Shown here: positions 1 through 28,387 of the stretch, one piece after another
How the letters are laid out: each line of letters begins with the position of its first letter
Position numbering within the stretch: position 1 is the first letter of the stretch
NCBI GenBank assembly: GCA_964508365.1
Contig: CAZDTP010000047.1
Span: 1 to 28,387 of the forward strand
DNA: 28,387 nucleotides
Direction of reading: 5' to 3'
From: an uncultured archaeon
GTDB lineage: Archaea > Asgardarchaeota > Lokiarchaeia > Sigyniarchaeales > SOKP01
Program-made: the position numbers and the translations under genes
The notes under the pieces: generated by a model
The model's input: the letters and a program-made list of their open reading frames with translations, nothing else
Told to the model about the DNA's origin: nothing
Database searches by the model: none

Positions 1-1
1 C

Positions 2-1162
2 CCAAATAGTGGAGATAGTTCCTCGGCTGTAGCATTAGCAACTAGTGATAGATATTCACCCCCTCCTATCTTAGAAGCTATTGCCAATTATACCTTAGAT
101 TATAATGAGCATAAAGAGCGAGGTAGTATTGATATTGAAGATGGTCCAACTTATGGTTTTGGGTATACAAGCGAAGATGATCTAATGTTCTGGTGGCCAA
201 TGTCAACTTTGGCTGCTGGTCCTGTAATTGAATCTACATTAGGTTTAATAGATACTTATGATATTGATCCCAACTTAGTTTTTGAGGATGAATTGTTAGT
301 AGATCTTTTGAAATTTGCTGCAGATTTATATGGAATATCATTAAGTGAAGTTTGCACATTTCTAAAAGAAGCGACTCAAGGGGTTGCTCTTGAAGAAGTA
401 AACACCTATACATATCGAACACCTTATTATCAGCTTTCAGGAGCCCAAGATCATCAAAAAGGGCTTATGGGGATGCAAGAAAATATTTGGCAAGCAAGTT
501 TAGATGAATATGCTACAGTATTTACAAATTCACATGGAGGATTTACAGGTGAAGACCATGTGGGGGGTTTTAAACCTCGTGCCACCCTTTATAAGAATGT
601 TGGTGTAATTCAATATGACCGTCTTTCGCAGTCCTTAATATTAGAATTAGTTTACGCCATACTTGAATTCAAGGATATTACTCAAGCTTATTTCCCTCGA
701 TGGGCTTTTAATGAAGTAGTACAGCAAGATAAATGGACTTTTGGAAGAAGGTTAGACAGTTATGTTGCTTTATATTCATATGAAGGCACAGAATGGGAAG
801 AAGATATATTTCTTACATCACAAGGGAAAAAGAACGCATACATCGTTGAATTGGGCAGTGTGGATGACTATGGTTCATTTACCAATTTTACTTCGTCAAT
901 ATTAGCTACAAGAGTAGATGTGAAGCATTTACCCGTTGGATATAGTATCGAATATGTATCTCCTACTCAAGGATTGGTGACTGTGACATGGGATGGACCT
1001 ATGAATGTAAAAGGTGCGCCAGTTGATTTAGGATCCTACGCAAGATTTGATAATGATTTCTGTTATCAAGATTTTAATACTCTGAAAACAACAATTCAAT
1101 ATGGGAGGATGACATTGGAATTAGATTTTGAGAACGCTACGAGAACATATACTGAAATATAA
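2..1162 (+). CDS. 5'-truncated uncharacterised protein, possibly with a polysaccharide-lyase (heparinase II/III-like) C-terminal fold
   Basis: The frame of ORF 185..1162 is open back to base 2 (PNSGDSSSAVALATSDRY...), so the gene starts outside the window. Motifs YRTPxYxLSxAQD, QxxIWQAxL and AYFPxxAFxEV...WxFGRRxDxYVALYS match a conserved bacterial hypothetical family as I recall it. The fold assignment is inference. Confidence 0.55.
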   Translation, partial: PNSGDSSSAVALATSDRYSPPPILEAIANYTLDYNEHKERGSIDIEDGPTYGFGYTSEDDLMFWWPMSTLAAGPVIESTLGLIDTYDIDPNLVFEDELLVDLLKFAADLYGISLSEVCTFLKEATQGVALEEVNTYTYRTPYYQLSGAQDHQKGLMGMQENIWQASLDEYATVFTNSHGGFTGEDHVGGFKPRATLYKNVGVIQYDRLSQSLILELVYAILEFKDITQAYFPRWAFNEVVQQDKWTFGRRLDSYVALYSYEGTEWEEDIFLTSQGKKNAYIVELGSVDDYGSFTNFTSSILATRVDVKHLPVGYSIEYVSPTQGLVTVTWDGPMNVKGAPVDLGSYARFDNDFCYQDFNTLKTTIQYGRMTLELDFENATRTYTEI

Positions 1163-1181
1163 ATAAAACAATAACAAAAAG

Positions 1182-2063
1182 GTGAGAAAAATATCGGTAA
1201 AAAATTATATTTGTAACCTGAAACCAGTGATTTGGATTAAAAGTATTTTTATGGTACTCATTGGATTAGAGACGACTCGATTCGGTGTCGGTATAGGTAG
1301 AGTTAATGCAAATATCTATTTCGGTTCAATTATTTTCGTTTTAATGGCTATATCAGGAATGTTGGTACCATTAGTTCTAAAATATACGCATAAGGAAGGC
1401 AAAAACAGGAGATTTGATTATATAAAGACAGTAAGCATAATTTGTGCTTCATTTTTCGGTGTTGCGTTCGGCTTAGCCATATACTATACAATAATTTACA
1501 ACCTCGAAACTCTGAGCCTCTTTTTATTGGCATTTCTTGGAATTATCTGGTTTCTTTCTATATATTACGGTAAAAATTGGAAATATAAGGGTATTTTGGG
1601 AAATATCATAATGAGCTTGGCGTTTTTATTCGGTTTAATTTATGGAGCATCTCTCAACAATACTCTAATACCTGCAATTATCTATTTGTTTTTTGGAGCA
1701 GCTTTTTTACTCCAAATCTCCAAAGATTTGATAAATGACTGTAAATATATTGAAAGAGACAATAGAGAAGGTTATCAGTCTTTTGCTAATACAATCGGGG
1801 AAGAAAAAGCTCAAAAACTTTCATTGATTTTAGATTTAGTAGTAATTCTCTTTTTGATCATTCCTATATTCCCAGAATTTCCAAATATTATCGGTCAAAC
1901 ACTATACACAATTTTAATCATTATAACGATTATTTTTATTGGTATTGCGGCTTTATTAACCTTTAGAATGAACTCAGAAAGAAAATACTATAGGATAGTA
2001 AAGTTATTATTAAGATGTGGAATGTTCCTAATATTCACTGCATTCATATTAGCTAATTTTTAA
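1182..2063 (+). CDS. UbiA-family prenyltransferase-like membrane protein (DGGGP synthase-like) with degenerate Asp-rich motifs
   Basis: GTG start, about 8-9 hydrophobic segments, YGKNWKYKGILGNII and KDLINDCKYIERDNREGYQSFANTIGEEKA, which resembles the UbiA/DGGGPS second motif (KDxEDxEGD...TLP). The first NDxxDxxxD motif is absent. Confidence 0.7.
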   Translation: MRKISVKNYICNLKPVIWIKSIFMVLIGLETTRFGVGIGRVNANIYFGSIIFVLMAISGMLVPLVLKYTHKEGKNRRFDYIKTVSIICASFFGVAFGLAIYYTIIYNLETLSLFLLAFLGIIWFLSIYYGKNWKYKGILGNIIMSLAFLFGLIYGASLNNTLIPAIIYLFFGAAFLLQISKDLINDCKYIERDNREGYQSFANTIGEEKAQKLSLILDLVVILFLIIPIFPEFPNIIGQTLYTILIIITIIFIGIAALLTFRMNSERKYYRIVKLLLRCGMFLIFTAFILANF

Positions 2064-2071
2064 ATTTAATC

Positions 2072-2084
2072 TTTTTTCTTTTTT
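2072..2084 (+). terminator. oligo-T tract, candidate archaeal terminator
   Basis: TTTTTTCTTTTTT lies 9 nt after the stop of 1182..2063. Confidence 0.4.
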
Positions 2085-2214
2085 GATAGCATTAATGGGT
2101 CAATTAGACTTTAATTGATTAAATATTAATTAGTAGAACCTCTATAATCTTTATTTCATTGAGGGATTTGTTTTAATTACATAAAAAAAAAGAGATTTTA
2201 AATTTTATTTGTGT

Positions 2215-2508
2215 TTAAGTACCACGTGCGGCATTTGTAAACCCTAATATTTTTCCACAGAAAGGACAATGATACATTTGTTTAAACGACCCTATACCTT
2301 CACCTAAAAATCCTCTAGCACGCTTTTGACCCTTTTTATCTATTTCAATTACATAAAAATCATGTAAGTGAAGTTATTTTTCGCAGTATGGACATTTAGG
2401 GCTTATTCGAGGATGTAAAGTAAAATCAAATCCGCATTTGGGACAGATTTGATCACCTATCTCTACGTCCCTTCCACATTCTTCACATCCTTTATGAAAA
2501 AAAGCCAT
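2215..2508 (-). pseudogene. 97-codon zinc-ribbon protein with four CxxC motifs, interrupted by an in-frame TAA
   Basis: Manual translation: MAFFHKGCEECGRDVEIGDQICPKCGFDFTLHPRISPKCPYCEK*LHLHDFYVIEIDKKGQKRARGFLGEGIGSFKQMYHCPFCGKILGFTNAARGT*. The internal stop is at 2376-2374, and a GAGTGA RBS-like site lies upstream. It is missing from the ORF track. Confidence 0.7.
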
Positions 2509-2806
2509 AATTCACTCAATTTATTTTACATTATATTAAATTTCGCAATATTCTATTTAATATAAAGACGATCTCGTTTAAATAGATATCATAGGAAACT
2601 TAGCTTATTCCTATAAGAGGACTTCTTTTTAAGTGAGTGGTTTGTATATAAAAATATAGTAAAAAGGTCTAAAAAATAATTCATAAATATTTTTATAGAA
2701 TTGTTTTCTTACTATTATGTGTAAATCCTAAAAGATTAATAATATTCAACACAGACCATTTGGTTAAAAAAAAAATTGAAAAAACAAAAATATAGGAGAA
2801 AAAGCA

Positions 2807-3511
2807 ATGGAAAAGCCTAAAAAAATAGTTATACTAATTATTTGTTCTTTAATCCCCTTAATATTTACAGCGACAATTCCATATATAATCCCTGCAAAAT
2901 TAGATATGAACTCAACAAAGAATAACGATCATAGTTGGACTGGTGAAATTAAATTATATGTTATAACTTTGGAAGAAGGATCTCAATATACAATTGATGT
3001 AGATACGAATCCCTTTTGGGGTATGGATGTATCATTAAGAATAGGAGAAACACCTTATATGATAAACGGATTTTCAGTTGATAGCGGCTCATCTACAGGA
3101 GAAACAATGCATTTTACACCATCAAAAACTGGAGATTATTATATTCAAATGAAAAGTATTTCAGGTTCAGGTTTTTTTGATATAAGTGTAAACTCAGGGA
3201 CAATAGGTTCAGCTACAGGCGCGAATGAAGAATTTTTTGACTTTTTATACATATTGGTTCTCATTTTGCCTAGTGTGGCAATCGTCGCCTTGGGATTACT
3301 AGTCATGAAAAGACGAGCTTCATATACTGAAAGAATACGTACCGTTAATATTTATAAGAGGGTAAAAAAGGAAGAGAGTGATGTTTTAGTTAATAAAGAA
3401 GAGAAAGATGACATAGCAAAAAAAGGAGATATGAGGATATGCGAATTCTGTGGAGTAGAGATTAATAAATTCCTAAAAAAATGCCCAAACTGCCATACAT
3501 CTCTAGAATAA
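2807..3511 (+). CDS. membrane protein: N-terminal signal/TM, PPC-like beta domain, second TM, C-terminal double-CxxC zinc ribbon
   Basis: AGGAG RBS, hydrophobic N-terminus, beta-rich TFTPSKTGDYYIQM-like segment, TM FLYILVLILPSVAIVALGLLVM, and CEFC...CPNC at the C-terminus. Confidence 0.7.
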   Translation: MEKPKKIVILIICSLIPLIFTATIPYIIPAKLDMNSTKNNDHSWTGEIKLYVITLEEGSQYTIDVDTNPFWGMDVSLRIGETPYMINGFSVDSGSSTGETMHFTPSKTGDYYIQMKSISGSGFFDISVNSGTIGSATGANEEFFDFLYILVLILPSVAIVALGLLVMKRRASYTERIRTVNIYKRVKKEESDVLVNKEEKDDIAKKGDMRICEFCGVEINKFLKKCPNCHTSLE

Positions 3512-3563
3512 AGTCTTTTTTCAAAAATTTTTATTGAAGTTATAAAAATATCTTAGCTTAACT

Positions 3564-4802
3564 TCATTTGCTTAATTTTCTTTTCCTTATATTTCTTTCT
3601 AAATCATCAGGCTCAATTGTCATTTTTTGACCACTCAATAAGGCTGAAACACCAATTTGCTTTTCACAATCTTCACAATGACACTCTGGTATGTAATTCG
3701 TAGGTTCTTCATAGGTAGTAATAACACCTTCAAAGTTCCTCAAAACAACTCGAGAGTTACCTTGAGAGATTGTGTAATCTGGCATAACGGGAATCTTACC
3801 TCCTCCACCAGGTGCATCAACGACAAATGTAGGGACGCATAAACCAGATGTATGTCCTCTTAAACCTTCGATTATTTCAATACCTTGCGCCACACTAGTT
3901 CTAAAATGCCCTAGTCCAACTGATAAATCGCATTGATAAATATAATACGGACGAACACGAATTTTTACTAATTCATGAACTAGTTTTTTCATCACATGTA
4001 TGCAATCATTTACTCCTCTTAATAAAACCGACTGATTTCCAAGTGGAATACCTGCATTTGCTAGCATTTCACACGCTCTCTTAGAGTCTTCAGTGATTTC
4101 ATTCGGATGGTTGAAGTGAGTGTTAAACCATACGGGGTGATATTGTTTAAGCATCTCGCATAATTCAGGAGTAATTCTTTGTGGCATAACAACTGGACTT
4201 CTAGAACCTAACCGAACGATTTCCACATGCGAGATTTCCTTTAGGCTTATCAAGATGTCCTCTAATAATTTATCTGAGATAAGCATCGCATCTCCTCCCG
4301 ATAATAAGACATCCCTAATTGAAGAGGTCTCTTGGATATATTCTAAGCATTTTTCTATTTGATCCTTCGGAGGAGCTTTATCATGATGGCCCGCGAATCG
4401 TCTCCGAGTGCAGTGTCTACAGTACATAGAACAGTTTTCCGTAACTAAAAATAAAACTCGATCGGGATATCTATGAGTTAAACCAGGAGTGGGACTATCA
4501 ACCTCTTCGTGAAGAGGATCTTCTAAATCACCTGGGTATCTAATGAGCTCGTGTATTGTAGGAATTGCTTGTTTCCGGATAGGATCGTATGGATCATGTG
4601 GATCGATTAATGATAAATAATAGGGGGTGATAGCCATTCTCATCTTTTCCAAGATACTAGGATCATCTTCTTCCTTGGTTAAAGGAATGAATTCTTTGAG
4701 ATCTTCGAGAGTAGTTATCCTATTCCTAAATTGCCATCTCCAGTTATTCCAATCTTCATCGCTTACTTTCCCAAATAGTTCCATTCGTCTATTTACTTTC
4801 AT
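3564..4802 (-). CDS. kamA: lysine 2,3-aminomutase (radical SAM, PLP)
   Basis: DWNNWRWQFRNRI, MAITPYY, THRYPDRVL, CSMYCRHCTRRR (CxxxCxxC), LLSGGDA, PGGGGKIP (PLP Lys) and a C-terminal CHCEDC Zn motif. kdd, kce and kal are nearby. Confidence 0.96.
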   Translation of the reverse strand: MKVNRRMELFGKVSDEDWNNWRWQFRNRITTLEDLKEFIPLTKEEDDPSILEKMRMAITPYYLSLIDPHDPYDPIRKQAIPTIHELIRYPGDLEDPLHEEVDSPTPGLTHRYPDRVLFLVTENCSMYCRHCTRRRFAGHHDKAPPKDQIEKCLEYIQETSSIRDVLLSGGDAMLISDKLLEDILISLKEISHVEIVRLGSRSPVVMPQRITPELCEMLKQYHPVWFNTHFNHPNEITEDSKRACEMLANAGIPLGNQSVLLRGVNDCIHVMKKLVHELVKIRVRPYYIYQCDLSVGLGHFRTSVAQGIEIIEGLRGHTSGLCVPTFVVDAPGGGGKIPVMPDYTISQGNSRVVLRNFEGVITTYEEPTNYIPECHCEDCEKQIGVSALLSGQKMTIEPDDLERNIRKRKLSK

Positions 4803-4804
4803 GA

Positions 4805-4838
4805 TAGTTACAAGAAACCTTATTTACTATTGTAACTA
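4805..4838. repeat. perfect 9-bp inverted repeat (TAGTTACAA-N16-TTGTAACTA) directly upstream of kamA
   Basis: Arms read directly at 4805-4813 and 4830-4838, starting 3 nt from the kamA ATG. Confidence 0.7.
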
Positions 4839-4913
4839 ATTTTTTTTATTTGTTAAAGTTTAGGAGTTTGAGGGAGAACATCCCCGTGTTAAAAGATATA
4901 TGATTGTTTTAAT

Positions 4914-6026
4914 TTGAATTTATTAATTAACGAGATTATTTCTAAAATGAATTCAGCACAAAATAGAACAACTGTTAAAGGGTTGCAAGGTAATGATGAA
5001 ATTCAGTTTTTAGATAGATGCCGTAATTTTCCAAATCTAGTCATAACTTCTCATCTTAATTCTCCACAAGAGGGTTTTGAGTATATTTTTGAAAAACTTG
5101 GGGATCCAGAATCAAAAAAGAAAGGTCCATCTATGATGCAGATGAGAGGACGACGCGGAATGCTTCGATTCTTTCGTGTTTTTATAAAATATGGACGCAA
5201 GTTAATGAGAGGAAGAAAAAAATCCTATGACGATTTGGAACCCTATCTCTTAGATTTAGAGCAAAATGGAAAGTATACCGGTAGAACTAAGGTCGAAGAA
5301 CTGTTAAATTCTTATCCGAACAAAGAACTATGGTTCAAACTTCAAGAGTATGCAAAAAACAAATGGAATATCCATAAAATTGGTTTCACAGAATTGCCTA
5401 CAGAACTGATCTTTAGAAACAAAATGGTTTTATTTCGATATGCTCTTGTTTTCATGCAAGAAATGAATAAAGATAAGATTGATAAGGCTCCAGGAATCAA
5501 AGCTGGTGACGAGACTATACGAATTTATGCTGAATTGGGTGAAGCGGTTGCAGATATTGCAAATTGGCTTCGATCGAAAGGAATAAGATCTCAAGCAGTT
5601 CATCCGTTAGGTGGACTTGTATGTACACCACCCCTCGCGGGAAAAGCGGGAATGGGTGGACAGGGCATGCATGGACTTTTAATTACACCAGAATTTGGTC
5701 CACGTCAACGATTAGCTCCCATATTCATTGAAGGAAGGTTGTTTGAGTATACTGATAATGATGAACATGAATGGATTGAGGAATATTGTAACACATGCCG
5801 AATTTGCCAAAAAGAGTGCCCTGTTGATGCTATTCTTGATGAAAAGATTATCTCAGTTGAAAATATACCGGGAATCGGAGCATTAAGATCTTGTATAGAA
5901 AGAGAAAAATGCTTTCCATATTTTGGAAAAACAATAGGATGTTCAATTTGTGTAAAAGTATGCCCATTTTCAAATGGTTCAGAAACTTATGAGAAACTAA
6001 AAAACATAATTGTTCAAAAGGAATAA
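4914..6026 (+). CDS. reductive dehalogenase / epoxyqueuosine reductase-like cobalamin-dependent 2x[4Fe-4S] protein
   Basis: PLAGKAGMGGQGMHGLLITPEFGPRQRL, CNTCRICQKECPVDAI and CIEREKC...CSICVKVCPF. No Tat signal. The start could be TTG 4914 or ATG 4947. Confidence 0.75.
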   Translation: MNLLINEIISKMNSAQNRTTVKGLQGNDEIQFLDRCRNFPNLVITSHLNSPQEGFEYIFEKLGDPESKKKGPSMMQMRGRRGMLRFFRVFIKYGRKLMRGRKKSYDDLEPYLLDLEQNGKYTGRTKVEELLNSYPNKELWFKLQEYAKNKWNIHKIGFTELPTELIFRNKMVLFRYALVFMQEMNKDKIDKAPGIKAGDETIRIYAELGEAVADIANWLRSKGIRSQAVHPLGGLVCTPPLAGKAGMGGQGMHGLLITPEFGPRQRLAPIFIEGRLFEYTDNDEHEWIEEYCNTCRICQKECPVDAILDEKIISVENIPGIGALRSCIEREKCFPYFGKTIGCSICVKVCPFSNGSETYEKLKNIIVQKE

Positions 6027-6055
6027 TAATAATAGACCCAGATTAAGTTTGGAAA

Positions 6056-7096
6056 TTAGTTTACATATTTTTCCTCAAATATTTTTCTTAGTTTTTCAGA
6101 TTCCCTTAATAAGTCTAAAGTAATTTTTGCATGATTTTTAGTATACCCATTGCCTATAATCATTGTTACATCCTTTCCTATTCCTTCAGCTCCCAAAGCG
6201 GCTTTTGTAAAACTTGTAGCCATTGAAAAGAAATACACAATGCCTTTATCTTTCACTGGGAGAATTGAAGATAATTCCGAATTAGGTATGCTTAAACAAT
6301 TGATGGCTATATCCACTTCTCTTCCATCGTTAATTTTAAGAGTTTCGTCTAAAACATTTGTGGGATTTAATACATCTGCGATAATAATTTGGTGACAAAA
6401 TTTGGATTCTCTAAGAAATTCGGCTCTCAATTCATTTCTTGCTTGTCCTATTACCTTTCCATCGGTTCCCACCATTTTTTTAGCCATATATGAACACATA
6501 AGTCCCGATTTTCCCGTAGCACCAAGAATTAGAACTGTATCACCTTCTTTCACGAGATTTTTTACTTGTGCTGGAGCTCCAGCAACATCAAGTGCCGCTA
6601 ATGCTAATGTATCTTCCATATCTGCGGGTAATTTAGCATAAATACCACTTTCAAAAAGGATGGCCTTTCCCTCGATCTCTACTCGATCGATATCAGGATT
6701 AATATTTAAAATTCTTTCAATTTTAAGAGGGGTTAATGAGAGAGAAACTAGTGATGCGATTTTATCTCCTACTTTTAAATCTATCTTATCCAGCAGGTCA
6801 TTACCAATCTTCTCTACTTTTCCAATAAGCATGCCACCTGAACCAGTAACTGGATTTTGCATTTTACCCCGTTCATGTACAATCTCCAAGATTTTAGTCT
6901 TTATTTTTTCTATGTCTCCCCCCGCTTCTTCTTTTAATTGATTAAAACTTGCAGAATCAATATTCAAATAATCAACATCAATTAAAATCTCATTATCGAA
7001 TATAGTCATATCATTTGATATTTTAAACGCTGGTTGAGGAAGTGTTCCCTTAGGCTCAATTACCCTATGCGTTCCATACTTATTTCCTTTTACCAT
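6056..7096 (-). CDS. kdd: L-erythro-3,5-diaminohexanoate dehydrogenase
   Basis: KGNKYGTHRVIEPKGTLPQPA, LNIDSASF, GKMQNPVTGSGGML, ASLVSLSLTPL, LDVAGAPAQ, FFSMATSF and IIGNGY are hallmark Kdd motifs. Confidence 0.95.
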   Translation of the reverse strand: MVKGNKYGTHRVIEPKGTLPQPAFKISNDMTIFDNEILIDVDYLNIDSASFNQLKEEAGGDIEKIKTKILEIVHERGKMQNPVTGSGGMLIGKVEKIGNDLLDKIDLKVGDKIASLVSLSLTPLKIERILNINPDIDRVEIEGKAILFESGIYAKLPADMEDTLALAALDVAGAPAQVKNLVKEGDTVLILGATGKSGLMCSYMAKKMVGTDGKVIGQARNELRAEFLRESKFCHQIIIADVLNPTNVLDETLKINDGREVDIAINCLSIPNSELSSILPVKDKGIVYFFSMATSFTKAALGAEGIGKDVTMIIGNGYTKNHAKITLDLLRESEKLRKIFEEKYVN

Positions 7097-7280
7097 ATGA
7101 CATTCTCCATCTATTTCTTCGAGGATTATTATTATAGAATTTAAACTAACTTAAGAATCGTTAGAATTATAATTTTTTCAAAATAGCTAATCTGAATTGA
7201 AAATTAGTAGTAAAATTATAATTCGACGAGGATTCATAATAAACAAAGATGATAAGAAATAACTTAAAACTGTCTAATGC

Positions 7281-7293
7281 AAAACTTTTTTAG
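7281..7293 (+). promoter_or_regulatory. candidate BRE/TATA element for the his leader transcript
   Basis: AAAACTTTTTTAG lies about 85 nt upstream of ATG 7376. The region is AT-rich, so specificity is low. Confidence 0.25.
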
Positions 7294-7375
7294 TTTACAG
7301 TGCATAGGATACTTAATAGAATAAATGTTAGCTAGTTTAGCTATCTCTAGAATAAAAACTCAATAGTGAATTGAT

Positions 7376-7522
7376 ATGGCTTTTCTAAAAAGGGAAGGAG
7401 TTAATCTATTGAGTTTAATCTTTGTTGATGGGTCAAATAACACTATTGTTATTAGATCGGATGATGTTAAGAATTTTCCTTTACTTTTTTCACATCTACA
7501 TCATCATCTACATCATAAATAA
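7376..7522 (+). CDS. putative His leader peptide (HisL-like uORF), 48 aa from ATG 7376 or 37 aa from TTG 7409
   Basis: MAFLKREGVNLLSLIFVDGSNNTIVIRSDDVKNFPLLFSHLHHHLHHK*. Six CAT His codons fall in eight codons (7493-7516) just before the TAA. AAGGAG (7395-7400) is 8 nt before TTG 7409. The stop is 86 nt upstream of hisIE. Confidence 0.75.
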   Translation: MAFLKREGVNLLSLIFVDGSNNTIVIRSDDVKNFPLLFSHLHHHLHHK

Positions 7523-7603
7523 TTCTGATGAATTAGGGTAGAATACTTACTCGAATATTCATTGGAATTGAATCGAACTGAAATCTAATTCAGTTTTGGG
7601 GGT
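7501..7603 (+). promoter_or_regulatory. putative attenuator with alternative RNA helices
   Basis: 7501-7506/7526-7531 (TCATCA/TGATGA); 7529-7537/7584-7592 (8 WC + 1 GU); 7575-7582/7589-7596 hairpin followed by TTTT and then the GGGGGT RBS of hisIE. The last two helices share 7589-7592 and are mutually exclusive. Confidence 0.6.
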
Positions 7604-7608
7604 ATTTT

Positions 7609-8541
7609 ATGTTAATATTAAAAGTTGAAATGAAGGATATAGAATTGCTGGGAGGAATTAATCAGTTTATTAAAGAGGTATTTTTAAAACGGAATTGGGA
7701 TGTTTTTTTAACTTTAGTCCTAAAAGTCAATAAGCAAGATTTCGATAGACTGAACATGAATAATAATAATTTGAAAGAAATTTCTCAGAATCTAGATATA
7801 AGATTTGAAATAGGTGAAGGTCAGAATGAGATGAAAAAGCTGGTATATAAAAGAGGTTATAAAACCATTACTCTATCTTCACCTAACCGTTATGAAATCA
7901 TCAATTTTAATTCAAAAATAAATTATTCGTTAGTAGACGATAATTTGCTTTACATTCTCGATTTTGATAAAGGGCAAGGACTAATTCCGACAATAGTACA
8001 AGATCAGAGCGATACCGTTTTAATGCTTGCATACTCTTCTAAAGAATCATTAAAACAAACAATAAACACTCGGAAGGCAACTTATTTCAGTAGATCAAGA
8101 AATAAACTATGGTTAAAGGGAGAGGAATCTGGAAATTGTCAAACCGTAAAAAAAATTTTATTTGACTGCGATAATGATTCTCTCCTGTTTAAAGTTGAAC
8201 AAACCGGATATGCTTGCCACACAGGAACATATTCTTGTTTTTCTGATGGAGAATTTTCATTAAGCATTCTCTATGATTTAATCAACAACCGAATAGAGAA
8301 TTTTACAGTATCAGATTCTTATACTAAGAAGCTGGCGGAAGATAGTAAATTATTACTTTCAAAAATCAAGGAGGAAAGCTTAGAAGTGATAAATTTCACA
8401 GATAGAGAGAATCTTGTCTGGGAAATTGCTGACTTAACATATTTTATCTTAGTTTTAATGGCTAAAAAAGGAATAAAACTTCAAGATATTTTAAATGAAT
8501 TATGGAGTAGAAGAAATTATGGCGGCAAAAAACAAAAATGA
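7609..8541 (+). CDS. hisIE: bifunctional phosphoribosyl-AMP cyclohydrolase / phosphoribosyl-ATP pyrophosphohydrolase with an N-terminal extension of about 115 aa
   Basis: HisI motifs [34 protein letters not shown] and [10 protein letters not shown]; HisE motifs SYTKKL, KIKEE and [12 protein letters not shown]. Confidence 0.93.
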
Positions 8542-9526
8542 AAATTCGGACTCACAATTAATTCGCATGGGGCTTCTCTCAAAAGGTCGTATGTCGTCTG
8601 AAACCCTAGAATTTCTTAATTCCTGTGGTTTCAAACTCAAGAGAAACAGGCAGCAGTATATTGGACGGTTAGAAGGATTCCCAACTATGCAAATAGTGTT
8701 TCAAAGGCAAAAGGATATTATCAATGGCGTATTTAACGGGAATTTGACATACGGAATAGTCGGTTTAGATATATTAAAGGAAAAAACAAAGGGAGATCCA
8801 GATAAAATCGTAATTATTCACGATGATTTAGGATTTGGGAGATGTACCTTAGAAGTATCAGTTCCAGAGAATTGGAAAGAAAATTCAGTAGAAGAGTTAA
8901 AAAAACGCAATCAAATGTTACGCGTTGCCTCTAAGTTCCCTTCATTAACGAAGGAGTTTTTTGATAGGCACGGACTTGATTTTGAATTAATTAAAGCAGA
9001 GGGGACGCTAGAAGTCGCTCCTACATTAGGATATTCAGATATAATTGTTGATTTAGTTTCCACAGGACAGACACTCAAAGATAATCGGCTGAAAAAGTTG
9101 AATGATGGTTGTATTCTTCAATCTCAAGCGTGTTTTATAGCAAATCGGAAAATTTTAAAAGAAAACCAGATTGCCTTGGAAATCTCCCGAACATTACTAG
9201 AATATTTTGAGGCCACTTTAAGGGCACAAAATTATGTCTCTGTATTTATAAACATGCGTGGAGAAGATCCAAACAGTATTGCAGAAAAAATGCTCGCTAA
9301 GGAATATTTAAAGGGTCTTCAAGGACCAACCATTTCACCTGTGGTTTCCTCTGAAGGAGGATCTTGGTTTGCTGTCCATATTATTGTTGAGAGAAAAAAA
9401 CTAACGGAAACTATAAGAGAACTCAGAGAAATCGGAGGAAGTGGAGTTGTAGTTAGCCCTACTTTATTCGTTTTTGAAGAAGAACCAGAGCGTTATAAAG
9501 AATTATTAAAGAATCTGGAGGATTAA
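8519..9526 (+). CDS. hisG: ATP phosphoribosyltransferase, long form with plant/Chloroflexi-like C-terminal domain
   Basis: [43 protein letters not shown] and NMRGEDP...[10 protein letters not shown]. In-frame ATG 8519 with an upstream GGAG is preferred over the track start at 8495. Confidence 0.95.
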
Positions 9527-10851
9527 TGATGATTCCAATTTATACTTTACACGAAGCTGAGAAATCTATACTAATACGCAAATCAATTATTGATACTCCA
9601 ATATCGCCTCAGATTGAAGAGCAGATCATCAAAATATTTGGAAAGCCTTTAACACCACAAGAAGTCGTTAAGCGAATAATTGACGATGTTATTAGAAACG
9701 GTGATCTCGCTCTTATCGAATGGACAAAAAAACTAGAGAATACCGATATTTCCAATTCAATTGAGATTGAATATGCTCAAATGGAAACTGCTTTAAGATC
9801 AATTGACGAGAAGATTAAAGAGGTTTTGATTAAAACCATAGATAGAATATTAGCATTTCACAGAAAACAGCCTATATCTTCTTGGACTACGAATGACTTA
9901 GGAGGGACTTTAGGACAAATTATAACTCCAATCCAGAGAGTGGGATTTTACGTGCCTGGAGGATCTGCTCCGCTTCCATCGACTGTTATTCATAGCATTT
10001 GTCCTGCAATTGTAGCAGGCGTTGAGGAGATGGTAATAGTGAGCCCTTCTCCAATTTCACCCATCATATTAGCTACATGTAATTTAATGCGCGAGTTTAA
10101 AGTAAAACTTAGGGTTTTCCAGATAGGAGGAGTTCAAGCAGTTGCAGCACTAACTTATGGTACCGAATCAGTTCCAAAAGTAAATAAAATTGTTGGTCCC
10201 GGTAATATTTTTGTAACTTTAGCTAAGCGAGAAGTTTATGGAATTGTAGGAATTGATGGCATCACAGGTCCAACGGAGGCAATGATATTAGCCGATGAAT
10301 CAGCAGATCCTAATTTAATTGCGTCTGATTTACTCGCTCAAGCCGAGCATGATTTTCTATCAATTCCAATTTTAATAACGACAAGTAAAGATCTCGCAAA
10401 TATGGTAAGGGATTCAATTGAAGAACAAATATCAAAATTACCTCGAGCTGAAAAGGCGCGGTATGCGATCGAAAATAACGGTGGAATTATTTTAGTTACT
10501 ACTATAAAGGAAGCCGTATCGGCAATAAACAATTTTGCCCCAGAGCACTTATCTATTGTCACTAAGAACCAAAAAGAGATTTTACCTCAAATAAAAAATG
10601 CAGGAGGCGTTTTCTTAGGCGAATCTTCTTGCGAAGTAATGGGCGATTATGTTGCTGGTCCTAGTCATGTAATGCCAACAGGTGGTGCCGCTAAATTTTC
10701 TTCGCCATTATCAGTATTGGATTTTCTCAAAATTACTAGCCTAATTACCTTAGATACCAAAACGGTTAAATCTATAGCACCCATTGCCGAACAATTAGCT
10801 CGCAATGAAAAACTTATGGCGCACTCAGAAGCTGCTAGGAGGAGAACTTAA
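9526..10851 (+). CDS. hisD: histidinol dehydrogenase
   Basis: VGFYVPGGSAPLPST, IVGPGNIFVTLAKR, DLLAQAEHD, FAPEHL, GDYVAGPSHVMPTG and HSEAARRR; TAATG overlap with hisG. Confidence 0.97.
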   Translation: MMIPIYTLHEAEKSILIRKSIIDTPISPQIEEQIIKIFGKPLTPQEVVKRIIDDVIRNGDLALIEWTKKLENTDISNSIEIEYAQMETALRSIDEKIKEVLIKTIDRILAFHRKQPISSWTTNDLGGTLGQIITPIQRVGFYVPGGSAPLPSTVIHSICPAIVAGVEEMVIVSPSPISPIILATCNLMREFKVKLRVFQIGGVQAVAALTYGTESVPKVNKIVGPGNIFVTLAKREVYGIVGIDGITGPTEAMILADESADPNLIASDLLAQAEHDFLSIPILITTSKDLANMVRDSIEEQISKLPRAEKARYAIENNGGIILVTTIKEAVSAINNFAPEHLSIVTKNQKEILPQIKNAGGVFLGESSCEVMGDYVAGPSHVMPTGGAAKFSSPLSVLDFLKITSLITLDTKTVKSIAPIAEQLARNEKLMAHSEAARRRT

Positions 10852-11993
10852 TGCCCAAAATTAAAACCGTAAATCACATCGCTTCAATAAAAAATTATAA
10901 CGGAGTGAAACCTATAGAGGTCATCGCGGAAGAACTTAATATTCCAGTTACAAAAATAATCAAACTCGATGGTAACGAAAATCCTTACGAACCCCTTCCA
11001 GAAGTGTTAAAAGCATTAAGTTCTCTTAAAAATATCGGTAATTATCCAGACATGTTATGCTCAAATTTAATTCAAATCTTAGCGAAAAAAGAAAATTTAG
11101 ATGCTAGTAATTTTATCGTAAGTTCTGGATCTGATGAATTAATAGAACTATTAATAAAAGCGTATGCAAATCCTTCTGATACAATACTCTCTGTTTCCCC
11201 TACATTTGGTATGATTTCATTTTTAGCTCAAGTACATGGAATTAAACATGTAGCAGTCTCTCAACAAATTGTTAAAAAAGAGTCGTTTGCTCGATATGTA
11301 CTTAACGAGGATCAATTTTTAGACGAAGCGAAAAGGTCAAAAATCGTATTTATCGCCCGTCCAAATAATCCCGATGGGAATGTTGTTTCAGAAAATTTGA
11401 TTAAACGCTTATTATCTTTCCCAGTTTTAGTAATTATTGATGAGGCTTACATAGAATTCTCAGATTCCCTAAGTGTTACTAAATGGGTCCCCAATTATGA
11501 GAATCTTGTTGTTCTTCGAACATTTAGTAAAGCTTATGGATTAGGAGGGCTCCGAGTTGGATACGGTATTATGCCAAACGATATTAGAAAAGTCTTAATA
11601 TCAATTAAGCAACCGTATAACGTTAATGTTGCTGGGCAAAAAGCTGCTTCTGCTGCATTATCTAGCCCTCTAGTGTATAAAAGAATAACAGAAATGAAAA
11701 AAACTAGAGAATGGTTCATAAATCAGCTTAAGTTAGTTCAAAGTCAGTACAAAAACTTTTGGATTCACCCAAGCGAAGCGTGTTATGTGTTACTCACTTT
11801 CGAATCTCCAGAGATTCCAAAGAACCTTTATAAGCACTTCTATTCAAAAGGCATTCTTGTGCGATATTATTCCTCATCAGACATGGTTAACAATCTTAGG
11901 ATAAGTATCGGACTCCAAAAAAATATGGTAAAAGTTTTTGAGGAAATCAAATTATTTTTAAAAGGAGGAATTGAAAATGGACCGTCAATCTGA
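10851..11993 (+). CDS. hisC: histidinol-phosphate aminotransferase
   Basis: KLDGNENPY, GSDELI, PNNPDG, IDEAYIEF and RTFSKAYGLGGLRVGY (PLP Lys); TAATG overlap with hisD. Confidence 0.95.
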   Translation: MPKIKTVNHIASIKNYNGVKPIEVIAEELNIPVTKIIKLDGNENPYEPLPEVLKALSSLKNIGNYPDMLCSNLIQILAKKENLDASNFIVSSGSDELIELLIKAYANPSDTILSVSPTFGMISFLAQVHGIKHVAVSQQIVKKESFARYVLNEDQFLDEAKRSKIVFIARPNNPDGNVVSENLIKRLLSFPVLVIIDEAYIEFSDSLSVTKWVPNYENLVVLRTFSKAYGLGGLRVGYGIMPNDIRKVLISIKQPYNVNVAGQKAASAALSSPLVYKRITEMKKTREWFINQLKLVQSQYKNFWIHPSEACYVLLTFESPEIPKNLYKHFYSKGILVRYYSSSDMVNNLRISIGLQKNMVKVFEEIKLFLKGGIENGPSI

Positions 11994-12582
11994 CCAAGAA
12001 AGAAAAACAAAAGAATCTAACATTAAAGTTACGCTTAATTTGGATGGCTCTGGAATTGCAAAAATAGATACGGGTATAGGTTTTTTCGATCACATGTTAA
12101 ATCACATCGCAGTTCATGGAGTCTTTGATATTGAACTGAAAGCTAGTGGTGATCTACATGTCGATACTCATCATACCATTGAAGATGTAGGGATAGTGTT
12201 AGGAAAAGCCTTTAAGCAAGCAATTGGAGATAAAACAGGAATCAACCGTATTGGATCTTCTTTCGTTCCGATGGATGAAGCCTTAGCATTGGTAGTGGTA
12301 GATTTTTCTAATCGTCCTTATTCAGTTATTGATATCCCTTGGACGGGCACATATTTTGGGAAGAATCAAGGCGATTTGATTCCTCTTACCTTAATAGAGC
12401 ATTTTTTGCAGACATTTGCAACCAATGCCAGTATAACGCTACACGTGAAAGTACTTTCGGGTAAAGACGATCATCACATAGCAGAGTCAGTTTTTAAAGC
12501 CCTTGGATTCTCACTTGATAAAGCATCTCGATTTGATCCCAAAAGAAAAGGCATTCTTCCTTCAACGAAGGGAATACTTTGA
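11977..12582 (+). CDS. hisB: imidazoleglycerol-phosphate dehydratase
   Basis: TGIGFFDHML, DLHVDTHHTIEDVGI, PMDEAL and DDHHIAESVFKA. A GGAGG RBS at 11964-11968 favours ATG 11977. Confidence 0.96.
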   Translation: MDRQSDQERKTKESNIKVTLNLDGSGIAKIDTGIGFFDHMLNHIAVHGVFDIELKASGDLHVDTHHTIEDVGIVLGKAFKQAIGDKTGINRIGSSFVPMDEALALVVVDFSNRPYSVIDIPWTGTYFGKNQGDLIPLTLIEHFLQTFATNASITLHVKVLSGKDDHHIAESVFKALGFSLDKASRFDPKRKGILPSTKGIL

Positions 12583-12622
12583 GGAAAATGCATAAATAGG
12601 TTAAGCAATTGAGGAACTAATT

Positions 12623-13225
12623 ATGATTACTATAATTGACTATGGAGTTGGAAATTTAAGGTCAGTTCAACGGGCAATTCAAAGGTATTATTCGGATGTA
12701 ATAATATCGAACGAAGAAGAACAAATAAAAAAGTCTACAGGTATCGTTCTGCCCGGTGTGGGAGCGTTTGGAGATGCAGTTAAAGAATTAAAACGAGGGG
12801 GGTTATTTAGCCTACTGAAACAAATTATCCCAACTAAACCAACTTTAGGAATATGCTTGGGGATGCAATTATTACTTAATACATCAGAAGAAAGCCCGGG
12901 AGTTGAGGGGCTAGGTATTATCCCTGGGCGTGTGAAGAAGCTTGAAACCGTTAAATCAATTAGAGTTCCGCACACGGGATGGAATCGCGTAACTGGGATC
13001 AAAGAGCCGTATTTTTCGGGTTATGCTTATTTTAACCATACTTATTACTGTGATGTAGTAGAAAAAAATATAGTAACCGCTATCACACTACACGGAATAA
13101 GATTTAGCGCCATTTTTAATAATGAAAAAATACTAGCGTTACAATTTCATCCAGAAAAAAGTAAAACGATTGGAGAAAATATACTGAAATATTGGGTTAA
13201 TTCATTAGAAAAACGGGTGAATTAA
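12623..13225 (+). CDS. hisH: imidazole glycerol phosphate synthase glutaminase subunit
   Basis: IDYGVGNLRSV, LPGVGAFG, LGICLGMQLL, VPHTGWN and QFHPEKS (Cys-His-Glu triad). Confidence 0.96.
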   Translation: MITIIDYGVGNLRSVQRAIQRYYSDVIISNEEEQIKKSTGIVLPGVGAFGDAVKELKRGGLFSLLKQIIPTKPTLGICLGMQLLLNTSEESPGVEGLGIIPGRVKKLETVKSIRVPHTGWNRVTGIKEPYFSGYAYFNHTYYCDVVEKNIVTAITLHGIRFSAIFNNEKILALQFHPEKSKTIGENILKYWVNSLEKRVN

Positions 13226-13227
13226 AC

Positions 13228-14730
13228 ATTAAAACTGTCATTCCTGCAATTGATATTCGAAAAGGAAAGGTTATAAGACTCACTCAAGGAGATTTTTCAA
13301 GGCAAACTATTTATTCTAACGATCCTGAAGCCATTCTAGGACAATTTATAGAAGCTGGCGCTTTATGGGTGCATGTTGTTAATTTAGATGGAGCGTTAAA
13401 CGGCAACTTTCGGGAAAGTCTTAGCTATCCTGCTATTTTGAATCTTATTACTCTATCAAAACGAGCTGGAGTCAAAATTCAAATTGGTGGGGGAATACGG
13501 AACATTGAAATCATCGAGGAATTGATAAACAGAGGAACAGACCGAATAATCTTAGGTACAATTGCGCTAGACGATAACAAGATTATAGATATCTTGTCTA
13601 AACAATATAGAAACACAATTGCGATCGCATTGGATTCCTCCAATAGAACGATCCGTACTGAGGGATGGCAATTTGATTCGTACTTAGATATTTTTAAGAT
13701 TTTATCTAAATTGGAGAACTTGGGAATCCAAGATTTTATTGTTACAGATATAATGAAAGATGGTACTTCGACTGGGTTAAATACAGATCTTTTTTTAGAA
13801 TTAAAGGAGAAAAAAAAGCCAAACACTAGAATAATTGCATCAGGTGGAGTTTCGAGCATAATGGATATAGAAAAAGCATTAGTGTTTGCCGATGGAGTTA
13901 TTGTAGGAAAAGCGTTATATGATGGGAGCATTTCTCACAGGGATTTTGGTTCTTTTCTCGATAATTTACATAAATCTCAATTGGTAAGACGAATTATCCC
14001 TTGTCTTGATGTAAAAAATGGAAGAGTTGTTAAGGGGATTAAGTTCAAAAACTTACGAGACAGTGGAGACCCAGTTGAGCTAGCACGTTATTACAACGAA
14101 AACGGTGCTGATGAATTAGTGTTCTTAGATATTTCGGCAACCATAGAAGGACGAAAAAGTATGCTTAGTACAATTCGATCTGTAGCTGAAGAAGTATACA
14201 TTCCATTTACCGTTGGTGGTGGTATTAAAACAATTGAGGATATGACTGAAATTATCAAAGCCGGAGCTGAAAAGGTAAGCATAAATTCGGCCGCAATAAA
14301 TGATCCAAACTTAATTACTGAGGGGGCTAAAAAATTTGGATCTCAATGCATTGTTGTCGCTATCGACGCAAAAAGAAAAGGAAAATCATGGGAAGTGTAT
14401 TCTCACAGCGGTACGAAACCTACTGGTCTCGATTTATTAGAGTGGGTAAAACTAACTGTAGATAAGGGTGCTGGCGAACTTTTAGTTACTAGCATGGATA
14501 GAGATGGTACTAACTCGGGATACGATCTTGATCTGATTCGAGCCATAACAGATATTGTGTCTGTACCTGTTATCGCATCGGGAGGAGCTGGAAATAAACA
14601 ACATTTTCTCGAAGCAATCAATGATGGAGCTGAAGCGGTGCTTGCTGCTTCATTATTTCATTATAATCTTTTAAAAATACAGGATTTGAAAGAGTTTTTG
14701 AAGGATCGTAATGTTTTGGTAAGATTGTAA
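13228..14730 (+). CDS. hisAF: HisA-HisF fusion (ProFAR isomerase plus IGP synthase cyclase subunit), probable ATT start
   Basis: The HisA N-terminus (IKTVIPAIDIRKGKVIRLTQG) lies upstream of the track start 13369 in the same frame. There is no ATG/GTG/TTG between the in-frame stop at 13198-13200 and 13369. GGGTGA (13215-13220) is 7 nt before ATT 13228. The HisF half has RRIIPCLDVKNGRVVKG, ELVFLDISA, TSMDRDGT and ASLFH. Confidence 0.9.
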   Translation: MKTVIPAIDIRKGKVIRLTQGDFSRQTIYSNDPEAILGQFIEAGALWVHVVNLDGALNGNFRESLSYPAILNLITLSKRAGVKIQIGGGIRNIEIIEELINRGTDRIILGTIALDDNKIIDILSKQYRNTIAIALDSSNRTIRTEGWQFDSYLDIFKILSKLENLGIQDFIVTDIMKDGTSTGLNTDLFLELKEKKKPNTRIIASGGVSSIMDIEKALVFADGVIVGKALYDGSISHRDFGSFLDNLHKSQLVRRIIPCLDVKNGRVVKGIKFKNLRDSGDPVELARYYNENGADELVFLDISATIEGRKSMLSTIRSVAEEVYIPFTVGGGIKTIEDMTEIIKAGAEKVSINSAAINDPNLITEGAKKFGSQCIVVAIDAKRKGKSWEVYSHSGTKPTGLDLLEWVKLTVDKGAGELLVTSMDRDGTNSGYDLDLIRAITDIVSVPVIASGGAGNKQHFLEAINDGAEAVLAASLFHYNLLKIQDLKEFLKDRNVLVRL

Positions 14731-14752
14731 TTATACTAATCTTAAAATCAAG

Positions 14753-14765
14753 AAAAACTTTAAAA
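14753..14765 (+). promoter_or_regulatory. BRE/TATA-like element upstream of the MaoC-type hydratase
   Basis: AAAAAC-TTTAAAA ends about 30 nt before ATG 14796, the spacing expected for a short-leader archaeal transcript. Confidence 0.4.
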
Positions 14766-14795
14766 TCTTGAAATTAATAATAGAAATGATCTATA

Positions 14796-15626
14796 ATGTC
14801 GGGATTAGATTTTAGCGTAGTTGGAAAAAAAAATCCGGAAAACATTTTTAAATATAATAGTAAAGATGTAATTCTCTATGCTTTAGGAATTGGCGCTCAG
14901 ACTTCTGAACTTCCTTTTATTTACGAAGGAGTTAAAGGAGGGTTAAAAGTGTTTCCTAGTTACGCAACGATTCCAAGGATGGTTTCTTTCCCCAAATTGG
15001 GCAAAATCAGCTTTCCTAAATTTATTCACGGAGAAGAATTAGTAAGACTACATAAACCATTTCCTTCGCAAGGAGAAATAGTCTGTTCTAGTGAGGTAAC
15101 AAGTATATACGATAAAGGTAAAGCAGCAGTAATTAACGTTACATTTACGGGGCTTTCACAAGATAGAGATCCTTCATTCGAAATAGAATCTACATTTTTT
15201 TACTTAGGTGCGGGAGGATTTGGGGGAGATCGTGGACCTAAAACGGAACCATTAAAACCACCTGAGGGCATCCCACCAGATTTTAGCCTTACCTATAGAA
15301 CAACTGAAAATCAAGCAGCGTTGTATCGCCTTAATGGAGATTTTAATCCTCTGCATATCGATCCAGAAGCTGCTCGTTTTGGAGGTCAAGAAAAACCGAT
15401 ACTGCACGGATTATGTACGTATGGTTTTGCAACAAGAGCGATCTACTACAGTTTATGTGACGGTGATGTTTCACGTTTTAAAGAATTTAAAGTCCGATTT
15501 ACGAACGTAGTGTATCCCGGAGAATCGTTAACTACTGAAGGATGGAAAGTTAATGGAAAATATATTATCCAAGTTAGAACAGAAAGAGCAATTGTGCTAA
15601 GCAACGCATATGCTATTGTAGACTAA
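14796..15626 (+). CDS. double hot-dog (R)-specific enoyl-CoA hydratase (MaoC / MFE-2 hydratase-2 type)
   Basis: KDVILYALGIG, HGEE, GAGGFGGDRG and the hydratase-2 motif LYRLNGDFNPLHIDP...ILHGLCTYGFA. Confidence 0.9.
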   Translation: MSGLDFSVVGKKNPENIFKYNSKDVILYALGIGAQTSELPFIYEGVKGGLKVFPSYATIPRMVSFPKLGKISFPKFIHGEELVRLHKPFPSQGEIVCSSEVTSIYDKGKAAVINVTFTGLSQDRDPSFEIESTFFYLGAGGFGGDRGPKTEPLKPPEGIPPDFSLTYRTTENQAALYRLNGDFNPLHIDPEAARFGGQEKPILHGLCTYGFATRAIYYSLCDGDVSRFKEFKVRFTNVVYPGESLTTEGWKVNGKYIIQVRTERAIVLSNAYAIVD

Positions 15627-15660
15627 GTATTAGAATAATAAAATTAAAAAAGAATTTAGA

Positions 15661-17220
15661 TTAAGCTTTATATCGGGCATTACCATCCATGATCTGTCGA
15701 TGTGTTTCTAGAAACATATCATTTACCTGCATTCCCGCGAGTAGAGTTGCAAAAACGCTATGAATAAATTTTGGTTGAAAAAGCCCTTTAATTGGCGTCC
15801 TCATTTTTAACCGTGTCCTTCCGAAATTATCGGGATACGGTGCCATATCGTAAATTGCTCCCGAAGGTGAACCAGAATATCGGGCATAAGTCGCTGGAGT
15901 CGATACGTCAATAATCTTAATGTGTTTTCTCAATTCAGGAATGAGGTATTTTTCGGTTTTTTCTATAAAGAAATCAGCCCATTTTTGTTTCTTTTCATTG
16001 TATCGTTTAGAATCTTTTTCTCTTAATTCTGCCCAGTCATCAATGCCCATAGGAACAATCCTCAAGGCGATATTTGGTTTTCCGCCCGTAGTTAACGAGG
16101 GACAGATAACTCCAAGTCGAAATTCTTCATCCGTATAGCCAATTTTTCCCTGCAACATATCATCAAATAATCGATCATAAATGTCTCCTCCTGTAGTTAT
16201 TACACTGTATCCACAATCTAAACCTAATGCCCTTAGGTCAATTTCATCATCAAGTCCAATGCTTATATTCATTGATGATGTCGACATTTTTACATTTTCG
16301 ACTTTATCAGCGTATTCATTATCCACTTCCCGGATTTTATCTAAACCTATCATTTCTTTCATAGCAACAATAGGATCTACTGTAGTTACTACTAAATCTG
16401 AAGAAAGTTCACTTCCATTCTCCAATTGAACACCTTTTACCTCCCCGCTTTCAACTAATATTTTATCAACCTTGGTATTAAGCTTCAATTCTCCGCCTAA
16501 ACTAAGATATTTTTCTTCAAATTTCTTAGGAAACTCAATAAAACCTCCTTTAGGTCGAAAAGCACCATCGAGTAGGGAGTTCATCGCAGATACTGGTACA
16601 GGCGCCGATACTCTATCAGCGGGTAATCCACTAAATTCAGCAAATATAGAAAATATCTCGATAACATCAGGTTCAGTAATATTGAATTTAGCAAAATATT
16701 CCTTAAAAGTTTTCTTGGAATTTTTTACAATTTTTGGGCATGCAAAAAGCGTTTTAAGGACTTCAATAAAGGTCGGTTCGACTTTAAGTTTAAACAACTC
16801 TAGATATAACGCTCTTGAATAATCCAAGAAGCTCTCAATTTCAGCTGCGTTGCTCGGATATTTTTCCATTAACCCATTTTTAAAATCCTCAAATCCTGAG
16901 GGTAAATCAATAGTCCTTACCTTATTCGTTTTTACATCTACTAAGAAGATTCTCATATAGTATCCTTTGTATTCCTTGAGCTCAATGTTAATATCAAAAA
17001 ATTCCAATAATTCTGTAATATTAGGAATCATTTGACATGTATCGAATATATATCCTTGTCGTTCATAGGAAGTGACATACCCTCCAGTTTTTGGTTCTTT
17101 CTCTATTATTAAAACTGGGTCTTTTTTCACATCGTGGTTCATCGCCCAAGTTAGAGCACTGCTTAAGCCCGTGATTCCGCCTCCGACGACTATTAATCCA
17201 TATTTCTTTGTAGTGTTCAT
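15661..17220 (-). CDS. phytoene desaturase (CrtI)-like FAD-dependent oxidoreductase
   Basis: IVVGGGITGLSSAL, EKEPKTGGY, GYIFD and STPATYARYSGSPSGAIY. The substrate cannot be determined from sequence. Confidence 0.8.
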   Translation of the reverse strand: MNTTKKYGLIVVGGGITGLSSALTWAMNHDVKKDPVLIIEKEPKTGGYVTSYERQGYIFDTCQMIPNITELLEFFDINIELKEYKGYYMRIFLVDVKTNKVRTIDLPSGFEDFKNGLMEKYPSNAAEIESFLDYSRALYLELFKLKVEPTFIEVLKTLFACPKIVKNSKKTFKEYFAKFNITEPDVIEIFSIFAEFSGLPADRVSAPVPVSAMNSLLDGAFRPKGGFIEFPKKFEEKYLSLGGELKLNTKVDKILVESGEVKGVQLENGSELSSDLVVTTVDPIVAMKEMIGLDKIREVDNEYADKVENVKMSTSSMNISIGLDDEIDLRALGLDCGYSVITTGGDIYDRLFDDMLQGKIGYTDEEFRLGVICPSLTTGGKPNIALRIVPMGIDDWAELREKDSKRYNEKKQKWADFFIEKTEKYLIPELRKHIKIIDVSTPATYARYSGSPSGAIYDMAPYPDNFGRTRLKMRTPIKGLFQPKFIHSVFATLLAGMQVNDMFLETHRQIMDGNARYKA

Positions 17221-17285
17221 GAATTAAAGAAGTGATGTTTAATTATTTAAAGATTTATTAAAAACAGATCAAACTTAATTTTAAA

Positions 17286-17993
17286 TTACAATTTTACTCC
17301 GATAAACAAACCTCTATCTTTCATCAATCCGTCTTTTAGAAATTCTGATTTAAAATTAGCCTTTTCCATAAATTCAAGAGTTCTGTCATGCTCAAACAAG
17401 CCTAATTCATGTATATCCACAAAATGCTTGATATCTTCATTTCTTTCAGCAATCAAGTAATACATCTCCATTATCGATAAGTCTCCTTCTACTTTTGTAG
17501 TATTAAGTCTAGCAATTTTAACATCTTCTCCATCGTAAGTAGTCATACCGGGTTTTCCAACCCAGAAAGTGGATTTAGTAAACCATGGTTCTACTACTAA
17601 GACTCCGCCTTTTTTCAAATGATTTGAAAAGTTCACTATTGTTTTCTCTAAGTTAGAATACGTTTTTACATATCCTATTGAGCTAAATAAGCATAAAATT
17701 ACATCAAATTCGGTTTTCAGATGAAATTTTATCATATCACCTTGTTCGAAGATCACATCCGAAACTTTACTCTTAGCAACTTCTACCATTTCGTTGTTAA
17801 TATCAATCCCCGTACAAGAAAAATCATCTTTAAAATATTTTAGATGTATACCTGTCCCACATCCTACATCGAGTAGGTTATTTCCATCAGACTTTTTATA
17901 TTTCTTAATTATTTCTTTAAGAGTTTTAGATTCTATCTTATAATCCTTCCAATGATAAATTAAGTCGTAATATTTAGCCAATTCTTTATACAT
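17286..17993 (-). CDS. class I SAM-dependent methyltransferase (TylM1/DesVI-like family)
   Basis: YYDLIY..KDY, LLDVGCGTGIH, QGDM, FDVILCLFSSIGY, LKKGGVLVVEPW and HFVDIHELGLF. Confidence 0.85.
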   Translation of the reverse strand: MYKELAKYYDLIYHWKDYKIESKTLKEIIKKYKKSDGNNLLDVGCGTGIHLKYFKDDFSCTGIDINNEMVEVAKSKVSDVIFEQGDMIKFHLKTEFDVILCLFSSIGYVKTYSNLEKTIVNFSNHLKKGGVLVVEPWFTKSTFWVGKPGMTTYDGEDVKIARLNTTKVEGDLSIMEMYYLIAERNEDIKHFVDIHELGLFEHDRTLEFMEKANFKSEFLKDGLMKDRGLFIGVKL

Positions 17994-18021
17994 AATTAAT
18001 ATCCCCGTAAGTTTTTTTTAT

Positions 18022-18849
18022 TTATTTCTTTAAGTTTAAAATAAATCTTGCTTCATAGGGAGAAGCGATGTCTCTACCTAGTTCTTTTGAAATCCTTACT
18101 ACTTTTTCTACTAGTTCACTATTGGACTTAGCTAATACACCCTTTGAAAGGTAGATGTTATCTTCAAAACCTACCCGTGCGTGCCCACCTAACGCTATTG
18201 ATATGCTAACCATAGGAAACTCATGTCTACCGATAGCGCAGACGGTAAATGTAGAACTTTTTGGAATACTATTTACCATAAAAATTAAATCCCGTGGTGT
18301 TGCGGCAATCCCACCGTTAACGCCTAAAACAAAATTGAAATGCATTGGTTCTTTAATATATCCTTTTTTATTAAGTCTTAACGCCATATCGACCATTCCT
18401 TTATCAAAACATTCAAGCTCTGGTTTAATTCCACGAGCATTCATTTCCTTTGCAAAATTTTTGATTGTATTTTCCGTGTTAATGAAAATTTCATCATCTC
18501 CAAAATTCATTGTTCCGCAATCAAGTGTAGCCATTTCCGGGTGTGGATTCATAAAAATGGGTTGTAATCTCTCTTTATTACTCATACCTATGGCACCTCC
18601 AGTCGATGGCTGTACAATGACATCGGGGCATCTTCTTTTAATCTCATCAACACATGCTTGAAATCTTTTCAAATCCTGAGTAGGTGTGCCGTCATCTTCT
18701 CTTACATGTAGATGAATAAGACTCGCACCAGCTAAAAACGCTTTTTCTGCTTCAATGCCGATTTCTCTTACAGTATAAGGTACATTCGGATTATGCTCTT
18801 TTGTTACTTCAGCACCACATATTGCAGCTGTTATAATTAATTTCTCCAT
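18022..18849 (-). CDS. kce: 3-keto-5-aminohexanoate cleavage enzyme
   Basis: KLIITAAICGAEVTKEHNPNVPYT, GASLIHLHVR, STGGA, MATLDCGTMNFG, KPELECFD and GGHARVGFEDNIY. Confidence 0.95.
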   Translation of the reverse strand: MEKLIITAAICGAEVTKEHNPNVPYTVREIGIEAEKAFLAGASLIHLHVREDDGTPTQDLKRFQACVDEIKRRCPDVIVQPSTGGAIGMSNKERLQPIFMNPHPEMATLDCGTMNFGDDEIFINTENTIKNFAKEMNARGIKPELECFDKGMVDMALRLNKKGYIKEPMHFNFVLGVNGGIAATPRDLIFMVNSIPKSSTFTVCAIGRHEFPMVSISIALGGHARVGFEDNIYLSKGVLAKSNSELVEKVVRISKELGRDIASPYEARFILNLKK

Positions 18850-18939
18850 TATTAACTCCCCTTAAATAAAATTAAAATTTCAAATTTGGTAAATAAACCT
18901 ATTTACAAGGTTGTAGAATTATAATAATTTTAAATTTTT

Positions 18940-19293
18940 TTAAGTTATATCAGATCTTATTCTAATTTGGTTAGTTTCAATTATAATTATTTTCCCCACC
19001 GTTTCTTCTAAACTATAACTTTTTAAGAATTTTTCAAATAATTCTTTTACAGCATTCTTACCCTGTTTCTTAGACCTCATTATAATTAAACCATAAAATT
19101 TTTCGCTGGAGTTTATAAAATCTGAGTTTAATGTAATCAGTATTCGTTTTTCTTCAAAACATTTTTTATTTAAACTCTTATCATCTATACCTACAATATT
19201 CTCATGAAAAACAGATTCCACTTCATGTTGTCCAATACTCTCAATTAAATTTTTTAAAATCCAAGGCACATTTTCATCTAATTTGAATTTCAC
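18940..19293 (-). CDS. DUF5615 PIN-like (VapC45-type) toxin
   Basis: KFKLDENVP, GIDD, RILITLNSDF and GLIIMR; GTG start 4 nt after the DUF433 stop. Confidence 0.8.
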   Translation of the reverse strand: MKFKLDENVPWILKNLIESIGQHEVESVFHENIVGIDDKSLNKKCFEEKRILITLNSDFINSSEKFYGLIIMRSKKQGKNAVKELFEKFLKSYSLEETVGKIIIIETNQIRIRSDIT

Positions 19294-19297
19294 TTTT

Positions 19298-19588
<291 letters not shown>

Positions 19589-19678
19589 TCATGAAATTTT
19601 TAGAAAAAAGCTTAATAAAAATTAAATTTTTGTATAAACTTTTAACACTCTTTTAGAGATTTTTCCATATACATCATA

Positions 19679-20062
19679 TTACTTTTTTCTTTGTTTCTCT
19701 CTTGGAACAACACAAGTTCCACTTGCTTTGCATACTACAATAGGTTCATTTAAGAAATCGGCCGCAGAATCATTTATATCTGGTTTTAATGTAATAACCT
19801 TTCTTGCCTCAAAAATCATCTTTCTTGAAGTGTTACTTATTTCAAGAATTTTTCCTTCAGCTTCAATATAATCGCCAGCATAAACGGGAGCTAAAAATTC
19901 AATGCTGTCATAAGCCCGAAATAAACCCTCATCTCCATCGTTTTTAATTAATAACTCAGTAGCAACATCCCCAAATAATTCTAATATTTTAGCTCCATCA
20001 ACTAAATTTCCACCATAATGAGCATCGCTTAAATTCATCCTTACTCTAATTAATGATTTCAT
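19679..20062 (-). CDS. kal: 3-aminobutyryl-CoA ammonia-lyase
   Basis: [70 protein letters not shown]. The start could be ATG 20062 or TTG 20068. Confidence 0.93.
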
Positions 20063-20358
20063 ACCCAATCATTCCGTTTTTTTTTTTTCTTAAGACAAAA
20101 TTATAATCTAGTTTCAATATTATCTTATGAAATTAAAGATTTCTTTTATTTTGAGTGTTACAATAATCTTTAAAACTTGGTTGTTTTAATGAAAAATTGA
20201 TTTGAAAGACAAGCGTAATTTTTATTTTATTATCTAATAACATCTGATTAATTTGCTTTTTATTTAAAAAGAGGATATGAAATAAATTTATATTAAATAA
20301 AACAAGTTTTTTTCTATTCAAAATTATATTTGAAAGATAGAAAATTTATGAATAGGAG

Positions 20359-20541
20359 TTGAAAATAATACCAAAATTAAAATGTGACATTTGTGGAAAT
20401 GAAACTGATGTACCAGTATGTTGCGAACAATCTATGATGGTCAAAGACAATTATATGTTATGTTGTTGCCAATCGGAAGAGTGTGGTTATCGACCAATTC
20501 CAGAATGTTGTGGACAAAAAATGAATTATTTTGATACCTAA
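20359..20541 (+). CDS. 60-aa Cys-rich metal-binding microprotein with two desulforedoxin-like C..C..CC units
   Basis: 10 Cys: CDICGNETDVPVCCEQSM and CCCQSEECGYRPIPECCGQKM. The start codon is uncertain because GGAG directly abuts the TTG. Confidence 0.7.
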   Translation: MKIIPKLKCDICGNETDVPVCCEQSMMVKDNYMLCCCQSEECGYRPIPECCGQKMNYFDT

Positions 20542-20582
20542 AAAAAAATTCATATAAAGAAAGTTCTTTTTAGGAAAAGATA

Positions 20583-23500
20583 TTATTCTCTCAAAATTTC
20601 ATCATGTAATTTTTCTATAAATCCTTGAAAATCATCCTTGGTATATTGAATATTTAACAATTGCCATAATAAATACGGAATATGGTCTTCTTTATCATAA
20701 ACGGGTATTATTTTCAATAAATCCTTTTTCCTCATTTGAAATGCGGATTGCCATTCATCTTTTACAGCAGGCGATTTCATCGAATTATCACTACAAAATA
20801 AGACAAAAACATCACTTTTTGCTAGAGTAGTTTCCATGAATTCCACGATATTTTGACTACTATCTTTCTCCCAAATTAAAACTTTCTCAATATCGGAATA
20901 TTTTTCTAAATCTTTTACAATTTTGGGTATTTGAAAATAATTTGAATCCAATGTAGAGTAGCTTAAAAATACTGTAAACTTCCCTTTTTCTTTTGTTTTG
21001 ATTAGTGATGCAACTGCAGTCGTAGCTATAGGCGTGATCACCGGTGTAACTACACTTTCTGGCTCAACCTGATAGCCAGGTTCTGTCTGTATTTTATTAC
21101 AGAGAGTAATTCTTTCGTTAGCTCTATTAAAAATATCATTAAAATCAGATGCATCTGCCTCTTTTCTAATTTTTTCTAAATTTTTTAACGCTATATCTAT
21201 TTTATTTTCTTTGATCAAATGATCAACAGATGACATTTTTTTTTGAAGTTTATTTCTAATTGTTGCTTCTTCCTTATCCATTTTTCTTTTTAATTTAGTT
21301 CCTGTACGCTGAGATAATTTTTTCTTTACAACCATCCCTACAGTTATAGAAGTTACAGCAGCTATCGCAATAATGCTTATAATTATTAATAAGTCAAAAG
21401 GAAAAGGACTTTCACCATCAGGTATATCATTTTGATCAAAAATATTACTAGAACCTTCCGTTTCGTCATAGGCTACATCGTTTCCCACAAAAATATTAAA
21501 AGTTATTTGATTTCCACTAGAACTATAAAAATAAATCCCATATTGGCAATTGCTAATATAATTTCCTGAAATAGTATTATAAAAACTTGAATTTAATAAA
21601 ATTCCATATTTCCCATTGTTTTTAATTGTCTGTCTGTTATCTATAATTGAATTATTATTGCTATAATATAATAAGATCCCTCCTACACTGTTATCATTTA
21701 TAGTACTTTCTGTAATGGTATTATTTAAACAATCTATTAAGATTAATCCAAAATTATTATTACTAGAGCTGTTAATATTATACAAGAGACAATTACTGAC
21801 GTTATTTAATTTAATCCCAGCTTCAAAATCTCCGCTCCCGGAATAGCTCATAACGCTATTTCTTATTATGAAGGGCACATTGGAATTTCTTATCTCAATA
21901 CAACTACCGGAATTTTCCCCGTTAATTATTACATAATCGATAATATATGGATTATTCCAAGTACCTGAACCACCACACCATCCTTGAAGAGCAGCTTGAG
22001 CCCATGTATAATCTCCTAAACATGTATCATCAATAATAAAGGGATTTAACTGCCAATACGCTAATAATTTTTGAACTGAAACACTACTAAATCCTAAATT
22101 TCCTGCTGAATCATTAGCATAAAATCTAATAATTATAGTATCACTTCCTTTTTTATCCCATTCACTCTGGTCGATACTTCCTGAAAATCCAATAAATGGT
22201 ATGTTCGTGATTCCGCCATCAATTGTATACCACATAGAGTCTAAATTTGCCTCGAATATGTTAAGAGAAAAAGCGGGAGCAAAATTCGCGAAAGATTCCG
22301 AGCTCGCTGGAGAATAAATAGTAATCTGTGGAACTTCAACATCTTTAATAACAATAACTCCTTCAGATCCTAAATTTCCTGCTGTATCATTAGCATAAAA
22401 TCTAATAATTATAATACCACTTCCTTTTTTATCCCATTCACTCTGGTTGATACTTCCTGAAAATCCAATAAATGTTATATTAGTCAATCCATCATTTATT
22501 GTATACCACATAGTGTCTAAATTTGCCTCGAGTATGTTGAGATTAAAAGCGGGAGCAGAATACGCGAAAAAGTCCGAGCTTGTTGGAGAATTAATAGTAA
22601 TTTGTGGAACTTCAATATCTTTATTAACAATAAGTTCATCAGATCCTAAATTTCCTGTTGTATCATTTATGTAGAATATAATTTTAACGGTACCATTTGG
22701 TCTTAAATCCCAAGCTGATTGATTTATTGTACCATTGGTTATAAAGGTTATATTAGTCAATCCATCATCAATTGTATACCAAGTACAATCTTTATCTGCA
22801 CCGAATATGGATACATTATAGCTTGGAGAGATATAGCCAAAAACTTGGTTACTGTAGGGGGAATTAATTATAATTTGTGGAGCTTCAATATCTTTATTAA
22901 TAATAACTTCATCAGATCCTAAATTTCCGGTTGTATCATTTACGTAGAATATAATTTTAACGGTACCATTTGGTCTTAAATCCCAAGCTGATTGATTTAT
23001 TGTACCCAAAAATCCAGTAAAGGTTATATTAGTCAATCCATCATCTATTGTATACCAAGTAGAATTTTTATCTGCTCCGAATATGGATACATTATAGCTT
23101 GGAGAGAGATAGCCAAAAACTTGGTCACTGTAGGGGAAATTAATTGTAATTATAGGAATATCATCTCCATCTTCCCAAATTGGAAAGTTATCTTGAGAAC
23201 CCGCAGTTCCACTTATTAAATAAGGAGTATCTCCAATTCCATCATCATTAGCATCCGCGCCACCATAATCATCCCAAATATTACCAATAATTCCATTATC
23301 CCATTGATTATTTGTGCCATTATCTTGGGCATTAATATTGTTATTTATAAAGCTATTGTTAAAAATTAGCGTATTATTAAAGTTTATTAGATTAATTCCG
23401 TATTCTATATTATTACTTATAACATTAGCAGTAATATTGACATTGCTATTACTATAACCTAAATAAATTCCGTAGTTATTATTTGTACAATTATTATTAA

Positions 23501-25628
23501 TTAGTAAAGAATTACTAACATTTCTGAATTCGATCCCTCCCTGGGTGGAATTATAAAAAGTACAATTTTCTATTCTGAAAAAAACATCAGAATCTTCTAT
23601 TCGAATGCAGCTAACAGATTTATTGCGACCATCTATTACTAAATCTTTTAGTACATATGGATCGAAATATGTTCCGTTCCCTGTACACCTGCTTGAGTTT
23701 TTAAGATATATCCATTCTTGATTTCCTTCAATATATATATTATGTGGAGCTATTGAACTATTTTGATAAACTTTATGAAAATTTAATTGTCCCATCGCAT
23801 TTGACTGGAATCCAAGAATATGGTTTTGATAAGCGTCGTAATTTTTTTCAACATAACCAAAGGCCAAAGGTACGTCTCTCTCAACAATGAGTTGTTGAAT
23901 CTTATCATATAATGATTCTCTGACAGCAGGATCGGTTTCAAACAGAGCTTGTTCCATTAATAGTTGCACATCTTCATTTTGATCATAAATAAGAGGTCCG
24001 TATGGTTGAAATGGCCCATCTGGTCCATATCCTCCGTTAAATTTAACACCATTAGAAGCTATTGTTCTATTGGTAAATAAGGGATTAATGAAAGTGTTTG
24101 GATCATTATAATCGGGTATCCATCCATTCCAATAGAGTTGTAACATGTTTCTATGAAAGCCTGACATATCATAGAGTCTATAGAAAAAATCCATCCAAGT
24201 CATACCTGCATCTGTTACATTAATTCCTATTAAGTCAAGGTTATTTTGTAAAAGCAGAAATATTTTTTCACGGAATGTGTTGCCAATGTTGTATGTATAG
24301 TTAAATGTTGCAAAAGTTGCGGTTTGCCATTGAGATTCATTAACTCCAGGGAAAGTGGGGTCCCATGTTGTGCCAAAGCCCATGCTTTGCATAATCATTC
24401 TAGCATGAGAGACATTGTAAGTTGCTACATTAAACGACCAATTAGCATACCTTATACCTTCTGGAACAGGTGATTTTAATCTTACTGCTTCCCCTCCTAA
24501 AAGTTCCTCGATAATGTAAGAATAATTAATGGCATAGGAAATTGCCTTCCTAAAACTTACATTAATCCAATGATTATTCATTCCCATATATCGAATGTAT
24601 GGGTCTTGTCCGGCGTTGAATAATGTAATATCGGGGTCTGTATCAAATGTGGGGTACATTGAACTCATAGGATCAGTAATAATATCCACTTCTCCAGATA
24701 ATAATGCGTCGTTTCTTTCCTGCGCATTTTGAATGATTGAAAATTTTAGAATTGTAATATTTGGCTTTCCAGCCCAGTAATTTTCAAATGCATGAAATTT
24801 TACCTCATCATTAGGAATGTAGTGGTCGTAAACAAATGGACCAGTACCAACTAAATCTCCAGTTAGTGTATCAATAACCCCAGTTGCATTCGTGGATGTA
24901 GGAGATAAAATATAGGACCCAGGGAAGCATAATAATGCTTCAAATGGTCCATAGGGCTTATTTAAAACAAACTTAATCGTATATTCATCTTCGATTTCAG
25001 TGTGGTTAATAATAGGGGGATACGAGCTAGTATCAAGGTCATAATATTCATAAACCGAACTAGCCTGCGCTAAGCCATTTACCATGAAATATGCTAATCT
25101 ATTGAAAGTAAAATTAACTGCTGTTGCATTAAATTTGGTTCCATCGTGAAACTTCACCCCCTGTCTAAGAGGAACAGTATAATTCTCTCCATTCCATGTG
25201 CCATTGTCACTAGCTAATTTTGGTATAACTGCAAGGTCTGGATCACTCAAATTATATCCAAATAAACCTTCACAAACTTGGTCGATTACATTAAATGAGG
25301 CACTATCCCAGCTATCTTGCGGATCAAGATCATATGGCCCCAACATAGTTCCATAAATGAGTTTAAATATATCATCTTCTTGATTGCTTAATTTAAGATG
25401 CTCATCAATAAGGATTAACCTTTCTTCAGCTTGTTCATTAATAATTTGTGTAGAATTAATTATCGTAGATGATAAAAAAAATAAGAAGAGAAGCGACAAT
25501 GTTAAAATTCTTTTATAGAATAAACTTAAACGTACATTATTTGAATGGAAATAACCTTTTAATTTTCTCTTACTATTTCCTCTAATTTCAATCATACTCT
25601 TTATTAATTTTTCCCTCAAATAACACAA
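20583..25628 (-). CDS. large receptor-like surface protein: signal/TM, family-5 solute-binding domain, NosD-like beta-helix, 4 Ig-like repeats, beta-helix, TM, coiled linker, TIR domain
   Basis: SBP motifs LDPQDSWD, LRQGVKFHDGTKFNATAV, GTGPF, RKAISYAIN and DPAVRESLYDKIQ; Asn-rich beta-helix with GNIWDDYGGADANDDGIGDTPY; TM LLIIISIIAIAAVTSITVGMVV; TIR VFLSYS...SDVFVLFCSDNSMKSPAVKDEW...IIPV. The true start may be ATG 25595. Confidence 0.85.
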   Translation of the reverse strand: MCYLREKLIKSMIEIRGNSKRKLKGYFHSNNVRLSLFYKRILTLSLLFLFFLSSTIINSTQIINEQAEERLILIDEHLKLSNQEDDIFKLIYGTMLGPYDLDPQDSWDSASFNVIDQVCEGLFGYNLSDPDLAVIPKLASDNGTWNGENYTVPLRQGVKFHDGTKFNATAVNFTFNRLAYFMVNGLAQASSVYEYYDLDTSSYPPIINHTEIEDEYTIKFVLNKPYGPFEALLCFPGSYILSPTSTNATGVIDTLTGDLVGTGPFVYDHYIPNDEVKFHAFENYWAGKPNITILKFSIIQNAQERNDALLSGEVDIITDPMSSMYPTFDTDPDITLFNAGQDPYIRYMGMNNHWINVSFRKAISYAINYSYIIEELLGGEAVRLKSPVPEGIRYANWSFNVATYNVSHARMIMQSMGFGTTWDPTFPGVNESQWQTATFATFNYTYNIGNTFREKIFLLLQNNLDLIGINVTDAGMTWMDFFYRLYDMSGFHRNMLQLYWNGWIPDYNDPNTFINPLFTNRTIASNGVKFNGGYGPDGPFQPYGPLIYDQNEDVQLLMEQALFETDPAVRESLYDKIQQLIVERDVPLAFGYVEKNYDAYQNHILGFQSNAMGQLNFHKVYQNSSIAPHNIYIEGNQEWIYLKNSSRCTGNGTYFDPYVLKDLVIDGRNKSVSCIRIEDSDVFFRIENCTFYNSTQGGIEFRNVSNSLLINNNCTNNNYGIYLGYSNSNVNITANVISNNIEYGINLINFNNTLIFNNSFINNNINAQDNGTNNQWDNGIIGNIWDDYGGADANDDGIGDTPYLISGTAGSQDNFPIWEDGDDIPIITINFPYSDQVFGYLSPSYNVSIFGADKNSTWYTIDDGLTNITFTGFLGTINQSAWDLRPNGTVKIIFYVNDTTGNLGSDEVIINKDIEAPQIIINSPYSNQVFGYISPSYNVSIFGADKDCTWYTIDDGLTNITFITNGTINQSAWDLRPNGTVKIIFYINDTTGNLGSDELIVNKDIEVPQITINSPTSSDFFAYSAPAFNLNILEANLDTMWYTINDGLTNITFIGFSGSINQSEWDKKGSGIIIIRFYANDTAGNLGSEGVIVIKDVEVPQITIYSPASSESFANFAPAFSLNIFEANLDSMWYTIDGGITNIPFIGFSGSIDQSEWDKKGSDTIIIRFYANDSAGNLGFSSVSVQKLLAYWQLNPFIIDDTCLGDYTWAQAALQGWCGGSGTWNNPYIIDYVIINGENSGSCIEIRNSNVPFIIRNSVMSYSGSGDFEAGIKLNNVSNCLLYNINSSSNNNFGLILIDCLNNTITESTINDNSVGGILLYYSNNNSIIDNRQTIKNNGKYGILLNSSFYNTISGNYISNCQYGIYFYSSSGNQITFNIFVGNDVAYDETEGSSNIFDQNDIPDGESPFPFDLLIIISIIAIAAVTSITVGMVVKKKLSQRTGTKLKRKMDKEEATIRNKLQKKMSSVDHLIKENKIDIALKNLEKIRKEADASDFNDIFNRANERITLCNKIQTEPGYQVEPESVVTPVITPIATTAVASLIKTKEKGKFTVFLSYSTLDSNYFQIPKIVKDLEKYSDIEKVLIWEKDSSQNIVEFMETTLAKSDVFVLFCSDNSMKSPAVKDEWQSAFQMRKKDLLKIIPVYDKEDHIPYLLWQLLNIQYTKDDFQGFIEKLHDEILRE
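22070..23160 (-). repeat. four intragenic tandem repeats of about 273 bp encoding Ig-like domains, in an A-A-B-B pattern
   Basis: Units 1/2 share GTINQSAWDLRPNGTVKIIFY.NDTTGNLGSDE and units 3/4 share GFSGSI.QSEWDKKGS..IIIRFYAND.AGNLG. The similarity is also visible at DNA level. Confidence 0.9.
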
Positions 25629-25804
25629 ATTAGATAAATATATTACTTAAAAGCATAAGCAATAATGTATAACAGATTAATGATACAATAGATAATCATA
25701 TTAATAAGGATTTATTTTTTATCGATTCTAAAAAATGAATTGAACAGAAAAAATAAATCCGGAAAGTTATAGAAAATAGAAAAATTTTATAAAGTCATAA
25801 AATG

Positions 25805-27385
25805 CTACCAAACAAGATTGTATATAATTTCTTTATCTCTTTCAGCTTCTTTCTTCCCTAAAACTTTCCTTATTCGTAAATCATTAATTGCATCCTCGAG
25901 TTTACTATCTATATTTTTAATTTCCATTAGATTCCCTGTTTCTCCTCCGTTATCGACTAAATTTATCATCGCATTATCTTTATTCATTAGATTCCGTAAA
26001 TTACTTCTAAATGAGTCGGTCACTTTTGTTCGGTGAACCTTTCCATTTTCGATTAGTATAGGTAACACGGGAGCCCTTTCAGTAGTTCTACGCGTATTCG
26101 GATCTATAAAATAGAAAACGAACATGGGCACTCCTACCACAACATCTTTAGTTCTGATCTCGATAGAATAAGTATTGAAAAAGTCCTGTACGCTAGTCAT
26201 CTCTATATCCTTGATTTTATCGATATTATCTAGGCAAGATTGTTTTTCCTGTTTGATTCTTGCTATAGTATCTTCGGCGGAACTTAGATCACTGCTAAGC
26301 TCGCTATGTTTTTCTTGAATTCTACTTTCTATCTCAGATTTTTTTCTTTCAAGTTCTCTTATTCTCTGTTGCTTTGATCTTTCTAAATCACTTAATTCTC
26401 GTTGTACGTTCTTCTTTATTTGAGCAATTTCAGTTTCATTTCGACTAATAGTGTTTCCTAAATCATTGTACTTTATGTTCAAGTCTTTCAATGCTTCTTC
26501 TATTTCAAATAGGTCGTTTTTATTGATAGCGTTCTTCAGACGATCAACAGAATTTTTAATAGCAGTAATGTTGTTGTAAAGATCGCCAGTTTTATCACCA
26601 ATCTTATATTTTCCACTTTTAACTAATTCCTCTGGCGTAGCTTCTATTTTTCGAGCTTTTTCAGCCTCGAGTTCCTTTGTAATTTGAGCTAGTTGCTTTT
26701 CTTCTTCGCTGGTGTCAACTTTCTTTGTTCTTAATTTGTCTGTTTCTTGAGCCCCTTTCTGAATCCATCTATCACATAATTTTATAATAGTTTGGCCATG
26801 ATTATCTAAAAATTTAACATCCGCTTGCGAGATGAACTCAAATACCTCTGGGACAATTTTTGCTTGGTTAATGCTTTTTGGTATTGGTCCTCCTTCTAAA
26901 AGAAAATATTGTTCGTTAAATGAACTAACATCGTATTGATTCAAGAAAAAGTTCTTAAAATAATCAACTTCACTAGCACTAAAAAGAGCTTCTTGAATGA
27001 CCGTACCTCTCTTATAATTTTTTGGTTTTTTTAAGTAAGTAGCATTATACGATGCTAATGAATTCAAAAAAGAATCGGGATCTGCCCCTTGAATAAGATT
27101 GTCGGGATTGGGCGGTGTTTGGGAGAATTTCCCTACACTTAATTTTTCTTGTTTATTTAGTAAGTAACTACAAACACAGGCACGAGTATCACTTAAAGGA
27201 ATTAACCGAACGGGCCAAAAACATACTGCGATTCTATTTATTTTTCCTAATTTCTTAATTGTTTTTCCATAAATGTTTATACATTCATTTAATGCCATCG
27301 CCATCTCATCTAACAATGTAGCTTTTGAGCGAGCAGGAATAACATCCCCTACATTAATAAGATATGGAATAATTTTGTCTACCAT
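25805..27385 (-). CDS. uncharacterised protein with a long central coiled coil between globular N- and C-terminal segments
   Basis: 526-aa ORF with heptad-rich EEKQLAQITKELEAEK...KQQRIRELERKKSEIESRIQEK. No recognisable NTPase motif. Confidence 0.75.
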   Translation of the reverse strand: MVDKIIPYLINVGDVIPARSKATLLDEMAMALNECINIYGKTIKKLGKINRIAVCFWPVRLIPLSDTRACVCSYLLNKQEKLSVGKFSQTPPNPDNLIQGADPDSFLNSLASYNATYLKKPKNYKRGTVIQEALFSASEVDYFKNFFLNQYDVSSFNEQYFLLEGGPIPKSINQAKIVPEVFEFISQADVKFLDNHGQTIIKLCDRWIQKGAQETDKLRTKKVDTSEEEKQLAQITKELEAEKARKIEATPEELVKSGKYKIGDKTGDLYNNITAIKNSVDRLKNAINKNDLFEIEEALKDLNIKYNDLGNTISRNETEIAQIKKNVQRELSDLERSKQQRIRELERKKSEIESRIQEKHSELSSDLSSAEDTIARIKQEKQSCLDNIDKIKDIEMTSVQDFFNTYSIEIRTKDVVVGVPMFVFYFIDPNTRRTTERAPVLPILIENGKVHRTKVTDSFRSNLRNLMNKDNAMINLVDNGGETGNLMEIKNIDSKLEDAINDLRIRKVLGKKEAERDKEIIYNLVW

Positions 27386-27487
27386 TTTTTTATCACATGA
27401 TTTTTCTATATGAATTTTTATAAAGGTTTACATAAATAAGTTTTTGTTTCACCGTTTTTTATTAAAAATTTAAATTTAGAAAAAATT

Positions 27488-28387
27488 CTAATCACATTCT
27501 TGCGATTCATCTTCATCTTTACTTGCAAAGTCAATTAATTTTAAAATTTCTGAACCAAAAATTTTAGACAAGACCCTATTCATTTCTTTTCCGCCAGGAT
27601 AATTTCGACAAGCTCGACGATATTTCCTAAAATCCTCACCGAAATTCACTTCTACTTCCTTTATATAATTAATAATTTTGTCCTCTAAAGATTTTGTTGG
27701 AGTTTCATTGAGTAAAAAGACTATTTTAAATTCCCCATTATTAAAGAATCCTCCAGCAAGATGTCCATCTATAAATTTTATTGATAAAATTTCCCCTACT
27801 TTTAATGCTTCGTTTGCGATATTATCTAAAGCTGTAAGAAACCCCGAAAATAGTGTAGTGTCTACAGCATCAGTTACAAAATTAAGGACGTACATATCCA
27901 TGCCACTTTCACGATGCTGGACCATTATTTTCTGAATTTTTTCTATATCTGGATCAATTATAAATGGTTTTGTAAGAAAATTCTTAATATCTTCAGGAGA
28001 ATTCTTAATTATTTTAAATAATTTTTTGGTTGTAAAACCTTGTTCCTTTCCCAAAGGTTCTTCCCACTCAGGGTCATTAATTAACTCTGTAGCTGCCCGT
28101 CCACTATTTTTCATTATACCTACTTGAGCACCAAAAACAATAGCTGCGTGGAATTCAAAGGCAGCGAGTTGTCCGCCATTAATCCCAATAAGCTTTATTC
28201 TGCTTGGGTCTATACCCGATTTCATAATATCATACCAATATTGAATCGGTTCAATATAGCTGAAGTCCTTTCCTTTTGTTATGTGTATAGTAGAAAATCT
28301 TTTATCAATATCAACATGGGCGGGCATATGCCTTGGACAATAACCTATTGTCCTAATATTTAGAGGATATTCTTCTTGAATATCGCC
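27488..28387 (-). CDS. 5'-truncated protein: SLOG-like (TRPM/LSDAT-type) domain plus C-terminal longin-like domain
   Basis: The frame is open to the window edge (GDIQEEYPLNIRTIGYCPRHMPAH...). INGGQLAAFEFHAA..FGAQVGIMKNSGRAATEL resembles the SLOG INGG...GSGRAAD motif. DTTLFSGFLTALDNIANEAL.GEILSI is typical of Asgard longin-like domains. Confidence 0.65.
   Translation of the reverse strand, partial: GDIQEEYPLNIRTIGYCPRHMPAHVDIDKRFSTIHITKGKDFSYIEPIQYWYDIMKSGIDPSRIKLIGINGGQLAAFEFHAAIVFGAQVGIMKNSGRAATELINDPEWEEPLGKEQGFTTKKLFKIIKNSPEDIKNFLTKPFIIDPDIEKIQKIMVQHRESGMDMYVLNFVTDAVDTTLFSGFLTALDNIANEALKVGEILSIKFIDGHLAGGFFNNGEFKIVFLLNETPTKSLEDKIINYIKEVEVNFGEDFRKYRRACRNYPGGKEMNRVLSKIFGSEILKLIDFASKDEDESQECD

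Follow-up and report, generated by a model that had tools for sequence, protein, structure and literature searches.

The window analysed here is a stretch of 28,387 nucleotides from an uncultured archaeon of the Sigyniarchaeales (Asgardarchaeota, Lokiarchaeia; assembly GCA_964508365.1, contig CAZDTP010000047.1, positions 1 to 28,387 of the forward strand). It carries a histidine biosynthesis operon that is directly preceded by a short open reading frame (ORF) with a run of His codons near its end, here called the leader, and the features of this region are collected in Table 1. After the leader the genes follow in the order hisIE, hisG, hisD, hisC, hisB, hisH and a hisA/F fusion, and the operon extends to position 14730. 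The fusion is a single ORF at 13369-14730 with two His_biosynth stretches, corresponding to hisA and hisF. The additional N-terminal domain of hisIE (7609-7950) is conserved and has no Pfam family. AlphaFold gave a confident (beta-alpha)4 fold for this domain (pLDDT 86.7), and a fold search with it against the PDB returned no clear match. Within the genus, the domain of about 110 amino acids and the leader co-occur in the same genomes, and a longer form of the domain is present in the genomes G007 and G093.

Table 1. Features upstream of and at the start of the his operon, with positions in the window.
Feature	Position	Strand	Description
Promoter-like block	7283-7293	+	AACTTTTTTAG (BRE/TATA-like), followed by conserved GTGCATA; conserved in the alignment
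Stem S0	7358-7366 with 7406-7414	+	ACTCAATAG with CTATTGAGT; 39-nt loop encloses the leader ribosome-binding box and ATG
Leader ORF	7376-7522	+	48 codons, ending SHLHHHLHHK before the stop; translation MAFLKREGVNLLSLIFVDGSNNTIVIRSDDVKNFPLLFSHLHHHLHHK
Hairpin A:B	7460-7467 with 7498-7505	+	GATGATGT with ACATCATC; 3' arm is the first His cluster
His codons of the leader	7493-7495, 7499-7507, 7511-7516	+	all CAT
Hairpin H1	7521-7533 with 7557-7569	+	begins at the second base of the leader stop; loop variable
Hairpin H2	7575-7582 with 7589-7596	+	-6.9 kcal/mol; abuts the hisIE ribosome-binding site
T4 tract, ribosome-binding site and start of hisIE	7594-7611	+	T4 7594-7597; GGGGG 7598-7602; 6-nt spacer; ATG 7609
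hisIE	7609-8541	+	first operon gene, with an extra N-terminal domain of about 110 aa (Pfam, NCBIfam)

The earlier note on this DNA had placed it in an Asgard archaeon, and this is borne out by the genome, which encodes TBP, six or seven true actins (best 429 bits) and Snf7. No 16S rRNA gene was found in the 4.07 Mb assembly, and ARAGORN detected 14 tRNAs altogether in it, with no tRNA-His among those 14. The assembly is rated 100% complete and no chorismate-binding TrpE gene was found in it, which suggests that the tryptophan pathway is missing.

The His-rich ORF, its start and its promoter-like block

A His-rich ORF shortly before hisIE had also been described in the earlier note, and its translation, its coordinates and its rarity in the genome all confirm this. 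The leader stop codon occupies 7520-7522, leaving a gap of 86 nt to the hisIE ATG at 7609. His makes up six of the eight codons in the stretch HLHHHLHH, and the His cluster at 7493-7516 contains a tandem 12-nt repeat consisting of two copies of CATCTACATCAT. His accounts for 1.6% of the codons genome-wide, at a genomic GC content of 31.8%. When all six frames of the genome were scanned, only four windows with at least six His per eight codons were found, and the three others are antisense within long ORFs. Among approximately 38,000 short intergenic frames of the genome, the leader is the only one with more than four His in eight codons. Chance in an AT-rich genome does not account for the His run.

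Both starts that had been considered plausible, ATG 7376 and TTG 7409 with AAGGAG at 7395-7400, are present, and comparison with related sequences favours the former. ATG 7376 is conserved and has a GTGA/GGGA/GGTA box 5-6 nt on its 5' side, whereas the AAGGAG ahead of TTG 7409 is unconserved and TTG 7409 itself sits in the 3' arm of S0. Judging from this conservation, translation of the leader likely starts at ATG 7376. The transcription start is predicted at about 7310-7320, downstream of the promoter-like block. Boxes of the form RACTTTTTTA, which resemble this block, are also found upstream of other genes in the genome.

The genome was also scanned for other leaders with runs of cognate codons, and none held up. 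A Trp-run ORF on contig C17 precedes a GFO/IDH oxidoreductase gene, further Trp runs are found ahead of Cdc6, methylmalonyl-CoA mutase and FrhB-like genes, and an Arg run is followed by a CCG-domain gene. Five Leu codons in a row (FLLLLLNS before the stop; contig C6, about 1310-1400) lie before the only isopropylmalate/citramalate-synthase-like gene. This run is located upstream of a conserved promoter-like block and only the closest relatives retain it, so it is probably a chance TTA repeat.

Distribution and conservation of the leader

In total, 21 distinct leader sequences were recovered, which come from two genera within a single family. As all comparative counts given here come from this single family of related genomes, they are not independent of each other. 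The His-run ORF was found directly upstream in all eight same-genus genomes that have this form of hisIE (eight of the 42 genomes searched have the form), and a metagenome search made with the hisIE N-terminal domain alone returned 10 loci, each of them with the leader. A covariance model built on the stretch from the His codons to the ATG gave one match per genome in 15 of the 150 genomes of the order. These 15 genomes, eight from this genus and seven from a second one, all belong to the same family, and no matches were obtained in the 22 other genera sampled in this order-wide set. The element was located directly 5' of hisIE in all 14 of the 15 matches for which the surroundings were inspected. 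A scan of the genome contigs with a sequence pattern returned mostly unrelated Collinsella palindromes.

The tails of the 21 leaders contain 4-6 His and include HLHHHLHHK, HHHLHYK, HHWLHH, HHWHYHL, HHCQHHY and NHIMHHFPTHK. His is found 0-2 codons from the leader stop in 20 of the 21 sequences. The exception is G007, in which the last His lies five codons ahead of the stop, so that a ribosome stalled there would barely reach H1. The distance from the leader stop to the hisIE ATG is 75-87 nt across the 21 sequences, and leader length among the relatives ranges from 37 to 63 codons, depending on the start used. Synonymous exchanges are observed for His (CAT/CAC) as well as for Leu (CTA/CTG/TTA/TTG), and the indels of 9 and 33 nt are all in frame. 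As a check of its proposal, the earlier note had suggested a search for conserved runs of His codons that vary synonymously between orthologous leaders, and this check turned out positive, in the 8 + 7 genomes as well as in the 10 metagenome loci. Relatives also differ by an in-frame loss of 9 nt in the His cluster, and such losses within the tandem repeat suggest that the number of His codons (4-6) changes via repeat slippage.

The remainder of the peptide is less constrained. Codons 1-38 have a pN/pS of 0.5-0.9 in the close group, compared to 0.3-0.45 in the adjacent hisIE domain, and the N-terminal parts are unrelated in G024, G007 and G093. In the same close group, synonymous change is lower in the leader than in the neighbouring hisIE gene. 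Only seven database proteins resemble the leader peptide, every one of them from close relatives, and the copy of one relative has been deposited as 'hypothetical protein HWN81_19870 [Candidatus Lokiarchaeota archaeon]'. Taken together, the synonymous His changes, the in-frame indels, the drifting N-terminus and the depressed synonymous change point to selection that targets the His codons and the RNA rather than a folded peptide. As far as the alignments indicate, this conservation pattern is the signature of a codon-sensing leader and not of a folded protein.

Hairpins, ribosome placement and termination

Four conserved hairpins with compensatory changes, S0, A:B, H1 and H2, were identified in the RNA. 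For S0, 95.5% of the cells in the alignment of 17 sequences are paired, with changes on both sides at two pairs, while slid controls gave 27-50%. Hairpin A:B is 89.8% paired and appears in the single-sequence folds of all 17 sequences, with differing flanking pairs. H1 starts at the stop codon in every sequence, is 97% paired over 21 sequences and shows changes on both sides at five of its 13 pairs. H2 is 94% paired over the same number of sequences, three of which show a G-C to A-U compensation. The pairing values of H1 and H2 were matched by none of 500 shuffles, and slid controls were 18-56% paired. The second His cluster (7511-7516) lies outside any stem and is still kept.

A T6 run, a length that marks terminators in this genome, sits at 7485-7490 within the leader ORF, in the loop of A:B and 3 nt 5' of the first His codon. 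The run is T6-T7 in the closest relatives and T4-T5 in others, and it is missing from some.

The effect of a translating ribosome was modelled by folding the 17 sequences with a ribosome footprint placed at the third-last His, the last His or the stop codon, an approach that addresses equilibrium only. A footprint on the last His or on the stop removed H1, and this held across nearly all sequences. In these models, loss of H1 is the one structural outcome of stalling that nearly all sequences have in common. H2 was kept in the whole-leader folds of 16 of the 17 sequences at any ribosome position, G007 being the one without H2. In folds of the nascent RNA of eight close relatives, H2 had a probability of 0.84-0.99 in 55 of the 56 states computed, with a value of 0.38 in the remaining one (L153). 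Equilibrium folding and covariation revealed no conserved antiterminator. The candidate pairing of 7529-7537 with 7584-7592, which has nine pairs here and is 81% paired in the 17 sequences, does not exceed shuffles in covariation and disappears in distant members.

The native terminators of this genome are runs of T5-7 or longer with no preceding hairpin and resemble canonical archaeal oligo-T tracts. T runs just 3' of stop codons are enriched about 11-fold for T6 and about 40-fold or more for T7, and within 20 nt past stop codons there are 202 runs of at least seven T, vs 2-5 inside gene ends. H2, with its -6.9 kcal/mol, is followed by T4 or T3 only (T3 in seven sequences, the G054/G102 group), unlike the native terminators, and a consensus terminator scan found none between the leader and hisIE. 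Set against these native T runs, H2 looks like a poor terminator.

The unpaired probability of the hisIE ribosome-binding site and AUG was about that of shuffled leaders and did not shift consistently when a ribosome was placed, and the folding gave no sequestration of the hisIE start as known from ermC. A cmscan search of positions 6900-7900 gave no match to the Rfam family His_leader (RF00514) at E-values up to 10, with two chance-level matches to unrelated families, and no match to a T-box fold with a specifier codon. Several other pairings were considered and rejected. The pairing named D:E comprises merely 4 bp. Pairing of the last His codon and AAA with the hisIE AUG, and pairing between the two start regions, are both at noise-level energy and unconserved, and an anti-RBS UUUCC in the A:B loop is also unconserved. 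Furthermore, hisIE is not reached by a +1 frameshift, as the +1 frame stops after 6-8 codons within the H1 loop.

A candidate His-sensing leader and its alternatives

We consider the ORF to be probably a cis-acting leader that senses charged tRNA-His. The explanation that we regard as the best for the region as a whole, and that we favour with slightly more reserve, is that a ribosome stalled on this His-sensing leader holds H1 open. The promoter-like box at 7283-7293 would drive transcription of leader and operon as one unit, with translation of the leader beginning at ATG 7376. When His-tRNA is scarce, the ribosome would wait on the last His codons (7511-7516), and its leading edge, about 12-15 nt ahead, would cover the outer 6-9 pairs of H1, which would leave H1 open. 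When histidine is plentiful, the ribosome would finish at the UAA and depart, and H1 would close. The weakest step is that open H1 would have to raise his expression by a route other than a bacterial hairpin terminator. The route that we favour would involve the translation of hisIE or the fate of the mRNA, for example if about 45 nt of AU-rich RNA upstream of H2 and the ribosome-binding site became a single-stranded landing site. Against the H1 model, H2 and the access to the hisIE start are predicted by the folding to be unchanged by the ribosome, and a length of 37-63 codons is long for a leader peptide.

With regard to the evolution and the output of this stalled-ribosome model, it is quite conceivable that the leader is a stalling gauge evolved in this Asgard family, in which opening of H1 would switch the operon on via ribosome loading by H2, mRNA fate or factor-dependent termination, and would do so without a terminator/antiterminator pair and without masking of the start. 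An output at the level of translation or mRNA can be proposed only tentatively, and premature termination at H2 and its T4 tract seems unlikely; between these two, we infer that the former is the more likely.

The main alternative would be classical attenuation, in which H2 and the T tract form an intrinsic terminator, a ribosome waiting on the His codons frees 7529-7537 to pair with 7584-7592, and a ribosome at the stop covers this segment so that H2 forms and transcription ends. The geometry fits, since the antiterminator helix would have nine pairs and is largely paired in the 17 sequences, H2 is a conserved hairpin followed by T, and S0 could limit translation of the leader to the first, co-transcriptional ribosome. 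However, the antiterminator covaries no more than shuffles and is absent in distant members, and H2 forms in nearly all nascent-RNA states and whole-leader folds. In addition, the tract of T4/T3 after H2 differs from the hairpin-free terminators of T5-7 or more that this genome uses, and there was no match to His_leader in Rfam. We consequently regard this alternative as unlikely. The ribosome-dependent attenuation proposed in the earlier note is supported as far as the cognate-codon leader is concerned, by the conserved His runs; the bacterial terminator/antiterminator arrangement found no such support.

Two further explanations dispense with codon sensing. The region could act as RNA only, with S0, A:B, H1 and H2 serving in processing, stability or protein binding and with the ORF as a by-product, as the His codons would be, because CAUCAU complements AUGAUG. 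Such an element would account for the strong constraint on nucleotides, with synonymous change in the leader below that of the neighbouring gene, for the covariation in all four stems and for the 3' arm of A:B being the first His cluster. It is nevertheless improbable, as the second His cluster is retained outside of any stem, His is preserved through changes of CAT to CAC, the frame stays intact through the 9-nt and 33-nt indels, and distant members retain the His codons amid differing sequence; the element has also been seen only ahead of his genes. Still less probable is that the ORF encodes a small His-tailed protein that acts independently, for example in metal binding, and only shares a transcript with the operon. 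The closest relatives retain the block LLSLxFVDGSNxxxVIRSDDV and one copy carries a public annotation as a hypothetical protein, as would be the case for such a protein, but the pN/pS of 0.5-0.9, the unrelated N-terminal part in three of the genomes and the seven database matches, all close relatives, argue against it, and the conserved peptide blocks coincide with arms of the RNA stems.

In bacteria, the sensing of charged tRNA through leader peptides is textbook knowledge, and it requires the coupling of transcription to translation. The proposed His-sensing leader resembles the enterobacterial hisL (RF00514), trpL, leuL, thrL, pheL and ilvL in that cognate codons form a run close to the end of a short ORF in the 5' leader and conserved hairpins lie downstream, and it shares with hisL the presumed sensing by ribosome stalling on scarce charged tRNA. 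It differs from hisL in its archaeal host, in the lack of a sequence or structure match to RF00514 and in its length, as hisL has 16 codons. Moreover, the His codons of hisL lie in the first segment, whereas here they lie in a 3' arm and a linker, no conserved antiterminator is present, and the last hairpin is AU-rich with T3-T4 in a genome with hairpin-free termination. Similar to the translational attenuation of ermC, cat and cmlA, an arrested leader ribosome would remodel the adjacent downstream hairpin, and the regulated gene has its own ribosome-binding site nearby. In those systems, however, the second hairpin hides the ribosome-binding site and the start, and the stall signal is a drug, whereas here GGGGG and AUG are outside H2 and the signal would be a codon run. 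The sensing codons right at the stop, with a parked ribosome that would cover the stop-adjacent RNA, are also reminiscent of E. coli tnaC with Rho, and archaea have a Rho-like termination factor, FttA/aCPSF1. Unlike in tnaC, no factor-loading site is known here and the expected sign of the regulation is not obvious. A full-text literature search found no paper describing a leader-peptide attenuator in archaea; a methods paper states that uORFs act in archaea, and gives no case.

As to the origin of the leader, the divergent neighbour gene is the same in four sister genomes (G011, G001, G002 and G014), and the intergenic region is shared over its first 150 nt, AAAACTT..GTGCAT included. Their hisIE has a different N-terminal domain of about 200 amino acids, and there is no leader. 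The locus without a leader in these sisters and the missing likeness to the Rfam His_leader suggest that the leader arose, or was lost, within the family and was not brought in by a bacterial operon. The earlier note had left open whether the leader was acquired with the operon or evolved in place, and the sisters, which share the locus and the promoter block, lead us to favour evolution within the lineage over arrival with the operon. In these leader-less sisters (loci L007-L010) the block AAAACTTATAT..GTGCAT is located only about 20 nt before the hisIE ATG, which would point to a leaderless or almost leaderless mRNA in these genomes.

A conserved and covarying case of this kind among the closest archaeal relatives of eukaryotes would demonstrate that the principle of leader-peptide sensing crosses domains. 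Because sister genomes have the same locus without the leader, it would also show that such a gauge can arise anew in one family. Since archaeal polymerases stop at T runs and not at hairpin terminators, the output coupled to the gauge may be a different one. With its approximately 330 nt, the element would be a compact and mutable test object for the interplay of ribosome and RNA polymerase in archaea.

Follow-up and report, generated by a model that had tools for sequence, protein, structure and literature searches.

A conserved histidine-codon leader with a covarying RNA helix at its stop codon, upstream of hisIE in an Asgard archaeon: a possible ribosome-read histidine gauge

In the stretch of Asgard archaeal DNA analysed here (the window, 28,387 nucleotides in length), the hisIE gene is preceded by a short open reading frame (ORF) that ends in a cluster of histidine codons, and the stop codon of this ORF lies in the foot of a long RNA helix, P1. 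That this His leader with its covarying P1 is a conserved element is well supported by comparison with its relatives, and the element is probably regulatory. We lean, by a modest degree, towards reading it as the RNA component of a histidine gauge that is read by the ribosome, whose position on the leader would decide whether P1 forms. The element has the sensor features of leader-peptide attenuators and not their terminator/antiterminator features. The preliminary description of this stretch had seen a His-codon leader followed by RNA structure upstream of hisIE, and in this respect our comparison bears it out for an archaeon. The features to which we refer are the following, all on the forward strand.

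7281 to 7293, forward strand: conserved box AAAACTTTTTTAG, a candidate BRE/TATA element of the leader transcript, nearly invariant in both genera that carry the leader
7356 to 7416, forward strand: helix P0, 7356-7365 with 7407-7416, in the RNAalifold consensus of 13 sequences
7376 to 7522, forward strand: leader ORF, with His codons at 7493-7495, 7499-7507 and 7511-7516 and the stop at 7520-7522
7432 to 7457, forward strand: helix P0b, 7432-7441 with 7448-7457, within the leader ORF, in the RNAalifold consensus, with C-G changed to U-A in three sequences
7460 to 7505, forward strand: helix a:b, 7460-7467 with 7498-7505, in which the first His codons are paired with an upstream segment
7521 to 7569, forward strand: helix P1, 7521-7533 with 7557-7569, and its inner stem, 7536-7541 with 7547-7552, from folding and covariation
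7529 to 7592, forward strand: helix B, 7529-7537 with 7584-7592, present in this sequence and not a conserved feature
7575 to 7597, forward strand: hairpin C, 7575-7582 with 7589-7596, and the U-run 7594-7597; 99.5% paired in 24 distinct sequences
7598 to 7611, forward strand: ribosome binding site (RBS) of hisIE, GGGGGT at 7598-7603, and start codon at 7609-7611, with the PRA-CH and PRA-PH domains encoded downstream

The leader ORF has 48 codons, ends in SHLHHHLHHK followed by the stop, and is separated by 86 nt from the ATG of hisIE at 7609. The genes 3' of the leader are in the order hisIE-G-D-C-B-H-AF, the last of them a hisA/F fusion. As in leader-peptide attenuators, the ORF carries a cluster of codons for the amino acid of its operon. 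This His tail is unique in the genome: among 231,378 stop-to-stop frames of at least 10 residues no other has six His in its ten final residues, and, with His at 1.64% of codons, the chance of at least six per ten codons is about 4e-9 per ten-codon window. All 29 correctly read loci contain an open, ATG-started leader ORF, 33-54 codons in length, and in every relative read four to six His are found among the last ten codons, the tail commonly being HHWLHH with at most one further residue. The frame survives deletions of 9 nt and 42 nt and a length difference of 18 nt among the relatives. The ATG is conserved together with a GTGAAT upstream of it (in two genomes an upstream TTG is also a possible start), and the G-run of the hisIE RBS (G4-6) is kept in most relatives in the alignment of the 24 distinct sequences.

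A covariance model spanning the region from the His codons to the hisIE start was used to search the genomes of the order. The leader element was found in 14 of 150 genomes, in two genera and always 5' of hisIE, and also on all 17 metagenome contigs with the same HisIE N-terminal domain. These 14 Promethearchaeota genomes and 17 contigs supplied the 24 distinct sequences of the comparison set. The his operon is patchy in this lineage, to judge from the finding of hisIE in 18 of the 40 related genomes that were searched and of the leader in 14 of the 150 of the order. The genome has a G+C content of 31.8% and encodes several TBP copies and seven actin-family matches, the best at 429 bits. A 16S rRNA gene was not found in the assembly; the TBP and actin genes, together with the deposition of the relatives as Promethearchaeota MAGs, bear out the archaeal, Asgard origin, and that the locus is common to many MAGs argues against contamination. 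HisIE itself has an extra N-terminal domain of about 115 residues (residues 1-115, 7609-7955) that is without a Pfam family, co-occurs with the leader and has a confident alpha/beta AlphaFold model (pLDDT 86). This domain was considered as a possible RNA binder and set aside, as a fold search of the model gave no significant PDB match. In four leaderless members of the genus (G001, G002, G011 and G014) the N-terminal extension is a different one, about 210 residues long, and the 5' region is short.

P1 is the strongest helix of the leader and was missing from the helices listed in the preliminary description. It comprises 13-14 bp, its 5' arm starts inside the leader stop codon, and it dominates every fold. 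The preliminary description had staked its helices on folding better than shuffled controls. This holds for the slice 7518-7600, which folds into P1 and C at -23.9 kcal/mol compared with -12.0 +/- 2.5 in dinucleotide shuffles (z -4.78, 0 of 200), and for the entire leader, 7310-7625 (z -4.46), while the wider slice 7490-7625 by itself reaches just z -1.73. In the 24 distinct sequences P1 is 97.4% paired; P1 and C jointly are 98.2% paired with 15 double-change cells, which was matched by none of 500 shuffles, and sliding the partners of P1 and C lowers the pairing to 19-55%. The compensatory changes in P1 are from U-A to C-G at two positions and among G-C, G-U, A-U and U-A at a third. In every aligned relative the leader stop and the beginning of P1 share bases (TAATTCC or TAATCCC), so that the stop and the regulatory codons are placed where ribosome position could choose the fold, as they are in attenuators. 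RNAalifold, run on a MAFFT alignment that had been fitted to no model, independently recovers P1, C, P0 and P0b.

Three further helices lie upstream. P0 is the top stem of a scan of column pairs, and its pairs are retained in 10-13 of the 13 sequences, some of them changed on both sides; its loop holds the SD-like GTGAAT (7366-7371) and the ATG (7376) of the leader. In helix a:b 84.3% of cells are paired and 13 are double-change cells, a result matched by none of 500 shuffles. P0b and a:b account for most of the apparent conservation of the peptide in the middle of the ORF, and P0b for much of that in the segment SNN..VIRS. Comparison of the relatives thereby establishes the ORF with its start signals and His cluster, the position of the stop within P1, and five predicted helices, P0, P0b, a:b, P1 and C. 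The stems of P0 and hairpin C are near-identical (AACUCAAU/AUUGAGUU and AACUGAAAU/AUUCAGUU) and almost invariant, and they differ at the central pair, by which cross-pairing is mismatched in all relatives. This likeness suggests a duplicated module or a common protein partner.

Hairpin C, which had been described as an 8-bp helix, is backed by covariation across the relatives: G-C is changed to A-U in three sequences, in a stem that contains two G-C pairs and otherwise hardly varies, and the loop differs among sequences. C was also said to be followed by TTTT and the RBS. The TTTT at 7594-7597 and the GGGGGT at 7598-7603 are both present, but three of the four T lie inside the helix. The U-run, 4 nt here and 3 nt in eight of the 24 distinct sequences and in six of a set of 13 genomes, is paired with A's of the 5' arm and is then followed by the G-run (G5-6). 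No terminator-like site was called at hairpin C and no terminator consensus was matched. In this genome runs of at least 7 T occur downstream of 26% of convergent genes compared with 12.5% in the antisense control, and a hairpin plus T is found at gene ends in 18% of cases in sense and 18% in antisense. This enrichment of T-runs without enrichment of hairpins fits hairpin-less oligo-U termination in this genome, and C does not resemble the genome's gene ends. In Methanococcus the terminator unit is a U4-tract with aCPSF1, and U3 tracts are not bound (PMC8716108). Taken together, the short U-run running into a G-run, the lack of a terminator call, the genome's gene ends and the U4 requirement of aCPSF1 make C a poor terminator, predicted to be at best a weak, factor-assisted one in part of the family.

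No helix that would compete with C is conserved, as judged by a systematic scan of all column pairs, and the only conserved overlap is that of P1 with helix A, the pairing of His codons with the P1 5' arm. We modelled the ribosome by masking 30 nt around the A site in four positions: the first, the second and the last His codon, and the stop. C was in the minimum-energy fold of all 13 genomes under every mask, with a probability of 0.93-1.0 in ten of them; folding with footprint masks, by which the preliminary description proposed to check its competition between B and C, therefore speaks against it, as C persists with the ribosome on early His, late His or stop codons. When one arm of C was forbidden, the best alternative was 0.4-10 kcal/mol worse than the free fold, and in this window the free fold already uses that alternative. 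Since C is formed in all modelled states, we place it outside the switch. We found neither an intrinsic terminator (a G+C-rich stem with a U-tract) before the first gene nor mutually exclusive terminator/antiterminator or sequestor/antisequestor helices.

The histidine gauge that we favour would follow the region 1/2/3 logic of bacterial attenuators, in which a stall allows 2:3 to form and completion leaves region 3 free. The leader ORF with its four to six terminal His codons would be translated up to the stop in the P1 foot. Using footprint geometry from PMC7261190, a ribosome stalled on the first His cluster (A site 7499-7507) would have its edge at about 7511-7518 and leave P1 free to form; on the last two His codons it would open 3-7 bp of the P1 foot; and once its A site holds the stop codon it would cover 7521-7533, the whole P1 5' arm, and keep P1 open. 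The difference in reach between the His cluster and the stop suggests that P1 formed would be the starvation state, when histidine is short, and P1 blocked the state of sufficiency. Hairpin C would be constitutive. The His codons may also pair weakly with the P1 5' arm as helix A (TCATCA/TGATGA, 7501-7506 with 7526-7531), which had been proposed from the sequence. The complementarity is real, but at 88% paired the helix does no better than shuffles, and at most it appears to fit a region 1:2 pairing. Of the 'classic attenuator geometry' claimed for this leader, regions 1 to 3 are thus recognisable (the His codons, the stop at the edge of region 2 and a 2:3 helix) and the terminator/antiterminator pair is not. 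The peptide itself, or an RNA-binding protein reading the near-identical P0 and C stems, may also have a role.

How P1 would act on hisIE is a separate question. Our leading guess, and a tentative one, is RBS masking: a blocked P1 would leave its 3' arm unpaired, and this arm would then bind the U-run and the GGGGG of the hisIE RBS and reduce initiation. If the 5' arm of P1 is masked, the minimum-energy fold of this window pairs 7553-7573 with 7588-7607, including the SD GGGGGT, at -15.1 kcal/mol, compared with -12.5 kcal/mol for the hairpin-C fold on a slightly shorter slice. The core of this pairing is possible in 94.7% of cells, and bacterial leader-peptide attenuators include RBS-sequestering variants (PMC9413887). 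The pairing is mostly G-U, however, with zero covariation, and equals shuffled controls; it is 2-9 kcal/mol worse than hairpin C in most relatives and is the minimum-energy fold in this window only. Modelled accessibility of the SD shows no consistent difference between stalled and terminating ribosomes. A terminating ribosome does not stay for long, so that an effect on translation would require the leader to be translated often.

Two other routes to hisIE were considered and dropped. When the full leader is folded for this window, the 5' CUCU at 7343-7349 pairs with the hisIE SD, and the helix of 7324-7349 with 7597-7619, which joins the 5' UTR to the SD and first codons of hisIE, closes a multi-helix junction. 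Such a 5' anti-SD closing the whole leader has a probability of at least 0.5 in only five of 21 leaders folded, is weaker in two and is absent elsewhere. A +1 or -1 frameshift on hungry His codons into hisIE does not apply, since the +1 frame runs into a stop within the P1 5' arm or shortly after it, and the distance from stop to ATG modulo 3 varies among relatives.

Factor-assisted termination ranks next after RBS masking as the output, and we regard it as unlikely. P1 would here set whether the roughly 50 nt after the stop are folded or single-stranded as the polymerase moves through the region of C and the U-tract, and open, uncoupled RNA would lead to FttA/aCPSF1 termination. For this the conserved parts, a ribosome-gated helix, a constitutive hairpin and a U-tract, would suffice, and the genome encodes a 638-codon beta-CASP gene of the size of aCPSF1. 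The aCPSF1 protein binds U4-tracts and its Lokiarchaeota orthologue substitutes for it in Methanococcus (PMC8716108), and FttA has been proposed to police the coupling of transcription and translation (PMC11616081). On the other hand, the U-run is no longer than U3 in a third of the relatives, and aCPSF1 did not bind U3 in vitro (PMC8716108), and the FttA pre-termination complex feeds RNA from the exit channel directly to the nuclease (PMC11616081), so that folding further upstream may not matter for FttA.

Intrinsic attenuation, in which C and the U-run terminate and another fold, for example 7564-7573 with 7588-7597, prevents this during starvation, is in our view quite unlikely. A hairpin followed by U's between the leader and the first gene is kept in all 24 sequences, and the 10-bp alternative is present in the window at -4.8 kcal/mol. 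As a terminator, however, C has a U-run of 3-4 nt that lies mostly inside the stem and gives way to a G-run, it matches no terminator consensus, and at gene ends in this genome it is runs of at least 7 T, not hairpins with T, that are enriched in sense. The column-pair scan and the ribosome masks likewise argue against it, with no conserved competitor and C persisting throughout. The 10-bp alternative was rejected as an antiterminator: its only G-C pair, at its centre, is paired in six of 14 relatives (G-C in three, A-U in three).

It is improbable that there is no histidine gauge here, the structured leader instead encoding a small His-tailed protein (for example a metal-binding one) or being the target of an RNA-binding protein through the P0 and C stems. 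The nearly identical and almost invariant sequences of these stems are in keeping with such a reading, and an ORF of 33-54 codons exceeds typical bacterial leaders. Against this, the only frame in the genome with such a His tail sits 5' of the his operon, the conservation in the middle of the ORF is that of RNA helices, and the His cluster and the stop within P1 are kept in all relatives.

The model of the preliminary description, in which helix B is an antiterminator against a terminator C and a ribosome at the stop blocks B so that C terminates or occludes the RBS, is extremely unlikely: B (9 bp, one of them G-U) and its nested 4-bp stems do exist in this sequence, as does the overlap of B and C at 7589-7592, but B is not conserved, C forms under every ribosome mask, and the same bases that make the 5' arm of B are taken by P1, which is transcribed earlier. 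Among the relatives B is 79.4% paired with zero double changes, 456 of 500 shuffles being at least as good, and its fifth and eighth pairs are broken in nine of 22 and 16 of 23 relatives, respectively. Where U is changed to C in the shared 5' arm, the P1 partner changes with it (U-A to C-G, four sequences) and the B pair is left unpaired in nine of 22. Calculated for the window, B together with the nested stems comes to -9.5 kcal/mol and A with C to -10.4 kcal/mol, compared with -23.4 kcal/mol for P1, its inner stem and C, a disadvantage for B of about 14 kcal/mol. The nested stems, which are not conserved, were dropped together with B. With the anatomy corrected in this way, P1 and the His codons are the parts to target, not helix B.

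Leader-peptide attenuation is textbook bacterial control that relies on ribosomes acting on nascent or fresh mRNA. No archaeal case was found in the literature searched, and attenuation is unmentioned in a review of archaeal transcription-translation coupling. We put forward, with a confidence slightly on the positive side, the Asgard gauge as the first archaeal leader-peptide attenuation, consisting of one ribosome-gated helix at the stop and a constitutive hairpin abutting the RBS, its output being RBS access or FttA-type termination. If this is true, the nearest relatives that eukaryotes have among prokaryotes read the charging of tRNA by means of the translating ribosome, and the element would be a compact natural reporter with which to test, in archaea, transcription-translation coupling and the quality control that depends on FttA.

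The closest likeness is to the enterobacterial hisL attenuator (RF00514), also a short ORF with a run of His codons directly 5' of the his operon. Both have a chain of neighbouring helices, the regulatory codons in a helix arm and the stop at the edge of the next helix. In contrast to hisL, the host is archaeal, the ORF is longer, the His codons are in two clusters, often with Trp-Leu between them, and in place of a terminator/antiterminator pair there is a constitutive last hairpin that abuts the RBS and has U3-4 only. No match to the Rfam His_leader family RF00514 was obtained, either at the gathering threshold or at E values up to 10, and Rfam families in general, including the T-box, gave no matches. 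The predicted His-leader attenuators of Firmicutes and the RBS-sequestering attenuator variants (PMC9413887; Actinobacteria, PMC1262725) are likewise lineage-specific and non-homologous and were found by comparison of upstream regions, and some of them act on the RBS and not on termination. Those bacterial leaders have recognisable terminator or sequestor helices, whereas the sequestor pairing here is weak and putative. In the translational attenuation of ermC and cat, as in our model, a ribosome paused in a leader ORF remodels the RNA near the next RBS. The ground state differs, however: the RBS of ermC is sequestered until a stall releases it, and the one here is predicted to be mostly open. 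In the Rho-dependent tnaC and mgtA/corA leaders an ORF and RNA folding gate a termination factor and no hairpin competition is needed; the candidate archaeal factor would be FttA/aCPSF1. A histidine T-box also senses the charging of tRNA-His 5' of his genes, but this leader has a conserved ORF in place of Stem I or specifier architecture.

Some smaller observations concern the leader and its surroundings. The box AAAACTTTTTTAG is, from its position and conservation, a candidate promoter element of the leader transcript; as a general promoter motif it was dropped, since it is not enriched upstream of this genome's genes. The genome lacks trpE and trpA, so that there is no sister Trp leader to be sought, and a scan for other short frames rich in one amino acid was crude and too noisy to use. 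In 12 of the 24 distinct sequences Trp-Leu separates the His clusters (CAUCAUUGGCUACAUCAU), and a thirteenth has HHWHYH. The CAUUGG of the Trp-Leu leaders copies the 3' arm of P1, and the possible pairing of the His codons with the P1 5' arm thereby grows to 7 bp. The 5' arm of P1 can also fold on itself at 7520-7535 (UAAUUC-NGAU-GAAUUA) into a 6-bp mini-hairpin that contains the stop codon, is 93% paired and has an A-U to G-C exchange in two relatives.
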